Shown: positions 1-59,873 of the stretch, one piece after another
How the letters are laid out: every line of letters begins with the position of its first letter
Position numbering within the stretch: position 1 is the stretch's first letter
Position numbers and translations under genes: made by a program
The notes under the pieces: model-generated
Database searches by the model: none
What the model saw: only the letters and a program-made list of their open reading frames with translations
Told to the model about the DNA's origin: nothing
DNA from: a virus
Taxonomy: Duplodnaviria; Caudoviricetes
Length of the DNA: 59,873 bases
Reading direction: 5' to 3' (one strand)
Virus record (IMG/VR): IMGVR_UViG_3300012943_000036
Span: 1-59,873 of that record

Positions 1-59
1 CCCTGCAGTGCGGCTAGGTTGCTCGTTCAGCATGTTCGTGTTTTAAGTAGAAGGAAGAG

Positions 60-320
60 TGACCTTGTCCTGGAGTGGTTTGGTGTGATCGTATCACCGC
101 TATCTGCGTCATCAGGCAGACAAGCGGGAGCCACGTTCAAGGGACACTAGCAAAACCAAAGTCCACCGAGTGCGCCCGGTATAGGGAGATGTCCAGTGGT
201 GGCAAGTCCGGTCAGGTGTCAAAGCCTGACCGGGCACAGAGGATAAGCTCCCGATGGGCGAGTCCTTTAGCCCTGGTACCGGAAGGGGAAGCCGGTACCA
301 GGGCGCCCCTATCTTCACAC
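60..320 (+). ncRNA. Candidate structured non-coding RNA or leader
   Basis: Perfect stems 208-216/225-233 (9 bp) and 270-282/292-304 (13 bp), closing helix 181-186/307-312, further small stems at about 84-126; strand uncertain. Confidence 0.4.
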
Positions 321-344
321 CCTTCAGTTGTGCTAGGAGGCACG

Positions 345-1202
345 GTGTCGTTCTACGGCAGAGCGGTCTGTCATTGCGGAAAAGCCTTCGACATCACAAA
401 GGCCCGCAAGGAGATTGCGCCTCCAGAGCTCCAACAGCGCTGGCCACAATCTCACAGAGACGCCCCTCCGACCGAGGTGTGGATCTGCGAAAGGTGTGGT
501 GGCATACATTCAACTGTTCAGGAGGTACGACAGGTGGTTCGTGGCCCAGCAGGCAATTCAGGCCTTCGGCACTCAGTCCAACACCTGAGCGGCCAGAGCA
601 TCAACACATGGCAGGTCGGCGACAAGATGGTCGACATAGTCGAGTTCAAGACTTATCCCAGGAGGTTCTACGTGCAGCCCGAACCGCTCATCTTCCAGTG
701 CTGGCAGCTCTTGATGAAGAAGGTTGCGATCATCAAGGCCGAGCCGGAAGGTGCAGGTGACAACGAGATCCAAAAGATCGACCGTGAGATAGCTCGTCAC
801 CAGGCTCGTGGCATCGCCGAGACGCTGGGCATTCTCATGATGCCTTTTGTCGCACCTGTCGAGGGCTCGTCCAAGACGCCTGCTGACATGGTCGTGACGT
901 ATGCCATCAAGAAGCACGATGACCCTGACTTCCAGGTACCCGGCCTCGGTGAGCACCTGTGGGATCCGACCAAGAACCCCGACGGCAGTCTGCGTGTTCC
1001 GGTCAGCGACAAGTACGCCTCCACGCACACGGCCAAGAAGCCCCCGGCGAAGCCGAAGGTGGACAACAAGTCCACCAAGAAGCTTTCGCCCGAGGAGGCT
1101 GCTGGAGTCAAGGAGGCCGTGTCGTCCGGCATGTTCTCCGAGGAAGACGTCGCGTCGATGTTCAAGGTAAGTCTGGCCGAAGTGAAGGCCGCTTTGGCTT
1201 GA
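345..1202 (+). CDS. Hypothetical protein, N-terminal Cys motifs (CHC, CERC), C-terminal HTH-like segment
   Basis: GTG at 345 preceded by AGGAGG; in frame with ORF 75..1202. Confidence 0.7.
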   Translation: MSFYGRAVCHCGKAFDITKARKEIAPPELQQRWPQSHRDAPPTEVWICERCGGIHSTVQEVRQVVRGPAGNSGLRHSVQHLSGQSINTWQVGDKMVDIVEFKTYPRRFYVQPEPLIFQCWQLLMKKVAIIKAEPEGAGDNEIQKIDREIARHQARGIAETLGILMMPFVAPVEGSSKTPADMVVTYAIKKHDDPDFQVPGLGEHLWDPTKNPDGSLRVPVSDKYASTHTAKKPPAKPKVDNKSTKKLSPEEAAGVKEAVSSGMFSEEDVASMFKVSLAEVKAALA

Positions 1203-1227
1203 GGTTCATCCCAGGCTGTGCTACGCT
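1199..1227 (+). promoter_or_regulatory. Putative SigA-type promoter
   Basis: TTGAGG-17 nt-TACGCT upstream of the gene at 1262. Confidence 0.45.
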
Positions 1228-1261
1228 TGGGGTAGCACCACACGTCTTAGAGAGAGACAGA

Positions 1262-1648
1262 ATGCCCAAAAAGCCTCCCGCCTTGTGCATGTTCTGCGGC
1301 GACGCTCCATGCACCTGTGGCGACTCGGTGAAGCAGCGCGTAGCGCGTAAGCCTAAGCCCGGTCCGCGGGAGAGGCCAGCCCCGTCTGATACCCAACCGG
1401 CTCTGACCGGCGGATCTGACGGGGCTGGCTCCTTCTCTGAGGAGCCTTTGCCTGAAGCGAAGACTCGCACCTTCAAGGTACACGACAAAGAAGAGCGCGA
1501 CTTGGACCTTGAATCAGCCCAGCGCGTTCTTCTTTTGAGTGGGATCTTGCATCCGTCTGCGGAGGCAATAGTCCGCGACGAACTTAATCCCCCAAAAAGT
1601 CAAGACATAGATCGGCGGACAGCCGAATGGAAGGCTCGACATGGCTAA
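1262..1648 (+). CDS. Hypothetical protein with Cys cluster (CMFCGDAPCTC)
   Basis: ATG 1262 in frame with ORF 959..1648; overlaps next gene. Confidence 0.65.
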   Translation: MPKKPPALCMFCGDAPCTCGDSVKQRVARKPKPGPRERPAPSDTQPALTGGSDGAGSFSEEPLPEAKTRTFKVHDKEERDLDLESAQRVLLLSGILHPSAEAIVRDELNPPKSQDIDRRTAEWKARHG

Positions 1649-1871
1649 GAGTTGGTGGAAGTCCAGTGTCGTGCCTCCCGAGTATGACTGGTTCGAAGGC
1701 CAGGAGAAAAAGCGCTTCAACGTAAAGCCGCGTACTCGTGAGGACATCATCGCGTACATCAAGAAGCGTGACCCGCACCGCTGGTGGCGCCTCAATAGAG
1801 ACATCAAGTGGATCCGAAAGAGACTCAAGAAGTTGGGCCTCAATCCTGAGGACTGGAGAGAACTGTTGTGA
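1641..1871 (+). CDS. Small basic hypothetical protein
   Basis: Tightly packed between coupled neighbours. Confidence 0.6.
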   Translation: MAKSWWKSSVVPPEYDWFEGQEKKRFNVKPRTREDIIAYIKKRDPHRWWRLNRDIKWIRKRLKKLGLNPEDWRELL

Positions 1872-2479
1872 GCATTCCAATCGGCCTAGAGCTGAAGAAC
1901 GGAAACTGGATCTGCAGCATCGCTCATCCAGAGATGTCGCAGCCTGATCCATTCCAGACGACGTGGTGCGAACACATCAAGTCGATCATAGACAACGGAG
2001 ATGACGCTGAGATGTACCATCTCGGCCTGAAGTTGTCGGTACCGATCTTCCCGTCCAACGACATCTGGGTGCTCGTCATCATCGACTCTGAACCCGTCGT
2101 TGCACGGTCGGCCCTAATGACGATGGAGTACACACCCGATATCGGCTCGACTAGGAAGATCCCGCTAGGACTCTGGAACCCCGGCGAGGGTGCCATGTCA
2201 ATGCGGACCTGTGTCGTGGACTACATCAAGTCTAGATTGGCGCCTGACGAGAACCTCACGTCAGGTCCATTCAAGACTCGATGCCCGAACAACTCGCACC
2301 CTTTGAGCGCGTCTCGCATCATGGCCGATTACCAGGATGATCCAGGCTGGAAGTGGCAGTGTCTCTGGAACATGGTAATGGAAGGCGCATGCTCGCCCTG
2401 CTTAGGAGACGCCTTCGGCGGGGCCGACGACAACTTCGGCATCGACGATTCTGTCATCACGAAGCCGAGGTGGAGCTGA
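1868..2479 (+). CDS. Hypothetical protein, possible SWIM-like zinc finger (C...WCEH)
   Basis: GTGA overlap with upstream gene; Cys/His motifs. Confidence 0.65.
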   Translation: MSIPIGLELKNGNWICSIAHPEMSQPDPFQTTWCEHIKSIIDNGDDAEMYHLGLKLSVPIFPSNDIWVLVIIDSEPVVARSALMTMEYTPDIGSTRKIPLGLWNPGEGAMSMRTCVVDYIKSRLAPDENLTSGPFKTRCPNNSHPLSASRIMADYQDDPGWKWQCLWNMVMEGACSPCLGDAFGGADDNFGIDDSVITKPRWS

Positions 2480-3018
2480 TGCCTGAGGCTTACAAGCCTG
2501 GCCAGCGTCAAAGGAAGTATGGTCAGAACCATCAGATCAGTGAAGATCGTTACGCCTGGGTCGTGACCGACGCAGGCAAGTTCCTCATCTTAGTTGGGTC
2601 GGAAGGTAAGTCCGGGAGTGACGTAGTTCTGTTCGCTCCTCGACCAGGGAAGATTCTCGACTTCGCAATCAACCTCACCAACCTGACTGAACCCGAGCTG
2701 AGTGCTCTGGAAGAACTATTCAAGACGGCCTTCGAGTGGGCCCGACCCGTTGTAGTGCAACGAGACAAGGAAGCTGAACATGCTTGGAACGCTGGTGACG
2801 ACTCTTACACCCGCAGCTATCGAAGCCTTCCAACAGTGGTGTACCGGAAGAGGCCGGGCCCAGAACACGGTCAGGGCCTACGGGAGCGACTTGAGGGCCT
2901 TCCTGACGTCAGCGGAGGGTCAGGTGACGATGGAGGAGTTCGAGGAACTGGCGCAGAGCTGGTTGAACCTGACTCGGAACGTGGTGAGTCCGGCGACGAC
3001 AGCCCGACGTCTGACTAG
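2479..3018 (+). CDS. Hypothetical protein whose 3' end overlaps the recombinase gene
   Basis: TGATG coupling at 2477-2481; ORF stays open to 3018. Confidence 0.6.
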   Translation: MPEAYKPGQRQRKYGQNHQISEDRYAWVVTDAGKFLILVGSEGKSGSDVVLFAPRPGKILDFAINLTNLTEPELSALEELFKTAFEWARPVVVQRDKEAEHAWNAGDDSYTRSYRSLPTVVYRKRPGPEHGQGLRERLEGLPDVSGGSGDDGGVRGTGAELVEPDSERGESGDDSPTSD

Positions 3019-3607
3019 CCTCAAGAGCTTCGCCAAGTGGGCGAAGTGGGGCTCAGTCCTCGAGGAGTACATCGCCCCGAAGCCTGGCAAGACGGTGCCG
3101 CACCCGATCCCGGAAGGCGCGGACGGACTGCATCGCATGATCGAACAGTGCAAGAACTACCAGCAAGAGGCGCTCGTCGCCTTGGGCGGATTCGTCGGCT
3201 TGCGTGTGGGGGAGTCACTGTCCTTCACGACGCACATGCTCGACCTGGAGTCCATGCTGGCGACCATCCGAGGCAAGGGCGACAAGACTCGTGTAGTCCC
3301 AGTGTCCAGTCAAGCCTGGACGCTGATCGCCCCAGCTTACGCGATGGCGATGTCGAACGAGACGGGACACTTAATCACCTACAAGGATCGGTTCGCCCGT
3401 CAGATCATCACTAACCTCGGCGTCAAGGCCAAGCTCAAGCGTCATGTCAAGAGCCACGACCTACGCGCCACCTTCGCTACAGCAGCCTACGACAAGACCG
3501 GAGACATCAGGGTCGTCCAGGAGCTGCTTGGGCACAACTCGTCATCTACAACTGAGATCTACACCGGCGTCCGTCTTGAGACGCTGCGAGAGGCAGTGGA
3601 CTTCTGA
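2780..3607 (+). CDS. XerC/XerD-like tyrosine recombinase
   Basis: NTVRAY N-domain; catalytic set GLRVGE (R), GKGDKTR (K), HDLR (HxxR), LLGH (H), TTEIYT (Y); 275 aa with no arm-binding domain. Confidence 0.93.
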   Translation: MLGTLVTTLTPAAIEAFQQWCTGRGRAQNTVRAYGSDLRAFLTSAEGQVTMEEFEELAQSWLNLTRNVVSPATTARRLTSLKSFAKWAKWGSVLEEYIAPKPGKTVPHPIPEGADGLHRMIEQCKNYQQEALVALGGFVGLRVGESLSFTTHMLDLESMLATIRGKGDKTRVVPVSSQAWTLIAPAYAMAMSNETGHLITYKDRFARQIITNLGVKAKLKRHVKSHDLRATFATAAYDKTGDIRVVQELLGHNSSSTTEIYTGVRLETLREAVDF

Positions 3608-3807
3608 TGGATCACACCGCATGGATCGTTCTCGTGTGCGACCCGAGTACTGCTACCTGGTCGGTGGCAGTCAACATGTCCGTAGCACACTACGGGGCGG
3701 TCGAGGCCGAGAAGGGGGCGCGAAGCTTCTATGAAGAGATGCGCCTCTCTGGTGACAGCGCCACTCCAGCCATCGTCCTGTGTACCGCAGACTTCGTGAA
3801 CTTCTAG
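3607..3807 (+). CDS. Hypothetical protein
   Basis: TGATG coupling to the recombinase. Confidence 0.55.
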   Translation: MDHTAWIVLVCDPSTATWSVAVNMSVAHYGAVEAEKGARSFYEEMRLSGDSATPAIVLCTADFVNF

Positions 3808-3816
3808 GGGGTAGTT

Positions 3817-4059
3817 ATGCCAAGGCTTACATTGCGAGAGGCTACGCTGCGTGTGCTGCGTAAGGCGCACAACTCGGTTCAGCCTCCCGCGACCTGGTGT
3901 CCTCTCACGACCGAAGAGGTTGTCGAGCGGGTGCGACAGTTCGAGGGCTGGGAGGAAGTTCCAGCCGACGACGTGATGGTTAAGCTGCGTCTTCTCGAAG
4001 ATGACGAGAAGATCAAGCTGCGTCTGCGACACAACGGATTCGCTTGGAGTCTGACATGA
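3817..4059 (+). CDS. Hypothetical protein, possible winged helix
   Basis: RBS-like GGGGG upstream; ATGA overlap downstream. Confidence 0.6.
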   Translation: MPRLTLREATLRVLRKAHNSVQPPATWCPLTTEEVVERVRQFEGWEEVPADDVMVKLRLLEDDEKIKLRLRHNGFAWSLT

Positions 4060-4397
4060 GCGAGCCAAAGTGGAATAACGACAACCCCCAGAACTGGGAG
4101 ACGTATTGGGAAGCGTGGTATCAGATCGGCGACGCTAAACCAGTCTGTGTCAACCAATGGTGCCACCGAGAGCAAGAAGCTATCGAGGCAGCTGAAACTG
4201 TTCTATCAGAACAGCTCAAGAAGGTCATCGAGGTTGGCCTCAAAGTAGAGGCTAAGCGATGGACGGTCAGGCGACGTCACCGCAGACAGACACAAACGTT
4301 TCCCGAGTCAGATGTTCGGGAGTACGTCGTTGCAATGTGGTACGGCACTCTGAAGCAGGTATCGAAGGGGGCGATTCAAGATGAGCGCCGAGCGTAA
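4056..4397 (+). CDS. Hypothetical protein
   Basis: ATG 4056 with GGAG upstream. Confidence 0.6.
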   Translation: MSEPKWNNDNPQNWETYWEAWYQIGDAKPVCVNQWCHREQEAIEAAETVLSEQLKKVIEVGLKVEAKRWTVRRRHRRQTQTFPESDVREYVVAMWYGTLKQVSKGAIQDERRA

Positions 4398-5100
4398 GTA
4401 CACCGACCGTGACGTCCGGGAGAACCCAGACTTCTATTTGACTGTCTTGACCTATCTCGCCGAGTACGAGGGCGAGTTCGACTTCCTCGTCGACTGCAAG
4501 ATGCGAGTGGCGATGGAGCGTGAGCTGACCGTCGGCATGGTGCGGGGTGTCCTGAACTGCATGAGGCACGACCCGCGTGTTACCAATCTTCCTGAGCCGA
4601 GAGACTTCAGTCTCGGCGACGCGATGGCTGAGGTGATCTCATTGCCTCGGAAGAATCGCAAGAAGCGCTCTATCGGCAAGCCCTGTGACATCGAGGACTT
4701 CCACCCTGAGCACGGCGGTCATGTCTTCAAGGAGGGGGACTATGTCTACGCAGATGGGTATGAGTTCTGTCACGGCAAGTACCCGATCAACCGCCAGGAC
4801 TTCGCGGTCGACGCCCAAGTCAAGGCTCCCTACATGATGAGCAAGTCCGGCAAGATGATCCACAAGGTCAGTCGGACTACAGGCGACGCCTGGTTCATGT
4901 GGCGTCCGAACCCTCACGAGAAGGGCTGGTACTACACTCAGGACGGTGACCCAGACCTCTACGTGAGGACTGCCTGCAAGTACCCGCGCATCATCGACAA
5001 CCCAAGACTGCTCGAAGAGACACACCTTGACGAAGCGCTGGCTTCGTTGGTAGGGTCCAGTGTACACACCCACGAGCTTTGCAAGAGGTGCTTCGCGTGA
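4381..5100 (+). CDS. Hypothetical protein
   Basis: 239-aa ORF with genome-typical codon usage. Confidence 0.7.
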   Translation: MSAERKYTDRDVRENPDFYLTVLTYLAEYEGEFDFLVDCKMRVAMERELTVGMVRGVLNCMRHDPRVTNLPEPRDFSLGDAMAEVISLPRKNRKKRSIGKPCDIEDFHPEHGGHVFKEGDYVYADGYEFCHGKYPINRQDFAVDAQVKAPYMMSKSGKMIHKVSRTTGDAWFMWRPNPHEKGWYYTQDGDPDLYVRTACKYPRIIDNPRLLEETHLDEALASLVGSSVHTHELCKRCFA

Positions 5101-5888
5101 CTACCGCAACCAAGCCCAAGAAGAACAAGTACAAGTCGGGCTTCTGCAACGACATCAACAAGACGCCTCAATGCGAGGGGACCAAGCCGGTCACCCGAGA
5201 CGGTACTCCCATGCCCGTTTGTCTCGATTGGGAGAACTGCCCGTGCAAGTGTCACGAACTGGTGACACAGATGTACGAGATGGCCGAGATGGAACGGGAG
5301 CCTGCCGAGCAAAGTGCTGAATACCTGGCTCTCCAGCACGAACGAAGCGCTCAATTGACCTTGATGCTGGATTCTGTGTATGCGTTGACGGTCCGTTCAC
5401 GGGCTCTCTCTAGTTCCGATGGCCCCGATGTCCACCCCGGCGACGAGGGACCGTTCAATGGTACCCCTAGCGCCCAGGATGGCCCCGTCTCGACCCTATC
5501 CGCTCTAGTTCCGGCGCGGCCCGTGTTCACCCGTACCCCTACGGGACGAAGAGCACGCGGCCAGCTCGAATACGACGTGCTGCAGGTATGTCGTGAGTAC
5601 GCCGAGGGCGTCTGGGAGTGGGAGGCATGTACGCCGAAGGCGGTCGCAGAGCAGATCGGCAAGATGAACTCAGTCGAGCCGCCTTCGACCGGGGCGATCA
5701 ACGCTGTCTGGGACCGATGGGAGAAGATCGGCTTCGCCGAGCAGGCCAAGAAGCCGTCGCGGTTTGTCAAGTTCACAGGCGAGAACACAGACATGGCCCT
5801 GGATCGAATGAAGGGCGCAACGAAGCGTGCCAAGAAGATGGCTCAAGCTGAGCAGAAGCGCGGAGTGCTTCGCCCCAGGGGTAGGTAG
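5097..5888 (+). CDS. Hypothetical protein, Cys-rich N-terminus, possible DNA-binding C-terminus
   Basis: GTGA overlap; CPCKCH motif. Confidence 0.7.
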   Translation: MTTATKPKKNKYKSGFCNDINKTPQCEGTKPVTRDGTPMPVCLDWENCPCKCHELVTQMYEMAEMEREPAEQSAEYLALQHERSAQLTLMLDSVYALTVRSRALSSSDGPDVHPGDEGPFNGTPSAQDGPVSTLSALVPARPVFTRTPTGRRARGQLEYDVLQVCREYAEGVWEWEACTPKAVAEQIGKMNSVEPPSTGAINAVWDRWEKIGFAEQAKKPSRFVKFTGENTDMALDRMKGATKRAKKMAQAEQKRGVLRPRGR

Positions 5889-5953
5889 TGGACAACCGAG
5901 CCTCGATCTGGCAAACTACTCACCAGCACCCCCTCTTGTCGGGTCGGGATGCT

Positions 5954-5986
5954 GACGAGGAGCCGCGCTTGAGTCGGCTCCTCGTC
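5954..5986 (+). terminator. Intergenic hairpin, probable terminator
   Basis: 12-bp perfect stem GACGAGGAGCCG/CGGCTCCTCGTC. Confidence 0.55.
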
Positions 5987-6000
5987 TCATTTCGGAGTCT

Positions 6001-6279
6001 GTGATGCCAGAACGTGACCGCATCGGGCTCCCGCCTCGCATCTTTCTCTATACGGTTGATCAGGTCGCGCAGATGCTGTCGCTTACGATCCCGTACGTCA
6101 AGAACACTCTTCTGTTCTATGACCGTCGAGAACCCGGCCTCACTCCCAAGACAAGACTCAGAGCAATCAACATCGCGCCGGAAGGAGAGACGCCAGAATG
6201 GCGCGTGACCGAGCGAGAACTGATCCGCTATCTGCGGAGTCGCGGCGTGAAGTTCTACGAGACGGGCTACGGCATGTAA
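6001..6279 (+). CDS. Excisionase/MerR-like HTH DNA-binding protein
   Basis: YTVDQVAQML ... WRVTERELIRYL pattern. Confidence 0.6.
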   Translation: MMPERDRIGLPPRIFLYTVDQVAQMLSLTIPYVKNTLLFYDRREPGLTPKTRLRAINIAPEGETPEWRVTERELIRYLRSRGVKFYETGYGM

Positions 6280-6623
6280 GAGCGCCGCAGTTCATCCCGT
6301 ACGACGAGACACCCGACCCTATCTCGTCCAGAGAGGCCTTCAAGGCTGCTGGCGCAGCAAGCGCGACCTTCGGGGAAGTGCTAGCGAAGATGGGGGAGTC
6401 GATCCTTTTCGCCTTCGCTAAGAAAAACGGCAAGAATCACGCAGCAGAACAGTTCAAAGAGATTCAGCGTGGAATGGTCATCTTCCAGCAGGTCGTGGAC
6501 GAGGCTAACATAGTTCCGCCGAGAATAAAGATCCCGACTGTGAAGACGGTAACTCCGAAGCGCAAGAGGATCCCAGACAAAGTCCCGTATTACGTCAAGC
6601 TGACAAAGCCGCGCCGCCGATAG
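6198..6623 (+). CDS. Hypothetical protein (start uncertain)
   Basis: Fills the gap before the promoter at 6634. Confidence 0.45.
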   Translation: MARDRARTDPLSAESRREVLRDGLRHVRAPQFIPYDETPDPISSREAFKAAGAASATFGEVLAKMGESILFAFAKKNGKNHAAEQFKEIQRGMVIFQQVVDEANIVPPRIKIPTVKTVTPKRKRIPDKVPYYVKLTKPRRR

Positions 6624-6633
6624 TGACCGATGG

Positions 6634-6669
6634 TTGCACGGGGAGCGCGGTAGTCATAGGGTGGTGACC
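6634..6669 (+). promoter_or_regulatory. Leaderless SigA-type promoter
   Basis: TTGCAC-17 nt-TAGGGT, 7 nt before ATG 6670. Confidence 0.6.
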
Positions 6670-7128
6670 ATGAGCGATGCACTTAAGGCTCTGCAATACG
6701 CGGAGGAGAACCTCGGCGTAAACAAGGTCTTTGAGGAGCTGACAGGCTACCTCAACGACCTCGATGTATCAACTTCGGATCTAGACAAGGCCCTAGATGC
6801 GAAGCGTGAGTTGGAAGAGGAGTACGCTGACGCGGAAGTCGACCTCGTCAACGAGAAGCGCGGTCTGCACCCGGAGATGTCAGATACGAAGTTCCGCCAG
6901 GAGCTGAAGATCTGGGAACGGGAGAACGACCGAACGAACACGCTCCGCATCCAGCTCAATGCTGTCAAGAGTGAGATCCAAGGACTGGAGTTCGACCAGG
7001 CCGTACTCAAGGCGCGCATTACAGTGGGTTCGGCTCGACTTACCGAACTTGGTGGCTATCTCAACTACCTCACGGCAGTTAAGAACCAGGCCGAAAACGC
7101 GAAGAAAAAGACACAGGAGAAAGCATGA
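6670..7128 (+). CDS. Coiled-coil hypothetical protein
   Basis: Helical, charged sequence; ATG 6670. Confidence 0.7.
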   Translation: MSDALKALQYAEENLGVNKVFEELTGYLNDLDVSTSDLDKALDAKRELEEEYADAEVDLVNEKRGLHPEMSDTKFRQELKIWERENDRTNTLRIQLNAVKSEIQGLEFDQAVLKARITVGSARLTELGGYLNYLTAVKNQAENAKKKTQEKA

Positions 7129-8054
7129 CAGTCAGTCGACTCGAAGGCCTCGAAACCGGACTTGATGAGTTCGGTATCGAGGACGCAGTCATTCCTCGCA
7201 TCACGATCGTTCACAAGGAGGGGCGGTTCAAGGACAGCCTTTCCAACCAGGAGTTCGAGTCCATCACCTGCATCATCCTCGGTCTGGTCAAGCAGCGCTC
7301 GCTGTGGCACCCGACTGTGGACGAAGGTGACTGGCCGATGTGCCGGTCGATGGATCACAACACCGGCTTCCCGAACTTGTCCGACGAGCAGCCGAAGGAG
7401 AAGCGCTTCGACCTTCTCTGGGACAAGGCTGGATTCGACCCCAAGGACTTCCCAGCCGGCGACGACGGCATGGTTCGCCTTCCCTGCGCATCATGCGGCC
7501 TCAAGGAGTGGGGCTCGCACCCCGACGGAAAGAAGCCCTACTGCAGCGAGCAGTTCACGCTGCCGATCCTGTACGACCCGGACGGCGACGGCATCTGGGT
7601 GCCAGCCATCGTCACGTTCCAGAAGACGGCCCTCAAGGGCCTCAAGGCGTACCTGTCCTCGTTCGCCCGTTCGAAGTCCGCGGCCTTCCAGGCCGTCACG
7701 GAGATCTCACTTCGGATGGAGAAGAAGGGTTCGACTGACTACTCGGTCCCCGAGTTCAAGAAGGTCGGGACCACCGAGGAGGAGAACTGGTTGGAGTACT
7801 CGACCAACTACCGCACGATGGCAAACTTCCTTCGAGCTGACCCGGGGAGCCGGGACGACAGCGAGAGCTCGGCTCCTGCCACCAAGGCTCCCGAGGCCAA
7901 GGAGGAGCCGAAGGCGGACGACAGCGACAGTGACGTTGTCGACGCCGAGGTGGTGGAGGACAGCGCGGACACCGCGAAGTCGGCTGACACCAGTAGCGAG
8001 AGCGCGCCCTCAAGCGACTCGGCTACCGAGGACGACGACGACCTGCCGTTCTGA
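7125..8054 (+). CDS. Putative ssDNA-binding/annealing protein
   Basis: Acidic tail ending DDDDLPF, four conserved-looking Cys, strong codon bias. Confidence 0.65.
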   Translation: MTVSRLEGLETGLDEFGIEDAVIPRITIVHKEGRFKDSLSNQEFESITCIILGLVKQRSLWHPTVDEGDWPMCRSMDHNTGFPNLSDEQPKEKRFDLLWDKAGFDPKDFPAGDDGMVRLPCASCGLKEWGSHPDGKKPYCSEQFTLPILYDPDGDGIWVPAIVTFQKTALKGLKAYLSSFARSKSAAFQAVTEISLRMEKKGSTDYSVPEFKKVGTTEEENWLEYSTNYRTMANFLRADPGSRDDSESSAPATKAPEAKEEPKADDSDSDVVDAEVVEDSADTAKSADTSSESAPSSDSATEDDDDLPF

Positions 8055-8065
8055 TCCTTCACCTA

Positions 8066-8109
8066 GCGGCCCCGGCTTACTCGCACCCCCGTCGAGAGGC
8101 CGGGGCCGC
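8066..8109 (+). terminator. Hairpin, probable terminator
   Basis: 11-bp stem GCGGCCCCGGC/GCCGGGGCCGC right after the SSB-like gene. Confidence 0.55.
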
Positions 8110-8132
8110 GCCCTTTCCTAAGGAGAAACCTT

Positions 8133-8681
8133 GTGAACGACGAGACACCAGAGACGCCCGAGGAGGGCTCAATGGTCTACATGCAGATGCCACCCGAAGT
8201 TCGACAGATGATCGAACACCAGCGCATGCACGCAGAGGCGAACGCGCATGCGACTCTGGACTTCCTGCGAAGTCTCGACGAGGAGCAGCTCCGCGCCTTC
8301 CGTGGCGTGTTGAGCGCAGTCAACGTGACAGACGACACCGTGCCTTACTACATGGGTCTGGTCGGCGGCATGCTCCACGAGAAGTACGGTGTCTGTCTCG
8401 GCTGTGGACTCAAGCACGACGAAGAGCTCAAGAACTTGACCGGCGAAGGTCCAACAGAGGAGGCTTCGGCTTACACCGTCGAGCAGTTCATCATTGACTG
8501 CGAGAACTACGCCGTCGAAGCAACTACTCCACTGAACCCGAACTCGTCTGTCGAGTGCGTCGGACCGTGCTCCGAGAAGGGCGGCGAACGAGGTAGGTGG
8601 CAGAACATTCACGCTCGCATGGAGCGCAAGGCCGGGACCGGCGGCTGCGACTTCTGTGTGTCCATCCAGAAGTGGGGCTGA
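8133..8681 (+). CDS. Hypothetical Cys-containing protein
   Basis: AAGGAG RBS, GTG start. Confidence 0.7.
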   Translation: MNDETPETPEEGSMVYMQMPPEVRQMIEHQRMHAEANAHATLDFLRSLDEEQLRAFRGVLSAVNVTDDTVPYYMGLVGGMLHEKYGVCLGCGLKHDEELKNLTGEGPTEEASAYTVEQFIIDCENYAVEATTPLNPNSSVECVGPCSEKGGERGRWQNIHARMERKAGTGGCDFCVSIQKWG

Positions 8682-8682
8682 C

Positions 8683-9027
8683 ATGACCGATCACGAGAAG
8701 GTTCTCGCTTCCAAGCGTCGCAAGGTCGAAGAGCTGGACAACGCCAACGGGGAGACGTTCAATGAGATCCAGAAGGCCGTGCCTGACTTCGCAATGGATT
8801 CGACCTCGGTTCGACTCCACATGCTCTTCGAACTCCTCAAGAAGTCAGACATCTTCCCCGAGGAGACATGGCTGGACTTCGAGCTGGACTTCCAGGGGCA
8901 GGTCAAGGAAGCTCTTGAGCCAATGCTGGCTCGTGTCCAGCAGAAGCTGGCACGATCCAAGCTGTCGGTAGTCAAGAAGGCTCCGTCAAGGCTGGTCGAC
9001 GGACAGGGGAGGCCGCTCCGTGGCTGA
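8683..9027 (+). CDS. Hypothetical protein
   Basis: ATG 8683 directly after upstream stop. Confidence 0.65.
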   Translation: MTDHEKVLASKRRKVEELDNANGETFNEIQKAVPDFAMDSTSVRLHMLFELLKKSDIFPEETWLDFELDFQGQVKEALEPMLARVQQKLARSKLSVVKKAPSRLVDGQGRPLRG

Positions 9028-9220
9028 GAAAACCGAGACTCACTTCGTCGCTCGACTAGTCATCGAACGTGTCGACAAGGTCATCTACCAAGAGCATCCT
9101 TCCCGCGAACCCTCAACAACTCGGGACGTGTTCGAGGTTGCGAACTTCACTGTCAAGGCTAGTGAGCTGGAAGCCCTGAAGGGTCGCATTCAGAACCACG
9201 TAGGGATGGTGGCGGAATGA
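9020..9220 (+). CDS. Hypothetical protein
   Basis: GGGAGG RBS; coupled overlaps. Confidence 0.6.
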   Translation: MAEKTETHFVARLVIERVDKVIYQEHPSREPSTTRDVFEVANFTVKASELEALKGRIQNHVGMVAE

Positions 9221-9483
9221 GACAGTGCTCTTTCGACTGTGGTCAACTGGTTGACACAGACAACGAGGACAATTACGTCGAGGTCACGTCCTGGGTAAAC
9301 GGACCAAAGCTGGACGGACCGAAGCTTCGACAGCAAACCGGCCGCGTTGCTCACAAGGACTGTGTCGAGCGTGTCGTTCACGGTCAGTCTGTCGGTCAGC
9401 CTGATCTGTTCGAGGAGGTCGAGCCTCACAAAAGTCTTCCATTGACCGTATGGGGAGGCGACGATGATCCGAATGAAGTGTGA
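9217..9483 (+). CDS. Small zinc-binding hypothetical protein
   Basis: CSFDC ... HKDC; ATGA overlap. Confidence 0.6.
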   Translation: MRQCSFDCGQLVDTDNEDNYVEVTSWVNGPKLDGPKLRQQTGRVAHKDCVERVVHGQSVGQPDLFEEVEPHKSLPLTVWGGDDDPNEV

Positions 9484-9784
9484 CGTTGAGCCGGAACACT
9501 TCCACGAGTTTCCTGACGACTGGATCTTTGCTGGCCCTCGTGGTACTGATTGGCGCGCTGATCCTCGCTGGAAGCCGTCGGTCTACATCTACCTCGACGA
9601 GAACCTTCGTACCGTATGGCAGACATCGGAGCCGAGGTGCCTCGATGATGCCATCAACAAGTTCTCAGCTCACCGCGCCTACAATCCGGCATACCTTCAA
9701 TGTGCGCCAGAGCGAGGCAACCTGGAACTGGTCCCCTTCAAGTACGACGCAAAGACAGACACGGTCTTTCCGCTGGAGGCATAG
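9464..9784 (+). CDS. Hypothetical protein
   Basis: GGGAGG RBS; overlaps neighbours. Confidence 0.55.
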   Translation: MIRMKCDVEPEHFHEFPDDWIFAGPRGTDWRADPRWKPSVYIYLDENLRTVWQTSEPRCLDDAINKFSAHRAYNPAYLQCAPERGNLELVPFKYDAKTDTVFPLEA

Positions 9785-11289
9785 TGAGTTTAGCCACCCG
9801 TAAGTCATTAGAGCCTTGGCTCTTTGACACGGTCGAGTACTACCCCCATCAGATAGAGGGGGTTCGCAAACTTGCCCGCATGCAGAACTTCCTACTGGCC
9901 GACGACATGGGCCTCGGGAAGTCTCTGCAGGCACTCACGGTTGCAACCATCGACGTCGTGAGGGGCTGGGCAGAACGTATCCTGATCGTGGCGCCCGTCT
10001 CATTGAAAGGTAACTGGGCTGATGAGATTGAGAAGTTCACTACTCTCCCGTACACAATCCTCGGTCAAGAAGTTCTACCTGGGCCTCACATCGGTTCACC
10101 AGACCGAATCAAAAAGCTCTCTCCTGCGGAACGTAGTCGCCAGCTTATCGGTTATGGTGTGGATACTGGCCCTCGTGTACTTATCGTCAACTACGAACAG
10201 GTAAAGCCTCACCTAGCCGAACTCAACGGGCTTGAGTTTGACATCGTCATCTATGACGAAGCTCACTACATGAAGAACTACAAGAGTCAGCGCACCAAGG
10301 CGTGTCTGGCTCTCGATGGCGGTCGTCACTTCCTGCTGACTGGAACGCCGATGCTCAACCACGTCAACGAGCTCTGGCCGCTACTCCGCAAGATCGCACC
10401 TGACGAGTACCCCAAGTACTGGACCTTCATCAACAGGTACGCGGTCTTCGGTGGCTACAAGAACAAGCAGATTGTCGGCGTGAAGAATGAGCGAGAGCTC
10501 ACCGACAGGCTTCAGTCCGTCATGGTTCGACGGATGAAGAAAGACGTTCTCGACCTTCCCGATGTTCAGATCATTCAGCGCAAAGTCGACTTGTCGTCCG
10601 AACAGCGTGTCATCTATGACAAGCTTATTGACGACTTGACCATCGACATGATCGGCCTTGACGATCCAGAGAAGGTCGAGAACGCTCTCACCAAGTTCCT
10701 ACGCCTCAAGCAGATCTGTGGAACGACGCTGCCGTTCAACGGGAAAGACATCTCGTCCAAGTTGGATCTAGTGATCGAAGATGGTCTAGAGATCCTAGAG
10801 CCTCGCAAGGAGGAGTTCGCTCGCAAGCTCGTAGTGTTCAGTCAGTTCCGGCCAGTGATCGAATGCATCTGCAGTCGGTTTGACGAGGCGGCGAAGTGGG
10901 TCGATATCTGGGAGATTCACGGAGACGTTCCCACCCATAGCCGTTCGGCTGTAGTCAAAGAGTGGGCAGATCACCCAGGACCCGGAGTCCTCGTGTGCAA
11001 TCCGATCGTGGCTGGTGTTGGACTCAATATGATAGCCTCGCGTCACGGATTCTTCGTTGATAAGTTGTTTGTGCCTGGGTTGAATCAGCAAGCCATCGAC
11101 CGCATGCACCGCATCGGGGCTGACTTGACGCAGCCAATTCAGATCACTGAGTACTTAGCACGAGGTACTATCGAGAGTCGTGTAGAGCAGATTCTGCGAA
11201 CAAAGAAGAAGCTCTTCGGCTCCATTGTCGATGTGTCTGACTTCAAGCGTCGGTTGATTCAGGCAATGATGGAGAAGGATGAAGAATGA
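9784..11289 (+). CDS. SNF2-family DNA helicase/translocase
   Basis: LADDMGLGKS (I), DEAH (II), LTGTP (III), VGLN (V), QAIDRMHRIG (VI); GTG 9784 with GGAGG. Confidence 0.93.
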   Translation: MSLATRKSLEPWLFDTVEYYPHQIEGVRKLARMQNFLLADDMGLGKSLQALTVATIDVVRGWAERILIVAPVSLKGNWADEIEKFTTLPYTILGQEVLPGPHIGSPDRIKKLSPAERSRQLIGYGVDTGPRVLIVNYEQVKPHLAELNGLEFDIVIYDEAHYMKNYKSQRTKACLALDGGRHFLLTGTPMLNHVNELWPLLRKIAPDEYPKYWTFINRYAVFGGYKNKQIVGVKNERELTDRLQSVMVRRMKKDVLDLPDVQIIQRKVDLSSEQRVIYDKLIDDLTIDMIGLDDPEKVENALTKFLRLKQICGTTLPFNGKDISSKLDLVIEDGLEILEPRKEEFARKLVVFSQFRPVIECICSRFDEAAKWVDIWEIHGDVPTHSRSAVVKEWADHPGPGVLVCNPIVAGVGLNMIASRHGFFVDKLFVPGLNQQAIDRMHRIGADLTQPIQITEYLARGTIESRVEQILRTKKKLFGSIVDVSDFKRRLIQAMMEKDEE

Positions 11290-11435
11290 ATGCAGTTAAG
11301 GTTCATGTAGTGCCTCGTTGGTACTGTCCTGCTTGTCATTACAAGAACACGCCAGAACGTGTACCGCACTTGGAGCAAGTAACGAAGTGCGAAGTTTGCC
11401 GAGCGCAGTTCGTAGTTCAAGAAGTAGTCCGATGA
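11286..11435 (+). CDS. Small zinc-ribbon protein (49 aa, not in ORF track)
   Basis: MNAVKVHVVPRWYCPACH...KCEVCRAQFVV; ATGA overlaps at both ends. Confidence 0.7.
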   Translation: MNAVKVHVVPRWYCPACHYKNTPERVPHLEQVTKCEVCRAQFVVQEVVR

Positions 11436-11629
11436 CTGACGATCCTCTGATGAAAGTTCGTGACGTAGCCGAGATCTTTGACGTGACACCTGCGACGATT
11501 CGTGAGTGGATTAGTCAAGGCATCCTTCCCGCCGTGAAGATCGGACGAGGCCACTACTGGCGCGTCTACGCCTCCGAGGTAACAGCCCTAGCACACAGAA
11601 AGTACGGTAATGAATCTCAGTACGAATAA
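11432..11629 (+). CDS. Excisionase-like HTH protein
   Basis: MKVRDVAEIFDVTPATIREWISQGILPAVKIG..WRV. Confidence 0.85.
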   Translation: MTDDPLMKVRDVAEIFDVTPATIREWISQGILPAVKIGRGHYWRVYASEVTALAHRKYGNESQYE

Positions 11630-12206
11630 AGCAGACGATATGCTGGTGGTCGACCTCGAAACGACTGGCCTTTCGGCTGACTCGGAGGTTCCGCTAGAGG
11701 CAGGCTTCATCATTGTCGACAAGTACGGCAACGAGAAGGACCACATGGACTTCTTGATCTGGGAGGACACGGACCAGTACAAGAACGCCTGGACCGGCAT
11801 GATCGACTTCGTCAAGGACATGCACCAGAAGAACGGTCTAAGCGCTGATCTGTTCAGCGGGCGTCCGCTGTGGACTCGTCGTGCCGTCGCTCTGGCAGCG
11901 ATGAACTGGGTTTACGAGATGGGGTACGACAAGGGTGAACTCCCAATCATGGGTTCCTCAATCGGCAGCCTCGATCGTCCCTTCCTTATCAAGCACTTCG
12001 ATTTTCTCAACGAGTTTCTCTCGTATCGCAACATCGACGTGAGCACTCTCAAGGAGATCGCAAAGCGCTTCAGGCCCGACCTCTACAACTATTACGAGAA
12101 GAACTACCCGAAAGAAAGTGCGGTCCATCGAGTGCTGGAGGACTGTCGCTCCTCGATCCATCAGTACCAGTACTACCTCTCAAGCTTCACGCAGTCTGGT
12201 ATCTAA
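11610..12206 (+). CDS. Oligoribonuclease-like DEDDh 3'-5' exonuclease
   Basis: VDLETTGL, DRPFL, SYRNIDVSTLKE, HRVLEDC match the Orn pattern. Confidence 0.85.
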   Translation: MNLSTNKADDMLVVDLETTGLSADSEVPLEAGFIIVDKYGNEKDHMDFLIWEDTDQYKNAWTGMIDFVKDMHQKNGLSADLFSGRPLWTRRAVALAAMNWVYEMGYDKGELPIMGSSIGSLDRPFLIKHFDFLNEFLSYRNIDVSTLKEIAKRFRPDLYNYYEKNYPKESAVHRVLEDCRSSIHQYQYYLSSFTQSGI

Positions 12207-12628
12207 TGCCCGAGGTCATCTGGACGCTCGTCGAGGATGACGACAACTTTGGAATCGACAGGGAGATCGGCAAGGGTAAAGACTTGTTGATCTCAACCCC
12301 TGGTAGTGGCCCTCCACAGATGATCTTCGAAAAACACGAAGGCGGTCGCTCCTGGTATCGAATGGAGAACTTTGGCTGGACTGAGGCGCGGGCTAGAATC
12401 CATGACTGGAAGACACCCGCTCCTGATCCGTTCCTTCCGCAGCCAGCATTCCGTGACAGGACTACTGTTGAAGATGCACAGATCCTTATCGCGTCACTGG
12501 TTCGTGTTCTGGGAGGGTCAGTCACGATTAGCACTACAGACCTTGAGGCTGTAGTCCGAGGTCAGCTTGTCACATACATGATGGACGCCCCCAAGGCGAT
12601 GGTACTCAAGTACGAGGAGCCCGAGTGA
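12206..12628 (+). CDS. Hypothetical protein
   Basis: TAATG coupling. Confidence 0.6.
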   Translation: MPEVIWTLVEDDDNFGIDREIGKGKDLLISTPGSGPPQMIFEKHEGGRSWYRMENFGWTEARARIHDWKTPAPDPFLPQPAFRDRTTVEDAQILIASLVRVLGGSVTISTTDLEAVVRGQLVTYMMDAPKAMVLKYEEPE

Positions 12629-13752
12629 AGGTCACGTTCGAGAACGCTACGATTGCTGACTCGGTCGGCAAGGCAGCGCGTGTCGCTCCCACCAAGGGAG
12701 AAGCCTTCGACAAGGCGTCTGGAATCCTGCTCACACTGGACCCGGACGACAACACCGTGACTCTGCGTACGACGAACCTCCACGTCTTCTATCTAGAGGT
12801 GGTCGACGTCGTTGAGCTCGACATGGGGTCATCCCTAGATGGCAACTGGCGTCTCAATGCTCAGATGCTCGCAGACGTGATGAAGACCTTGCCAATCGGC
12901 TCAGGCAAGATCGTTACCTTCGAAGACAAGGATGGCGAGGTCATCGTCAAGTCTGGTCGGACCACAGCTCGATTCAGGAAGATGGATCACACGTACTTCC
13001 CTCAGTGGGAAGCCTTCGATCCCGAGAAGCTTGATATGGTTCCAGACTTCGGCGCTCGTCTTAAGCAGGTCGAGTGGGCGGCAGACGACGACGACGGCTC
13101 GCCTATCGCTGGCATCCGCCTCGACGGCCAACGTGCAATCGCCACTGACCGATTCAGGCTAGCGGTTGTGCCGTGCGAGGCTGAGCCGATCTACAAGCCG
13201 ATCACGATTCCGTCTGGCATCCTCAAGCCAGTCATCGGCAACCTCCGAGACGTAGCCATCGGAATTGACGAGGGCATGTTCTTGCTCATGCCTGATACGT
13301 CGACTCAGATCCGTACTCGCATCTACGACCGAGACTACCCGAACGTAGTCAAGGCGATGGACGAGCGGACTTGGCCGAACAAGCTCACAGTTCGCAAACA
13401 GGCTCTTCTCGACATCATCCAGCGTGCGATGATCTTTGCTCAGCGCGACCGCATCCCGAAGATGACCTGCATTATCGGAAGCAACGAGTTCGCAGTCATG
13501 TGTTCAGACGCTGACCTCGGACTGCTCGGCGATGTCGTAGAGCTCGACTCGACCGAAGCTGACCACGCTCGCTACCGCATCTTGTTCACGCCGCGCAACC
13601 TCACCGAGGCACTCCAAGCCGCTCCATCCGAAGTAGTCGACATCTTCTACGACCCGGACAACAGCAACTTTCCCTTCAAGGTCGACGGTGGTTCGGGCTA
13701 TACCGCCCTGGTCATGCCGCGCCGTGAAACCGAGGGGGGTGACGGGTCCTAG
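12625..13752 (+). CDS. dnaN: DNA polymerase III beta subunit-like sliding clamp
   Basis: 375 aa; ATDRFRLA, RIYDRDYPN and C-terminal LVMP motifs. Confidence 0.88.
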   Translation: MKVTFENATIADSVGKAARVAPTKGEAFDKASGILLTLDPDDNTVTLRTTNLHVFYLEVVDVVELDMGSSLDGNWRLNAQMLADVMKTLPIGSGKIVTFEDKDGEVIVKSGRTTARFRKMDHTYFPQWEAFDPEKLDMVPDFGARLKQVEWAADDDDGSPIAGIRLDGQRAIATDRFRLAVVPCEAEPIYKPITIPSGILKPVIGNLRDVAIGIDEGMFLLMPDTSTQIRTRIYDRDYPNVVKAMDERTWPNKLTVRKQALLDIIQRAMIFAQRDRIPKMTCIIGSNEFAVMCSDADLGLLGDVVELDSTEADHARYRILFTPRNLTEALQAAPSEVVDIFYDPDNSNFPFKVDGGSGYTALVMPRRETEGGDGS

Positions 13753-13841
13753 ATGGCCCGAGGATGACACACAACCGGCCCGCCCTGCCCCGCTCGGGTG
13801 ATCGTGGGGCAACTACACCACCGCGACACGAGAGGACCCTA

Positions 13842-14237
13842 GTGGACGTGTTTACGGACATATCCAGACCGTACGTAAGTGGTCAAATCAGTGGTTTGAC
13901 CCCTGAAGAGTACGTAGCGAACTTTTCCAGAGGCCATGCGCTTCTGGAACGCAACGGCATGGAGCCACGCAATCCCCTGACAGTGCAAGCTTGCCCCACC
14001 GAGGATTGCAACGAGTACGCACAGAAGCCGGACGGGACTTACCTCCACTCCTGGCAGTGCTATCTCAAGTACGACCTGATCATGATGATGATGGAGTGCG
14101 ACTCCATCGCTCTGCTCCCGAACTGGAATCACAGCAAGGGATCCAAGCTCGAGCTGCATGTGGCTCGGGAACTCGACTACCCGATTCTGTACATCAGTCG
14201 GGGCTACAAGACTGTCACGAAAGGAGTAGGCATCTGA
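13842..14237 (+). CDS. DUF4406-like nucleoside deoxyribosyltransferase-fold protein
   Basis: YVSGQISG, NP, CDSIALLPNW..SKGSKLE; GTG 13842 with AGAGGA (could start at 13764). Confidence 0.75.
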   Translation: MDVFTDISRPYVSGQISGLTPEEYVANFSRGHALLERNGMEPRNPLTVQACPTEDCNEYAQKPDGTYLHSWQCYLKYDLIMMMMECDSIALLPNWNHSKGSKLELHVARELDYPILYISRGYKTVTKGVGI

Positions 14238-14434
14238 TGGACGAAGAAGAGCTTGACGACGATCCCTTCCTGAAGGAAGGTAACCACAAGGAGAAGCAGC
14301 CTTGGTGGAACGACGGTGACAAGGTGGGAGGCATGTCAGCTAGCATCTTGCTGCTGGCTTTGGCGATTGCCGTGTCGCTCATCATCATCGGCCTGTCGGT
14401 GAAGTTCTTCATCTGGATCACACCAGGCGTCTAG
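14237..14434 (+). CDS. Small single-pass membrane protein
   Basis: AAGGAG RBS; C-terminal hydrophobic helix. Confidence 0.65.
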   Translation: MDEEELDDDPFLKEGNHKEKQPWWNDGDKVGGMSASILLLALAIAVSLIIIGLSVKFFIWITPGV

Positions 14435-14959
14435 ATGCGACCGATTCCAAACCCACTTGAGCGCTGGTATACGCTCAACCTCAATCCCGAGCCGTGGGCA
14501 ATCGGAACTGCACATGCACGAGGTATCAGTCCTAACCCTGGGCTGGTGTCGTACCAGAAAGCTGTGAAGGAAGAGCTTGCTGGGGAGCCGATGCTGCCCA
14601 AAGACTTTCGCAAGCTCACGTTCTACTTCTTCCGGCGAGTAGACAAGTACATCGACGCTGCGGATCACGTCAGGTCGCGGAATGCAGCAGACGCGACCAA
14701 TCTCCAGAAGGGCTTGGAAGACGCCCTCCAGGGGATCTTGTTCGAGAATGACCGAGAGGTCCGAGACATTCGCTCAGTCATTGTCATGCAGGGTCATTCA
14801 GTTGATCCTGCATTCATCATCATTCATGCCTCCAGGTTGTATGAGAACAGTCTCATGGATGAAGTTCCTCCGGAGCTCCTAGAGCAGGCGCTTCGTGGGT
14901 TTGCAGGCAAGTCCGAACACACAACCAGTCGGTGGTCTGATGCCGACGACTACTTCTAG
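14435..14959 (+). CDS. rusA: RusA-like Holliday junction resolvase
   Basis: DATNLQKGLEDALQGILFENDREV matches DxDNxxKxxxDxL..DD. Confidence 0.85.
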   Translation: MRPIPNPLERWYTLNLNPEPWAIGTAHARGISPNPGLVSYQKAVKEELAGEPMLPKDFRKLTFYFFRRVDKYIDAADHVRSRNAADATNLQKGLEDALQGILFENDREVRDIRSVIVMQGHSVDPAFIIIHASRLYENSLMDEVPPELLEQALRGFAGKSEHTTSRWSDADDYF

Positions 14960-14969
14960 GAGAACTGAC

Positions 14970-15422
14970 GTGGCAAGTATCGCAGCATGGCAGAAGACGG
15001 TCAACCAGTGGGCCGTCGAAAAGGGCTGGCGAGGTCCGGCTGCTACTCCGCGAACAATCGGCGACGAGGTTGCGCTGATCCACTCCGAGGCTTCCGAAGT
15101 CTTGGAGGCCTTCCGTGATAACCCCGACCCGAAGGCGATCTGGTACACCTACACCGTCGAGATCGAGGGTGTCAAGTTTCCGAACATGAGCCGCGACCAG
15201 CTTCGCATTCTTCTCAACTGCGACGAGGACGAGCTCGACGACAATATCGCCGAGCTTGGTCTGGAAGGCAAGCCTGAGGGCTTCGGTCCCGAGATGGCCG
15301 ATATCGCCATTCGACTTCTCGACAACGCCGAGCATCACGGACTCGACCTGGAGACACTGATCGCTCAGAAGATGAACCACAACAGGACTCGTCCCTTCCA
15401 GCACGGAGGCAAGACGATCTAG
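14970..15422 (+). CDS. MazG-like nucleotide pyrophosphohydrolase
   Basis: LIHSEASEVLEA, EMADIAIRLLD, KMNHNRTR. Confidence 0.85.
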   Translation: MASIAAWQKTVNQWAVEKGWRGPAATPRTIGDEVALIHSEASEVLEAFRDNPDPKAIWYTYTVEIEGVKFPNMSRDQLRILLNCDEDELDDNIAELGLEGKPEGFGPEMADIAIRLLDNAEHHGLDLETLIAQKMNHNRTRPFQHGGKTI

Positions 15423-15757
15423 TGATCGAAGTAGTCATCACGCATGTCGGCTCCGAAGTAGAGCTGGGTCGCGTTACCATCGAGAACGTTCAGATGAACG
15501 ACGATGGTTCTGCTGACTACAGTGTCCGCTTCGGAGTCGACAGGCATGATGCTTTCGGCGTCCATCAACGAGGGATCTTCGGCTTTCCTCGCAAGCGGTA
15601 CAACGTATTCGGTCTGTTGCTTCAGGCCCTCAATACCTTAGATCCGGGAGAGCTTGAACTTGAAGCCGAAGCTGACATCGACGGAAGTAGCAACACTACT
15701 CACCCTTCGATCAAACGGCTGGTCCGTCGCCGACATCGCAAAGAAGATGGGAATTAG
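15422..15757 (+). CDS. Hypothetical protein
   Basis: TAGTG coupling. Confidence 0.6.
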   Translation: MIEVVITHVGSEVELGRVTIENVQMNDDGSADYSVRFGVDRHDAFGVHQRGIFGFPRKRYNVFGLLLQALNTLDPGELELEAEADIDGSSNTTHPSIKRLVRRRHRKEDGN

Positions 15758-16034
15758 CGCACGAACGGTTTACCGGAAGTGTCGCTTGCAAGATCCGCCA
15801 CGACGGCGTAAGCTCAAGCCTTGCGGTACCGAGGCTGCATATCGACGTCACCGCCGTAATGGCGAGTACCCATGCACAGCCTGCCTCGCAGCACACGTTG
15901 ACTACAACAGGAAGCCAAGTGACGAAACTCGTACATCAGATCTGGCAGGGGAAGTCCGAGGAGAAAGGACTGATCTTCCAGAACAAGAAGAACATCGCTG
16001 CGGTGATTACAGATCCGCCCTTCGGTGTGGATAA
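15654..16034 (+). CDS. HTH protein with CGT..AY.RH..GE.PC..C metal-binding motif
   Basis: GWSVADIAKKMGISARTVYR helix-turn-helix; overlaps both neighbours. Confidence 0.7.
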   Translation: MNLKPKLTSTEVATLLTLRSNGWSVADIAKKMGISARTVYRKCRLQDPPRRRKLKPCGTEAAYRRHRRNGEYPCTACLAAHVDYNRKPSDETRTSDLAGEVRGERTDLPEQEEHRCGDYRSALRCG

Positions 16035-16641
16035 TCAGTCCAACCAAGCGGTTACCGATCATGGCAAGAAGTACGCCCGCAAGATTGCCAATGACGAGAG
16101 CCCCGAGATAGCCATTGCTACCTTCAAGCGCGTCATGGACGTAATCCTCCCCGGCACAAGAGACGACGCTGACGCCTACGTGTTCACGTCTTACCAGGTG
16201 CTCTCCGACTGGCTCGTGATGACCGACCAGTACATGCCGAAGCACGGCTTCAAGCGCAAGGCCATTCTTGTCTGGGAGAAGGACGGCCCTGGCATGGGTG
16301 ACACTGAATGCCCCTGGGGTATGGGCTCGGAGTTCATCTTGTTCTTCCAGAAGGGTAGGCGAGAGAAGTCTGCCAAGCGTCGCAACTCAGTCATGCACTT
16401 CCCCCAACTCCGACCGAACGAGCTGATCCACCCGCATGAGAAGCCTGAGGGGCTTCTCCGAAAGCTCATCGAAGCCTCAACCGTAGAGGGTGACCTTGTC
16501 GTTGACCCGTTTGGTGGTTCTGGATCTCTTGTGCGTGCCGCTAGAGCTTGCGGGCGTTCTGCTGTGGCGATCGAGTACGATCAGGAGAATTACGATCTTG
16601 CGATTGAGAAGTTTCATGCAAAAGCGGAAGGACTGTTCTGA
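15919..16641 (+). CDS. N6-adenine/N4-cytosine DNA methyltransferase (beta class)
   Basis: TDPPF catalytic motif, HPHEKP, VDPFGGSGS SAM-binding motif. Confidence 0.92.
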   Translation: MTKLVHQIWQGKSEEKGLIFQNKKNIAAVITDPPFGVDNQSNQAVTDHGKKYARKIANDESPEIAIATFKRVMDVILPGTRDDADAYVFTSYQVLSDWLVMTDQYMPKHGFKRKAILVWEKDGPGMGDTECPWGMGSEFILFFQKGRREKSAKRRNSVMHFPQLRPNELIHPHEKPEGLLRKLIEASTVEGDLVVDPFGGSGSLVRAARACGRSAVAIEYDQENYDLAIEKFHAKAEGLF

Positions 16642-16901
16642 TGGCAAGTCAACGTGAGATGGGACAGGCTCTGGCGACACTGGAAAAGTGGCGCAAGAGC
16701 ATGCCAGGTACGCCGGAGCGATTCCGTCACGCTTTCTGGCAGATTCGCTCTGCCAGTCAAGGCTGGGAAGTCGACCTCTTTCCTGCAGACGGAGTCACAA
16801 ACTGCTTCTCTGCTACGAATGAGAGCTTGACAACCGCGGTCAACGTCGCAATCAACAAGTCGAAGGGAATGAAGGTCGATGGCAAGGTCGAGCATCGGTA
16901 G
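16641..16901 (+). CDS. Hypothetical protein
   Basis: TGATG coupling. Confidence 0.55.
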   Translation: MASQREMGQALATLEKWRKSMPGTPERFRHAFWQIRSASQGWEVDLFPADGVTNCFSATNESLTTAVNVAINKSKGMKVDGKVEHR

Positions 16902-17281
16902 TGGCCGGACTGACTGATCACGAGAGGCGAGCATGCTGGGCTATCGCTCGTCACTATACAGGCGACGGACGATGGGGTAGACCTCGTCAGGGACCTCATG
17001 GAGCTGGGCCGTGGTGGATCGACGGCTTCATGGTACGCAAGTATCGCCCTCGTCTTGTTAGATGGGAACGCGCTACGGGACGTAATGCTCGCAAGGTTCA
17101 CGCTCTGCGTTACAGAGTCTGGGCGTCTACGGGTTTTCGTACTCCTACTGTACGTCAGATCTCTGTATGGTGGTGCGGCGGTCAGTCCACTTCTAAAACA
17201 GAACACATCATCGAGCCCAGCCTGGTATGTCGCGCCTGCCTGTTGCGTATCAACGACGATTCAAAGGAGGTGAGACTATGA
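16901..17281 (+). CDS. Basic hypothetical protein with Cys motifs
   Basis: TAGTG coupling; CRAC. Confidence 0.5.
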   Translation: MAGLTDHERRACWAIARHYTGDGRWGRPRQGPHGAGPWWIDGFMVRKYRPRLVRWERATGRNARKVHALRYRVWASTGFRTPTVRQISVWWCGGQSTSKTEHIIEPSLVCRACLLRINDDSKEVRL

Positions 17282-17454
17282 AACTGGAGAATCCTCACAA
17301 CATCATCGCTGTCAAGCCGATCAACGAGACGGACGTCGAAGTCCGTTACGGCGACGGCAAGAAGCCTGTCATTCTGAAGAACACAACCACTTCTTCGGTC
17401 ATGCGACAGGTCGAACGCGCCAAGGCTTCGGAGTCATCCTCCGATAGTGCTTGA
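17278..17454 (+). CDS. Small hypothetical protein
   Basis: AAGGAGGTGA RBS, ATGA overlap. Confidence 0.65.
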   Translation: MKLENPHNIIAVKPINETDVEVRYGDGKKPVILKNTTTSSVMRQVERAKASESSSDSA

Positions 17455-17545
17455 CATTGTCCGTTCGCATGACAGGACCCCGTAGGCGGGTGTATCGTCC
17501 GATGTCAAGTACCACCATGCACCTGACCTAGAAACAGGGGACAAC

Positions 17546-17917
17546 ATGCCTGACGAGGCTAATACCAAGCAGCCCGTCGTCTTGCGGAGGCCAGAGGTAG
17601 TCGACACACGCGCCGACACTGGTCTGAACGAAGACGACGCCATAGCAGTCACGCCGTTTCAAGTCATCCGGCGAGGCGAAGACACGGTGGACGGGGACGA
17701 CCGCGTCACTTTCGCTGACTTCAGACCACAGGTTCTCCCCGCAGACGCGGACGAGGAGCCTGAGGTTGAGCCGGTCCCAAAAGGCGAATCTGCACCGGAG
17801 CTTGCGTCTTCAGCGGAGTCGACGAGAACGACCGAGCCGAAGACGTCGGAGCCGAGTGCCCAGGAACCTGCAAGCTCGGAAGATGGCTCGCCCAGCCCGA
17901 GCGAGCCTTCGAAGTAG
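17546..17917 (+). CDS. Acidic low-complexity hypothetical protein
   Basis: AGGGG RBS; candidate promoter ATGACA-18-TATCGT upstream. Confidence 0.6.
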   Translation: MPDEANTKQPVVLRRPEVVDTRADTGLNEDDAIAVTPFQVIRRGEDTVDGDDRVTFADFRPQVLPADADEEPEVEPVPKGESAPELASSAESTRTTEPKTSEPSAQEPASSEDGSPSPSEPSK

Positions 17918-17943
17918 AGTTTCTCCAGACCGACGAACCCTGG

Positions 17944-18165
17944 ATGAAACAGGCTGCGTGCCTGGGAAAAGCGCCTAACAAGCGCAAGGATCCGAATGCG
18001 CCTGACCCCTGGTTTCCGGCCAAGGGAGAGTCACTCAACACCGGCAAGATCATCTGCTTCACATGCCCTGTTCGCGCTCAATGTGATCAGTACAGAATCC
18101 GTACAAAGTCCCGACACGGCATGTGGGCCGGGGCTATCCAGTCCAAGGACAAAGAGGGGGAATAG
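17944..18165 (+). CDS. whiB: WhiB-family transcription factor
   Basis: C..DPWFP..C..CPVR.QC..GMWAG. Confidence 0.9.
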   Translation: MKQAACLGKAPNKRKDPNAPDPWFPAKGESLNTGKIICFTCPVRAQCDQYRIRTKSRHGMWAGAIQSKDKEGE

Positions 18166-18380
18166 TGGCCGAGTACACACGCACCTGGATCACCCGTGAA
18201 GAGATCGCTGAGATCGTGGAGGCCCGCATCAAGAAGCGTGTAGACGCCATCGCCAAGGACAAGCTGACTGTCCTCGATGAGATGCGCGTCGGACAAGATG
18301 TCCTGCGGATGCAAGAGCAGGCTGACACGATCAGAGCCAACATCAAGCTCTTCAGTAACCGTGTCGGGGAGCGCGTGTGA
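18165..18380 (+). CDS. Hypothetical protein
   Basis: TAGTG coupling, GAGGGGG RBS. Confidence 0.6.
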   Translation: MAEYTRTWITREEIAEIVEARIKKRVDAIAKDKLTVLDEMRVGQDVLRMQEQADTIRANIKLFSNRVGERV

Positions 18381-18550
18381 GACTCGCAGTAGGTTTGACA
18401 TTCGACGTACCAAGGCCTGATTGCGCAGTAGAGATTCTGACAGCTGTCGATCCGCCAAGTCTTCCTCACTTCGACGAGCAAGTCAGGATCGTTGTGGGCA
18501 CAGAGGTCAATAACCTTGTTTCCTGGCTAGATGAAGGTGAAGTCCGATGA
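18377..18550 (+). CDS. Small hypothetical protein (57 aa, not in ORF track)
   Basis: GTGA and ATGA overlaps exactly fill the gap. Confidence 0.6.
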   Translation: MRLAVGLTFDVPRPDCAVEILTAVDPPSLPHFDEQVRIVVGTEVNNLVSWLDEGEVR

Positions 18551-19704
18551 TCCCGCCGTCAGTCTCGGCTAGTTCTCTGCTCGTCTCGGAGGCATGTACC
18601 GAGCGATGGAAAGCCGAGAACTTCTACAAGGCACCACAGGTCAGTTCCATGCCTGCTGACGTGGGTACGACGTGCCACTTCGCTCTCGAAGAGTTCGTCA
18701 AGGCTGTGTACCTGGAGAACAGGATCGAGTGGGACAATGTCGCGTATCTCAACGACATGTACCGTATCGGATACGTCCAGACCTTCGGTAACGCTGACTA
18801 CGACACTCCCGAGTTTGCAGATGGCGCAGACCTGATCGCCAAGTGGTACGAGCGCAATAAGCTCGGTCTGTACAACAAAGTCCTCTCGTGTGAGGTCAAG
18901 ACCAACTTCCCGATCAAGACGAAGGCTGGAGTCATCCCGTTCACGTACATCTGGGATCGGTGCGACCAGATCGACGAGACGACCTACGAGGTCGTGGACT
19001 ACAAGACTCTCCGGGCTCGGGTCACCGCCGAACAGCTCAAGCGCAAGATTCAACCTCGTGCGTACGCCCTGGCTGCTCAGATTCAGTTCCCGAACGCGGA
19101 GCGTATCTGGGTTAGCTTTGACATGCTCCGACACGACGGCATTGTCGGAACCGTGTTCACCCGAGACGAGAATGCCGCTACCTACCGCTATCTACAGCGC
19201 GCTGTAAACCGGATCATCGACACCGATGAGGACGCTACAGAGGAGCGGCTCAACGAGGAATGCAAGTGGTGCATCCGCAAGACCGTGTGCGAGACACTCC
19301 TCAAGGCCACCGAGTTCGGTTCCGTCCACGGTGCAACGCCTGACGAACTAGTCGAGAGGCGCTTCAAGGTGGCTAGCGCAGCACTGGCCCTCAAGTACGC
19401 ACAAGACGAGCTCGACAAGGCCCTGTTCTCGATTGCCGAGCACGACGACAAGACCGAGTGGGAGACAGACGACTTCAAGGTCGAGTTCACCGCTCGCAAG
19501 ATGCGCAAGGCAGATAGCCACGGCATCTCAGCCATCGTCGGGCCGGACATCGCGGCGAAGTACGGGAACTTCACGGTGACGAACCTGGACAAGCTTCTCA
19601 AGTCCAACGACATCACGCCCGAGCAGAAGAAGCAAGTCGAACGACACATCACGGCGTCGTTCTCCAGCCCGACTCCGAAGATCACCGAGAAGAAGGACAA
19701 GTGA
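18547..19704 (+). CDS. Cas4/RecB-like PD-(D/E)XK exonuclease
   Basis: GT..H..LE, WDRCD, VVDYKT, QxxxY, one N-terminal Cys plus CKWC..C. Confidence 0.88.
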   Translation: MIPPSVSASSLLVSEACTERWKAENFYKAPQVSSMPADVGTTCHFALEEFVKAVYLENRIEWDNVAYLNDMYRIGYVQTFGNADYDTPEFADGADLIAKWYERNKLGLYNKVLSCEVKTNFPIKTKAGVIPFTYIWDRCDQIDETTYEVVDYKTLRARVTAEQLKRKIQPRAYALAAQIQFPNAERIWVSFDMLRHDGIVGTVFTRDENAATYRYLQRAVNRIIDTDEDATEERLNEECKWCIRKTVCETLLKATEFGSVHGATPDELVERRFKVASAALALKYAQDELDKALFSIAEHDDKTEWETDDFKVEFTARKMRKADSHGISAIVGPDIAAKYGNFTVTNLDKLLKSNDITPEQKKQVERHITASFSSPTPKITEKKDK

Positions 19705-19985
19705 TGAAACTTCAAGATATGGACACGGGAGCTGAGCTCTGCATTACTCACGGACGCGAGATCAAGACGATGGCCTTTCGGGGTACCGGCTTCTGCTCGA
19801 TCAACTGCCGCAAGGAAGCAGGTGCCGATGTGTCGTCAGTGGGAGTCGTGATGTTCGTGACTCGTGAAGAGCGCGACAAGATCATGAAGGCCCGCGAGAA
19901 GAAGGCGCACCCCAAGCGGCAAGTGCCTAGTCCCATCGAAGATCTCGGATCCTCGATGGGTCACCCAGGCGGGCACTATGGCTGA
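19701..19985 (+). CDS. Hypothetical zinc-binding protein
   Basis: FCSINC motif; GTGA overlap. Confidence 0.6.
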   Translation: MMKLQDMDTGAELCITHGREIKTMAFRGTGFCSINCRKEAGADVSSVGVVMFVTREERDKIMKAREKKAHPKRQVPSPIEDLGSSMGHPGGHYG

Positions 19986-20214
19986 GATCCCCGACTTCGA
20001 GTTCGGCGAACTCCCGCCCGGTGTCGCCAAAGCTCTCGAGGGCTTAGAGCTGGATGGCCCTACACCGCTGGACACGCTAGCCATTGCTCAACATGAGGTC
20101 TGGTCTGCGTACTTGAGGGCGGGATTCCGCGAAGACCAGGGGCTGTATCTGACAGCTAGTTTCTTCCTGGGTTCCCCAGGACCGACGCCAGGCTCTCTGC
20201 CTTCTACTGAGTAG
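19978..20214 (+). CDS. Hypothetical protein, last gene of the + strand arm
   Basis: Converges with the late operon at 20204-20214. Confidence 0.6.
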
Positions 20215-20914
20215 TACACGTCACATCTTGTGACGGATTAGTCACAACGCAGGCGTAAGTCCTGTCAGGAGAGACTGGCGTCACTCCGGGGACCGTGAAG
20301 ACGAACGTGAACGGGAATGCGTCTTTTCCATCCGCTCCCGGCTGCCCGTCCTTGCCGTCTGCTCCAGGCGGTCCGGGCGGGCCTTGTTCTCCTTGAGGAC
20401 CCTGTGGGCCAACGTCTCCGGTGGAACCAGGAGTTCCAGAAGGCCCGGGACTTCCCGCGTCACCAGGCTGACCAGGCTGGCCCATATGACCTGCGGGACC
20501 GTCAGGACCGGGTACTCCCTGAAGTCCCTGTGGGCCTTGCGGTCCTTCCGGTCCAGGCGGGCCTTCTGTGCCTTGAATGCCTTGAACACCTTGAGGTCCA
20601 ATCTCGCCAGGAGAGGGCGCTACCGGGGTTGTACAGCCTTTTGTTCCAGGCTGCTTGTCCTTGCAGGCTTGGAACTGAGCGCGCTGAGCGGCTAGTGATC
20701 TTTCGAGATTCTCGATCCGAACGTCGCGTTCAGCGGCTGCCGCTTTGATCCCTGTAACTTCGGAGTGGGCATCATGCGCGTCACTGACAGCGAACCACAC
20801 ACCCCCAGTCAGGATCGCGCACGCTAGCCCTAGGGCTAGCAGCCAGCGCCCTAATCCCCGGCGCTCGTCGCGTAGGTGTCGTACGTTCTTTTCGACTTCC
20901 TCATTGCTTGTCAT
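20204..20914 (-). CDS. Membrane-anchored coiled-coil plus collagen-like protein
   Basis: N-terminal TM helix and about 30 Gly-X-Y triplets; ATG 20914. Confidence 0.8.
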
Positions 20915-21209
20915 TTGAGGCCTTGAACTCTTTGAGGATGGGATAGGCTGGCCGTTCTGGCGGGTCGATGCCGTTCTGCTTAAGTCCGTATTCGAGTTGA
21001 CCAGCCCAGTTTCTCCACCAGTCACGCTCATCTGTTGCGTTGTCCCGGTCTACCCAGGCTTCGTCGCGCTGGTCAACCAGCTGCTTAACGGTGTCCTTCT
21101 CTCGGGATCTTGCCCCGGTCTGTAATGCCTGAACTCCCTTGAAGATTGCAGTAAAGGTCGCAACTGCGCCTCCACCCAAGAGGAGAGTCAGTACATCTGC
21201 GGTCCCCAC
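20901..21209 (-). CDS. Single-pass membrane protein of the lysis cassette
   Basis: [11 protein letters not shown] followed by coiled coil. Confidence 0.7.
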
Positions 21210-21212
21210 TGG

Positions 21213-21647
21213 CTACTCCTCATGCTTCGGGTAAACCTCACTTGCCTGCAGCTTAACACGCCTCACGTCCTTCCACCGTGCAAGCAAGCTGAAACCAAAC
21301 GAGATCAAGATCAAGCTGAACCCGGCGAGGTATAGGGCGTTCTTGTCATCCCTGTACGGCCACCAGGCCAGCGCGGCAGTTCCCCCATAGAACCACATTG
21401 TACTGGTGAGCAGGAAGATTCCACCATACTCACCAATCCACCTGTCAGTCCAAGACCCCCACAGACACATGAGCGCGGACGCGGTTAGACAAGCGGAGAA
21501 GGTGTACTGTACGTGAACACTGACTTGATCTCTGACCAGGGGGGCAGGCGAGATAGTCAAAAAGACCCCAGCGACGACGAGGCCCGCATACTTACAGATC
21601 CGCTCTACGCGGCGAATCTGATAGCGCTTTTCCATGTGAGGATCCAC
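21213..21647 (-). CDS. Four-TM membrane protein (lysis accessory or holin-like)
   Basis: Four hydrophobic segments; next to the lysin. Confidence 0.7.
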   Translation of the reverse strand: MDPHMEKRYQIRRVERICKYAGLVVAGVFLTISPAPLVRDQVSVHVQYTFSACLTASALMCLWGSWTDRWIGEYGGIFLLTSTMWFYGGTAALAWWPYRDDKNALYLAGFSLILISFGFSLLARWKDVRRVKLQASEVYPKHEE

Positions 21648-21675
21648 TGACCTCGTCGCCTAGGGGTGGCTGGTC

Positions 21676-22299
21676 TTACGCAGCCTTGTACTTCTTGTAG
21701 CGAGCCTTCATCTTGGCAAGGTCCTTCTGCAGCAGGTCGTGCAGCTTCGGGTCCTTGTCCTTGGCGTGAGCCTTGACAGCCTTGGTCACGTCCTTGATTG
21801 CCGCCTCGTAGTTGGCACCGAGGGTCGGGTGTACCGGCTTCGGCTTCGCGTTGAAGTCTGCGAAGTCGTAGCCGTTGAGCCAGGTCGCACCGAAGAGCCA
21901 GGTGTGGCCCCAATGGATCCTGTAGAACGAAAGCGGCACGATGCCGACGTGGCCCTTCTGGCCTGCGACGACATCGTTGGACTCGGTGAGGATGCCGTCT
22001 GGGTCTTCGAGATCGAAGCCATGACGGCGACCGAGGATGAAGAAGATGTGACCAGCCGGGTCAGCACCCTTCGTGTAGCCGACCATGCCTCGACGCAGAT
22101 CTGCGAGATGAGGCACGCGCTCCTTGGCGGGAGTCAGCTGACTTGCCGTGAAGGCGGTCGGCGCGAGTGACGGGATCTGACGAGCGTCGTGCTGAAGAGC
22201 CAGACACATGCGGAACCAGTTGTTACCGGCCCGCCTCTGGATGGTCAGCCAGTCCGCTGTCTCTCCGGTGGTCCGGCCTGCGAGCTTGACGTCAGCCAT
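21676..22299 (-). CDS. Putative endolysin (Cys/His peptidase-like)
   Basis: MCL ... GHI dyad-like motif, position beside the holin; ATG 22299. Confidence 0.6.
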   Translation of the reverse strand: MADVKLAGRTTGETADWLTIQRRAGNNWFRMCLALQHDARQIPSLAPTAFTASQLTPAKERVPHLADLRRGMVGYTKGADPAGHIFFILGRRHGFDLEDPDGILTESNDVVAGQKGHVGIVPLSFYRIHWGHTWLFGATWLNGYDFADFNAKPKPVHPTLGANYEAAIKDVTKAVKAHAKDKDPKLHDLLQKDLAKMKARYKKYKAA

Positions 22300-22489
22300 C
22301 GCCGGCCTCCCGAGCGGCTCTGACGGGATCGACAGCATCCTCGTCTTCGTCCTCGACAGTCTGGTAGTCCTGCTGGTCGGAGTCGTAGTCGTCACCCTGA
22401 TAGGGGTCAGGCACAGATCCGACCGGCTGGTCTACGAGAATGTCTTGGTGCTCCTCCGGGGTCATGTCTTCCTTGGGGGTCTCGCTCAT
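22292..22489 (-). CDS. Small acidic protein between holin and lysin
   Basis: ATG 22489 overlapping the holin stop; MSETPKEDMTPEEH. Confidence 0.6.
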   Translation of the reverse strand: MSETPKEDMTPEEHQDILVDQPVGSVPDPYQGDDYDSDQQDYQTVEDEDEDAVDPVRAAREAGDG

Positions 22490-22848
22490 GCCGCGAGGTC
22501 CAGGTTGTGCTGATCTGCCGGAAGAGGCTCGGTCCACTTGCGGTTGAAGGCGCCCCCACCGATGGTGACCAAGGTGATGATCGCAGCCTGGGTTGCGTCT
22601 GGAACGTGGAAGCTGAAAGCCGTGAACAAGATGAAGAACGCCTTGGTGAGTCCGACGAGGACTCCCAGCATCGTCTGCTTGGTGACGTATGCGGTATAGC
22701 AGCCTGCGAGGGCCACGACAACGGCCATGACGCCGCTGGCCATGTCTTGCGACAGGCCAGTGTGGAGCGTGAGGATCACGGCGAGGATGGCCTCCAGAAG
22801 GCCGATCCACACTGCTGGCTCACGTCCGAAGATGGTAGGTCCTGGCAT
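22486..22848 (-). CDS. Holin
   Basis: IFGREPA start typical of actinophage holins; four TM segments. Confidence 0.8.
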   Translation of the reverse strand: MPGPTIFGREPAVWIGLLEAILAVILTLHTGLSQDMASGVMAVVVALAGCYTAYVTKQTMLGVLVGLTKAFFILFTAFSFHVPDATQAAIITLVTIGGGAFNRKWTEPLPADQHNLDLAA

Positions 22849-22932
22849 GGGTCTTACCTTTCTTGTCGGGTATTACTTGGCTCAGGCTACGTTAAGGCTG
22901 CGGCTGCTGTCAATCACCATCGGATCTGTAAC

Positions 22933-23154
22933 CTACACAGGAGTAGTGATTGCCTGGATTGCAGCTCCGTCCCAATAGCCAAGAAGTTCCACGTCGGCAA
23001 GACCGGAGCCCGTCTCGTAGCCGAGCAATTCAGCAGGCAGGAGAGTAGTCCCGACCCAATAGAAGTGATCAGCTGCGAAACTGACAGCGTACTGTGTGTT
23101 CCAGAGTACGGTGTCAGTCTCAGTCCTTTCGGACTGAATCCAAGGGCGACTCAT
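22933..23154 (-). CDS. Small putative virion protein
   Basis: ATGA coupling; repeated ELLGY, WDG motif. Confidence 0.55.
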   Translation of the reverse strand: MSRPWIQSERTETDTVLWNTQYAVSFAADHFYWVGTTLLPAELLGYETGSGLADVELLGYWDGAAIQAITTPV

Positions 23155-24320
23155 GTCGTCGGAATCGCCACGACGACATTGTTAGGACTGTTCGAGTTGT
23201 TTGCGAGATACCCGAAAGGCCCATAGATCGCGTTGTTCGAGCCTGAGTGATTCATCGGCAGAAGCTTGAAGTCCTGACTGTCATGTGAGTTGACGGTGTA
23301 AAGCGGGGCGGTCGAGACAACAGTGTCCTGGAAGTCAGGGTTCACGTATCCCGCGAACTCGAAGTTGGCGAGCCGACCACGATGTCCTCCGAGGTCTTCA
23401 ATCACGACATACGGGTGCGTCTCGTAGTTGCCGTCAGCATTGATGCGACCGACATTCATCGCGCCAGCAGCTCCATTAGCCGGAGTTGCAAGTGTCTGAA
23501 GTTTCGCATTCACCCAGGAGCTCGTATCAGCAGCATTACGGCTCACCTGAACTAGCAGATCGAGAGGGAACGAACTTGCGATTCCAGTCACATTGTTTCC
23601 GCCAGCGACGACAGCCGGGATCGTGTCTGCAGGATCGTAGGGAACCAAGTCTCCCATGAAGAAATACTGACGAGCCGACCCGAGAGTAGCCGAGTCAGGA
23701 GTCGCCTCATTGTAGTGAGGACCCTCCAGACTTATGAAGATGTGTTCCTTGCTGACGGACACAATGCAGTGGACGACAGCCGAAGCTGTACCAGCAACCG
23801 CCCGGAAGTACAAGTACTTCTCAGCCTTGTCGGTGCCACCGTTCGGCAGTCCCGTGTGGGATCGCCAGCAAGCCATATTCAAGCCGACGAATGATGGAAT
23901 CCTGATCTCATCGTCCATGAGATCGAAGATCATGTCGGCACCACGAGTCGTCGTGGACTTGAGGAGCTCAGATCCCCAATAGACATTAGTGCCTGTGTTG
24001 TGCGCGTACACCAGGTTGTTGACCATCGTGACCGTCGTCGAGGCGAACGACGCAACTGTCGCGTACTCGCAATCGGCTGCACCCTTCTCGCCGATACGCA
24101 GGGTCTGGCCAACGAAGATCCCAGCACCAGCCGGAACGCCAGCAGTGAAGGTCATGACCTTCTGAGCAGCAGCTGCGTTAGCAGTGTTGGTCATCAAGGC
24201 GACCGTCGAGCTGATCTTCGACCATGACGCGCAGGTGAGGATCTTGTCGAGCAGATCGCTGATCAGCGTCTGGTGGGTCGAGTCAAACTCGAAGTACTCG
24301 ATGTCGGTCAAGGCGGTCAT
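23151..24320 (-). CDS. Putative minor tail/virion protein
   Basis: Beta-rich 389-aa ORF in the tail module. Confidence 0.65.
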   Translation of the reverse strand: MTALTDIEYFEFDSTHQTLISDLLDKILTCASWSKISSTVALMTNTANAAAAQKVMTFTAGVPAGAGIFVGQTLRIGEKGAADCEYATVASFASTTVTMVNNLVYAHNTGTNVYWGSELLKSTTTRGADMIFDLMDDEIRIPSFVGLNMACWRSHTGLPNGGTDKAEKYLYFRAVAGTASAVVHCIVSVSKEHIFISLEGPHYNEATPDSATLGSARQYFFMGDLVPYDPADTIPAVVAGGNNVTGIASSFPLDLLVQVSRNAADTSSWVNAKLQTLATPANGAAGAMNVGRINADGNYETHPYVVIEDLGGHRGRLANFEFAGYVNPDFQDTVVSTAPLYTVNSHDSQDFKLLPMNHSGSNNAIYGPFGYLANNSNSPNNVVVAIPTT

Positions 24321-24991
24321 GCTTCGGCTCCTGCATCGTCTGTCGAGAGATCCCGACCCTTGTAGAGGAATGAATCTGAAAGCTGGAAGGTGTCGTACTC
24401 TTGTGTTTCTAGATCGTAGTACTCAGAGGTGATTCCGTCAAGCCCGGTCGGGTCTGTCGGAGGTGTATCTGTAATCAGTACGTCGTCAATCCTGACGCCA
24501 GTAGAGCTGCTGATCCAGAATCCTACTGTTGTTGCTGTCTGGTTGAACGAGTCGTCAATCGTATTCCGGTACACTCCGTTATCACTCCAGATCGAGATCT
24601 TCGAGCCCAGAGCGCTAACCCTCATGATCTGACCAGACGGAACAGCTGGTGTCGGGATGGTAATGACGTTAGTTGCGACTGTAGCGACACGCCTCTGAAG
24701 AATCAAACTGTTACCCGAGGTACCCCAATACCAGAAGTTGTTGACATCAGTCCATCGGAACAGGAATCCAGTCGAGTTTGATCCAACGATAGCGAACGTT
24801 ACGGTTGCATCCAGGTCAGCAACACCTGGTGCCGTTATCTCCGAGTTTGCGACACTGGCTGAGGTGTAAAGTTGATTACCGTTGATTCCCCATGTACCAG
24901 TGCGAACTGTATACGGTCCGCCGACAACTGGTGACCCGACAACTGTCGAGCTGTTTGCACGATTGAAGTCGTCTTGCAGGATTGTTGTCAT
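24317..24991 (-). CDS. Lectin-like minor tail protein
   Basis: DDFNRAN start; beta-sandwich composition. Confidence 0.6.
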   Translation of the reverse strand: MTTILQDDFNRANSSTVVGSPVVGGPYTVRTGTWGINGNQLYTSASVANSEITAPGVADLDATVTFAIVGSNSTGFLFRWTDVNNFWYWGTSGNSLILQRRVATVATNVITIPTPAVPSGQIMRVSALGSKISIWSDNGVYRNTIDDSFNQTATTVGFWISSSTGVRIDDVLITDTPPTDPTGLDGITSEYYDLETQEYDTFQLSDSFLYKGRDLSTDDAGAEA

Positions 24992-26586
24992 ACGAGCTTC
25001 CTGTACACGATCTGACCGGTAATAAGCCCAGCGGTAGCGGGATCCTCGCCAACATCTAGCAGTACGACCTTCGAGTTGTTGCTGATCGCATCCTGGACGA
25101 AGGCAGTCGTTGCAATCGAAGTGTCATCATCACCCGAGGTGGGCGTCGGCGCCTTCGGATCGCCCGTAAGAACTGGTGACGCAAGCGGCGCGTACCCCTG
25201 AGCCTGCACATATGCAGTCGTAGCAATGCTGGTGTCGTTGTCTGCTGTCGACGGAGTCGGCGCGGTCGGATTACCCGTGAAGACCGGACTAGCCAGCGGA
25301 GCCTTCAGTCCAAGCGATGTGGCAATCGTCGTTGCGAAGTTCGGATCGTTACCAAGCGCCGCTGCGAGTTCATTCAGTGTGTCGAGTGCTGACGGCGACG
25401 AGGCTACTAGCGCGGCAACCGCTGCTGCAACAAAGGCGGTCGTTGCAACCTGTGTCGTATTCGTCCCGGTGGTCGCTGTTGGAGCGGTCGGCGTACCCGT
25501 GAGAGCGGGTGAAGCGAGCTTCGCGTACAGCGCAAGGTTTGCCTGTACGAATGCAGTCGTTGCAATGCTCGTGTCGTTGTCTGCCGTCGCAGGCGTCGGA
25601 GCCTTTGGGTCACCCGTGAAGATGGGACTGGCTAGAGCGGCGTACGCTTGCGCCTTGACGAACGCCGTAGTTGCAATCGACGTGTCGTTATCAGCTGTTG
25701 CAGGGGTTGGCGCCTTTGGATCGCCAGTGAACGTAGGACTTGCAAGCGCCGCCTTCTCCGTGTCAAGTTCATGGATCGCTCCGTGTACGTCGGTAGCAGC
25801 GATGTTGCCGTCAGGCGTGTAAGGAACGTCAGCAGCCTCATCAATCGAGGCGCCACCTACGCCACCGAAGCCCCATTCGACTTCGTTCGTCTCTGGGTTC
25901 GTGACGAGGTACAGCTTGTCGGCGCGCTTGCTTGGCTCAATCGACTCGGGGTAGATGCGCTCAGGGACGAACGGTGCATCAGTAGTAGAAAGAAGGAACT
26001 CCATCTCGCTGATTACGACTGTACCCGGACCATTGCTATCCCAGCCGTCAAGCTCGCCATAGGCGTGATGATATATCCCGAACCCAGACTCAGGACCGTT
26101 GCGAGCCCTGTCCAGCCATTGGGTGATGCTCGTGATGTAACTGTTGAAGTAAGGATTAGCGAGGTCAATGGTTACCTCGTAGTCACCAGGGCCTGTGATG
26201 TCGAAGTAGTAGTTCGGATCGTCAAAAGTCTCAGGACCCCAGGCCGTGTACGAACTTGACGGAGACGTGAACTGGACACCAGGGTTGTCCGCAGCGAGGT
26301 TCCAGAACAGGACATGCTCCCTAGGAGACGTACTGCCTGTGATCGAGTCAACCTTGATTCGAAGGACAAACTTATTCAGAAGACCACGGTATGAAGCGTT
26401 GTAAAGGTCGTTAGCGACGTCCGAGTCGAATACGAACTTGAACGCCCCATCCTGCGACCACTGCCACGACGAACCTGTTGTGTCGGGGAATCCACCCGAG
26501 TCGTTAGAGATTCCGCCGAGACTTCCGTCAGGGAACGCGTCTGGACCAGCCTCCGTCGAGGCATAGATCGGAATCTTGTATTCCAT
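24988..26586 (-). CDS. Tail fibre protein with P2 gpH-like repeats
   Basis: Five LASPxxTGxPxAPT..IATTAFV repeats and LDTLNELAAALGNDPNFATT. Confidence 0.8.
   Translation of the reverse strand: MEYKIPIYASTEAGPDAFPDGSLGGISNDSGGFPDTTGSSWQWSQDGAFKFVFDSDVANDLYNASYRGLLNKFVLRIKVDSITGSTSPREHVLFWNLAADNPGVQFTSPSSSYTAWGPETFDDPNYYFDITGPGDYEVTIDLANPYFNSYITSITQWLDRARNGPESGFGIYHHAYGELDGWDSNGPGTVVISEMEFLLSTTDAPFVPERIYPESIEPSKRADKLYLVTNPETNEVEWGFGGVGGASIDEAADVPYTPDGNIAATDVHGAIHELDTEKAALASPTFTGDPKAPTPATADNDTSIATTAFVKAQAYAALASPIFTGDPKAPTPATADNDTSIATTAFVQANLALYAKLASPALTGTPTAPTATTGTNTTQVATTAFVAAAVAALVASSPSALDTLNELAAALGNDPNFATTIATSLGLKAPLASPVFTGNPTAPTPSTADNDTSIATTAYVQAQGYAPLASPVLTGDPKAPTPTSGDDDTSIATTAFVQDAISNNSKVVLLDVGEDPATAGLITGQIVYRKLV
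25085..25750 (-). repeat. Five imperfect intragenic tail fibre repeats
   Basis: Visible in protein and DNA (GTTGCAAT..GTGTCGTT copies). Confidence 0.85.
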
Positions 26587-29198
26587 CAGGATTCCTCGTT
26601 AGGCTGATAAGTCACACGTAGAGCTACGTAGGTGATTCTCATGTCACCATCGAGATCTCCTGGGTGCGAAGAATCTCCCTGGTACAACTCGCTGATCGCA
26701 AACCCGCTACCTGGATTGTACTCGACATGTCCGAGCTCGATCATCTCTTGCGAGATGTATTCCACGAAGGGGCCGACTGTTTTCGGATCCAAGCCACCGC
26801 CGACACCATAAGGGAACTGCAAAGGAGTTACACACTCTACATACCCGGAGTCATACCCGACAGTCAGATAGTTGATATTGACGCCCGAGGTTGCAGGGTC
26901 CGATGTCTCACCTGATGCGTAGATCAACACCTTGCATCCGGCTGCTAATACGTCGGCTAGAACTCCCGAGCCTAGAGCATGTGTCCACGATCCTGACGTA
27001 GAAGTATTCCTGAATGGTACTGCAGCGCTACCCGAGATAGACGGGTTCCATACCCACATGTCAGCCTCGTCGGTACTCATGAGCACCACGTTCAGGCTAA
27101 GACCGGCTAGCCCCGAGAAGCCTCCGTAGGTGAAGGTCTGGATATTGAAGATTGGAATATCAGTCTCAGTTGTAGGCGGAAGCGTGAACCGCAACGAGTC
27201 GGTTCGGAACATCGAAGGCGTACCGGAAGGAACGGATGGCCCGGAGCCAGATTCAAGTTTTCCGCCCATGCCCACGACGGGGTTTACGCCAGCCGAAGTG
27301 TCATCAACAGCCGCCTTGATAGCGAGTCCGACTGGAGACATGTCGGTCGTATACATCGGAGACTCAGTGTCGACATTGACCCAATAGGCACTGTCGATGT
27401 ATCCGTAATCCGGGTAAGTGTTGTACTCGTCAGCGTCACGACGGGTGACCTGTGCTAACCATCCGTCGGTCTTGAATCCATGCGCGGCTGCATACGGAGC
27501 ACTAACTGTACGCGCGTCCTTGCCCTTGCTAACTACTACAAGCGAGGTCGTCAAAAGCTTTCCGGGGATGATAGTAGCGGGAAACTTGACACCAATATTC
27601 CATCCCCAAGTGCCACCGTTTCCGCCACCGAACTGACCCCAGACATAGGAACCGTCGCCGTCATTGACTCCGAGGCATCCGGTTCCGCCTACATAACCTC
27701 CGCTGGAACCAGCGTGATTATAGGAAGAAAGAACGGTAGCAGGAATATCCATCGTTACAGGCAGCATAGGAAGAACGTTCTCATCCCATGCGTACTTAAC
27801 GGTAATACGCCGACCTGGCTTGAGGATCTGCAACGGATCGAGCACAGTCACGGTGTATCCAGTTGGATCAAGTTCCCAGCTCGTGTCGTCGAACTCGAAC
27901 CCGCCACCCCAATAGACGTGAATACTTTCTTTGATAGCAGAGTGTTTCAAGCTAATCGTCTGAGAAGTAGCGAGCTCGGAGACTACTGTGAAGTCATAAT
28001 CGAAGTTCGCAGCGCCCGACCCTGAGCCAGCATCGAAAACACTTTCAGCATGAGCGGGTGAACCGCTCACAAAGTCGATGATCCACCAGTCGTTAGGATG
28101 ACCAGCTACCCGGACGACATCTGCATTCGTGTCTGCGGCCAGGGATGAGAAGTTCGGAACAGTCTGACCAACAACCGTTGTGACGACTTCACTCTTGTCG
28201 ATCGACAAGAGCAGCGAACTCAGTGTGATCTCGCACGCATTCACTGTGTCGCTGTAGCCCCCGCCGTTGGCTGTTACACTAGCCTGAGCTGTCTCATCCG
28301 GGAGGGCGAGGCTGTATTCGAGAATGTCACCATCAGTCGTCTCGGTGACAGTGAAGGTAATATTCGTGTCGTCACGAACAACACGAGCCTTATACCAAGT
28401 GTCAGGAACAACAATTCCACTCTGGATAGGGATTGTCGTCTCATCCCCACCGAGGTTGCTATCCAGTCCACCTGGACCAGTCGATCCAACGTAGCCGGCT
28501 GCGATAAAGACTTTCCAGGTAGTTCCGTCATGCCAGAAGTGTAGCGCTTCTGCGTTAGCGACACTTGTGAGTGACGAGAGGAGAACGGGTGGATCGAATG
28601 GACTGGTGTATGTGAAGTCGCCTGCTACGAGCTCTGTGAACTTGAACCACACCTCAGCTGATCCTGTTGCATAAGGCTGAGGATCGTAGTTACCGTCTTC
28701 TGTGTAAATGTAGATCTGTTCGTAAGCCTCGTAGTCCGACGAGTTGCCAGCCCCGTTCTGGCCACCCTCTACGCCGTTGTGTCCGTCGTGCCCAGCAACG
28801 ATCTTGCCGTAGGCGTAGACATCTCCACCACCAGCTCCACTGGTAGTCGTGTCGTAGTCCAGTGGGTCGTTGTAGTCGCCGATAGTCTCAGCGTCGATAT
28901 CCGCTGACAAGTCTTGAGTCGAGACAACAGTGTTCGTGTCCGTGATCGGAGTCGCTTCGAGATTCGTTCCATCAGGAAGGTTGTCAACGATCGTGGTAGT
29001 CGGAATCTTATCCAGACCAAAGTGAGCCGGAACAAGATTAGTGTTCCCTGGAAACAGAACCTGTGCGATCTGGGCACCGAGGTCGACAGACCAAACTCGG
29101 CCTACACGAATGTCAGGCCTCTGCTTGTTGATCTCTTTGGTAACAACCTTCTGGAGAACGCGGCGAAGATCACTAGCCTGCTGCATGCCCTCAGCCAT
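26586..29198 (-). CDS. Large minor tail/receptor-binding protein
   Basis: About 870 aa, Gly/Ser/Thr/Asp rich, follows baseplate genes. Confidence 0.7.
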   Translation of the reverse strand: MAEGMQQASDLRRVLQKVVTKEINKQRPDIRVGRVWSVDLGAQIAQVLFPGNTNLVPAHFGLDKIPTTTIVDNLPDGTNLEATPITDTNTVVSTQDLSADIDAETIGDYNDPLDYDTTTSGAGGGDVYAYGKIVAGHDGHNGVEGGQNGAGNSSDYEAYEQIYIYTEDGNYDPQPYATGSAEVWFKFTELVAGDFTYTSPFDPPVLLSSLTSVANAEALHFWHDGTTWKVFIAAGYVGSTGPGGLDSNLGGDETTIPIQSGIVVPDTWYKARVVRDDTNITFTVTETTDGDILEYSLALPDETAQASVTANGGGYSDTVNACEITLSSLLLSIDKSEVVTTVVGQTVPNFSSLAADTNADVVRVAGHPNDWWIIDFVSGSPAHAESVFDAGSGSGAANFDYDFTVVSELATSQTISLKHSAIKESIHVYWGGGFEFDDTSWELDPTGYTVTVLDPLQILKPGRRITVKYAWDENVLPMLPVTMDIPATVLSSYNHAGSSGGYVGGTGCLGVNDGDGSYVWGQFGGGNGGTWGWNIGVKFPATIIPGKLLTTSLVVVSKGKDARTVSAPYAAAHGFKTDGWLAQVTRRDADEYNTYPDYGYIDSAYWVNVDTESPMYTTDMSPVGLAIKAAVDDTSAGVNPVVGMGGKLESGSGPSVPSGTPSMFRTDSLRFTLPPTTETDIPIFNIQTFTYGGFSGLAGLSLNVVLMSTDEADMWVWNPSISGSAAVPFRNTSTSGSWTHALGSGVLADVLAAGCKVLIYASGETSDPATSGVNINYLTVGYDSGYVECVTPLQFPYGVGGGLDPKTVGPFVEYISQEMIELGHVEYNPGSGFAISELYQGDSSHPGDLDGDMRITYVALRVTYQPNEES

Positions 29199-30924
29199 CG
29201 CCAGGATCACCTACCTTCGTGATGCGCTTGCCAGTGGCAGACATAGCGCCAAGCTTGAGCGGGATTGCGAACGTGTCAACCAGGTACTTGTCTGGCTCGT
29301 AATCCTGCATGTCGGGATCGAGAATCTGCGAGACGATGTTCGCCTCGAGGTAAGGGTACACAATCGAGTCGAAGCTCAACTCGTATGTCTCAAGTGCAGA
29401 CACGCTGAGGAACTTCAGCGCCAGCGCTTCCGCGTCAGCGTCGGACGTAACTGTGTCAAGACTGTAGTCGTAGTACCGATCCCCGATCCTGGAGATTCGA
29501 GTCGGTGACGACGGGTCAGTGTTGATCGCCTCGCCGAAGTATGGAATCTGACTTCCGTCAGGGCTTCCGTAGACGACGATGTGATTGAACAGGTTTGAGT
29601 CGTTGGTCGACCGCTCCAAAGAGACGAGGTTACCGTCCGACCCTGTCTTGAAGACTTGTACCGCTGTGTCGAGCGTCGGATCTGGAAGCGGCTCCATCGT
29701 GAGGATACCGCCGTTACTGAAGTAGAGCTGTTGGCCGATACCCTGGGCTGCAGCGATGGCAATGTCTGACCTAGCAGTATTCCGAGTATACGACAGGTCA
29801 GACGTGAGGACTGCATCCGAAGGTGGAATGTTGATCTCACGAGTGATCCCCGAGTTACGCGCCATAGCAACGATCAGATCGGTGACAAGTGTTCCCGAAC
29901 TAAACGTCTCATCTTGAGACAGCTTCGAGTTCATCATCCGCTTCATGTAGTCCCGAGCCGTCACGCCAAGTTGGTAAGGAAAGCGCTTATCGTTGATCTG
30001 GTCGATGCAGAACTCGCCGATCTGTGATTCCCACTCGCCGTCAGTAGACCAGTCAGCAAGCCACTGGATTACCGCAAGAAGTAGCGCCTTGATCTGCGCC
30101 GAATCCGGGTTAGGCAGGTGTAAGTCTACCCACCTTCCTCCGGTTTCGTTCGTTGCTAGCGTCCCTGTAATCATGGAGGGGTCGGTGCCGTTCACCCATA
30201 CAGCGAACACCTGGACCCCCGCCGCTGCATCGGACACGGCCCATCCCGGCGCGGTACCCCCAGCCGCCCCGGACGACCAGGACCCGGCTAGCGGGGTGTC
30301 AGTGTCGACTGACGTAGCACCCCATGTAACTGCGCCGGAAGTCGATCCTGACGCCAGGAGAGGAACCTCTGCGTCGGTGTTCCCCGTGCTAAAGGTGAGT
30401 ACAGCACGCCCTGCGTAATACTGTCCAAGAAGAAGATCAGCCTTGACGGTCGGCTGATCTTCGGTGTAACTCACGACGACGTCGGAGTCAGCATCACCCC
30501 AGGTATCTGCGCCCAGGTTGATGAAAGTCCTGGTGAACCCGAGACTGCGAAGTGCGAGTTGCATCTTCTGCGAGCCATACAGTTCCTTCTGCTCAACGAC
30601 AGTGATCTTCGGAGACGAGATGGGAACGATGTACTTGACGCCTCTGTAGATCGACAGAACCTTGTCATACCAGAAGCCACTGTTCGGATTGGGTCGAAGC
30701 AGCTTGTCGTCGTTGAGCAGGGTGAGATCGAGCGTACGCCGCTCCGGTCGAGACGAGTCAACCGAGACATTCCCGTCGACCAGACGAAGAATCATCTCTT
30801 CGTCAGCCGACGGGTACCACGGAGTAGTTCCATCAGCTTCGTAGATCTCAAGACGACGAGTGATAGAACAGTTGCCTGACTCTATCGCCTCTGTCACAGA
30901 AGCCGGGGGAACAACAATGCTCAC
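29191..30924 (-). CDS. Minor tail protein (baseplate hub-like) with inserted domain
   Basis: GNVSVD..RPERRTL, IYRGV, IGEF, NHIVVYG, DPSSPT motifs. Confidence 0.75.
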   Translation of the reverse strand: MSIVVPPASVTEAIESGNCSITRRLEIYEADGTTPWYPSADEEMILRLVDGNVSVDSSRPERRTLDLTLLNDDKLLRPNPNSGFWYDKVLSIYRGVKYIVPISSPKITVVEQKELYGSQKMQLALRSLGFTRTFINLGADTWGDADSDVVVSYTEDQPTVKADLLLGQYYAGRAVLTFSTGNTDAEVPLLASGSTSGAVTWGATSVDTDTPLAGSWSSGAAGGTAPGWAVSDAAAGVQVFAVWVNGTDPSMITGTLATNETGGRWVDLHLPNPDSAQIKALLLAVIQWLADWSTDGEWESQIGEFCIDQINDKRFPYQLGVTARDYMKRMMNSKLSQDETFSSGTLVTDLIVAMARNSGITREINIPPSDAVLTSDLSYTRNTARSDIAIAAAQGIGQQLYFSNGGILTMEPLPDPTLDTAVQVFKTGSDGNLVSLERSTNDSNLFNHIVVYGSPDGSQIPYFGEAINTDPSSPTRISRIGDRYYDYSLDTVTSDADAEALALKFLSVSALETYELSFDSIVYPYLEANIVSQILDPDMQDYEPDKYLVDTFAIPLKLGAMSATGKRITKVGDPGDG

Positions 30925-33896
30925 TCACCGACCTCCTGGTATGGCACTGTCACGTCACAGAACTCGTCGATACCGACACCCGCAATACGGCTCACCTGAA
31001 GGTCCCCCACCGAGACGAGCTTCACGTCTCCGAACGGAGTCCGCAGGTAAAGCGGCCTCTTGAGCTCTTTGATGTCCTCTAGCGTTTGTTTCTTCTGCCG
31101 AGCGGTTGTCGATCCCGAGTTGCGAAGCTGGGCTACGAGCGAACCGTTGTAGCCTAACCTATCACCATAGTCAGTGTGGTTGCCACGACCGATAACGTGG
31201 TAAGTCTCCGTTTCGTACTCCACGTTGTAAGAATCGGCAGTCACGTTGAACAGCCGGAAAGCGCCACCCAGGCTCAGGATCGGGTCAACGATCCAGTACG
31301 AGTCAGACTGCGGGTTGCCGTACGCGGCCGGACCTGCATCCGAGTAGACCACGTCATTGAAGACTGTTGCGCCCTGCACAAGCCGATAGCCGACCTGGTA
31401 GTTGGTACCAGGCGCCATGTAGTCGTGGTACTCGTAGTCAGTGTCATTCTCGTATACAGTGACTACATCAGTCCACTCGCCGAACTGAGCGATATCTCCG
31501 CTAGCGTCGAGGAGATTCGCCTGTCGCTGAAGGACGTACTGAGCGAAGTTCGGATCCTTGCCCGAGTCGTCCCAGGTGATAACGACGTAGCCTTCGCCCT
31601 CGACATTGTAGTGAGTCAGGTCGATGACCGGAAGCGAAGTCGGCATGGCCGGTGGCGTCCAAGATGCTGAGAAGCCGATCGGATCAGACTTGCCCTGGAA
31701 TCCGATCGAGTCTGAGGCAAGTACGGTTACCGTGTACTTGCCGAGGTTATGGAAGATGGCTGTAGAGCCGTCGACCGTGTACGCCGTGCCACTTGGATCG
31801 TTGACAAGTTTGGTTCCACTATCCCAGACAGTTGCGCGGCCCTGCGTTATCAGAATTCGATACGTCTTGACCGTAGCTGAACCCGAAGTGTCAACGGTGA
31901 ACTCAACGTGAGGAACTGGAGTACCGACGTCTTCGCCAACTGTCGGCGAGGTGATCGTGATAGTCGGAGGAACCTCGATCTTGAAGTTCACGCGACCCGA
32001 CACAGGACCCTCTGTGTCGTAGAGGTCCCAGAGAGTTACCTGCCAGGAGATGTCTTCGTCAACATGTCCCGTCGGAATCTCGAGGAGCGCATAGTTATCT
32101 TCTGAGGTGATCTTGCCGGTATCGAGGATCGTGGACCCGTCGCTGTTCTTGATGACAACGACCTGGTACGCAGACTGTGAATCTGTATCCGACGGATCAA
32201 CGAATGTCCACTTGAACATCAGCAGATCACCAGTCAGAAGACCGTTGAACGATCCGTCTGCAGGACTCATGCCAGTAGCTGACGGCGGGTGCGAGACAGT
32301 GAAGTGAGACGTAGCACCCCAAGGTCCAACATTACCAAAGACGTCTACATCTCGAGCGCGAACATATACCGTCTGGTTCGGAGTGATTGCGTGAGTCGGA
32401 TCGACAACTCCGTTCACAATCCCGTCAGAACCGATCGCAGAGTTGACCTTGTCGACTACGACGAACTCACTCGGAGGAATGTCTACAACTCCGGTCGTGA
32501 ATCCAGTATCAAGTGCGAACTGATACTCAACGGACAACGGTGCCTGGAAGTAAGTTGTCTGATACTTAATCCGAGACTGGAGCGTCGGAGTAGATGTGAC
32601 GACATTGCTACCGCTAGCAGGGTAGACAACCGACGGAGCCTGCAAGTATTGCGTACGGACTGTTTCGAAGTAGACATGCCTGTTTGTTGCGGTTCTACTC
32701 GTGTGAATTATGGTATCACACAGACTTCCCTGACCATTACGCTGGCCACCTGACGCAAGCATGACAAGAGACTGATTGCCAATGTAGCCAATCGGAATGA
32801 ACCACGTACCTCGTTGCCCAAAGACAAATGCATCTTTACTAGAGTCAAACGTAGCCGTGAAATTCAGAAGAGTCTTGACAGGGAACTGACTTGTTGAAAC
32901 ACCATACAAGAAGACAATACTGTTAGCCGAGCAGGTCATGCCCATGTACCGCTTGCCAATCTGGGAAGGGGTACTCGGATTAGCAAAGATCACTTCGCTG
33001 TTGCCGACGAGCTGCTGGGCGCGAGGCACGTTGAATCGAATCGCATACATTCTGCGATGCACCTCAGAGTGCATGATCCCGAGGTAGACCTCTTGCGGGT
33101 TGTCCATGTTGCGGAACCAGCGACAAAGCCTGGCTTCGCCAGAAGTGGACTTGGGGTTCGCCTCGCCTGCAGCGTAGGCGCCGATGCCAGTGTCAGGCAG
33201 TCCGACACGCAGCGTCCCGTCATCAACCTTGCAATCAGGTCGATAGATTCCGACACCGTTGTCCTTTGACCCATTGGAGCGACCAAAGGCAATGAAGAGC
33301 TGATCGTATGAATTACCGCTGTAACTCACAGGAGGAGCGACCACTAGCGACACGGACTGACAGCCTGCTACCCAGGAGTTTGAGTGAACAGTATGCGAAC
33401 CCGAGACGTCCCACGATCCGCTGTTCTTGTTGAACAACCTGATTCCGTATGCCGAACCAGGACCGTTCCAGAAGACAGCAACGACGTAAGTGTTACCCGA
33501 GTCTGCTGTGTCGATGTCGAAGTCTTCGAACTCGTTATCACCAGTAAGAAGCTGAAGTTGTGACCACCCGCTCACTGACCAGGTAGAAGTCGTAACTCGA
33601 CAAACCCGCAGATCTTGCTTCCCGACGCCTAGCGCAACGATGTTCAGGTTGTCCGAAGCGCCGAGCGAAGCTGACACAGAGTTGAACGAGATAGAACTCC
33701 AACAGTCAACAGTGGCTCGCAATGTCCATGACGACCTGTCAGAACTTTCATAGACATAGAGATGCTGTACCCCACCAGTTCCTTCGTCACGAATCAGAGC
33801 AAGAACATGCCCATTAGACATCGTGAAGACCTGACGCATGCCAGCATCTTGGGCGTTGTCTGTCTCTTTGTTGAGATCACGAACAATGACTGCCAT
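30921..33896 (-). CDS. Large minor tail protein (Ig/FN3-like repeats, distal-tail-like C-terminus)
   Basis: Directly follows tape measure; F.WTF.DP..DSQSAYQV motif. Confidence 0.75.
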   Translation of the reverse strand: MAVIVRDLNKETDNAQDAGMRQVFTMSNGHVLALIRDEGTGGVQHLYVYESSDRSSWTLRATVDCWSSISFNSVSASLGASDNLNIVALGVGKQDLRVCRVTTSTWSVSGWSQLQLLTGDNEFEDFDIDTADSGNTYVVAVFWNGPGSAYGIRLFNKNSGSWDVSGSHTVHSNSWVAGCQSVSLVVAPPVSYSGNSYDQLFIAFGRSNGSKDNGVGIYRPDCKVDDGTLRVGLPDTGIGAYAAGEANPKSTSGEARLCRWFRNMDNPQEVYLGIMHSEVHRRMYAIRFNVPRAQQLVGNSEVIFANPSTPSQIGKRYMGMTCSANSIVFLYGVSTSQFPVKTLLNFTATFDSSKDAFVFGQRGTWFIPIGYIGNQSLVMLASGGQRNGQGSLCDTIIHTSRTATNRHVYFETVRTQYLQAPSVVYPASGSNVVTSTPTLQSRIKYQTTYFQAPLSVEYQFALDTGFTTGVVDIPPSEFVVVDKVNSAIGSDGIVNGVVDPTHAITPNQTVYVRARDVDVFGNVGPWGATSHFTVSHPPSATGMSPADGSFNGLLTGDLLMFKWTFVDPSDTDSQSAYQVVVIKNSDGSTILDTGKITSEDNYALLEIPTGHVDEDISWQVTLWDLYDTEGPVSGRVNFKIEVPPTITITSPTVGEDVGTPVPHVEFTVDTSGSATVKTYRILITQGRATVWDSGTKLVNDPSGTAYTVDGSTAIFHNLGKYTVTVLASDSIGFQGKSDPIGFSASWTPPAMPTSLPVIDLTHYNVEGEGYVVITWDDSGKDPNFAQYVLQRQANLLDASGDIAQFGEWTDVVTVYENDTDYEYHDYMAPGTNYQVGYRLVQGATVFNDVVYSDAGPAAYGNPQSDSYWIVDPILSLGGAFRLFNVTADSYNVEYETETYHVIGRGNHTDYGDRLGYNGSLVAQLRNSGSTTARQKKQTLEDIKELKRPLYLRTPFGDVKLVSVGDLQVSRIAGVGIDEFCDVTVPYQEVGE

Positions 33897-36800
33897 TAGC
33901 CTGCCAGACTCTCCAGGTTGCTGATGAGGGTATCAACATCTTCGCCAGACTTGACATTCGGGAACTCAAGGTTTCCGTTGAAGATGAAGGTGTTATTCGT
34001 TCCGCCTCCACCGAGGCTCTTCGGGTTGAACGCTGACTGATCCTGGTACTTGGCCCAGCGCGGCGCGTACGGTCCAGTCAAGGGGATGACAGCCTCGTCG
34101 TAACCCTTGTCTCCGGCCATGATGGGTGTCCCGAGTCTCGACCCCTTCACAACACCGCCTGTGTACATCGGCAGTAGCGGGAACGGGTTGTCAGGCAGGT
34201 TGATGTCAGGCGCATGGGGAATGGAGATCTTGTCCGGGATATGGTCGTTGATGTACGTGATCCCAGAGTTGATAAAGCCCTTCATCGCACTCCACAGGTT
34301 GCTAGCGATCGACCGCTCCAAGTCGCCAACCTTCTGCAGGCCAGCCCAGAACTTGTCGATCAACGCCTTGCCAGCGTCTCCGAAGTTGCTGGCGAGCCCC
34401 TTGATCTTGCCAGGGATATCCTTGATCCAGCCCACGAGGTCAGTGAACTTGTCCTTGATGCCGCCGACGATGTCGCCGATCTTGCCTCGTGCGGTACTCA
34501 TGATGTCTCTGATCTTGTCGAAGGCATCTTGCACCTTGTTCCAGAGAGGCACGAGCGCCTTCTGCCAGATCAGCGAAGCCCAACCGTACCAAGGCTGAAG
34601 GGCTGCCTTGATCCAAGGCCACCACTTGCTGATGAGATCCTTGAGCTTGTTCCAGGCGTTCTTAAAGAACTCGCCGATCGGCTTGAGCACATGGTTGTAG
34701 ATGCTCTTCGGGAGATCCCACCAGAACTTGAACCACTTGATGACACCCTTGACGAGGTCTGGGATAATCGAGTGGCCTACAAGAACATCCCAAAGCCACT
34801 TGAAGAATCCGAAGATTCCCTCAACGATTCCCTCAACCACATTCAAGATCAGGTGACCCGCTGCGGTCAGAAGGTTCCAGATAATCTTGCCGAGGCCGCT
34901 GAAGATATCCAGGAAGCCCTTTTTAATCATGTCCCCATTCAGGCTGAGGATACCGATGATGACCTCGAGGGCGCCTCGGATCACACGAATGACTCCGACG
35001 AGAATGTCGCCGATGTCCTTCATGAGCGGGCCGATAACCTCGGCGACGACATGCAGGACAATCTTTGCAAGGAAGAGAAACTCACCGATCACTAGCGCAA
35101 GGATTGGCTTGATGATTGTCCAGATGTTCTTGATCGCCTTGCCGAGCGGCTTCCAGAGAGCGCCGAACTGCTTGAGCTCGGGACCAACCTTCTTCCAGAT
35201 TCCCTCTAGGCCGTGGATCAGTCCGCCAGCGATGCGCTTGATGTCAGGCCCAAGCAACTTCCACGCCTTGCCTGCGATGTTGGAGAAGAACTTGAAGACG
35301 CCGGAAAGGAAGTCAATGATGTCACCGATCTGCTTCTTCGCCTGCTTCATGGTGTCACCCTTGCCGACACCACCGAAGATTGCACTGATTGGGTTCTTCA
35401 TTCCCTTGAAGAGTGGGTGCGAGCTGAAGTAGTCCTTAACGGCACCCCAAGCACTCTTCGCCTTCTCGACCAAGGGCTTGAATGGGTTAAGCGAACTGAA
35501 CATGTCCGAAGTCTGATTGGCGAGCTGGTCGGTGAACTTCTGGATCTGTTTGGACTGATCTTTCCAGTTCTTCCGCGGTCCGATGCCAGCGCCGCCCGTG
35601 TCTGGGAAGTTCCCCTTCTTTGCCATGTTGAAGGCTTGCATAGCGGGCGACACTGAGCCCGTAGCACCCTTCTTCTTTTTCTTGTCCATCGCTGCATTCA
35701 TCTTCGACGCAGCGTCGGTGACGTTGTTCAGTGAGTCTTCGATCGCCTGGATCGCATCGTTGACTTGGTTGTACTTCGCAGTGATCTTGTCAAGGCTCTT
35801 CTGCTGCTTGTCAACCTGCTTCTGGGTCTTGTCAACGAGCGGAGAGTACTTGGCGATCTGCTGCTGCGCCTTGCCAACGCCGGCGAGGATCTGATCGAAT
35901 GTCAGTTCCTTGGTGGTGTTCGCAGCCTTCTGGATCTGGTAGTTCAAGTCGTCAAACTTGAGCGCCTTGACCAAGTCGAGACGGTCGGCAGTGTGCTGGA
36001 GAGCGTCAAGGCGATCCTGCATATTCTGCAGAGCGTCGGCGTTCTGGCTGTAACCCTTCTTCTGCTTCTCAAGCGCCTTGATCTGTGCGTCATAGACACC
36101 CGTGATGTCAGACCCTGCGCCACCAGCCGCGAGGTCGTTACGCTTCCCAGAGAGCAACTCCTGGGATGCGTTGATCTTGTCCATCTTGGCTTTGAGGTCA
36201 TCGAGCGACGCGCCGCCCTTGTCTGCCATGTTCATCATGGCAAGCTTCAAGCGATTCTGTGCCACCGTGTTGCGCTCGATCTGGTCGTCCATGTCCTGCA
36301 TGCCCTTGAGGGGCGCACTGGCATAGTACGACAGAGAGTCTTGTGCAGCCTGAAGCTTCGCGTTGTACTTGTCGAGCTTAGCGGACAAGGCGTCGACAAT
36401 CCGCTGCTGCGCCTCCATCTTCTTGTTGAGGCGATCTGCAACCGGAGTCAGGTTGTTGAGCATCTTGGTCAGCTTGTCATACGATCCTAGGATGGCCGGA
36501 CCCGCACCAGCCTTCTTCAGCTCGTGACGATTCTGCTTCTGCTCCTGAACCTGCGCGTTCATGTTGATACCGGCAGTCAACTTGCCGAATCGAGAGATCT
36601 CACGATACGCAGACTGTATGTACTGCTTGATGCCGTTCAGCCTGGAGAACTGCTTAGTGACTACGTCCATGCCCTTCGTCACGTTCTCAACGAGCGAAGG
36701 CGAGTGGTGTGCGAACGGGTTGAGATACGAGAACCAGCTGTAGACAGCCTTAGCGGCAGCAGCGACAATGTCGACAACTTGAATCATTGCGTTCTGCACA

Positions 36801-39157
36801 CCCTGCGGAAGCATGTGGAATACACGCAGGATCAGAGTGCCAAGCTGATTGAACATCTTGGCGATACCAGGAATACCAGTCCTGATATAGTTGTACGTGT
36901 TCACAACAATCTGCTTGATCTGATCGCGGAACACGTATGCGATTCCGATGATGGCAGCAACAATGACGGCTGGCCATGACAAGAAGAACTTGCCAAACCT
37001 AAGCAAGAAGGGAATCAGAGCCTTGAAGACTCCGATCACACCGGTCACGCCCGCGCGACTGAACGCGACCATCGTCAGGGCCATGCCCTTCCAGATGGTA
37101 GCGGACGCTGCGGCTGTCGTTGTCCAGATGACAACAAGTGCGGCACGCATCCTGGCGAAGATGCCTACCTGCATCACCGCACCTACAACTGCCTGCGCTC
37201 GCAACAGAGCCCACCCTGCGGCGGCGACGACCCTCAACGTTTCCCAGGTAGTAGTCCAGGCTACAACCATCGCCTTGCCGAGGACAGTGAAGATTGCGGC
37301 AATGCCCATCATCTTGCGGACAAGCCCGAACTGTGTCGCAAGGCCAACGAGGGTTACAGCCTTGAAGTACGCCCAGAGCGCAGCCCACCGAGACATGCCA
37401 GCAACCTCGGCAGTAGCCTGGATGAGCAGCCAGCGAAGCCAGAACAGCTTTGCGAAGTTGAGAAGCGTGATGAATCGCAGCATCTGAACCTTGACGAAGT
37501 CAGCTGCGAACAGCGCTGCACCCTTGAGTGCGAGGATCCAACCGCCGTTGAAGAGTCCGAAGACCACCTTGTTCCAGGTTGCCAAGAAGAGCCCAAAGCC
37601 CTTCCAGATACTCATAGACTCCGTGACGGCAACGAGGCTCGTCGGAATCAGCATGAGGATGACATCGAACAGAGCCGTGAATCCCATCATCACGGCACGA
37701 AGCGGAAGAACGATCAGCGCCTTGCCGAGGAAGCCGAACGCTGCAGCGAGGTAGCTGACCGAGACGCCCGTGACGCCGACAAGAATCTTCAGGGCGCCAA
37801 GGTATCGAACGAGTGGGCCGATAAGCGCCAGGAACACGAGGCCCAAAAGAATGAGCTTCTGAAGGTGTGGATCCATGTTCGCAAAGGCATTGGCTAGATC
37901 ACCAAGCTTGTCTGCGAGGTAGATGATGAACGGAATGAGCGGCTGGATGATCTTGACGGATGCGTTCTGAAGCATCACCATCATCCGCTGAAGACTACGA
38001 GGGTCAGACTTCAAGACGGTGTTGAGCTCAGACTGCATCACCTTGAAGTTGTTGCCCGAGTCAGCAGCGGCATCGAGTGCCTTCTGATAGAACCCAGTCT
38101 TCTTGCTCATCTCGTCCATGAGGACGTTGAACTTGTTGATCTGCCAGCGAGACGCGATGACCGAGGCTGCAACACCCTTGGCTGAACTGGATAGACCTTC
38201 GAAGGCCTTGTTCATGAGGTGGAGCCGGTCGGCAGCGTTGGCTGACTGCCAGGCAACAGAACTGATGTTCAGTCCCATCGCCTTCATGATGTTCATGGAG
38301 TCCTGAGTAGGAGCCATGAGTCGAGAGTAGATGGTCTTGAGCGCGTTACCAGCGTTCGCGGCTGATCCAGTAGCAGGCACCAGCGCTGCGAGTTCTGCGG
38401 CAAGTTCCTTCGTGGAAACGCCAGCCGAACGAGCGACACCTGCGGCACGGGCGAAGCCGTCAATCAGACCACCCATTGAGATGCCGGTCTGGTTTTCGAC
38501 GTTGTTCAGGAGAGCAAGAGTCGACATCAACTGCTTGCTGTTGAGGTTATACTGAGCCTGGATCGAGATAAGGCTCTGTGTCGCTGTGGTTGCGTCCATG
38601 TCGCCGATAATCATGGCTTGCATGGTGTCGTTGACAGACTCTGCAAGACGGCGACCGGAGGCACCTGCAGCAGCCCATGCCCCGGCTACCTCGTCGACTT
38701 CCTTCTTCTGCACTCCGTAGTGATTGGAGATAGCAGTGAAGGCGTCGTCGAGTGCAGCAAGCTCATTGCGCTGAGCCTGCATGGCCTTCGTCTGCGCCTC
38801 GGTAGCAGACATCGTGCCGTGCGACTGCTTGATGAAGAACTTCTGCGCGTCGTTGATCGACCCGTAAACCTTGGCGACGTGAGTGAAGGCAGCCTCTTGA
38901 TCCATCGCAAACTTCGTCGCCGCACCTGCTGCTAGCAGGATGGGTAGCGTGAAGTTGTATTGAAGCTGACGACCGACCCACTGGAGGCGCGAGCCGAACT
39001 TGATCAGAGAGGAGAAGCTCGCAGCACCGAACGGCTGAGTTCGATTCATTGCGACAGTCTCTGCGCGGAGGCCACGCATCTGGCCTTGCATCGCGGCGAT
39101 TGCTGCTTCCGCCTTAGCGGAGCTCACTCGCACCATGATGTTCATGTACGAGGTCAA
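33896..39157 (-). CDS. Tape measure protein
   Basis: 1753 aa; TP901-like core (AGNALKTIYSRL), hydrophobic and coiled-coil stretches. Confidence 0.95.
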   Translation of the reverse strand: MTSYMNIMVRVSSAKAEAAIAAMQGQMRGLRAETVAMNRTQPFGAASFSSLIKFGSRLQWVGRQLQYNFTLPILLAAGAATKFAMDQEAAFTHVAKVYGSINDAQKFFIKQSHGTMSATEAQTKAMQAQRNELAALDDAFTAISNHYGVQKKEVDEVAGAWAAAGASGRRLAESVNDTMQAMIIGDMDATTATQSLISIQAQYNLNSKQLMSTLALLNNVENQTGISMGGLIDGFARAAGVARSAGVSTKELAAELAALVPATGSAANAGNALKTIYSRLMAPTQDSMNIMKAMGLNISSVAWQSANAADRLHLMNKAFEGLSSSAKGVAASVIASRWQINKFNVLMDEMSKKTGFYQKALDAAADSGNNFKVMQSELNTVLKSDPRSLQRMMVMLQNASVKIIQPLIPFIIYLADKLGDLANAFANMDPHLQKLILLGLVFLALIGPLVRYLGALKILVGVTGVSVSYLAAAFGFLGKALIVLPLRAVMMGFTALFDVILMLIPTSLVAVTESMSIWKGFGLFLATWNKVVFGLFNGGWILALKGAALFAADFVKVQMLRFITLLNFAKLFWLRWLLIQATAEVAGMSRWAALWAYFKAVTLVGLATQFGLVRKMMGIAAIFTVLGKAMVVAWTTTWETLRVVAAAGWALLRAQAVVGAVMQVGIFARMRAALVVIWTTTAAASATIWKGMALTMVAFSRAGVTGVIGVFKALIPFLLRFGKFFLSWPAVIVAAIIGIAYVFRDQIKQIVVNTYNYIRTGIPGIAKMFNQLGTLILRVFHMLPQGVQNAMIQVVDIVAAAAKAVYSWFSYLNPFAHHSPSLVENVTKGMDVVTKQFSRLNGIKQYIQSAYREISRFGKLTAGINMNAQVQEQKQNRHELKKAGAGPAILGSYDKLTKMLNNLTPVADRLNKKMEAQQRIVDALSAKLDKYNAKLQAAQDSLSYYASAPLKGMQDMDDQIERNTVAQNRLKLAMMNMADKGGASLDDLKAKMDKINASQELLSGKRNDLAAGGAGSDITGVYDAQIKALEKQKKGYSQNADALQNMQDRLDALQHTADRLDLVKALKFDDLNYQIQKAANTTKELTFDQILAGVGKAQQQIAKYSPLVDKTQKQVDKQQKSLDKITAKYNQVNDAIQAIEDSLNNVTDAASKMNAAMDKKKKKGATGSVSPAMQAFNMAKKGNFPDTGGAGIGPRKNWKDQSKQIQKFTDQLANQTSDMFSSLNPFKPLVEKAKSAWGAVKDYFSSHPLFKGMKNPISAIFGGVGKGDTMKQAKKQIGDIIDFLSGVFKFFSNIAGKAWKLLGPDIKRIAGGLIHGLEGIWKKVGPELKQFGALWKPLGKAIKNIWTIIKPILALVIGEFLFLAKIVLHVVAEVIGPLMKDIGDILVGVIRVIRGALEVIIGILSLNGDMIKKGFLDIFSGLGKIIWNLLTAAGHLILNVVEGIVEGIFGFFKWLWDVLVGHSIIPDLVKGVIKWFKFWWDLPKSIYNHVLKPIGEFFKNAWNKLKDLISKWWPWIKAALQPWYGWASLIWQKALVPLWNKVQDAFDKIRDIMSTARGKIGDIVGGIKDKFTDLVGWIKDIPGKIKGLASNFGDAGKALIDKFWAGLQKVGDLERSIASNLWSAMKGFINSGITYINDHIPDKISIPHAPDINLPDNPFPLLPMYTGGVVKGSRLGTPIMAGDKGYDEAVIPLTGPYAPRWAKYQDQSAFNPKSLGGGGTNNTFIFNGNLEFPNVKSGEDVDTLISNLESLAG

Positions 39158-39227
39158 GGGGTTTGTCCGATCTTAGCGATCTGATGTGCCCCTCTGAGTG
39201 GGCGAAAGACTTGTGCAGCATAGACTA

Positions 39228-39258
39228 CGGCCCCGGTGCGGATCAAGCACCGGGGCCG
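39228..39258 (-). terminator. Hairpin after the tail chaperone genes
   Basis: 12-bp stem CGGCCCCGGTGC/GCACCGGGGCCG. Confidence 0.55.
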
Positions 39259-39272
39259 CTGGCTAGTTCGTG

Positions 39273-39560
39273 TCAATGAGATCTGCCTCGACGGAACAGA
39301 CCCCGCTTTCCTGATGGACCGCCCTGGTTCCGCTTCCGTTCAGCCTCTTCACGCTCTCGCTCTTCATTCAACCTCATCCAGATGTACTGGAACCTATCCA
39401 GTAAGTCTGGGTTCTGGTCGTAGATTCCACCGGCCTGTGGAAGATGGCGAAACTCCATAGCCTGGCACAACGAGAACAGTCTGATCGACGAGTCAACAGG
39501 AGGAGGAATCTCCTGCTGCTTGACGAAGAGGTCTACTTGGTCGCGGAAGAGGCTTCCCCC
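39273..39560 (-). CDS. Tail assembly chaperone, frameshift-accessed C-terminal part (gpGT-like)
   Basis: -1 frame after GGGGGAA; contains LPQAGGIYDQ. Confidence 0.8.
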   Translation of the reverse strand, partial: GGSLFRDQVDLFVKQQEIPPPVDSSIRLFSLCQAMEFRHLPQAGGIYDQNPDLLDRFQYIWMRLNEEREREEAERKRNQGGPSGKRGLFRRGRSH

Positions 39561-40045
39561 GCTTGACGTTCCACGAGCTGCTTGCGGACGTCGTGCAGTC
39601 GGTCGATCTCCTTGTCGATCTCGTCGACAGACATCTCCGACTGCATCCAGGGATTCGCCATGCGGATTGCGAACTCCAGGTCTTCGACGAGCTTTGGGTC
39701 GGCGACCTGGAGCCACTTCGTCAGAAGCTGCTTGGAGAAGGCAGCCTCGCCCATGACGCCACTGGCGTCAGGAGCAAAGAGATGCCAGTCGGTCACGGAG
39801 GTCTTGATGATCGCGTGCCGAGCCTCGGAGGGATCGACCTTCACGCGGGCCGACTGATCGCGGTTCACGATGAGGTCGTTGTTGGTCAGCTTCTCGAACT
39901 GAACCTTCTCGCCCTCGTTCATGATCTTGAACTTGAAGTACTGAACGCCGTCCGGGAGGTACCACTGACTGAAGGATTCAGTACCCCAATAGTCGACGAC
40001 TGGAGCGCTGGCCTGCGATTGGCCGGCGACTGCTGTTTCTGTCAT
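39533..40045 (-). CDS. Tail assembly chaperone (gpG-like)
   Basis: Between tail tube and tape measure; slippery site near its end. Confidence 0.85.
   Translation of the reverse strand: MTETAVAGQSQASAPVVDYWGTESFSQWYLPDGVQYFKFKIMNEGEKVQFEKLTNNDLIVNRDQSARVKVDPSEARHAIIKTSVTDWHLFAPDASGVMGEAAFSKQLLTKWLQVADPKLVEDLEFAIRMANPWMQSEMSVDEIDKEIDRLHDVRKQLVERQAGEASSATK
39554..39560 (-). other. Programmed -1 ribosomal frameshift site GGGGGAA
   Basis: GCG GGG GAA in chaperone frame; -1 frame reads GSLFRDQV and stays open to 39273. Confidence 0.85.
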
Positions 40046-40096
40046 TTCCTATGTGCCCCTTTCGTGGGCTAGTTGGAACTACTAGTAGACGGACTT

Positions 40097-40127
40097 GGGG
40101 GCCAGGCCCATCCCAAACCTGGCCCCC
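40097..40127 (-). terminator. Hairpin after the tail tube gene
   Basis: 10-bp stem GGGGGCCAGG/CCTGGCCCCC. Confidence 0.5.
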
Positions 40128-40151
40128 TACGCCTCCGTCTGAGGCGGCCCA

Positions 40152-41168
40152 TCAGGCGACGGCGGCTGCTCCGTTGACGATGGAGATGCTGCCGATGCCA
40201 GTCCCCGGGTCAGGCCGCACGGCCCTCCAAGAGATGTCGTTCTCGATCACGTCGTCGCCCGAGGGCTCCAGCGCGTAGGGCTCCAGCACGACCTTGGGGA
40301 TCGTGAAGGAAAGGCTGCCCTTCGTGGTACCGGTGACGTTCTCGTACGTCTGGGCCGTGATGACGAGCTGCTGCTTCGTCGTCAGACCACCGACGCCGGT
40401 GAGACTGTTCACGCCGTAGACCGCCTGACGCCACAGGTTGCTGTCCTGCGGTCGGATCGTGAAGGACCCGTTCACCTCACGCTGCTTGGCGGTCAGATCG
40501 CCCAGGAAGAACGAACCCATCCTGAAGTCGTCGTCCTCGAAGTTGTTGTTGATGTCGAGACTGAACGACTTGGCTGGGAGCGTCACACCGTTGTAGGTGA
40601 TCAGAATGTTCGTGCCGACGATCAGGGGCGAGTTATCCCAGAGGGTGTCGGCGTCGGTCGGCGTGATCCCGGCCAGCTGGAGCTTGGCGATGAGGCCAGC
40701 GGTGCCCATGAAGAACCCGTTGGCGTCCGACTCCAGGTGGAAGGTATTGACGACTGCGTCGGTGTAGTGGTACGACTCCAGGCCGGACCCGATCTTCTCC
40801 TCCACCGACAGGAACGGCAGCGTGGCCGAATCGGAGAACTCGAAGACGTGGGTGTTGGCACCGACGACAGGCGTGTCGACAGTGACGTCGTCCATGACTC
40901 CGAGCACACCCTGGATGAGGGTGCCGACCGCCTCCAGACGGACGTAGAACTCGTAGTCACCAGCCCATGAGGCGGCACCGAGGTAGGCGTCGGTCGTGTC
41001 ACGACCTCCACCGATCTCCGGGTCCGTCACGAGCAGGTCACGGTTCGGACCCAGCGAGCCGGAACGCAGCTTCATGAAGCGCGCCTCGGTTGCGAAGTCC
41101 GGGTCGAAGACGCCCGGCGCGGCCTGGGTCTTGAACCCTACCTGGCCGGACTGTGAGCTGAAGCCCAT
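40152..41168 (-). CDS. Major tail (tube) protein
   Basis: Position, 338 aa, strong codon bias, SFSLDINNN motif. Confidence 0.85.
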   Translation of the reverse strand: MGFSSQSGQVGFKTQAAPGVFDPDFATEARFMKLRSGSLGPNRDLLVTDPEIGGGRDTTDAYLGAASWAGDYEFYVRLEAVGTLIQGVLGVMDDVTVDTPVVGANTHVFEFSDSATLPFLSVEEKIGSGLESYHYTDAVVNTFHLESDANGFFMGTAGLIAKLQLAGITPTDADTLWDNSPLIVGTNILITYNGVTLPAKSFSLDINNNFEDDDFRMGSFFLGDLTAKQREVNGSFTIRPQDSNLWRQAVYGVNSLTGVGGLTTKQQLVITAQTYENVTGTTKGSLSFTIPKVVLEPYALEPSGDDVIENDISWRAVRPDPGTGIGSISIVNGAAAVA

Positions 41169-41174
41169 GTCAGA

Positions 41175-41447
41175 TCACTCCTTCTTCTCGGTCGCAGGGG
41201 CCGGGACCTCGCCGTCGGGAAGCGTCGCAGCGACGCTCTCCTTCTTGGAGGCGGCTTGGGCAGCGGCGCGTGCCGCTTCGAGCTGAGCAGTCAGGCGGTT
41301 CTCTTCGCCCTTGAGCTGAGCCATCGTGATCTCGTTCGAGCGGTCCTGGACAGTCTCCGCAGCCTTCTGCGCCTGCGCCTCGATCTGCTCACGCAGCTTC
41401 GCGTTCTTCTTCTGCTGCGCGTCCAGGTCCTTCTGGGTTACTGCCAT
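41175..41447 (-). CDS. Small coiled-coil protein
   Basis: ATG 41447 coupled to upstream stop. Confidence 0.65.
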   Translation of the reverse strand: MAVTQKDLDAQQKKNAKLREQIEAQAQKAAETVQDRSNEITMAQLKGEENRLTAQLEAARAAAQAASKKESVAATLPDGEVPAPATEKKE

Positions 41448-41941
41448 CAGGACATCTCCGTTTCTAGCCAAAGGTCCAACACACTGATTGTGACGAACGT
41501 GCCCTCGATATCGTTACTCATGAAGCGCTGGTTTCTGATCCCCCAGCGTCTCATGGATTCTAACGAGTCGCCATCTGACACGGTCAACGAGCGCAACGCT
41601 ACACGGAGGGGCTCGTTCCTGTAAACGACCGTGCGAACGCGCTTCGTCAAGATGCTACTAACCTGCAGTCCGCGTTGAGAATCACCATCCTTGATCAGGG
41701 TCTGAATCCCGATCTGGTATCTGTTGAGGGTTGCCTCTTGTGGGGCTACATGACCAATCTCGTACGAGTCTATTTCCGGCTCCCAGAGAGTGCCGTAGAC
41801 TCCAATCGAGTAGTTGGGATCTGTGGGACGAAGGGGGCGCGGAAAGCACCTCACATCTTCGTCAATTCCAGGCAGAACAGCGGCGAGGCAAGTCACGACG
41901 TTGTTCGGGAAGACTGGATTCAGTGCAGGATCAATAGCCAT
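41447..41941 (-). CDS. Putative tail terminator
   Basis: Position and size in the neck module. Confidence 0.55.
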   Translation of the reverse strand: MAIDPALNPVFPNNVVTCLAAVLPGIDEDVRCFPRPLRPTDPNYSIGVYGTLWEPEIDSYEIGHVAPQEATLNRYQIGIQTLIKDGDSQRGLQVSSILTKRVRTVVYRNEPLRVALRSLTVSDGDSLESMRRWGIRNQRFMSNDIEGTFVTISVLDLWLETEMS

Positions 41942-42432
41942 CAGACCTTCATCCCCTCTGAAAGATAGTCTGCGAACATGATCGTCGCGGCTATCAGATC
42001 CGTGTCGGTCAGACCGAGAACAGGACGAGCAACCGTGCGCTCGTCTCCACGCTGGGCGACCTGAACCTTCTCAAGCAACTCGCCGGTCGGCGCTGCGCCA
42101 GGGTAAGCCATCGCAGCGCCGTACGAAGTGGGATAGGCGTTCCAACCGCTGTCAACAACCCAACGCTCAAGTTCACCAGTACGACGGTTGATCGGGTGTT
42201 CTCCACCATAGTTCTGAGAGAGACGAATGTTGACTGTAGCTTCCTTCAGTGGTGCCCACTTGCCAACGGCGTCGTCACCCTCTGCGGCAAACCGACGCCT
42301 GGCACGCTCTTGAAGGTACTCTGCTACGGGTCCACTCAGGAACGCAGAGGACAGCAATCCCGGACCTAAAAGGACCAGAAGTCGATCAAGAGCTTCCTCG
42401 GGACTCAGACCTGTGATCGACCAGAACCACAT
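41941..42432 (-). CDS. Virion morphogenesis/tail completion protein (Mu gpG-like)
   Basis: RRFAAEG..KWAPL, RTGEL, ARPVLG motifs. Confidence 0.75.
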   Translation of the reverse strand: MWFWSITGLSPEEALDRLLVLLGPGLLSSAFLSGPVAEYLQERARRRFAAEGDDAVGKWAPLKEATVNIRLSQNYGGEHPINRRTGELERWVVDSGWNAYPTSYGAAMAYPGAAPTGELLEKVQVAQRGDERTVARPVLGLTDTDLIAATIMFADYLSEGMKV

Positions 42433-43136
42433 CAGACAACCCCAATACTTCCGGGCACAAGTTCAGACGAGCCATCCCACACTGTCACCGAGAGTGGAAT
42501 CTCAGATGAACCATCCCACAAACTCCAAGAAGGATCTTCAGAAGGAACATAACCGACAGGAAGGTTCATGTAGTCGATTATCTCTTCATCGGTAAGGCTA
42601 ACACCAAGGAAAACACGAAGATCATCAATCGGTCCGTTTGCAGCCCAAGCACTCAGTGTAAGACTACCAGGAGTGGATCCAGTTTTAGCCTGACTTCCCT
42701 TGGTGACTCCATCCTGAATCATGCGCGCATTAGCGCCATCCCAAGCAAACGCAAGATGAATCCACTCGTTTAATGTTAGAGCAGTTCCACCAACCGCACT
42801 CAATCCAGAATCTGCACGAACGTTTCCCTGAACAACTCCTGCTGGACCAAAAGAACTACGAGAATACCAAACAGTAAACTCGGAATTGGAACTAGCTCCA
42901 AGCGATCCATCAAGAAACCCAAACGCAAGAGCGTTTCCAGTAAGAACACTTGGCTTGCACCAAGCCATAATGGTGCATGCATGCAAAGCTGCCCAGCCGC
43001 CTAGAGAAAGAGACGAGATCAAGCCGCCTGCTGTGTGGCCAGCTCCTATGACTCCACCAACAAAGTCGTGTCCATTACCAGACTGATCAGATCCGTCTGT
43101 ATCAAACGAATACTCAGCGTCAGGAACAGTCATCAC
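42432..43136 (-). CDS. LamG/concanavalin A-like domain protein
   Basis: TIMAW, WIHLAFAWDG, GPIDDLRVF..LT.EEI. Confidence 0.85.
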   Translation of the reverse strand: MMTVPDAEYSFDTDGSDQSGNGHDFVGGVIGAGHTAGGLISSLSLGGWAALHACTIMAWCKPSVLTGNALAFGFLDGSLGASSNSEFTVWYSRSSFGPAGVVQGNVRADSGLSAVGGTALTLNEWIHLAFAWDGANARMIQDGVTKGSQAKTGSTPGSLTLSAWAANGPIDDLRVFLGVSLTDEEIIDYMNLPVGYVPSEDPSWSLWDGSSEIPLSVTVWDGSSELVPGSIGVV

Positions 43137-43423
43137 GGAGTCCTGACGATAACAGTCCCCGCTGCAGTCCCACCTGGAATAGGATCAGCAGAACCAAGAA
43201 CAAGTACATTTGATAAACCAGGATCACCCTGGTCGCCCTTTAGGCTCGCAAGCCACTCTGCCTCTGTTCCATTGAACCCGTTTGACACTGCAATGTCGTA
43301 TGCAGAAGCACCTGGATCACCTGGATCACCCGGAGTGCCTGGATCACCTGGAGCGCCTGGGTCACCTGGATCACCTGGGTCGCCCTTTGGGCCTTTGAGA
43401 TTAGTAACAAGTGTCCAAGGCAT
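43133..43423 (-). CDS. Short collagen-like protein
   Basis: Gly-X-Y run and SAYDIAV.NGF.GTEAEWLASLKG motif. Confidence 0.8.
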   Translation of the reverse strand: MPWTLVTNLKGPKGDPGDPGDPGAPGDPGTPGDPGDPGASAYDIAVSNGFNGTEAEWLASLKGDQGDPGLSNVLVLGSADPIPGGTAAGTVIVRTP

Positions 43424-44125
43424 CTACGCACTCCATACATACAAGTCGCCCGAAGTGCCATCGAGATAAAGAATGTCATCTTCGTTAGCTGGGGGACCAG
43501 TAGGAGCGCCGCTACCTTCGGTAATTCCGCCACTTTCAACAATGATGGGCACTTGATTCTCGATCACGTCAGTGTCGTACGGCTTTGCAGGAGGAATCAT
43601 TCCAGGCACTGTCGGCGGCGGAACAGGGTAGAGGGGAGTCGAGTATCGGTTGTAGAAGTTCTCAACGAGTGAGTAACCATCTTGATTGACGAAAGATAGC
43701 TTCGTATTGTCGAGTTCGGTGGCTTCGTCACCGTCACCGAGGAGGGGGATCTGCAACTGGATCTTGCCACTACAGATGGCTTCCAGGAGGTCCGTCGCCT
43801 CTTGCCACATACTCTTACCGTACGCCTGAAGCGCACGATCCTCCCCACCAGCGGCCTGATCCATGAGGATCCGACCGCTGGCGAGGAGTTGGTTGATCTT
43901 CTTGAGGAGGAGCTTGGAGGGGCGGACAGCAGCGGTAGCAGCTTCGTCCGTCTCCAGTGCGGTAAAGTCCACCGGCGTCTTGTAGGTGTGACCGATCTCG
44001 GCGTCGATCTCATCTGATGCGAGGTCAACCATCGCCTGACCGTCCCCGTACTTCGCCGCTAGGGGAATGTCTCCGGTCAGGAGGTCAGTCTTATCGCAAT
44101 ACGCCACTCCAAGCTCCTCGCTCAA
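43424..44125 (-). CDS. Head-tail adaptor (Mu gp36-like) with C-terminal extension
   Basis: AYC...DL, ASDEIDAEI..Y..P, A..LLEAI..GKIQL; TTG start. Confidence 0.7.
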   Translation of the reverse strand: MSEELGVAYCDKTDLLTGDIPLAAKYGDGQAMVDLASDEIDAEIGHTYKTPVDFTALETDEAATAAVRPSKLLLKKINQLLASGRILMDQAAGGEDRALQAYGKSMWQEATDLLEAICSGKIQLQIPLLGDGDEATELDNTKLSFVNQDGYSLVENFYNRYSTPLYPVPPPTVPGMIPPAKPYDTDVIENQVPIIVESGGITEGSGAPTGPPANEDDILYLDGTSGDLYVWSA

Positions 44126-44135
44126 TTACCTCAGG

Positions 44136-44534
44136 TCAGCTCTCGCTGCCCGAGGGTGAGGACGGGGAGTCGCTCGGGGGGGAGTCGGACCCCCCGCCCT
44201 CGTCTTCGTCGTCGAGGCTGTCAGGCGTCGACGCCTCCGGGTCCTTCGCGTTGACGAAGTCATCGGCGATCTCGTCGTCGACTCCTTCCCCGACACCCGG
44301 CTTCTCCGTCTCCGAAGAGTAGGTCTGGTACTCCGGGTTGACCCCGACGTAACCAGTCCTGTCCACGTCGCCGTAGTCGCGCCCACTGTCGGACTCGTCG
44401 GCCTCGTAGATCTCGGCGGTGGAGAGAACCTTGGAAGAACGGTTCTCGTTGGCCCGGCGCTCCTCGGCGTCGAGCTGGGCGGCGGACGGAGCGTACTGAG
44501 CCTCGTCCTCCTTCTTGCGGCTTCCAGCGGCCAT
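44136..44534 (-). CDS. Acidic hypothetical protein after the capsid gene
   Basis: Strong codon bias; YVGVNPEYQ. Confidence 0.7.
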   Translation of the reverse strand: MAAGSRKKEDEAQYAPSAAQLDAEERRANENRSSKVLSTAEIYEADESDSGRDYGDVDRTGYVGVNPEYQTYSSETEKPGVGEGVDDEIADDFVNAKDPEASTPDSLDDEDEGGGSDSPPSDSPSSPSGSES

Positions 44535-44553
44535 GTCTCTCAGATCCCTTCAG

Positions 44554-45768
44554 TCACTCGGTCACGGTGACGGCGTAGGTGAGGTCCATGTGCGGGAACA
44601 CCGGGAAGGCCTTGATGCCGGTACCGGCGTCCTGGCCCCACGGGTCCGTGGTCGACTTCTCCCACTCGTAGAAGCCGGGGGTGAACCCGCCCTCCGGGTG
44701 AGGCGAGGTCAGGGTCTTGGCGAACCCGATCTCGGTGTCGTCGATCTCGTTCACGTCCTCCTGGTTCGGCAGGAAGACCATGCGGCCCTCCGTGAAGAAG
44801 CGGTTGTTGGTGACCGTCTTCGAGCCGACCGGACGAGTCCGGTAGACGTTGTCGTCCAGGATGAACTTGACCCCGGTGGCGTTCTCCACGACCTGGCGAG
44901 CCGCGTCGGGACCCCAGCCGTCGATGAGGTAGTTCAGGTCGGGCGGCTCCAGGGAGCCACCGGGCTGAACCGCTCCACCCAGACCAGCGCGCTGGCTGAA
45001 CTTGGAGGAGTTCACGATCCGGCGGATGACCTTCTTCGTGGTCAGGATGCGATCCATGCGGACACCGTAGGTGTCGTACATGTACTCCTGCACGTCGAGA
45101 ATCATGCCGATCGGGTCGTGCGTGTCGGCCGACCAGTCGGTCACACCGTCAGTGATCTGGTCACCCAGGTCGTTGGCGGCGTTGCTCGCCGACTGTGCGG
45201 CCGGACGGCCCCAGTCGATCGAGAACTTGATCTTGCCGTCGTTGTACGCCAGCAGGCCGGTGTCGAGCGAGCTCATGATGAGCCAGTTGATCCGGTTGTC
45301 CAGCTTGCGCCGACGACGACTGGCGTCACGGGCGAACTTCGACGCGAAGTCCTCGAGCATCGAGCCGACAGTGAGCGGCAGGTCGCCCGCCTTCATCGCC
45401 TCGTAGATACGCAGGAACTCCCGGTAGCGGGTCACGTCCGAGGCGTCGTAGTGGTCCTTGAGGGCCCAGTCGATCACCGACGCACGGCCCTCTCCGACGA
45501 CCACGTCGTCCTTCTGAGCCAGCTCGGACTCGGCGTCCTCGGCGCGTGCCGGGGCCAGTCCGTCCGTCTCGCCAGTGATGTACTGGAAGATCACGTCGTC
45601 CGTCGCCACGTCCAAGAACGGGGCGAAGTCCAGACCCAGGTGACCCTGGGGGACGGGCATCTCTCGGATCTGACCGAGGGACACCTCCTTGCGGATGATG
45701 CGGTCCTGACCGATCGCAGTCGCGTTGAGGAACTGCGTCAGGGTGTTGCTGAAAAGCTTTACACTCAT
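44554..45768 (-). CDS. Major capsid protein (lambda gpE-like)
   Basis: AAGGAG RBS, ATG 45768; follows the decoration gene; TTDP..AFPV C-terminus; extreme codon bias. Confidence 0.9.
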   Translation of the reverse strand: MSVKLFSNTLTQFLNATAIGQDRIIRKEVSLGQIREMPVPQGHLGLDFAPFLDVATDDVIFQYITGETDGLAPARAEDAESELAQKDDVVVGEGRASVIDWALKDHYDASDVTRYREFLRIYEAMKAGDLPLTVGSMLEDFASKFARDASRRRRKLDNRINWLIMSSLDTGLLAYNDGKIKFSIDWGRPAAQSASNAANDLGDQITDGVTDWSADTHDPIGMILDVQEYMYDTYGVRMDRILTTKKVIRRIVNSSKFSQRAGLGGAVQPGGSLEPPDLNYLIDGWGPDAARQVVENATGVKFILDDNVYRTRPVGSKTVTNNRFFTEGRMVFLPNQEDVNEIDDTEIGFAKTLTSPHPEGGFTPGFYEWEKSTTDPWGQDAGTGIKAFPVFPHMDLTYAVTVTE

Positions 45769-45778
45769 AGCAGACTCC

Positions 45779-46234
45779 TTACTTGAACTTGATGTCGAGG
45801 TTCTTCTTCCCGACAAGCGCGGCTGCGGTCGTGTCACCGAGAGCGCCACGGACACCCGTGACTCGCTCGAAGCACCAACCCTGGACGACGGCACCTTCGT
45901 AGGTCACAGCGACCTCGACGTCTCGCTCCAGCAGCTGCCAGGGCAAGAAGGTGTCGTTGATGCCGACGATGTTCGTCAGGGTCTGACGGCCATCGGTGGC
46001 GTTGACGTCGTACGGCCCGATCTTCCCGGTGTCGCCTCCGGAGGTGATCTTCGCCATGACTTCACCAGACTGCAGAACCTTCTGGTTTGCCACGCCGTTG
46101 ACCGTCTCCAGGGCCACAGTCGAAGCCGCAACAGTGTACGACTCCTTCCGAGGCTTCGGGTCCGTGGAGCGCAGGTAGACGTTCTTGCCGAACGGATCCG
46201 GCTGAGTACCCGGCCCCTTGGTGAAACTAGCCAT
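45779..46234 (-). CDS. Head decoration protein (lambda gpD-like)
   Basis: GEVMAKIT..GKIGPYD..ATDGRQT..GI. Confidence 0.8.
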   Translation of the reverse strand: MASFTKGPGTQPDPFGKNVYLRSTDPKPRKESYTVAASTVALETVNGVANQKVLQSGEVMAKITSGGDTGKIGPYDVNATDGRQTLTNIVGINDTFLPWQLLERDVEVAVTYEGAVVQGWCFERVTGVRGALGDTTAAALVGKKNLDIKFK

Positions 46235-46284
46235 ATCGGCTGCTCCTCAGGACTCGTTGTTTTCGGTGGTGGGTGTTGTTGCTG

Positions 46285-47679
46285 TCAGCTCTGGGCCGCA
46301 TTGAGAGCCTGGAGCTCGATCCAGGACGGGGTCTTCTCGACCTGGTCCTGGGGCATCGACCGCTGGTGCATGGACACGATGCCTTCCAGACGACTGCGCT
46401 TCTGCTCCGGCGTCTCCGAGGAGTTCGTCAGACCAGGAACGGGCGTCACCTGGGTCCCACCGCCTTGGGTGTCAGGGGCGTGGTTGTCGAACAGGCCGAT
46501 AGCGGGCGAGGACTCGTAGGAGGCCTTGAACGCGTCGAACTGTGCGTCGGACATCGCCGGGGTGCTGCCATCGGCTGAGCCGTTGACAAGCGCCACGAGG
46601 CTGTCCACCTGCGGGGCGGGGATCTTGTTCGCAGCCGCCAGACCCTCGACGAAGGAGACGCGATGCGCCGCCGTTGCCTCGGCCTGTGCCTGCGTGGTCT
46701 TGTTGATGTATGCCTGGATCGCGGCCTGGTCGGTGACCATCTTGCCGTCGATCATCACACCCTGGAAGGCGTTGGCACTGTTCGCGGGAGGCGTCGCGGG
46801 CTCGGAAGCCGGGGCCTCGTCGCTGCCGGGAGTCTCCGGAGCCTCGCTGGGCTCGGTGACCGGCTCGGTCGGTGGCTGCTCGTCGGGGACCGGTGCAGGG
46901 GTCACAGCCGGGTCCGTCGTCGCCTGAGGCTCGGTTGCGCCCTGGGCCATGTCGTTCTCCTTCTTGTGGTTGAGCAGAATCCTCTGCTGGACACGCAGGG
47001 GGGACTCTGCTTTCGCCCTGCCTGCATGGTTGTAGAAGGACAGGTCCCACTTGTTCGTGGCAGCCTGAGCCTCCTCGTCCGCTGTGTCCGTCACCTCGTC
47101 CGCGAGCCCGGCATCGACCGCCTCGCGTCCGTTGTACCAGACTTCTTCACGCATCAGATCGCGGAAGCTCTCTTCGCTGACATCAGTGAAGCCACGCCTC
47201 TTGGCAGCCTCGGCGTAGATGTCAGCGATGTTGTTTGAGAGGTTGCTCAAGACACGAGCTGTGTCGAGCATGTCCTGCTCGTTGCCGTACGCGAAGGCGA
47301 TGCCGTCGTGAATCATCATCTCGGCATTGCGAGCCATGATCAGCTTGGTGCCGCCCTGAGCGATGAAAGAGGCAGCACTGGCTGCGAGTCCGTCGACGTA
47401 GACGTGAACCTCGGCCTTGTGCTGCCTCAATGCGTTGTAGATCGCCAGGCCATCGAAGATCTCGCCACCCGGCGAATTCAGGTGGAGCTCCAGGAGAGGA
47501 GCGTCGATCTTGTTGAGCTCCTTGACGAAGTCCGCAGCCTCAGTGCCCCAGAAGCCGATCTCGTCGTAGATGTAGACCTTGGGAGTCTCACCATCTTCGT
47601 TGACGAAGTTGAACCAGTCGCCTCTTGGAAGGTCACCAGTCCGACGCATGGTGAAGCTCGGACGGGGCAGTTTGCGCAT
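46285..47679 (-). CDS. ClpP-type capsid maturation protease fused to a scaffold
   Basis: IYDEIG, LNSPGG, DGLAASAAS, MMIH, EAV.AGLADEV; low-complexity C-terminus. Confidence 0.92.
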   Translation of the reverse strand: MRKLPRPSFTMRRTGDLPRGDWFNFVNEDGETPKVYIYDEIGFWGTEAADFVKELNKIDAPLLELHLNSPGGEIFDGLAIYNALRQHKAEVHVYVDGLAASAASFIAQGGTKLIMARNAEMMIHDGIAFAYGNEQDMLDTARVLSNLSNNIADIYAEAAKRRGFTDVSEESFRDLMREEVWYNGREAVDAGLADEVTDTADEEAQAATNKWDLSFYNHAGRAKAESPLRVQQRILLNHKKENDMAQGATEPQATTDPAVTPAPVPDEQPPTEPVTEPSEAPETPGSDEAPASEPATPPANSANAFQGVMIDGKMVTDQAAIQAYINKTTQAQAEATAAHRVSFVEGLAAANKIPAPQVDSLVALVNGSADGSTPAMSDAQFDAFKASYESSPAIGLFDNHAPDTQGGGTQVTPVPGLTNSSETPEQKRSRLEGIVSMHQRSMPQDQVEKTPSWIELQALNAAQS

Positions 47680-47692
47680 GCGGGACACCTTA
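47680..47692 (-). promoter_or_regulatory. Putative leaderless promoter -10 element
   Basis: TAAGGT 7 nt before the protease ATG; no SD. Confidence 0.45.
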
Positions 47693-47727
47693 CATGGTAT
47701 CCCTACCGACAACGCAACTACCAAGCG

Positions 47728-47991
47728 TTAGCCGATTACCGCGACAGGTAGATCCTCGTGAGTCTCTTCCAGCTCTGCCTGCTTGCCAACGATGCGGATT
47801 ACATGCCAGCGAAGACAGTTCCTGCATCGGATCTTTACGATCCCGCCTTCGACAACTAGTTCACCGAAGATGCGACGAGCCTTCCAGATCTTCACATGGA
47901 CGTAGAGGACATCCTTTGAGTCGATCCCGTAGGTCGCAAGAAGTGGGGTGCGAGCGCAGAAGCATCGCAGCTCGTGTTCACGGCGCGGCAT
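47728..47991 (-). CDS. Com-like zinc-ribbon protein
   Basis: ELRCFC..PLL ... KIRCRNC. Confidence 0.65.
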   Translation of the reverse strand: MPRREHELRCFCARTPLLATYGIDSKDVLYVHVKIWKARRIFGELVVEGGIVKIRCRNCLRWHVIRIVGKQAELEETHEDLPVAVIG

Positions 47992-49660
47992 CGACGAGGA
48001 TCCTGTTCACCATCCAGTTCATGTGCCCGCTCAAAGCACTCATGAATGACTCTGGACTGTCATAGGTCGCCGCATAGTCGTTGAGCAGAATCTCAAGCTT
48101 CTGGTAGAACTCCCTGGTAGCACCAGCAGCATTCTCGATGCCAGCGTCAACTAGCGCCGACTCGAACTTACGCTGAAAGCCGAGGCTGAATTCGGTTTCG
48201 CGGATCTTTCCGCGCTCGAAGGCGTTGTAGACCTGCTGCTCGATTCGATCACTCAAAGACCCGACTACCAATCGAACCGTAGTCCGATTCTCTGTAGCGT
48301 CACCCGCACTCCCGGCCCCACCATCGGGTGCCTGGGAGGGCTGGGTGGGATCTCCGGGCTGCGCCGGGTCGGCGGTGAGCGTCTTGACCTCTGTGAGGCT
48401 CAGGCCAGCGATCTCTCCGAGCTGCTCTAGGTCAGCCTTGACCCCACCCTTGGCGATCAGTGCGCGAACCACGTCACGAACCAGGTCTTCGTTCTCAGCT
48501 CCGAGGCGACGGAACCTGATCTTCGGCAGAGACGCGTTGGTTCCGAAGTTAAAGTCACGCATCGGCTTGAGCAAGTACCAGTTGACATACTCACGCCAGT
48601 CACCTGCGACAGCGTTCAGCATCCAACGGTAGGTCATGCCTTGAGTGTTTCCGAGGTTGTAGGAGCCGACCGACGCGGTACGCATCATCAGAATGGGCGT
48701 GAAGAGCGCCAGGCTCTTCTCCTCGTCAAGACGAGTCATGTACCGCTCAAAGTCAGCACCCCTCATCTGCGATTCCAGGTACTGGATCTGGTAGTCGAAG
48801 TCTGGCTTGCTCTCGGAGTCTGACCAGGCTGTCTTGTCGTTCGGAAGAACGACAGCAGATCGGTTCCTGAGCTGCCCCAGGATGATCTCCATTGCCTGGT
48901 TGCCCTTCATCTCCTCGCCCATGAAGCGCAAGTCGTCATCGAAGGGGGCACGACCGATGGGGGTCGGCTCGCCGTAGCGCTCGAAGTACCTGTTGGCGAA
49001 GAGGTGAAGCAGGATCGAGAAGAACCAGGGCTGGAACGCAGGTCGAAGAAGCTTTCGACCTGAGTAATTCCCGTTCTCCATCAGGCAGGGATACCAGAAG
49101 GAGTTGTCTACTGGAACCGTCGGCCCGAGAAGCTGCTTGATCCCATCGAAGACCGAGATCTTGTGGGTACCAATCCCGTCCTGCTTCTTCCAGTTGACAT
49201 GAGACATCTCGGGTACAAGGTCATGCACCTTGTCGATGACGATGCGACGAGAGCCTACGTCGTTGTTCCAGTCGATCACGTTCGGCGAGTACCCAGCCCA
49301 GAACGCTTGAGACATGGACCGCACGAGCGGGGTCCACATGTTCTCGATCTGCTCGGTGTAGAAGGTCTTTTGCTTGGTGTCGTCACACTCGATGCGCCAG
49401 TCCATCTGATGCAGGAGGAACGTCAGAACAGCCAAGGAAGCGCTGATCTGGTAATCGTCACGCATCTGTCGGAAGTCACCGACGTCGAGACGGTCCAAGT
49501 CGAACATGATCGCACCACCGCCCGGCAAGCTCATCACTTGAGCGTTCGGGCCACCCCAAGCGGCGTACTTGTCGCCGACGGTTGGAGCAGGCGCCTTCTT
49601 GTTCTTGAAGGCCATGTACTTGTCGATGGGCTGCCCGTTCGGGCCGACCAGCTCGGACAT
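47978..49660 (-). CDS. Portal protein (Mu gp29/DUF935-like)
   Basis: After terminase; GRKLLR..W, FERYGEP.P.G, GSYNLG. Confidence 0.88.
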   Translation of the reverse strand: MSELVGPNGQPIDKYMAFKNKKAPAPTVGDKYAAWGGPNAQVMSLPGGGAIMFDLDRLDVGDFRQMRDDYQISASLAVLTFLLHQMDWRIECDDTKQKTFYTEQIENMWTPLVRSMSQAFWAGYSPNVIDWNNDVGSRRIVIDKVHDLVPEMSHVNWKKQDGIGTHKISVFDGIKQLLGPTVPVDNSFWYPCLMENGNYSGRKLLRPAFQPWFFSILLHLFANRYFERYGEPTPIGRAPFDDDLRFMGEEMKGNQAMEIILGQLRNRSAVVLPNDKTAWSDSESKPDFDYQIQYLESQMRGADFERYMTRLDEEKSLALFTPILMMRTASVGSYNLGNTQGMTYRWMLNAVAGDWREYVNWYLLKPMRDFNFGTNASLPKIRFRRLGAENEDLVRDVVRALIAKGGVKADLEQLGEIAGLSLTEVKTLTADPAQPGDPTQPSQAPDGGAGSAGDATENRTTVRLVVGSLSDRIEQQVYNAFERGKIRETEFSLGFQRKFESALVDAGIENAAGATREFYQKLEILLNDYAATYDSPESFMSALSGHMNWMVNRILVDAAP

Positions 49661-49664
49661 GCAG

Positions 49665-51530
49665 TTAGTCCCTTCGGAGGGAGCCAGGCATAACCGATAG
49701 ACCGCCACTCAGACTCGGGGGGACTGGTGCTCTCAGGCCACCCTGCCCTAGGCCAGGCATATGGTATTGACCGACTTGGTATCCGTCTGTACCCGTTTGC
49801 ACCGCTTCTCGGCGTTCTCGGGCTTCATCGAGGGAGCTTACATTACGGCGGTATGACCTGTCACCCATCAACCGATACACAACGCCAGCCATAGCATCCG
49901 CTACGTCTTTAGAGCCAGACTCAGGGTGGTCAACCTTGCGGTCGTCTTCCTCGAGCTCGCTCAGTTCTTTCACTGCGATCTGCAGCTTGTCTGTATCACC
50001 CTTGTAGAGGTAGGTGATGTACGGCGGGAACTCGATGCGATCTTCGTAGATGGCGTCACGGAGATCTTCGTATGGAAGTTTGGAGCGATCTACCGATACG
50101 TACTCTGTGCGGAACTTACGCTTCCGCAACTGCTGCTTCGTCTCGGTCGACTGGAATCCATCCATTGACACGCAGGCGATCTTGAAGCCAAGGTCATCCC
50201 TGATGTGGTAGATGATTCGCCTGACTTCTTGCAGCAAGATCTCAGTTCCGGGCGCAGCCTTGATTCGCATGAGGAAGTCGAAGACGATGTACGGCTTCAT
50301 CTCACCGTCCAGATCGACTACCTCGGCTACGTGGCCCATAGCCAGACCAAGCGCGTCTCCTTGAGCCGAGTACGCTGTGTCGACGTGGATCGCACGCTTC
50401 AAGCTGTTCTTTGCCTTGAACCAGTTTGCGAACTGCGGCCGCACCGGATCGTCCGTAACTGGCGAACCAAGATTGTCGTACCTTTCGGACCAACGCTCTA
50501 CCGCCTCCTCGATCTTGTAGACCAGTGAGATAAACGGATCGCCAGCTGCAGGCGGAATGCCAGCAAGATCTCGTAGAGCCTGCTCGGGCTTGGTTTCGAA
50601 GTTCTTTCGGTAGACATTGGGAATCTCCATCAAAGATTCGCTGCCCCCCGAGATGAGGGTAGCAGCTCCGGTGGGGACGATCTCTTTGCGCTTTACGTCG
50701 TACCAGAACGAGTCGCGTGACCCGTCAGGCTTGAGGAACTTGTGCCATCCGAGAGATTCCCAGATGGTCATGCGGACGGTATGCGCGTTCTCTTTGTCGG
50801 CTCTGAGTTCCTTGTACTTCTTGGCCGCGAAGCCGCTAGCCTTCTTCATCTGGCCTACGACAAGCAGGAAGCCTCGGTCACCAAACCGAGAGTCGATACG
50901 AGAGTTGATCGTGTTCCAGCCGGACTCCGCGTAATCACGTTCTTTCGTGACCTTGTGCGAGTCGGCCTCATCGAGAATTCCACCCAAGATGTTGTAGCCT
51001 TCGAAGGTGGTTTCAGCCGAGTTGCCTGGGAGAACCCAGATGTCTTTGTCGAACCGAAGCTGATTCTTGAAGTTCGGATCGAACATCGCGTTACGCTGGA
51101 ACCAAGGCGAGTATTCAATACGAGCCTTGATGTCACCGAAGACGACCTCCTTGGCCTGGTCTTCGGAAGTCGACATCTGCATGAACGCGATACGAGAGCC
51201 GGGAAGCAGCTCGTAGAACTCCTGTGGGTTCTTCAGACAGAGAACCCAATGAACCATGTACGGAAGAATGATCGAGGCCATCGTGGTCTTGCCGATACCG
51301 ATGGCGCCTGTGAACATGGCCCAGCGGTAAACAGCGATCCGCTCGCCATTGACTTCCTCGCCGAAGAGCTCGACGAGTTCGGCGCGGACGCCAGGCCGCA
51401 CACCCTTCTCGATGTTGAGATACTCTTCACCGAGGAACTCCGTGATAGAGGCAGGCATCTGCTCAAAGTCAGGATGATCCTGAAGCCACTTGAGCTCGTA
51501 TGCAGCCCTAGCTGGATCGAACGCTGTCAT
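49665..51530 (-). CDS. Terminase large subunit
   Basis: Walker A GAIGIGKT, Walker B ILDEAD, nuclease IHVD, DGFQS, SKDVADA. Confidence 0.92.
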   Translation of the reverse strand: MTAFDPARAAYELKWLQDHPDFEQMPASITEFLGEEYLNIEKGVRPGVRAELVELFGEEVNGERIAVYRWAMFTGAIGIGKTTMASIILPYMVHWVLCLKNPQEFYELLPGSRIAFMQMSTSEDQAKEVVFGDIKARIEYSPWFQRNAMFDPNFKNQLRFDKDIWVLPGNSAETTFEGYNILGGILDEADSHKVTKERDYAESGWNTINSRIDSRFGDRGFLLVVGQMKKASGFAAKKYKELRADKENAHTVRMTIWESLGWHKFLKPDGSRDSFWYDVKRKEIVPTGAATLISGGSESLMEIPNVYRKNFETKPEQALRDLAGIPPAAGDPFISLVYKIEEAVERWSERYDNLGSPVTDDPVRPQFANWFKAKNSLKRAIHVDTAYSAQGDALGLAMGHVAEVVDLDGEMKPYIVFDFLMRIKAAPGTEILLQEVRRIIYHIRDDLGFKIACVSMDGFQSTETKQQLRKRKFRTEYVSVDRSKLPYEDLRDAIYEDRIEFPPYITYLYKGDTDKLQIAVKELSELEEDDRKVDHPESGSKDVADAMAGVVYRLMGDRSYRRNVSSLDEARERREAVQTGTDGYQVGQYHMPGLGQGGLRAPVPPSLSGGLSVMPGSLRRD

Positions 51531-51825
51531 CGGCCTTCTCGCGCTGGTAGTAAGGACTACGCCAGATGACAACGTAGAGCTGAAGAATGGCAGTGAAGAA
51601 GACCACCCAGACTCGCCAACCACCGGCGATGTCGTCGTAGATGATGTCTCCGATGGTGATGCAGCCGACAGTACACCAGGTAAGGTTCATGAACCTGTCC
51701 CAGTAAAAGTTCTTGCGATCTACGAGCATCTTGAACGTGCCTCGATAGAGCAGGATCATGAACGAGATGAACAGAGCAATGAAACTACAGACACGGACTG
51801 TGTCGTAGGACCAGAAGTCACTCAT
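51508..51825 (-). CDS. Three-TM membrane protein
   Basis: Three hydrophobic segments; overlaps both neighbours. Confidence 0.6.
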   Translation of the reverse strand: MSDFWSYDTVRVCSFIALFISFMILLYRGTFKMLVDRKNFYWDRFMNLTWCTVGCITIGDIIYDDIAGGWRVWVVFFTAILQLYVVIWRSPYYQREKADDSVRSS

Positions 51826-53164
51826 TTACGACTCGCTGTTCTGGCAGTTCCTGGGTTACAGGCCCGCCGGTCATCTCCAGCAACATTCTCTCGAACATCG
51901 CGGGCGTGACCTGATCACGCGGGATGCCCTGGCGCTCCAGTTCGGCCAGAACCGCGGCACCTAGCTCCTTCGGCGAAGATCCCGCAACTGCGGATACCTT
52001 GCCGTTGTTGATAGTGACGAGCGGCTTCGAGAGTGTCGGGTCAACCAGCTTGGCAAGTTTGATTCCGTTCCCGAAGATCGAGTTCATCATCTTCGTAACC
52101 TCGGGGTCGAGTTCGCCAAACTCTTCCTCAGACTCCATACCGCGCTGAAGGCGGTCGGTCTGAGCGGCTAGGACAGTCCCGAGGCCGTCGATAATCTTGG
52201 ATGAGTCCCGGGACTGGAACATCTTGGCCAGCGCGTTGGATTCGGTACCTTGCACGCTGCACACCGCGCCTTCCCGGTAAAGTTTGCAAGTGTTGGACAG
52301 GGAGCATGAGTCGCAGTTTATCATGTCCCCTTCCTGTACCTCGACCCGGAAGTCAGAACGGGTTGCTGAAGTGACAGGAACAACGGTCATCGGAGCATCA
52401 GGGTCGACTGTCGTCGAGCCCCTCGTCTTGATCTTCAAGTTCTTGGTGAAGTTCTCGCCGGCCCACCGAGCCGACTTGATGTTGAAGATGCATCGCTCGG
52501 ATGGAACCTTGAGGTCGGTAACGCTCATTCCCAGCAGGTTCACCCATTGGAGCTGGCCCACTGTTCGCGCGTAAGCCAGTGTCTTTCCGTTTGGAAGATT
52601 GACCTTACCGTTAGCAGCGTCTGTACGGGGGTCAACATCTGCGGCCCCGAATCCCATACCGAACATGACACGGTATGAGTAAGACCCATGAAGGAGGAGG
52701 ATACAGTCGCTGTACTCTTCCTGAAGTTCACGAAGGTTGCGGTAGAAAGGTCGATTCGCACCGAGCTGAGCATTCGGGAGATTAGTAACCACGACCCGGT
52801 GCGGCTGGCCAACCACAGGACGCTCATCCAGAGGTACAGCTGCACTACAAGCATCAGCGTCAAGGCCAATCGGAGACGAGACCATCTCTTCAAGTACATT
52901 GAAGTTCTCTCCGTACTCCCAGGTGGGGTAAACAGCCTTCGGCTTAGCGATGTTGTGTTCGAGGTCGAGGTGCGCAGTACCCTGAGTCCCTATGCAGAGG
53001 ATCTCGACATCTGCATCTTCGCCAAAGTACAGCTTGGCATGCTGGACGGGGTCGATGCGCTTCTTAACGAGCATGCCTCGATCCCAAACGACACGAAAGG
53101 GTCCGCCAACCTCGGCGAGCTGCCTCACGTAGTTGTGAGGGTTGCGGAACCACACCTCGGTCAT
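51818..53164 (-). CDS. Protein in small-terminase position: degenerate TGT-like N-domain, 4-Cys cluster, helical C-domain
   Basis: YPTWEYGE..LEEM, LHGS..FGAADVD, CDSC....C.......C; gene is well supported, function is a guess. Confidence 0.55.
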   Translation of the reverse strand: MTEVWFRNPHNYVRQLAEVGGPFRVVWDRGMLVKKRIDPVQHAKLYFGEDADVEILCIGTQGTAHLDLEHNIAKPKAVYPTWEYGENFNVLEEMVSSPIGLDADACSAAVPLDERPVVGQPHRVVVTNLPNAQLGANRPFYRNLRELQEEYSDCILLLHGSYSYRVMFGMGFGAADVDPRTDAANGKVNLPNGKTLAYARTVGQLQWVNLLGMSVTDLKVPSERCIFNIKSARWAGENFTKNLKIKTRGSTTVDPDAPMTVVPVTSATRSDFRVEVQEGDMINCDSCSLSNTCKLYREGAVCSVQGTESNALAKMFQSRDSSKIIDGLGTVLAAQTDRLQRGMESEEEFGELDPEVTKMMNSIFGNGIKLAKLVDPTLSKPLVTINNGKVSAVAGSSPKELGAAVLAELERQGIPRDQVTPAMFERMLLEMTGGPVTQELPEQRVVNE

Positions 53165-53201
53165 GTGCTAGAGCATAGGCACACGCTGCGCGATAGGGCA
53201 A
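53165..53201 (-). promoter_or_regulatory. Leaderless promoter heading the late operon
   Basis: TTGCCC-18 nt-TATGCT, 7 nt before ATG 53164. Confidence 0.6.
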
Positions 53202-53373
53202 CCCCCACGCAGCACGACGCCCGGCCAGCATGGGGGATACCTGACCGGGCGTCTGTGGCAACCCGGTACCACCTCGCAGCAGCGGCAAGAGGACTCCAGG
53301 CAACCTCAGCCTACGCTATCGGTGGTGATCCGGCTAGCCCCGGTCATGGACACGCGCCATTCCCCCCGATAGG

Positions 53374-54279
53374 GTGGGAACCGGCAACCCAGCATACTCG
53401 ACTCCGGGGGATTCTTTGTCTCGTGAACTCGCAAAACAGTACGCCTCTCGCTTCATCTGCCGATCTGACGTCAAGGCTATCCAGCTTGATAGAGCAGGTG
53501 GAGGACTTGGTCCTGGGGACTGGTTTCCAGATACCCGAATCAACATCGAGCGACGACCCAATTCTCCTCATCTCCCTCTCGGCTTCTCGATGGACCATCT
53601 CCTTGCGCACATCGCCGGGGAACGAACTTATGGTCACTACCTCCTCTCGTCTGAGTCAGAAGCCAAGGTCTTCGTCTTTGACATCGACATCAGCACCCGA
53701 ATCAACCCCGACACAAAGAGCCCTGAAGGAACTTGGGTTGACTTTGAAACCGGAGAAGTTCACGATGGAGTCAACCCCCTCCTACTATGGGGTACACGGA
53801 CCAGGGAAGCTGCTCCCGCCAGAAACTGGCTCAAGTACCAGCTGAAGATGATTGGGCATCGGTTCGCCGATGAGATCCGAAAGATCGGCGTAGACTGCGC
53901 CGTCGCCTACTCGGGACACAAGGGCATCCATGTGTACGGCTTCACCGGTAAGATGCCGGCGTCAGAAGTCAGAGACGGTGCGATGCTGGTCCTCGACAGA
54001 ATGGGCGAGTTCGAGCCCTACCGTGGCCAGAACTTCTGGCGTCACAAGAATCCCGAGCCGGAACACGGCTTCCAGAACTTCTCCATCGAGGTCTTCCCAA
54101 AGCAGACCTCGCTCGGAGACGGCAAGAGCCTCGGCAACCTCGTGAGGCTACCTCTCGGAGTCAACCACAAGGCGCCTAAGGATCCCACGTTCTTCTTGGA
54201 CATGACGGCTCCACTTGCGCAGTTCACTCCTCACCCCGACCCGGTCGAACTGCTCAAGACAGGCAATCCCTTTGAATGA
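53374..54279 (+). CDS. Archaeo-eukaryotic primase (prim-pol) catalytic domain
   Basis: FDID, SGHKGIHVY, IEVFPKQ, GNLVRLPLG. Confidence 0.85.
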   Translation: MGTGNPAYSTPGDSLSRELAKQYASRFICRSDVKAIQLDRAGGGLGPGDWFPDTRINIERRPNSPHLPLGFSMDHLLAHIAGERTYGHYLLSSESEAKVFVFDIDISTRINPDTKSPEGTWVDFETGEVHDGVNPLLLWGTRTREAAPARNWLKYQLKMIGHRFADEIRKIGVDCAVAYSGHKGIHVYGFTGKMPASEVRDGAMLVLDRMGEFEPYRGQNFWRHKNPEPEHGFQNFSIEVFPKQTSLGDGKSLGNLVRLPLGVNHKAPKDPTFFLDMTAPLAQFTPHPDPVELLKTGNPFE

Positions 54280-54493
54280 CTTTGCTGATCACGAAGAGGA
54301 ACTCTTCCCGATCACAGACGAGGCTGACCTTCTCAAGAAGGTGCCGGAGCTTGTAGACAAGCCCAAGCCATTCCACCACCTCCATGAACTCTGGGACTTC
54401 TGGGACTTCCTGTCCAAAGGTCCTACCGAAACGACGATTCAGTGCCGCGACGCACTGACGCGCGATATCACTGAAATGGGGATCAGTGACTGA
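54272..54493 (+). CDS. Small hypothetical protein
   Basis: TTG 54272; fills the gap between primase and helicase. Confidence 0.5.
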   Translation: MNDFADHEEELFPITDEADLLKKVPELVDKPKPFHHLHELWDFWDFLSKGPTETTIQCRDALTRDITEMGISD

Positions 54494-56423
54494 CAAGCCC
54501 AAGTCCTTCTCTGAGATGAGGAAGGAGCTCGCAGCGTCTCGTGGAGAGACGCTAGAGACTCCACCTCAACTCAAGTCGGTCCCGAAGGTCGACGATGACC
54601 TGATTCCAGACGTGCTGTCTCACGACCGCACAGAAGAGGATATCGAGATTGACTCGATCGTCGAGCGCATCGACGTCCTCGACGCTTATCGGCGCTGGAT
54701 CGGCAAAGAGGTAGACGAGAAGACCGTATCACGCAAGGAAGGCGTGATGGTGTCTTGTCCGAACCCAGATCACCGCGACAAGCACCCGTCAGCCTGGATC
54801 AACACAGATAACCGAACGTGGTTCTGTGGCGGGTGCCAAGAAGGTGGCGATGTCTACGACCTGGCAGCCATCCACTTCAAGTACGACAGGCCCGGCTACA
54901 AGGACGGCGCGACCTTCCACCAACTCCGGAAGGAAATGGCCGAGGCTTACGGCTACAGGTTCAAGACCGTAGCCGGTAAGGAAATCATCTGGCGCGAGGA
55001 GGAATCACCCGCTTCGGGTGATGCGCTCACCGCCGATAATGTGCTGCTCGAGGAGCGGGAGCAAAAAGTCTCGGAAACGCCTCCTAAAACCCACGACAAG
55101 GTCACAGTCCTTCACGAGAAGGACGTAGAGGAATTAGCAGACGCAGCGATCTCGTATCCGATCCTGGATTGGAAGAAGATCGTACCTGAAGAAACCTTCC
55201 TGTACGAGTACATGGAAGCTTGCACCAATGATGATTCCCCCGAAGAGTATCACTTCTGGCACGGTTTACTGGCTCTCGGTCACGCAGTCGGAAGGAATGC
55301 TTACCTCAATGATACACGCCCTGTTTACGGCAATCTACTTGTATGTCTTCTTGGGGGTACTGGTTACGGCAAGTCTCGTAGCCGAGCTTGGCTCGACGAC
55401 GTTATTGAAGAGGCCTTGCCTTTCAGTGACACAGGACTGGATACTACTGGTACTAAGCTGGTACCTGTGCCGGCATCTGGTGAGAATCTGATTGCACAGT
55501 TCCAGCACATCGCGCATGACCCTAGCTTCCCCAAGGGCACACCCGAAGTCCGTACACCAGTGAACGGGATTGTTGACTATGACGAGTTCGCAGGACTCTT
55601 GCAACGTGCGAACCGACAGGGTAGCACCCTTAAGCAGATTGTCATGGGGTTCAGTGACGCTCGAAACAGAATCACCAGCAGTAGCAATACTGGCGGTACT
55701 TTTGAAGCGTATCGTCCCTTCTGCTCAATTACGGCTAGCACCCAGCCCAAGGCAGTCCGACCCCTTCTGTCACGCACCGACACGTCGTCAGGTTTCTTGA
55801 ACCGTTGGATATTCGTCGGTGGCCCCCGGAAAAAGAGGGAGGTCATGGGTGGCTCCCACAGCGTCATACGGGTAGACCTGGGCGCTGCAATCGAGCGGCT
55901 CAAGAAGGTCCGGGGATGGGGTGGCGTAGAGCGCGACGTCAGGTTCACAGAAGAAGGGATGGACGAGTTCGAGAGATTCATCCGAGCCCGAGTCTATCCA
56001 GTCCAAGAGACTGACGAAACCGACCTGCTTCAGAGGCTTGACCTCACAATGAAGCGGTTGGTGCTGCTGTTCTGCATCAACGAGAAGACGACCGAGGCGA
56101 CCGAAGATATCGTCAAGCGTGTCGAGCCAGTCCTGTCCTACATCATCGACAACTACGGGATCTTGAACGCCGAGATCGGTGTTACTCAGATGACTGAGAT
56201 CACCGACAATATCCTGGCGCAGATCGTGAAGATCGAACACAGCACCGGACGCGGAGCCTCGGCCCGCGAACTAGGCCAGAGACTGAAGAGAAAGAACTAC
56301 TCGCCAGACCTAATCAAGAGAGCGCTTGAGACGATGGTCGCTCTCGATTGGATCGACATTGAGAAGAAGAAGGCCGCAGGACCGGGCAGACCTACGATCC
56401 GGTATACGGCGGTGAACCAATGA
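54486..56423 (+). CDS. CHC2 zinc finger plus DUF3987-like P-loop helicase
   Basis: CP.PDH.D..PS..WFCGGC..GGD; GGTGYGKS, DEF, STQP, SGFLNR; winged-helix-like end. Confidence 0.85.
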   Translation: MTDKPKSFSEMRKELAASRGETLETPPQLKSVPKVDDDLIPDVLSHDRTEEDIEIDSIVERIDVLDAYRRWIGKEVDEKTVSRKEGVMVSCPNPDHRDKHPSAWINTDNRTWFCGGCQEGGDVYDLAAIHFKYDRPGYKDGATFHQLRKEMAEAYGYRFKTVAGKEIIWREEESPASGDALTADNVLLEEREQKVSETPPKTHDKVTVLHEKDVEELADAAISYPILDWKKIVPEETFLYEYMEACTNDDSPEEYHFWHGLLALGHAVGRNAYLNDTRPVYGNLLVCLLGGTGYGKSRSRAWLDDVIEEALPFSDTGLDTTGTKLVPVPASGENLIAQFQHIAHDPSFPKGTPEVRTPVNGIVDYDEFAGLLQRANRQGSTLKQIVMGFSDARNRITSSSNTGGTFEAYRPFCSITASTQPKAVRPLLSRTDTSSGFLNRWIFVGGPRKKREVMGGSHSVIRVDLGAAIERLKKVRGWGGVERDVRFTEEGMDEFERFIRARVYPVQETDETDLLQRLDLTMKRLVLLFCINEKTTEATEDIVKRVEPVLSYIIDNYGILNAEIGVTQMTEITDNILAQIVKIEHSTGRGASARELGQRLKRKNYSPDLIKRALETMVALDWIDIEKKKAAGPGRPTIRYTAVNQ

Positions 56424-56749
56424 GTATTCCGGCCATTCCTGGTGCGGTACCCCGAGACGCTCTGTCTGACACAGAGCTCGGCGAGCTGTGGCACCAGCTC
56501 TGCGTTGAGATCATGAACGAGAAGTACGCGGGCCGTAAGCACGGCAACCGCAGAACTTACGACGCAGGCTGCCAGGGACCGCTGTGCAAGAAAGCATCCC
56601 GAGAGCACGGAAGGCGCCGCGTTTCAGCAGCGCCTTCCGCGAAGTACCAGCACCTCGATCTGATCATCGAAGCCTGGGGTCCGATCGCTAGGGATCGTGT
56701 GGAGACGGCGCGAGCTCGTCTCCTCGAAGAGATTGCGCCAGCGTCCTAG
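56420..56749 (+). CDS. Hypothetical protein with HG..TY..GC...C motif
   Basis: ATGA coupling. Confidence 0.65.
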   Translation: MSIPAIPGAVPRDALSDTELGELWHQLCVEIMNEKYAGRKHGNRRTYDAGCQGPLCKKASREHGRRRVSAAPSAKYQHLDLIIEAWGPIARDRVETARARLLEEIAPAS

Positions 56750-56993
56750 CGTCCATAATCTGGTGGGTGTAGCACTTCCCGCTCTTGGAGTTGTGCAGAT
56801 CACAGTCGACCCACGGGACATGTACGCCTGAGAACGCGCCACGAGCTGGCACATAGAGGCGCATGAGCACCTGCTCCATATCCTCGGAGTTGGCGTAGCC
56901 CTCGCCAGGCTCGGCAACCTTGTTGCCGTTCTCGGCTACGACACCCCAGCGGTACTCGTGGTTATTGTCGGTGTACGTGTGAAGCGTATACAT
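56688..56993 (-). CDS. DUF1508/YegP-like protein
   Basis: YRW..VAENG..VA..EGY. Confidence 0.75.
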   Translation of the reverse strand: MYTLHTYTDNNHEYRWGVVAENGNKVAEPGEGYANSEDMEQVLMRLYVPARGAFSGVHVPWVDCDLHNSKSGKCYTHQIMDARTLAQSLRGDELAPSPHDP

Positions 56994-57787
56994 CAGTCTG
57001 CGAGCTCTCGGACCGAGTAGACACCGTGCAGGATGAAGTGGTCTGTGAACAGCTTATGCTTGCGGTCGTCCCAAACCTTGTACTCGAGTCCCTTGACGCG
57101 GTGGTCAGGGTCGAACGAACTGATGATGTCGAGCACCGTGCCACGGCTGGTGTTGATGCCGTGAGTTTTCGGGTGCTTGTTCAGCTCGTCGGCTAGGGTG
57201 GTGAGCGGCTTGCCCTGGAAGACGTCGATCTTGTCGTCGTGCTCGTTGGTGTCGGCGTTGTAGAAGACCAGCTTCTTGCCCGCACCGTGCTTGTGAGCCC
57301 ACTTGGCAACACCCTTGACCATCGGGTCGTTATCAGTCTTCGACGCCTGGATCGACCTTCCGGTGAGCCAGTGACCCGCTCCCACGGTGATCAGACCGAG
57401 GTTTGAGTCCTTGGAGACACCGCTCATCCAGGTCGTACCGCGCGGAGAATGCGCGCCCTGAGATGGCGAAAGACCGTGAGTGCCCTGAATGTACGGGCCG
57501 TCGTAGCCGTGCTCGAAGCCTCTGAGCATGTCTCCATTCATGGCGACCCAATCGCCGTACTGATGGAAGAAACCATGGAAGCCGTGCCTCTTGGCGCTCA
57601 ACATGAGCAGATCGCGCAGGTCGTGGTTGTCGGCACTGGCGCCCGACTCGGTGCCGGTGACGATCCAGGCGCCGGTGTCCACGGCGATGTCGAACACAGC
57701 CTCTGCGTCGTGCTTGTGATGGTCCTTGTTGTCTGAGAATTGCATCGAGTTGTGCTGGATGACTAGCTCTACAGTCTTGGCTGGCAT
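56993..57787 (-). CDS. Endonuclease/exonuclease/phosphatase (EEP) family protein
   Basis: HN, TGTE, ADTN, LDII, TDH catalytic pattern. Confidence 0.7.
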   Translation of the reverse strand: MPAKTVELVIQHNSMQFSDNKDHHKHDAEAVFDIAVDTGAWIVTGTESGASADNHDLRDLLMLSAKRHGFHGFFHQYGDWVAMNGDMLRGFEHGYDGPYIQGTHGLSPSQGAHSPRGTTWMSGVSKDSNLGLITVGAGHWLTGRSIQASKTDNDPMVKGVAKWAHKHGAGKKLVFYNADTNEHDDKIDVFQGKPLTTLADELNKHPKTHGINTSRGTVLDIISSFDPDHRVKGLEYKVWDDRKHKLFTDHFILHGVYSVRELAD

Positions 57788-58030
57788 CGTGGAGGTCTTT
57801 TCTTGAGAGAGTGGGCCGAGTTCTCAGGGTACGCTCTGCACCCCGATCCTGTCCAGTACCGCACTATATCGGCGCTCAGGGCGAGTCTAGAACAAGATTA
57901 CCCCAGTCAAGCACCAGCCGATATCGGCGCAGTATTGTCTGAGAAAGCACGTAGATTCCCACCAGAAGCGTGTGCAAACTGCTCTGTCAAGCGGTTATTG
58001 TTGCACAAACCAAAGATATTCCAGTCTTTT

Positions 58031-58628
58031 CGTAGACAAAACTGTCTACGAAATTCTGATCCCTAGACATATCCCATACTTTGGCCGCGATGGCGTCACC
58101 AGGCGCCGCGCAGACTGTGATCTTGAGGGAAAAGCCGGTTCGATGCCACCATACCAACCGCGCCACCCTAGCCACGCCAGTCACAGGGGTAACATCTTGT
58201 CCCAAAGTTTTGTATTAACCCAGATCTGAAAAAACGGGCAAGACCTGTCTACGAAATTCCGACATGTACCCTTTTCGTAGACGCGTGTCTACGAAAAGGT
58301 CACGTAATTGTCTACGTAATTCGACACGCGATGTGACCTGCATGTTCAACCGATTGGTTGTAGATGCGCTAGGCGGGGGCGGGCAATTACGTAGACACCC
58401 TGTACCCCCTAACACACAAAGACACCAGTCCTCATTGGTACAAACTGCAAGTCTAGACTCACGTCTGTCCGGCCATTGTCTAGGCTCGTCTTTGGTATAA
58501 CAAGATGCTCTCCGTAGGGGGGGCCTAGGGTGTCTACGAAACCCCTAGATCCACCCCTAAACCCCCTCTGACCTGCAAGGAAATACGTAGACAATTACGT
58601 AGACATTACGTAGACAATATCGTAGACA
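58031..58628. repeat. Twelve CGTAGAC/GTCTACG repeats (iteron-like)
   Basis: Seven forward and five reverse copies; four in tandem at 58586, 58598, 58609, 58621. Confidence 0.85.
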
Positions 58629-58824
58629 TATCACTCTCATTCTGTACACGAAATTCTGATGATCTAGTCCTATGGATGCAGTCACATCTTTGGTGTGGGA
58701 TGACCTTGGTAAAACTTTATGCGCACGCGATGGCCTCTAAGGCGAGCACGCACCACCCCCGTCGACTTTTTCTAGGGGGGGTGGGGTAGGGCATGCCGAA
58801 AGACGTGTAACAGACTAGACATAC

Positions 58825-58852
58825 TACGCCGATAATCGACATTATCGGTAGA
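58825..58852. other. Symmetric dif-like recombination site
   Basis: TACGCCGATAA-TCGACA-TTATCGGTAGA; 11-6-11 layout with inner ATAA/TTAT. Confidence 0.6.
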
Positions 58853-58888
58853 CATACTAGAAAGACGTGACATAGGTGCGCACCCCTA

Positions 58889-59298
58889 TGTCGACTTGTT
58901 TTATCGTCTTTCGGAATGCGTTTATCGGAATGCGTTTATTAGTAGGCGCGACCGATATCGAAAGAATGCGTTATCGGAATACACACAACTAGCGTTATGA
59001 AAGCCGTTATCAGAACACATTACCGATATGCGCCATAACACAATACAGAATGCAACGGATAGGGTTACGACTAACCGCATTCTGATTGCACCATATCCAT
59101 TGTCGACTTGTTTTATCGACTTATTCGATAACCCGTTTGTCAATCCCATGTCCACATATCGGACACTGGTCTAGACCAGTCCACATATCGGACACTAGAC
59201 ATTGACCTATTGTCGACTGTTTCACAAGACTAACGCGGATCACCCGATGCACGGTTTGTCAACCACATATAGATTCTCACGAAACTGGTCTAGACCAG
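58889..59298. repeat. Cluster of short direct repeats and palindromes
   Basis: TGTCGACTTGTTTTATCG x2 (58889, 59101), CGGAATGCGTTTAT tandem x2, GTCCACATATCGGACACT x2, CTGGTCTAGACCAG x2. Confidence 0.8.
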
Positions 59299-59397
59299 CC
59301 CCGATTCCGACCTATAGGCACCGACTTTTGGGTACGATGTCCGTAGGGCATCGCGCCCACCGGGCCACCGGCCCGGCCACTAGATAGGATCCGACTC

Positions 59398-59873
59398 ATG
59401 ATCGACTACACCGCAATCGACACCACCGCAACAACCGCCGCCTACCGTGCGGCCGACGCGTCCGAAAAGGCACGCATGCGGGCCGCCGCATCGGACGCCA
59501 TCACAACCGCCGTGTCGTCGGGTGACATCGCCGCCGCGCAATCGGCGGTTGCGCACCGCGACGCGATGACCGTTGACCGAAAGTCGACCACCGAGGTCGA
59601 CTATGCCGCACGCATCGCCGACCATGCCGCAACGTTGTACGCCGCCTATGCCGCGATTCTGTCGGGCGCCTACGTGTTGCCCGACGGTGTGTCCGTCGAC
59701 GTCGACACGATCGACTTTGCGGCCGGTTCGCCCGATTCCGCGGCCGTGACGCGGTTGTCGGCCGTGTCCGGCCGGAAAGTCGGACGCGGGTGCGTGTCCG
59801 ACTACATCGCGTCGGTGGTGTCCGATGACCCGATGACCATTGCGGGCATGCGCGCCGCATGGGTCGCGTCGGA
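59398..59873 (+). CDS. Ala/Asp-rich hypothetical protein, truncated by window end (not in ORF track)
   Basis: ATG 59398 with AGGA upstream; open to the end: MIDYTAIDTTATTAAYRAAD. Confidence 0.75.
   Translation, partial: MIDYTAIDTTATTAAYRAADASEKARMRAAASDAITTAVSSGDIAAAQSAVAHRDAMTVDRKSTTEVDYAARIADHAATLYAAYAAILSGAYVLPDGVSVDVDTIDFAAGSPDSAAVTRLSAVSGRKVGRGCVSDYIASVVSDDPMTIAGMRAAWVAS

What the first reader, a model, noticed from the sequence alone, without database searches (positions are those of the whole stretch)
58770..59873. Abrupt switch to GAG/CTC-free, AG/CT-depleted sequence: candidate first-injected, defence-evading genome end
Seen: by hand count there are only 3 GAG/CTC trinucleotides, no GCT and no GAAG/CTTC in about 1,100 nt after 58770. 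By comparison 7141-7260 has about 8 GAG/CTC in 120 nt. In the GC-rich gene at 59398 I count about 4 AG and 8 CT in 476 nt. The bias shapes the protein: Asp far exceeds Glu (2), Leu is mostly TTG, Ser is only TCG/TCC. Known: phages such as T5 and T7 inject one end first, and that end carries anti-restriction functions. Inference: this region is under selection to lack a motif, either targets of AG-containing restriction/BREX-type systems or the site of a phage DNA modification that would block early host transcription. The 59398 gene is a candidate early anti-defence protein.
Basis: partly seen in the sequence, partly recalled or inferred. Interest (0 to 1): 0.78.

Follow-up and report, generated by a model that had tools for sequence, protein, structure and literature searches.

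The report
AG-free early leader of an actinophage
The DNA just inside this soil phage's genome end has been scrubbed of the short word AG (unless a T precedes it), as in many relatives, and this goes with a phage enzyme that probably methylates that word, so the first-used genes likely stay invisible to bacterial DNA-cutting defences.

Summary
The window is an incomplete 59.9-kb IMG/VR contig of an actinophage distantly related to Gordonia phages PokyPuppy, GTE7 and Tsukamurella phage TIN2. Position 59873 is a contig end, not a genome end. By synteny, the genome's physical ends are joined near 58,770. The flagged stretch is therefore right-end control DNA plus the first early gene.

The purged word is VAG/CTB; TAG/CTA is exempt. 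The purge acts on both strands, in all codon phases, through synonymous and amino-acid changes, and in non-coding DNA. Each complete relative examined has at most one such zone of 1-10 kb, beside the joined ends and strongest at the first early genes.

The zone is present in 11 of 11 relatives that carry a conserved N6_N4 DNA methyltransferase, and in 1 of 5 that lack it. The closest solved structure to this enzyme is the promiscuous GAGG/GGAG/GAAG adenine methylase M1.HpyAVI. Carriers tolerate PstI/SacI/PvuII/HindIII/XhoI-type sites, which most non-carriers have purged genome-wide.

Best reading (about 0.5): the enzyme methylates VAG, and the leader is an unmethylatable, site-free, first-entering segment that evades host nucleases. 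The 59398 gene looks like a winged-helix DNA binder, not a known anti-defence protein.

The parts
57788..58760 (.). Left-end-type non-coding control DNA, between the last left-arm ORF (56993-57787, minus strand) and the inferred joint of the genome ends. VAG/CTB is only moderately low here (13-17 per 250 nt, against 26-29 in genes).
   Evidence: ORF list, repeat families, profile, synteny with the 928-bp non-coding left end of PokyPuppy.
58026..58660 (.). Array of a 13-nt motif (TGTCTACGAAATT / AATTACGTAGACA) with at least 13 copies in both orientations. Every AG in the motif is a TAG. The block 58531-58628 is 82% identical to the closest IMG/VR relative, G001.
   Evidence: the repeat finder families D2-D5, D11 and I1-I25; blastn.
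58750..58790 (.). G/C-rich inverted repeat (CCACCCCC ... GGGGGGGTGG) at the place where the repeat families and the composition switch. This is the inferred joint of the left and right physical ends; the terminal repeat would lie near here. Approximate.
   Evidence: Sequence. Repeat families partition here. PokyPuppy's distance from portal start to left end is 9,058 nt, which gives window 58,766. This is inference, not mapped termini.
58761..59397 (.). Right-end-type non-coding control DNA upstream of the first early gene. It has its own repeat set: GTCGACTTGTTTTA x5, CGTTTATCGGAATG, GTCCACATATCGGACACT x2 and the palindrome CTGGTCTAGACCAG x2. AG/CT O/E is 0.68 and most remaining AG are TAG.
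59398..59873 (+). 5' 158 codons of the first right-arm (early) gene, cut by the contig end; full-length homologues are 196-210 aa. It belongs to a family with no Pfam/PHROG/NCBIfam match. The close homologue P0001 is predicted to have an N-terminal helical domain and a C-terminal winged helix. This is the core of the purge: AG/CT O/E 0.23, GC 68% against 57% for the genome.
58770..59873 (.). The part of the VAG/CTB-depleted leader that is visible in this contig. It runs off the contig, so its inner boundary is unknown.
   Evidence: minimum 1-kb O/E is 0.28 at 58751, and 4 of 236 windows fall below 0.6 x median, all at this end.
15859..16641 (+). Conserved phage DNA methyltransferase (Pfam N6_N4_Mtase, beta class), 60-72% identical across the relatives that have the zone. 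Proposed writer of m6A on VAG words. It lies outside the flagged stretch but belongs to the proposed system.

Best explanation
The flagged stretch is the visible part of a 'VAG-free leader'. This is the DNA just inside the right physical end of a Montyvirus/Getseptimavirus-like actinophage genome: about 630 bp of repeat-rich control DNA plus the first early gene.

Shown:
- The word AG not preceded by T (CT not followed by A on the other strand) has been removed by selection. The removal acts on both strands, in all codon phases, by synonymous choice (GAA/AAA/CAA, TTG, no NCT), by amino-acid replacement (Lys to Arg, Glu to Asp) and in non-coding DNA.
- Each complete relative examined has at most one such zone, beside the joined ends, graded and strongest at the first early genes.
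- The zone co-occurs with a conserved beta-class methyltransferase.
- Carriers of that enzyme do not avoid VAG-containing palindromes, while most non-carriers have eliminated them.

Inferred:
- The enzyme writes N6-methyladenine on VAG across the genome and so shields it from PstI/SacI/PvuII/HindIII/XhoI-like host enzymes.
- The leader, which has no VAG, is the one segment that carries neither the mark nor the sites.
- Being the first DNA to enter and be expressed, it offers no target to methyl-sensitive or methyl-dependent (Type IV, Mrr-like) nucleases until early proteins act.
- The need for TAG-only repeats in the control DNA follows from the same rule.
For: - Real and strong: z about -9; O/E 0.23-0.68 after base correction.
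- Nucleotide-level selection. In PokyPuppy's early genes 97-105 against its other genes, GAA is 70% vs 22%, AAA 67% vs 8%, CAA 47% vs 10%, CCT 3% vs 14%, ACT 2% vs 14%, Lys 2.1% vs 5.2% and Arg 8.9% vs 5.7%. All codon phases are affected.
- The word. In 17.5 kb of zones pooled from 7 phages, all 12 VAGN words are at 0.21-0.54, while TAGN is at 1.4-3.6 and CTAG at 3.85. A 500-nt stretch of PokyPuppy has 3 VAG/CTB and 38 TAG/CTA.
- Position. PokyPuppy has a 192-bp terminal repeat. Its zone is 72.4-77 kb, with right-arm genes all reading inward. There is one zone per genome in G003, G005, TIN2, GTE7 and Mbo2, beside the joined ends. The zone is graded in PokyPuppy and GTE7.
- Not chimeric. An independent Logan contig covers 57000-59850 with 0 differences. 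Homologues of the 59398 gene lie in the zone in 5 of 5 related records searched.
- Methyltransferase link. The zone is present in 11 of 11 carriers and 1 of 5 non-carriers; Fisher p = 0.003, uncorrected for relatedness. On a TerL tree the 'no enzyme, no zone' state appears in at least 3 separate places.
- Inferred specificity. The six VAG-containing 6-bp palindromes have pooled O/E 0.93 in 6 carriers, where 52 other palindromes have 0.67. In 5 non-carriers they have 0.49. Examples are CTGCAG 0 of 25 expected in GordDuk1, 0 of 28 in Orchid, 0 of 17 in Mbo2 and 0 of 17 in G007.
- Closest solved structure is M1.HpyAVI (5HEK), E = 1e-10 over the full length. That enzyme methylates adenines in GAGG, GGAG and GAAG (PMC5173035, passages).
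- Precedent. Only motifs in the first-injected region decide Type I restriction in Murciavirus (PMC12455610, abstract and passages). In T5, only EcoRI sites in the FST DNA are cleaved (bioRxiv 10.1101/866236, passages).
Against: - No methylome data: the specificity of the enzyme is inferred only.
- Rhodococcus phage Mbo2 has the largest zone (66,251-76,500) but no PF01555 gene. No methyltransferase domain was found in 50 of its 52 right-arm ORFs; 2 ORFs that cross locus borders were not scanned. The zone can therefore exist without this enzyme.
- G007 carries a divergent (44%) enzyme and tolerates GAGCTC and CTCGAG, yet it has no clear leader zone.
- If virion DNA is fully methylated, classical restriction gives no reason for a site-free leader. 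The Type IV argument is untested, and no such nuclease was looked for in any host.
- Which end enters first is unknown.
- The purge is weaker in the terminal 1.3 kb of PokyPuppy than at the first genes.
- The window's own termini were not mapped.
- The carrier/non-carrier sample is 16 genomes. Zone calls for GalacticEye and Benczkowski14 rest on 16 kb each, and those for G006 and G008 on 22 kb each.
Confidence: 0.5

Rival explanations
1. Classical motif avoidance, unrelated to the phage methyltransferase. The first-entering DNA is purged of VAG because common host systems read VAG-containing asymmetric sites. Candidates are Type I, III and IIL enzymes, BREX (PglX-type sites ending in AG), or type I-E CRISPR PAMs (AAG/GAG/AGG) at the free-end hotspot for spacer acquisition. 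Sites matter only until early anti-defence proteins are made.
For: - Mbo2 has a 10-kb zone without the enzyme.
- The zone is graded and lies next to the end.
- Precedents are the Murciavirus leading region and T5 FST.
- PMC12455610 mentions preferential CRISPR spacer uptake from leading regions for plasmids (passage).
- That many BREX and MmeI-family sites end in VAG is my recollection; no call shows it.
Against: - It does not explain why 11 of 11 carriers have the zone and 4 of 5 non-carriers lack it, across at least 3 separate tree positions.
- If the enzyme methylates VAG, such sites would already be masked.
- The exemption of TAG does not match the E. coli type I-E PAM set as I recall it.
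- No host system was identified.
Confidence: 0.25
2. Regulatory insulation. The early promoters, operators and early transcription unit must work the same whether or not the DNA carries the phage's methyl marks (parental, hemimethylated or unmethylated). The control region and first genes therefore avoid the methylatable word and use TAG-only binding sites.
For: - The repeated motifs in the control DNA use TAG exclusively.
- The purge is strongest at the first gene and in the roughly 500 nt upstream of it, rather than at the very end.
- The first gene encodes a probable winged-helix DNA binder.
- The zone is linked to the enzyme.
Against: - The purge extends through 2.8-10 kb of coding sequence at the cost of amino-acid changes. 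Promoter or operator function does not require this.
- Adenine methylation is not known to me to hinder elongation (recalled).
- Mbo2 is again an exception.
Confidence: 0.1
3. Self-protection from a nuclease of the phage's own. An early phage nuclease of low specificity (cutting at VAG-like words) degrades host DNA while only the leader is inside the cell, as proposed for T5 A1. The leader must therefore lack its sites.
For: - The analogous hypothesis for T5 FST DNA is in print (bioRxiv 10.1101/866236, passages).
- A very short degenerate word fits a host-DNA-degrading nuclease.
- The zones hold large ORFs of unknown function (Mbo2, 802 and 593 aa).
Against: - No nuclease domain was found in the zone genes that were scanned.
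- There is no evidence for two-step injection in these siphophages.
- It does not explain the palindrome pattern.
Confidence: 0.07
4. Artefact or foreign DNA: a chimeric metagenome join, a recently imported segment with a foreign composition, or a mutational (deamination) footprint.
For: - The stretch lies at a contig end, GC jumps from 57% to 68%, and no DNA match was found in the phage collection.
Against: - A second assembly of run X1 spans 57000-59850 with 0 differences.
- The gene family sits at the same place in 5 of 5 related records.
- The same signature occurs in non-homologous early genes of PokyPuppy, GTE7 and Mbo2.
- GC goes up, not down, and AA/TT is not enriched, which argues against C-to-T decay.
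Confidence: 0.02

Closest known systems
First-step-transfer (pre-early) DNA of phage T5/BF23
   Same: It is a leading segment at a genome end that holds the first-expressed genes. Restriction sites matter there and not elsewhere: EcoRI sites in FST DNA are cleaved while those in the rest of the genome are insensitive, and CRISPR targeting works only in FST (bioRxiv 10.1101/866236, passages).
   Different: T5 FST lies inside a roughly 10-kb terminal repeat and is delimited by an injection stop signal. Here the terminal repeat of the relative PokyPuppy is 192 bp and the zone lies outside it. No A1/A2/dmp homologues were found. A whole 3-nt word is purged, not a 6-bp site. Two-step injection is unknown for these phages.
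Leading (first-injected) region of Murciavirus (Autographiviridae) and Type I restriction
   Same: Absence of the motif from the leading region alone gives escape, although the motif occurs elsewhere in the genome. The leading region is variable and is thought to encode anti-defence functions (PMC12455610, abstract and discussion passages).
   Different: That case concerns one bipartite Type I motif and a few sites. It was shown experimentally and has no link to a phage methyltransferase. Here the evidence is purely compositional, the word has 3 nt, and codon and amino-acid usage have been rewritten over 1-10 kb.
[quoted passage not shown]
   Same: The same logic applies: the first-entering DNA is depleted in defence targets.
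   Different: I saw this only as an entry in the reference list of PMC12455610 and did not read it. It concerns plasmids, single-strand entry and R-M motifs of known systems.
M1.HpyAVI, a promiscuous beta-class N6-adenine methyltransferase of Helicobacter pylori (PDB 5HEK/5HFJ)
   Same: It is the closest solved relative of the window's methyltransferase (E = 1e-10, residues 40-251 on 17-228). It methylates adenines in the short AG words GAGG, GGAG and GAAG (PMC5173035, passages).
   Different: The sequence relationship is distant and specificity cannot be transferred. That enzyme is part of a cellular Type II system, whereas the phage enzyme is an orphan. VAG specificity is inferred here from composition only.
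Dinucleotide-purged early leaders noted earlier in this scan (AI notes e1-5324164, e1-6037539, e1-519090, e1-204372)
   Same: These are sharply bounded 1-3 kb early or control segments at phage genome ends, stripped of one dinucleotide (GG/CC or CA/TG). One of them is linked to a phage DNA modification (7-deazaguanine).
   Different: They concern other phage groups, other words and other modification chemistry. They are unchecked notes that I did not test.

Membership tests
T5-type first-step-transfer (FST) region | Lies at the physical end that enters the cell first | not testable with these tools
   By synteny the zone lies beside the right end; PokyPuppy's ends are known. The order of entry cannot be computed.
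T5-type first-step-transfer (FST) region | Contained in a long (about 10 kb) direct terminal repeat | tested here: not met
   PokyPuppy's terminal repeat is 192 bp and the zone (72.4-76.9 kb) is not repeated at the left end.
T5-type first-step-transfer (FST) region | Pre-early genes A1, A2 and dmp, and an injection stop signal | tested here: inconclusive
   The 59398 gene has no Pfam, PHROG or NCBIfam family, and none was found among 89 family members. PokyPuppy's zone genes were not scanned. An injection stop signal cannot be recognised by sequence.
Leading-region restriction-target avoidance (Murciavirus type) | Motif absent or rare in the leading region but present elsewhere in the genome | tested here: met
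   VAG/CTB O/E is 0.28 in the window's last kb against a median of 1.27. The same holds in 11 other related records, with minima of 0.09-0.58.
Leading-region restriction-target avoidance (Murciavirus type) | A host system that reads the motif, and loss of protection when the motif is restored | not testable with these tools
   The host of the window is unknown. No host defence was examined. The spacer search was not workable.
Beta-class N6-adenine DNA methyltransferase (Pfam N6_N4_Mtase) for window 15859-16641 | Match to the family profile above its curated cut-off | tested here: met
   PF01555 at 81.9 bits against a cut-off of 26.7. The best solved relatives are adenine methylases: M1.HpyAVI, MboIIA and CcrM.
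Beta-class N6-adenine DNA methyltransferase (Pfam N6_N4_Mtase) for window 15859-16641 | Target word VAG with N6-methyladenine | tested here: inconclusive
   Indirect evidence only. VAG palindromes are not avoided in carriers (pooled O/E 0.93) and are avoided in non-carriers (0.49). There are no methylome data. N4-cytosine methylases also belong to this family.
DNA-mimic anti-restriction proteins (Ocr, ArdA) for the 59398 gene | Strongly acidic, DNA-like surface and an Ocr or ArdA fold | tested here: inconclusive
   The 158 residues hold D17+E2 against K3+R10, so the protein is only mildly acidic. The model of homologue P0001 shows a helical domain plus a winged helix. Neither Ocr nor ArdA is among the listed matches, which does not exclude them.
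Winged-helix DNA-binding proteins for the 59398 gene family | Helix-turn-helix followed by a beta-hairpin wing, with fold matches to solved winged helices | tested here: inconclusive
   In the AF2 model (pLDDT 91.9), residues 125-196 form H-H-H-beta-beta. VIA-align gives Z 5.5-6.8 to Zur, MarR, PadR, ArsR, forkhead and Z-alpha domains, which the tool rates as middling. Foldseek gave nothing with E below 0.8. The window itself holds only the first 158 codons, so the recognition helix and wing are missing from it.

The most novel reading that the evidence does not exclude
These actinophages carry a promiscuous orphan adenine methyltransferase that marks nearly every AG word (VAG, roughly one site per 12 bp). 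This acts as a universal shield against many host restriction systems at once. The phages pay for it by keeping a graded, unmethylatable 'blank' leader at the entering end. Because the leader holds neither sites nor marks, it is invisible both to methyl-sensitive and to methyl-dependent nucleases while the first genes are expressed. The genome would then be an epigenetically two-part chromosome whose boundary is written into codon and amino-acid usage.
Probability: 0.3. Interest if true: 0.85.

Novelty: new variant of a known kind. Interest (0 to 1): 0.74.

Why it matters
Depletion of defence targets in first-entering DNA is known for single restriction sites, as in T5, Murciavirus and plasmid leading regions. 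Here a three-letter word is removed over kilobases, strongly enough to change protein composition. It recurs across several genera of Gordonia, Tsukamurella and Rhodococcus phages. It also co-varies with a phage methyltransferase whose likely target is that same word.

If the link holds, it gives:
- a computable read-out of the specificity of orphan phage methyltransferases, from the purged word together with the tolerated palindromes;
- a marker for the entering end and the immediate-early unit in uncultured phage genomes;
- a testable case of the trade-off between self-methylation and methylation-dependent restriction.

Cultured relatives (PokyPuppy, GTE7, TIN2 and many SEA-PHAGES isolates) make it directly testable. 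The earlier notes in this scan on GG/CC- and CA/TG-purged leaders suggest a general strategy that has not been described as such.

Tried and rejected
- DNA and protein searches of the flagged stretch against the phage collection found nothing.
- Loci encoding the 59398-gene family were sought in viral contigs, metagenome contigs and genome contigs. No candidate was confirmed, so the DNA of homologues P0001-P0004 could not be examined.
- The promoter/terminator scans gave counts no higher than shuffles.
- Rfam gave only one sub-threshold hit, rpsL_pseudo at 24.3 bits against a gathering score of 70.
- Foldseek against PDB gave no match with E at or below 0.001.
- CRISPR idea: I tried to find spacers against PokyPuppy's right 20 kb in 401 genomes of the family of a Nocardia genome. 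Only 2 candidates per genome are scored, and the 12 matches were 39-149 nt long at 69-90% identity, 11 of them in the last 1.3 kb before the zone (gene 96 and its upstream neighbours). This is not a usable spacer search, so the PAM hypothesis remains untested.
- Polypurine or Z-DNA reading: rejected. GA/TC is hardly depleted (0.79-0.88 of the genome level), and purine words without an AG step (GGGA 0.73, GGAA 0.75) are much less depleted than AGGA, GAAG or AGAG (0.20-0.28).
- Deamination decay: rejected. GC rises and AA/TT does not.
- Circular continuation of the 59398 ORF into position 1: the 16 codons it would add do not resemble the conserved C-terminus of the family.
- The scan's notes held nothing on this genome or on look-alike sequences.
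- Paper searches for Montyvirus, for Gordonia phage with dinucleotide depletion, for Gordonia with N6-methyladenine, and for leading region with phage methyltransferase found no description of this feature. The Tsukamurella TIN2-4 paper is not in the library.
Full report
WHAT THE WINDOW IS

The window is a whole IMG/VR virus record of 59,873 bp. It is classed 'linear', with a CheckV completeness of 76%. Its portal is 46% identical to those of Gordonia phages of the genus Montyvirus (PokyPuppy, 77,065 bp), and of GTE7 and Tsukamurella phage TIN2.

Read in reverse, the window is collinear with PokyPuppy's left arm: portal, terminase, a 448-aa terminase-small-like gene, AEP primase and a 645-aa helicase-like gene. 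Its first 20 kb match the middle of PokyPuppy's right arm. About 17 kb of right arm is missing between 59873 and position 1. In the complete relative G003, that interval runs from 48.1 to 65.5 kb. Position 59873 is therefore a contig end and not a genome end.

- AG+CT in the ORF 59398-59873 is 12, against 64.4 +/- 5.7 (minimum 45) in all other 476-nt windows.
- For the 1,104 nt it is 65, against 149.5 +/- 9.2.
- After correction for base composition, AG/CT O/E is 0.23 in the ORF and 0.68 in the non-coding part, against 1.11 elsewhere. CG, AC/GT and AT are raised.
- AG and CT are both low in all three codon phases.

NOT AN ARTEFACT OR AN IMPORT

Logan's separate assembly of run X1, which may be the source sample, covers 57000-59850 with no difference. 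The 59398 protein has four metagenome homologues at 56-76% identity and 132 cluster representatives at E <= 0.001. Homologues lie at the same place in 5 of 5 related records searched.

WHERE IT LIES

PokyPuppy has a 192-bp direct terminal repeat, 928 bp of non-coding DNA at the left end and 1.8 kb at the right end. All right-arm genes read inward from the right end.

In the window, the 1.6-kb gene-free stretch 57,788-59,397 corresponds to these two non-coding ends joined together. Three observations support this:
- One repeat family (TGTCTACGAAATT, at least 13 copies) fills 58,026-58,660, and a different set fills 58,761-59,330.
- The composition changes between the two sets.
- PokyPuppy's distance from portal start to left end (9,058 nt) projects to window position 58,766.

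I therefore place the physical ends near 58,770, by inference. The flagged stretch is then right-end control DNA plus the first early gene.

THE SAME ZONE IN RELATIVES

PokyPuppy's last 4.6 kb (genes 97-105 and the right non-coding end) has AG/CT O/E of 0.46-0.72. The zone begins at the gap between genes 96 and 97.

I used a uniform statistic: VAG+CTB O/E in 1-kb windows, where genome medians are 0.92-1.30.
- The minima are: window 0.28, PokyPuppy 0.16, GTE7 0.09, TIN2 0.35, G003 0.46, G005 0.35, G001 0.58, GalacticEye 0.39, Benczkowski14 0.33, G006 0.15, G008 0.33, G002 0.46, G004 0.01 and L013 0.42.
- Mbo2 has a 10-kb zone with a minimum of 0.38.
- G010 and GordDuk1 have none, Orchid has one marginal window, and G007 has two at a contig end. 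In the two fragments, G009 (22 kb held) shows none and L011 ends before the joined ends.
- In complete genomes there is one zone, always beside the joined ends.
- The zone is graded. In PokyPuppy, counts per 250 nt fall from 18 to 0 towards the first gene and its upstream 500 nt. In GTE7, O/E falls from 0.72 to 0.10.

WHAT IS PURGED

In 17.5 kb of zones pooled from 7 phages, all 12 VAGN words are at 0.21-0.54 of their genome density. TAGN words are at 1.4-3.6 and CTAG at 3.85. In PokyPuppy 75,251-75,750, 38 of 41 AG/CT are TAG/CTA. Trinucleotide tables agree between the window and PokyPuppy.

In PokyPuppy's nine early genes against the rest of its genes:
- GAA 70% vs 22%, AAA 67% vs 8%, CAA 47% vs 10%.
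- CCT 3% vs 14%, ACT 2% vs 14%, CTT 2% vs 10%, CTA 18% vs 5%.
- Lys 2.1% vs 5.2%, Arg 8.9% vs 5.7%.

This is selection on DNA. It is not codon adaptation and not decay: GC rises, and purine words without an AG step are little affected.

THE METHYLTRANSFERASE LINK

Window 15859-16641 encodes an N6_N4_Mtase. It is the best-conserved of the 18 proteins compared with G003 and G005 (69% and 67% identical), and 63-64% identical to PokyPuppy gp45.
- A homologue at 60% identity or more is present in all 11 zone-bearing records where it could be sought.
- It is absent from Orchid, GordDuk1, G010 and Mbo2. In G007 it is only 44% identical.
- The zone is thus present in 11 of 11 carriers and 1 of 5 others (Fisher p = 0.003, uncorrected).
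- On a TerL tree of 17 rows, the 'no enzyme, no zone' state sits in at least three places: GordDuk1 with Orchid; G010, which is sister to G006; and G007.

The closest solved structure is M1.HpyAVI, which methylates adenines in GAGG, GGAG and GAAG (PMC5173035, passages).

The six 6-bp palindromes that contain VAG were compared between carriers and non-carriers.
- In six carrier genomes they are at pooled O/E 0.93, where 52 other palindromes are at 0.67.
- In five non-carriers they are at 0.49.
- Observed against expected counts in non-carriers:

| Site | GordDuk1 | Orchid | Mbo2 | G007 | G010 |
|---|---|---|---|---|---|
| CTGCAG | 0/25 | 0/28 | 0/17 | 0/17 | 42/47 |
| GAGCTC | 0/20 | 0/9 | 1/36 | 26/37 | 21/32 |
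| CAGCTG | 2/16 | 4/8 | 1/39 | 0/9 | 23/31 |
| AAGCTT | 1/35 | 52/61 | 0/8 | 1/20 | 0/13 |

- G010 is the exception among the non-carriers: it lacks only AAGCTT.

The simplest reading is that the enzyme methylates the adenine of VAG and so shields those sites. The purged word, the tolerated palindromes and the nearest characterised enzyme all point to the same word.

THE 59398 GENE

The window holds 158 of about 200 codons. The family has no Pfam, PHROG or NCBIfam match. An AlphaFold model of homologue P0001, built on an alignment of 89 sequences, has pLDDT 91.9. It shows an N-terminal helical domain and a C-terminal winged helix. Matches to solved winged helices are middling, at Z 5.5-6.8, and Foldseek gave nothing significant. 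The protein is more likely an early DNA-binding regulator than a known anti-defence protein.

In G003 and G005 it is the only sizeable gene inside the zone, flanked by TAG-rich non-coding DNA. In G001 the gene itself is hardly purged (last 500 nt, O/E 0.80). The extent of the purge therefore changes quickly between close relatives.

HOW IT MOST LIKELY WORKS

- Shown: a selected, end-adjacent, graded VAG-free segment that is linked to the enzyme.
- Inferred: genome-wide VAG methylation protects against several host Type II enzymes. The leader, which enters and is expressed first, carries neither sites nor marks. It is therefore safe from both methyl-sensitive and methyl-dependent nucleases until early proteins act.
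- Precedents for the idea that only the leading DNA counts are T5 FST (bioRxiv 10.1101/866236, passages) and Murciavirus (PMC12455610, abstract and passages).

Against this reading:
- Mbo2 has the largest zone without the enzyme.
- G007 has a divergent enzyme and no zone.
- No methylome was available, no host nuclease was examined, and the order of entry is unknown.

The main rival is ordinary avoidance of VAG-containing host targets (Type I, III and IIL enzymes, BREX, or CRISPR PAMs), independent of the enzyme. It fits Mbo2 but not the 11 of 11 association.

NOVELTY

Four paper searches found no description of this feature. This scan has noted GG/CC- and CA/TG-purged early leaders in other phage groups, and a CTAG-dense end region in another Gordonia phage (AI notes; not tested here). 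I rate the finding as a new variant of a known kind, namely leading-region target depletion. What sets it apart is the 3-nt word, the rewriting of proteins and the link to the phage's own methyltransferase.

UNEXPLAINED

The window and the independent contig G001 both stop at the same homologous nucleotide of the 59398 gene. Logan's contig stops 23 nt earlier, at depth 9.

Noticed in passing
window 59873; L010 15561 (= G001 position 1): Two independent IMG/VR contigs, whose helicase-like proteins are 70% identical, end at exactly the same homologous nucleotide. Both stop two bases into the codon after ...WVAS / ...WVPTA of the 59398-gene family, about 10 codons before the conserved PSxGAIGA helix. 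Logan's contig of run X1 ends 23 nt earlier, at depth 9, with no loose end. A GC-rich coverage drop, a branch point between co-occurring variants and a real DNA end are all possible.
   Followed up: partly
whole genomes of GordDuk1, Orchid, Mbo2, G007 (loci L039, L145-L151, L009, L040-L044, L137-L140): Relatives without the conserved methyltransferase have almost completely eliminated PstI-, SacI-, PvuII-, HindIII- or XhoI-type sites genome-wide; for example, GordDuk1 has 0 of 25 expected CTGCAG and 0 of 20 GAGCTC. This is a textbook restriction-avoidance signal, and it points to these specificities in their hosts.
   Followed up: partly
Mbo2 (ON191531.1) 66,251-76,500: This is the largest VAG/CTB-depleted zone seen (10 kb, O/E 0.38-0.75). 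It holds large ORFs of 802 and 593 aa with no Pfam match, in a phage with no recognisable DNA methyltransferase.
   Followed up: partly
L019 (G004) about 9,500-10,500: A 1-kb window with VAG/CTB O/E of 0.01, so the word is practically absent. This is the most extreme case among the relatives. The record is a 14.9-kb fragment, so whether it has the methyltransferase is unknown.
   Followed up: no
window 2780-3607 (+): A XerC/XerD-like tyrosine recombinase (Pfam Phage_integrase, NCBIfam XerC/XerA-like) lies in the right arm of an otherwise lytic-looking phage. It is conserved in G003 and G005 (48-51% identical), and Mbo2 also carries a Phage_integrase-family ORF (Pfam match). Its role is unknown.
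   Followed up: no
window 58026-58660: At least 13 copies, in both orientations, of a 13-nt motif (TGTCTACGAAATT), including four tandem copies at 11-12 nt spacing. The block 58531-58628 is 82% identical in G001, although the surrounding non-coding DNA is not alignable. It may be a packaging or regulator binding array.
   Followed up: partly
window 53374-54279 (+) and 54486-56423 (+): The AEP-type primase matches Pfam 'TOTE conflict system AEP domain' (E = 7e-13). The adjacent 645-aa protein combines a DnaG-type CHC2 zinc ribbon with DUF3987.
   Followed up: no
all 11 genomes: Several GC-rich palindromes are strongly avoided in carriers and non-carriers alike: CCATGG, GCCGGC, GGGCCC, CCGCGG and ATCGAT, at O/E 0.08-0.45. 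GTCGAC is not avoided in carriers (0.88) and is frequent in the window's leader.
   Followed up: no
PokyPuppy 71,353-72,315 (gene 96) and its counterparts in relatives: An acidic protein of about 310 aa is encoded immediately inside the zone boundary. Genes of similar length stand at the corresponding position in GalacticEye, Benczkowski14, TIN2 and GTE7. Homology was not checked, and the gene lies in the part missing from the window.
   Followed up: no

Follow-up and report, generated by a model that had tools for sequence, protein, structure and literature searches.

The window analysed in this work is the whole of a linear, metagenomic IMG/VR record of 59,873 bp that is ~76% complete. It contains a short inverted repeat with the appearance of a dif site, and it also encodes a tyrosine recombinase, which raises the question of which protein acts on this site and for what purpose. 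A reading made from the sequence only had proposed that the two belong together, either as a one-protein, Cre/lox-like system for the circularisation or dimer resolution of a plasmid-like prophage, or for integration at the dif site of the host, with the phage enzyme taking the place of a host Xer protein. The minus strand of the window encodes a terminase, a Mu-like portal, a ClpP-type protease, a major head protein, a tape measure protein of 1,753 aa and tail proteins, and the plus strand an AEP primase, a primase-helicase, a SNF2 helicase, a sliding clamp, an exonuclease, RusA, a methylase and WhiB; this predicted gene set is that of a siphophage.

The dif-like site and its surroundings

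The site covers positions 58825..58852 and has the sequence TACGCCGATAA-TCGACA-TTATCGGTAGA. Its 11-6-11 arrangement is that of Xer/dif-type sites, in which two inverted arms of ~11 bp enclose a centre of 6-8 bp, and this confirmed the layout that had been claimed, together with the inner ATAA/TTAT. These bases are present beside the central region in the window; 14 of the 15 phage sites tabulated have them, the exception being Reynauld (AATA/TATC). The left arm, TACGCCGATAA (58825..58835), is of the type found on the XerC side of actinobacterial dif; the 6-bp central region, TCGACA (58836..58841), is the presumed crossover region and varies among relatives; the right arm, TTATCGGTAGA (58842..58852), is an inverted copy of the left one and is not of the XerD type. 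The core, CCGATAA-TCGACA-TTATCGG (58829-58848), is a perfect 7+7 inverted repeat and is kept in relatives. Over the complete 11-bp arms, symmetry is found at 8 of 11 positions, the inner seven being perfect, so the earlier description of the right arm as a near mirror of the left arm was a fair one; in the sites of the relatives this value ranges from 8 to 11 of 11.

A palindrome as such is unremarkable in this DNA. Perfect 7-6-7 inverted repeats number 12 in the window, and 57790-59400 accounts for three of them; the other two of this non-coding region are pairs of a different iteron, TTTTCGTAGAC, and hence a 6-base spacing does not by itself mark a palindrome of this region as a recombinase site. 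The specific sequence, in turn, is above chance. CCGATAA-N6-TTATCGG occurs a single time in the window even when up to two mismatches are allowed (0.03 expected), and it is the conservation of this sequence in relatives that lifts the site above chance.

The surrounding region (57788..59397, ~1.6 kb), as defined by GC, repeats and synteny, is non-coding, repeat-dense and of lower GC content (0.489 for 58001-59000; 0.51-0.65 elsewhere in the window). It is bordered on one side by a minus-strand gene (56993-57787) and on the other by an ORF beginning at 59398. The window has 24 copies of GTAGACA where 6.0 would be expected, half of them (12) in 58032-58854, left of the site; CGGAAT-type repeats are found to its right, in 58909-59087, and the position of the site is the border between these two iteron families. 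The core is also surrounded by two exact direct repeats on the plus strand, the 11-bp TAGACATACTA (58816..58826 and 58849..58859), the right copy of which overlaps the outer four bases of the right arm, and GAAAGACGTG (58798..58807 and 58860..58869). The presence of the flanking TAGACATACTA repeat, pointed out in the sequence-only reading, was verified; its membership in the recombination site was not, and both copies are better read as iteron-like members of the TAGACA family. A target duplication was also considered as an explanation for TAGACATACTA and rejected, since the copies carry the TAGACA iteron core and are not conserved in the closest relative.

In this closest relative (G001/L141, helicase 70% identical), both iteron families recur around the site, and a homologue of the ORF at 59398 is present. 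Because the site has phage DNA on either side, conserved in this relative, it is not a prophage-host junction. The corresponding part of the relatives, a non-coding or terminal-repeat region in synteny with that of the window, includes an AT-rich (TA)n tract. Iterons, an AT-rich tract and the lack of coding sequence together give 57788..59397 the look of an origin or a genome end, and it is likely to be one or the other. A DNA similarity search with 58300-59400 against 50,697 phage records yielded no match.

A Xer-type recombinase and the distribution of the site among relatives

The presumed enzyme for the site is a protein of 275 aa encoded on the plus strand (2780..3607), which we examined with Pfam, PHROGs, NCBIfam and the PDB. 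Its only Pfam domains are SAM_1 (SAM-like, core-binding) and Phage_integrase, which bears out the claim that it is a XerC/D-like enzyme devoid of an arm-binding domain. The NCBIfam scores were all below the respective cut-offs (XerA, 136.1 bits against 220; XerC, 133.4 against 335; XerD, 117.7 against 330). Among PDB structures, 4a8e and 5hxy, both of archaeal XerA, are the closest; R, K, H-x-x-R, H and Y of the catalytic site all align with them, and the matches obtained at E ≤1e-10 were XerA, phage Gp33 and XerD, with no Cre chain among them. By homology, then, the enzyme is a stand-alone tyrosine recombinase of the Xer type, closest to archaeal XerA. Its gene does not adjoin the site, from which it is ~20 kb distant by synteny with ReqiDocB7. 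In a comparative paper from 2026 (PMC13313380), phages of this kind are regarded as probably lytic, no repressor having been found, and their tyrosine recombinases as probably not integrases, with their role left open.

The nearest Rhodococcus phages in protein searches were ReqiDocB7, Perlina, Mbo2, Trogglehumper and Reynauld, and the nearest Gordonia phages were those of cluster DF (GMA3, GordTnk2, Gmala1 and Jumbo, with Camerico assigned by similarity) and cluster CX (Orchid). Compared with these relatives, the window is 32-43% identical in the recombinase and 26-32% identical in the helicase, and the phage recombinases have diverged to 32-45% identity. The exact CCGATAA-N6-TTATCGG core was found in ReqiDocB7, Perlina, GMA3, GordTnk2, Jumbo and Camerico, the syntenic place of the site being downstream of the primase-helicase gene. 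In ReqiDocB7, the sequence GTGGCCGATAA-CCGCGA-TTATCGGTCAC is located within an unannotated gap of 2.5 kb downstream of the helicase, and the 7-6-7 copies of Perlina, GMA3 and GordTnk2 occupy the syntenic position as well. The arms are retained, and the spacers are different in every phage. Mbo2 has neither a canonical site nor a generic ATAA-N6-TTAT site, and its best candidate, CCCGTACCA-CGACCC-TGGTACGGC, is at chance level by estimate. Extra matches with one or two mismatches are present elsewhere in GMA3, Jumbo, Orchid, Camerico and GordTnk2; as a control with the pattern written backwards gave 0-2 such matches per genome, we treated them as chance.

The site also occurs in IMG/VR records of the window's own clade. 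In the window and four of these records (G001-G004), all five sites have CGCCGATAA and a spacer beginning with T on the helicase side, and the right arms are more variable than the left ones, a polarity that resembles that of dif. Searches of IMG/VR with single proteins of the locus (the 264-aa neighbour and the recombinase) gave no match, and the one public run found, available as contigs, showed a single contig, ending at 59850, that tells nothing of termini, joints or variants; this run is probably the source sample and so is not independent. We found no published description of the site in the literature that was searched, a set that did not extend to the supplementary tables of PMC5559632 and PMC13313380, in which attP or termini may be mentioned.

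The location of the palindrome was informative in the relatives that have direct terminal repeats. In all five of those that carry the recombinase, it lies within the repeat, so the virion DNA of these phages contains two direct copies. Jumbo has copies in direct orientation at 194-213 and 78126-78145, and Orchid, also in direct orientation, has the two-mismatch variant GCGATAA-CCGACG-TTATCGA at 170-189 and 80571-80590; the lengths of their repeats, 370 bp and 249 bp, are those given in Table 1 of PMC5559632. The direct copies of Camerico (163-182 and 79304-79323) are included in a 316-bp repeat that we delimited by comparing the genome ends. In these three phages the helicase is gene 1 and adjoins the left genome end. 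Trogglehumper and Reynauld have no canonical match, and in each of them the best 6-spaced palindrome is inside the repeat: CGCATAA-N6-TTATGCG at 254-273 and 83516-83535 of Trogglehumper (330-bp repeat), where these two sites are the only generic ATAA-N6-TTAT matches in 83.6 kb, and CGGCGGATA-CAGCGG-TATTCGCCG at position 232 of the 362-bp repeat of Reynauld. As a control, the repeats were shuffled 2000 times and we counted the shuffled sequences with a best 9-6-9 palindrome equal to or better than that observed, which were 1 for Jumbo, 62 for Orchid, 66 for Camerico, 99 for Trogglehumper and 184 for Reynauld; the case of Reynauld, which also lacks ATAA/TTAT, is weak. The 191-bp terminal repeats of Monty and Linetti, two relatives without the recombinase, do not contain such a palindrome, and the corresponding counts were 1636 and 387. 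GC-rich hairpins with a 6-base spacing were seen in Monty and Linetti, outside the terminal repeat.

Several relatives (GMA3, GordTnk2 and Gmala1), in turn, are given in PMC5559632 as circularly permuted. Each of these phages has one site per genome unit, and cyclisation would then depend on the headful redundancy happening to include the site. In one record of the window's clade, G003, which is 93% complete, the site is located 215 bp from the right end; the two ends share no 20-mers, hence no terminal repeat is visible.

To relate the site to the enzyme, we considered 11 recombinase-carrying relatives chosen by protein similarity and not by the site, 10 taken from the ranking by recombinase and one identified with a portal profile. 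A canonical site (≤2 mismatches) was present at the syntenic place in 8 of the 11, a variant 6-spaced palindrome in two (Trogglehumper and Reynauld) and none in Mbo2. No site was found in the seven syntenic relatives without a tyrosine recombinase (Monty, Diabla, Linetti, Woes, Demosthenes, GMA7 and TIN3), which share the terminase, primase and helicase with the family. The association between the canonical site and the recombinase gave a one-sided Fisher p of 0.004 with relatedness ignored, and since the phages with and without the recombinase are separate lineages that differ in many genes, it represents few independent events. A second Fisher test, for any palindrome (10 of 11 against 0 of 7), was discarded as invalid because Monty and Linetti were the only recombinase-less phages scanned for arbitrary palindromes. 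The five IMG/VR records G001-G005 had been found through the site itself and were therefore excluded from the count; all three that are at least 72% complete carry the recombinase, and the two without it are fragments of 56% and 32%. In the recombinase tree, two well-supported clades were obtained, with CCGATAA arms in both, and the phages in which the site is variant or missing (Trogglehumper, Reynauld, Mbo2 and Orchid) fall together in one of them. We also inspected 235 unrelated loci that contain the palindrome, namely 120 bacterial loci and 115 of the 120 viral ones, five relatives being left out; among these listed loci, all five recombinase-like matches (three of three viral, two of two bacterial) were located ≤900 bp from the palindrome. 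The proposed pairing of site and recombinase is thus supported comparatively, by their co-occurrence in related phages, by the absence of the site from recombinase-less relatives and by its location in terminal repeats.

Host dif sites and other possible roles

The resemblance of the left arm and spacer to actinobacterial dif had been put forward in the sequence-only reading, and the dif sequence given there turned out to be essentially right. The dif of Frankia alni, as quoted by Kono et al. (2011; PMC3025954), is CACGCCGATAA-TGCACA-TTATGTCAAGT; its XerC-side arm is identical to the left arm of the window at 10 of 11 positions, and the spacers differ at two bases. The pattern GCCGATAA-N6-TTATGTCAAG matched at least 120 genomes, nearly all of Actinomycetota, once per locus. 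Among the 120 matches listed, the spacers were mostly NNNACA, with GCGACA in 13 and the TCGACA of the window in 4, and the exact left arm of the window was found in 2.

This resemblance would be expected if the site were used against the host chromosome, either as an attP that recombines with the host dif, the phage enzyme replacing a host Xer, or as a target read by the host XerC. The dif-like polarity of all five sites of the window's clade points in the same direction, as does the arm core, which equals that of the host XerC arm and is conserved to the same degree despite the divergence of the phage enzymes; this could mean that a host protein, and not the phage enzyme, reads the arms. We nevertheless consider such a use improbable, and integration at the host dif is the part of the earlier proposal that the comparisons disfavour. 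In every phage site the right arm is a mirror image of the left one, with no resemblance to the distinct XerD arm of a canonical actinobacterial dif, TTATGTCAAG; moreover, a canonical dif is a single copy at the replication terminus of a chromosome, and here phage DNA, conserved in the closest relative, stands on both sides. The spacer of dif is GATACA in Gordonia (three of three genomes) and TGCACA or TCAACA in Rhodococcus, and none of the sites of the Gordonia and Rhodococcus phages has the spacer of these hosts in either orientation. The hybrid site expected from integration was represented, as a pattern, at no fewer than 120 bacterial loci, which were scattered over all phyla as by chance, and no phage hallmark gene was found near the pattern in the 120 loci listed. 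A scan with a portal profile of one genome per species (185,579 species) revealed one relative only, in a Streptomyces isolate assembly, where it is not integrated: it forms a contig by itself (80,560 bp, the ends overlapping by 95 bp) and carries both the recombinase and the site (portal 46% and recombinase 38% identical to those of the window), and as a separate circular contig it is not an insertion. When the Streptomyces genome (G006) was compared with the phage enzyme, nothing matched at E ≤0.001 besides the phage contig itself, so the enzyme is not a recent copy of a host XerC. Mobile or viral elements of the IMEX type, such as CTX-phi, VGJ-phi and TLC-phi, contain a dif-like site, use the host XerCD, lack a recombinase of their own and occur integrated at dif; unlike them, the phage described here has its own enzyme (2780-3607) and no XerD arm, and no integrated copy was found among the matches listed in the pattern-based searches.

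The circular Streptomyces contig is also the one weak hint that these phages may be temperate and persist as plasmid-like prophages, in which case the main task of the recombinase would be the resolution of episomal dimers, as for Cre in the P1 plasmid. The ~24% of the genome that lies outside the window could hold partition or immunity genes; however, the ORFs scanned in these 60 kb included no gene for ParA/ParB, a repressor or another lysogeny function, the cultured relatives are judged in PMC13313380 to be lytic, with no repressor found, and a phage contig in an isolate assembly may also be explained by a carrier state or by contamination. We therefore regard a plasmid-like prophage as quite unlikely. 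A possibility to which we give more weight, and which is still rather unlikely, is that the palindrome is bound by some other phage protein, as a packaging or terminal-repeat-processing signal, an operator or an origin element, and that the recombinase acts elsewhere. The position of the site in the middle of the terminal repeat and beside the kind of iteron arrays and AT-rich tract that characterise origins would agree with this, as would the two other perfect 7-6-7 palindromes of the region, which are iteron pairs; in addition, conserved half-sites around a free spacer would suit any dimeric DNA-binding protein. Yet the palindrome is missing from the recombinase-less kin that share the terminase, primase and helicase and also include phages with terminal repeats, it is shared by circularly permuted relatives, whose ends are not fixed, recombinase-like genes adjoin it in five unrelated loci among those listed, and both its anatomy and its arm sequence are those of Xer sites. 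That the palindrome is functionless and due to chance is extremely improbable: such repeats are common in the window, as stated above, and the 14-base pattern exists in at least 120 unrelated viral and at least 120 bacterial contigs, but chance does not account for its exact syntenic conservation in distant relatives, its duplication in terminal repeats and its absence from the kin without the recombinase.

A candidate single-enzyme system for genome circularisation

Taken together, these comparisons suggest that the site is, on balance, probably the target of the phage's own Xer-type recombinase, in a single-enzyme system comparable to Cre/loxP that would circularise the genome or reduce it to monomers. 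According to this proposal, each of the four inverted CCGATAA arms present in two copies of the site would be occupied by one of four recombinase monomers, and strands would be exchanged across the 6-bp central region, with no need for accessory arm sites or for the host XerD and FtsK. The virion genome would be linear and terminally repetitious, with one direct copy of the site per end, as in the relatives with direct terminal repeats. Recombination between both copies would then produce a monomer circle containing one repeat, and a linear by-product of the length of the repeat, and the same reaction could convert replicative dimers or multimers into monomers. In the circularly permuted relatives, it might act, like Cre, on any redundancy or multimer that includes two sites. 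We infer binding, recombination, the biological role and the existence of terminal repeats around the window's own site from sequence comparisons: two direct copies in a terminal repetition were seen in all five recombinase-carrying relatives that have direct terminal repeats, and the window itself is a metagenomic fragment, 76% complete. Of the Cre/lox-like system originally envisaged, the circularisation and resolution branch is thus the one favoured by the comparative evidence.

Among known systems, Cre/loxP of P1 is similar in that a single phage tyrosine recombinase without an arm-binding domain acts on a site whose symmetric inverted arms enclose a short, asymmetric spacer. The loxP site of P1 can lie in the terminal redundancy, and recombination cyclises the injected linear DNA and also resolves dimers. 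The name Cre is explained as 'causes/cyclization recombination' in PMC8050033. In contrast to loxP, the phage sites have arms of 7-11 bp and a 6-bp spacer, which is the Xer/dif type, and no Cre chain was recovered with the phage enzyme at the E-value given above. P1 is, furthermore, a temperate plasmid prophage with headful packaging, whereas these phages appear to be lytic and several of them have short exact terminal repeats that in each case contain the site; the ~20 kb between gene and site are another difference from P1.

The single-recombinase Xer systems (archaeal XerA/dif, XerH/difH and XerS/difSL) share with the proposed one the use of one Xer-type enzyme and a 6-spaced site with two similar arms, and XerA, which acts alone and independently of FtsK, is the best match of the phage enzyme both in NCBIfam (136 bits) and in the PDB (4a8e, 5hxy). 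They differ in that they operate on dimers of cellular chromosomes at the replication terminus and not on a phage genome in its origin or terminal-repeat region, and the phage enzyme scores below every cut-off of the curated XerA, XerC and XerD families. The XerC/XerD-dif system of Actinomycetota has the same 11-6-11 layout and a nearly identical left arm and spacer; however, the right arm of the phage site is a mirrored XerC-type arm instead of TTATGTCAAG, and one phage enzyme would stand for two host enzymes. Clostridium phage c-st, for which Table 1 of PMC8026635 gives direct terminal repeats of 404 bp and one Xer-family tyrosine recombinase, offers a further parallel, with the difference that this phage has been proven to exist as a circular plasmid prophage, which is partitioned by TubZ/TubR.

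Many lytic-looking Gordonia and Rhodococcus phages carry a small tyrosine recombinase, for which a candidate target site can now be proposed. We put forward, more tentatively, that an entire lineage of actinobacterial siphophages, apparently lytic and including the ReqiDocB7, GMA3/Jumbo (DF), Orchid (CX), Trogglehumper and Reynauld types together with the metagenomic clade of the window, may circularise its genomes by means of a stand-alone XerA-like recombinase that acts on dif-like sites in direct terminal repeats. If this is true, circularisation in the lineage would involve neither cohesive ends nor homologous recombination, the puzzling 'integrases' of these lytic phages would gain a function, and the enzymes and their sites would constitute a compact, host-factor-independent family with naturally diverged spacers and arms. 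If confirmed, this would be a second natural case of recombinase-driven genome cyclisation after Cre/loxP of P1, assembled from Xer/dif parts, and it would provide orthogonal pairs of small recombinases and sites for high-GC Gram-positive bacteria.

Repeats on both sides of the dif-like site

The DNA to the left of the dif-like palindrome (58829-58848) is rich in iterons. A CGTAGACA array lies at 58027-58630 and includes a palindromic pair, TTTTCGTAGAC-AAAACT-GTCTACGAAA, at 58027-58056 and a second palindromic pair at 58272-58300. Across the whole window, the motif GTAGACA was found 24 times where 6.0 matches would be expected, and half of these matches (12 of 24) lie within 58032-58854. The CGTAGACA iteron is also repeated in L141, the closest relative.

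To the right of the site, direct and inverted copies of a second iteron family, T(T/A)TCGGAAT(G/A)C, occupy 58906-59087, and ATTCCGA/TCGGAAT repeats are present at the equivalent position in L141. Since two of the window copies of this family contain TTATCGG, this half-site looks over-represented (12 found vs 3.4 expected). The same side carries a 22-bp direct repeat, TGTCGACTTGTTTTATCG(T/A)CTT, at 58889-58910 and 59101-59122, whose copies are 95% identical and 212 bp apart. A larger imperfect inverted repeat (58791-58823 and 58887-58919, 73%) brackets the site off-centre. Further on, at 59150-59298, two copies of GTCCACATATCGGACACT (59150 and 59179) and two of the perfect palindrome CTGGTCTAGACCAG (59166 and 59284) were observed; GTCCACA is probably similar to the actinobacterial DnaA-box core.

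The recombinase gene and related phages

The start of the recombinase gene (2780-3607) overlaps by about 240 nt, in a different frame, the upstream ORF at 2479-3018, which matches phrog_6792 up to residue 138 of 179. The ‘integrase’ annotated in the Rhodococcus phages ReqiDocB7 and Perlina has about 160 aa, while the full 270 aa were matched by tblastn; apparently, it was shortened in the annotation to avoid the same overlap with the upstream ORF.

A complete relative of the phage was found in a Streptomyces isolate assembly as a contig of 80,560 bp (C34 of G006; L283, L287 and L288), with identities of 61% for TerL, 46% for the portal and 38% for the recombinase. The 95-bp overlap between its ends means that the molecule is either a circle or has terminal repeats, and an episome, a carrier state or contamination could each account for its presence.

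The palindrome in other phages and in unrelated loci

Near-matches to the site in the cluster DF Gordonia phages GMA3 (20445), GordTnk2 (20545 and 9665) and Jumbo (14617) have CCGATTAAC in common and occupy similar genome positions; they are probably conserved coding sequence.

Among the IMG/VR matches listed, an unrelated family of proviral records of 5-12 kb was also noticed (L054, L071, L095, L129, L135, L140 and about 15 others). These records carry GATGCCGATAA-(CCCCAT/ATGGGG/ATAGGG)-TTATCGGCATC either once, at an end, or twice, with about 7-9 kb between the copies and with spacers that are sometimes inverted; they may be small elements that have Xer-type sites as boundaries.

In the unrelated loci L041, L104 and L114 (viral) and L374 and L338 (bacterial), a CCGATAA-N6-TTATCGG palindrome has a gene for a Xer-like recombinase at a distance of 145-900 bp. 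This proximity suggests a wider recombinase subfamily that would share this arm specificity.
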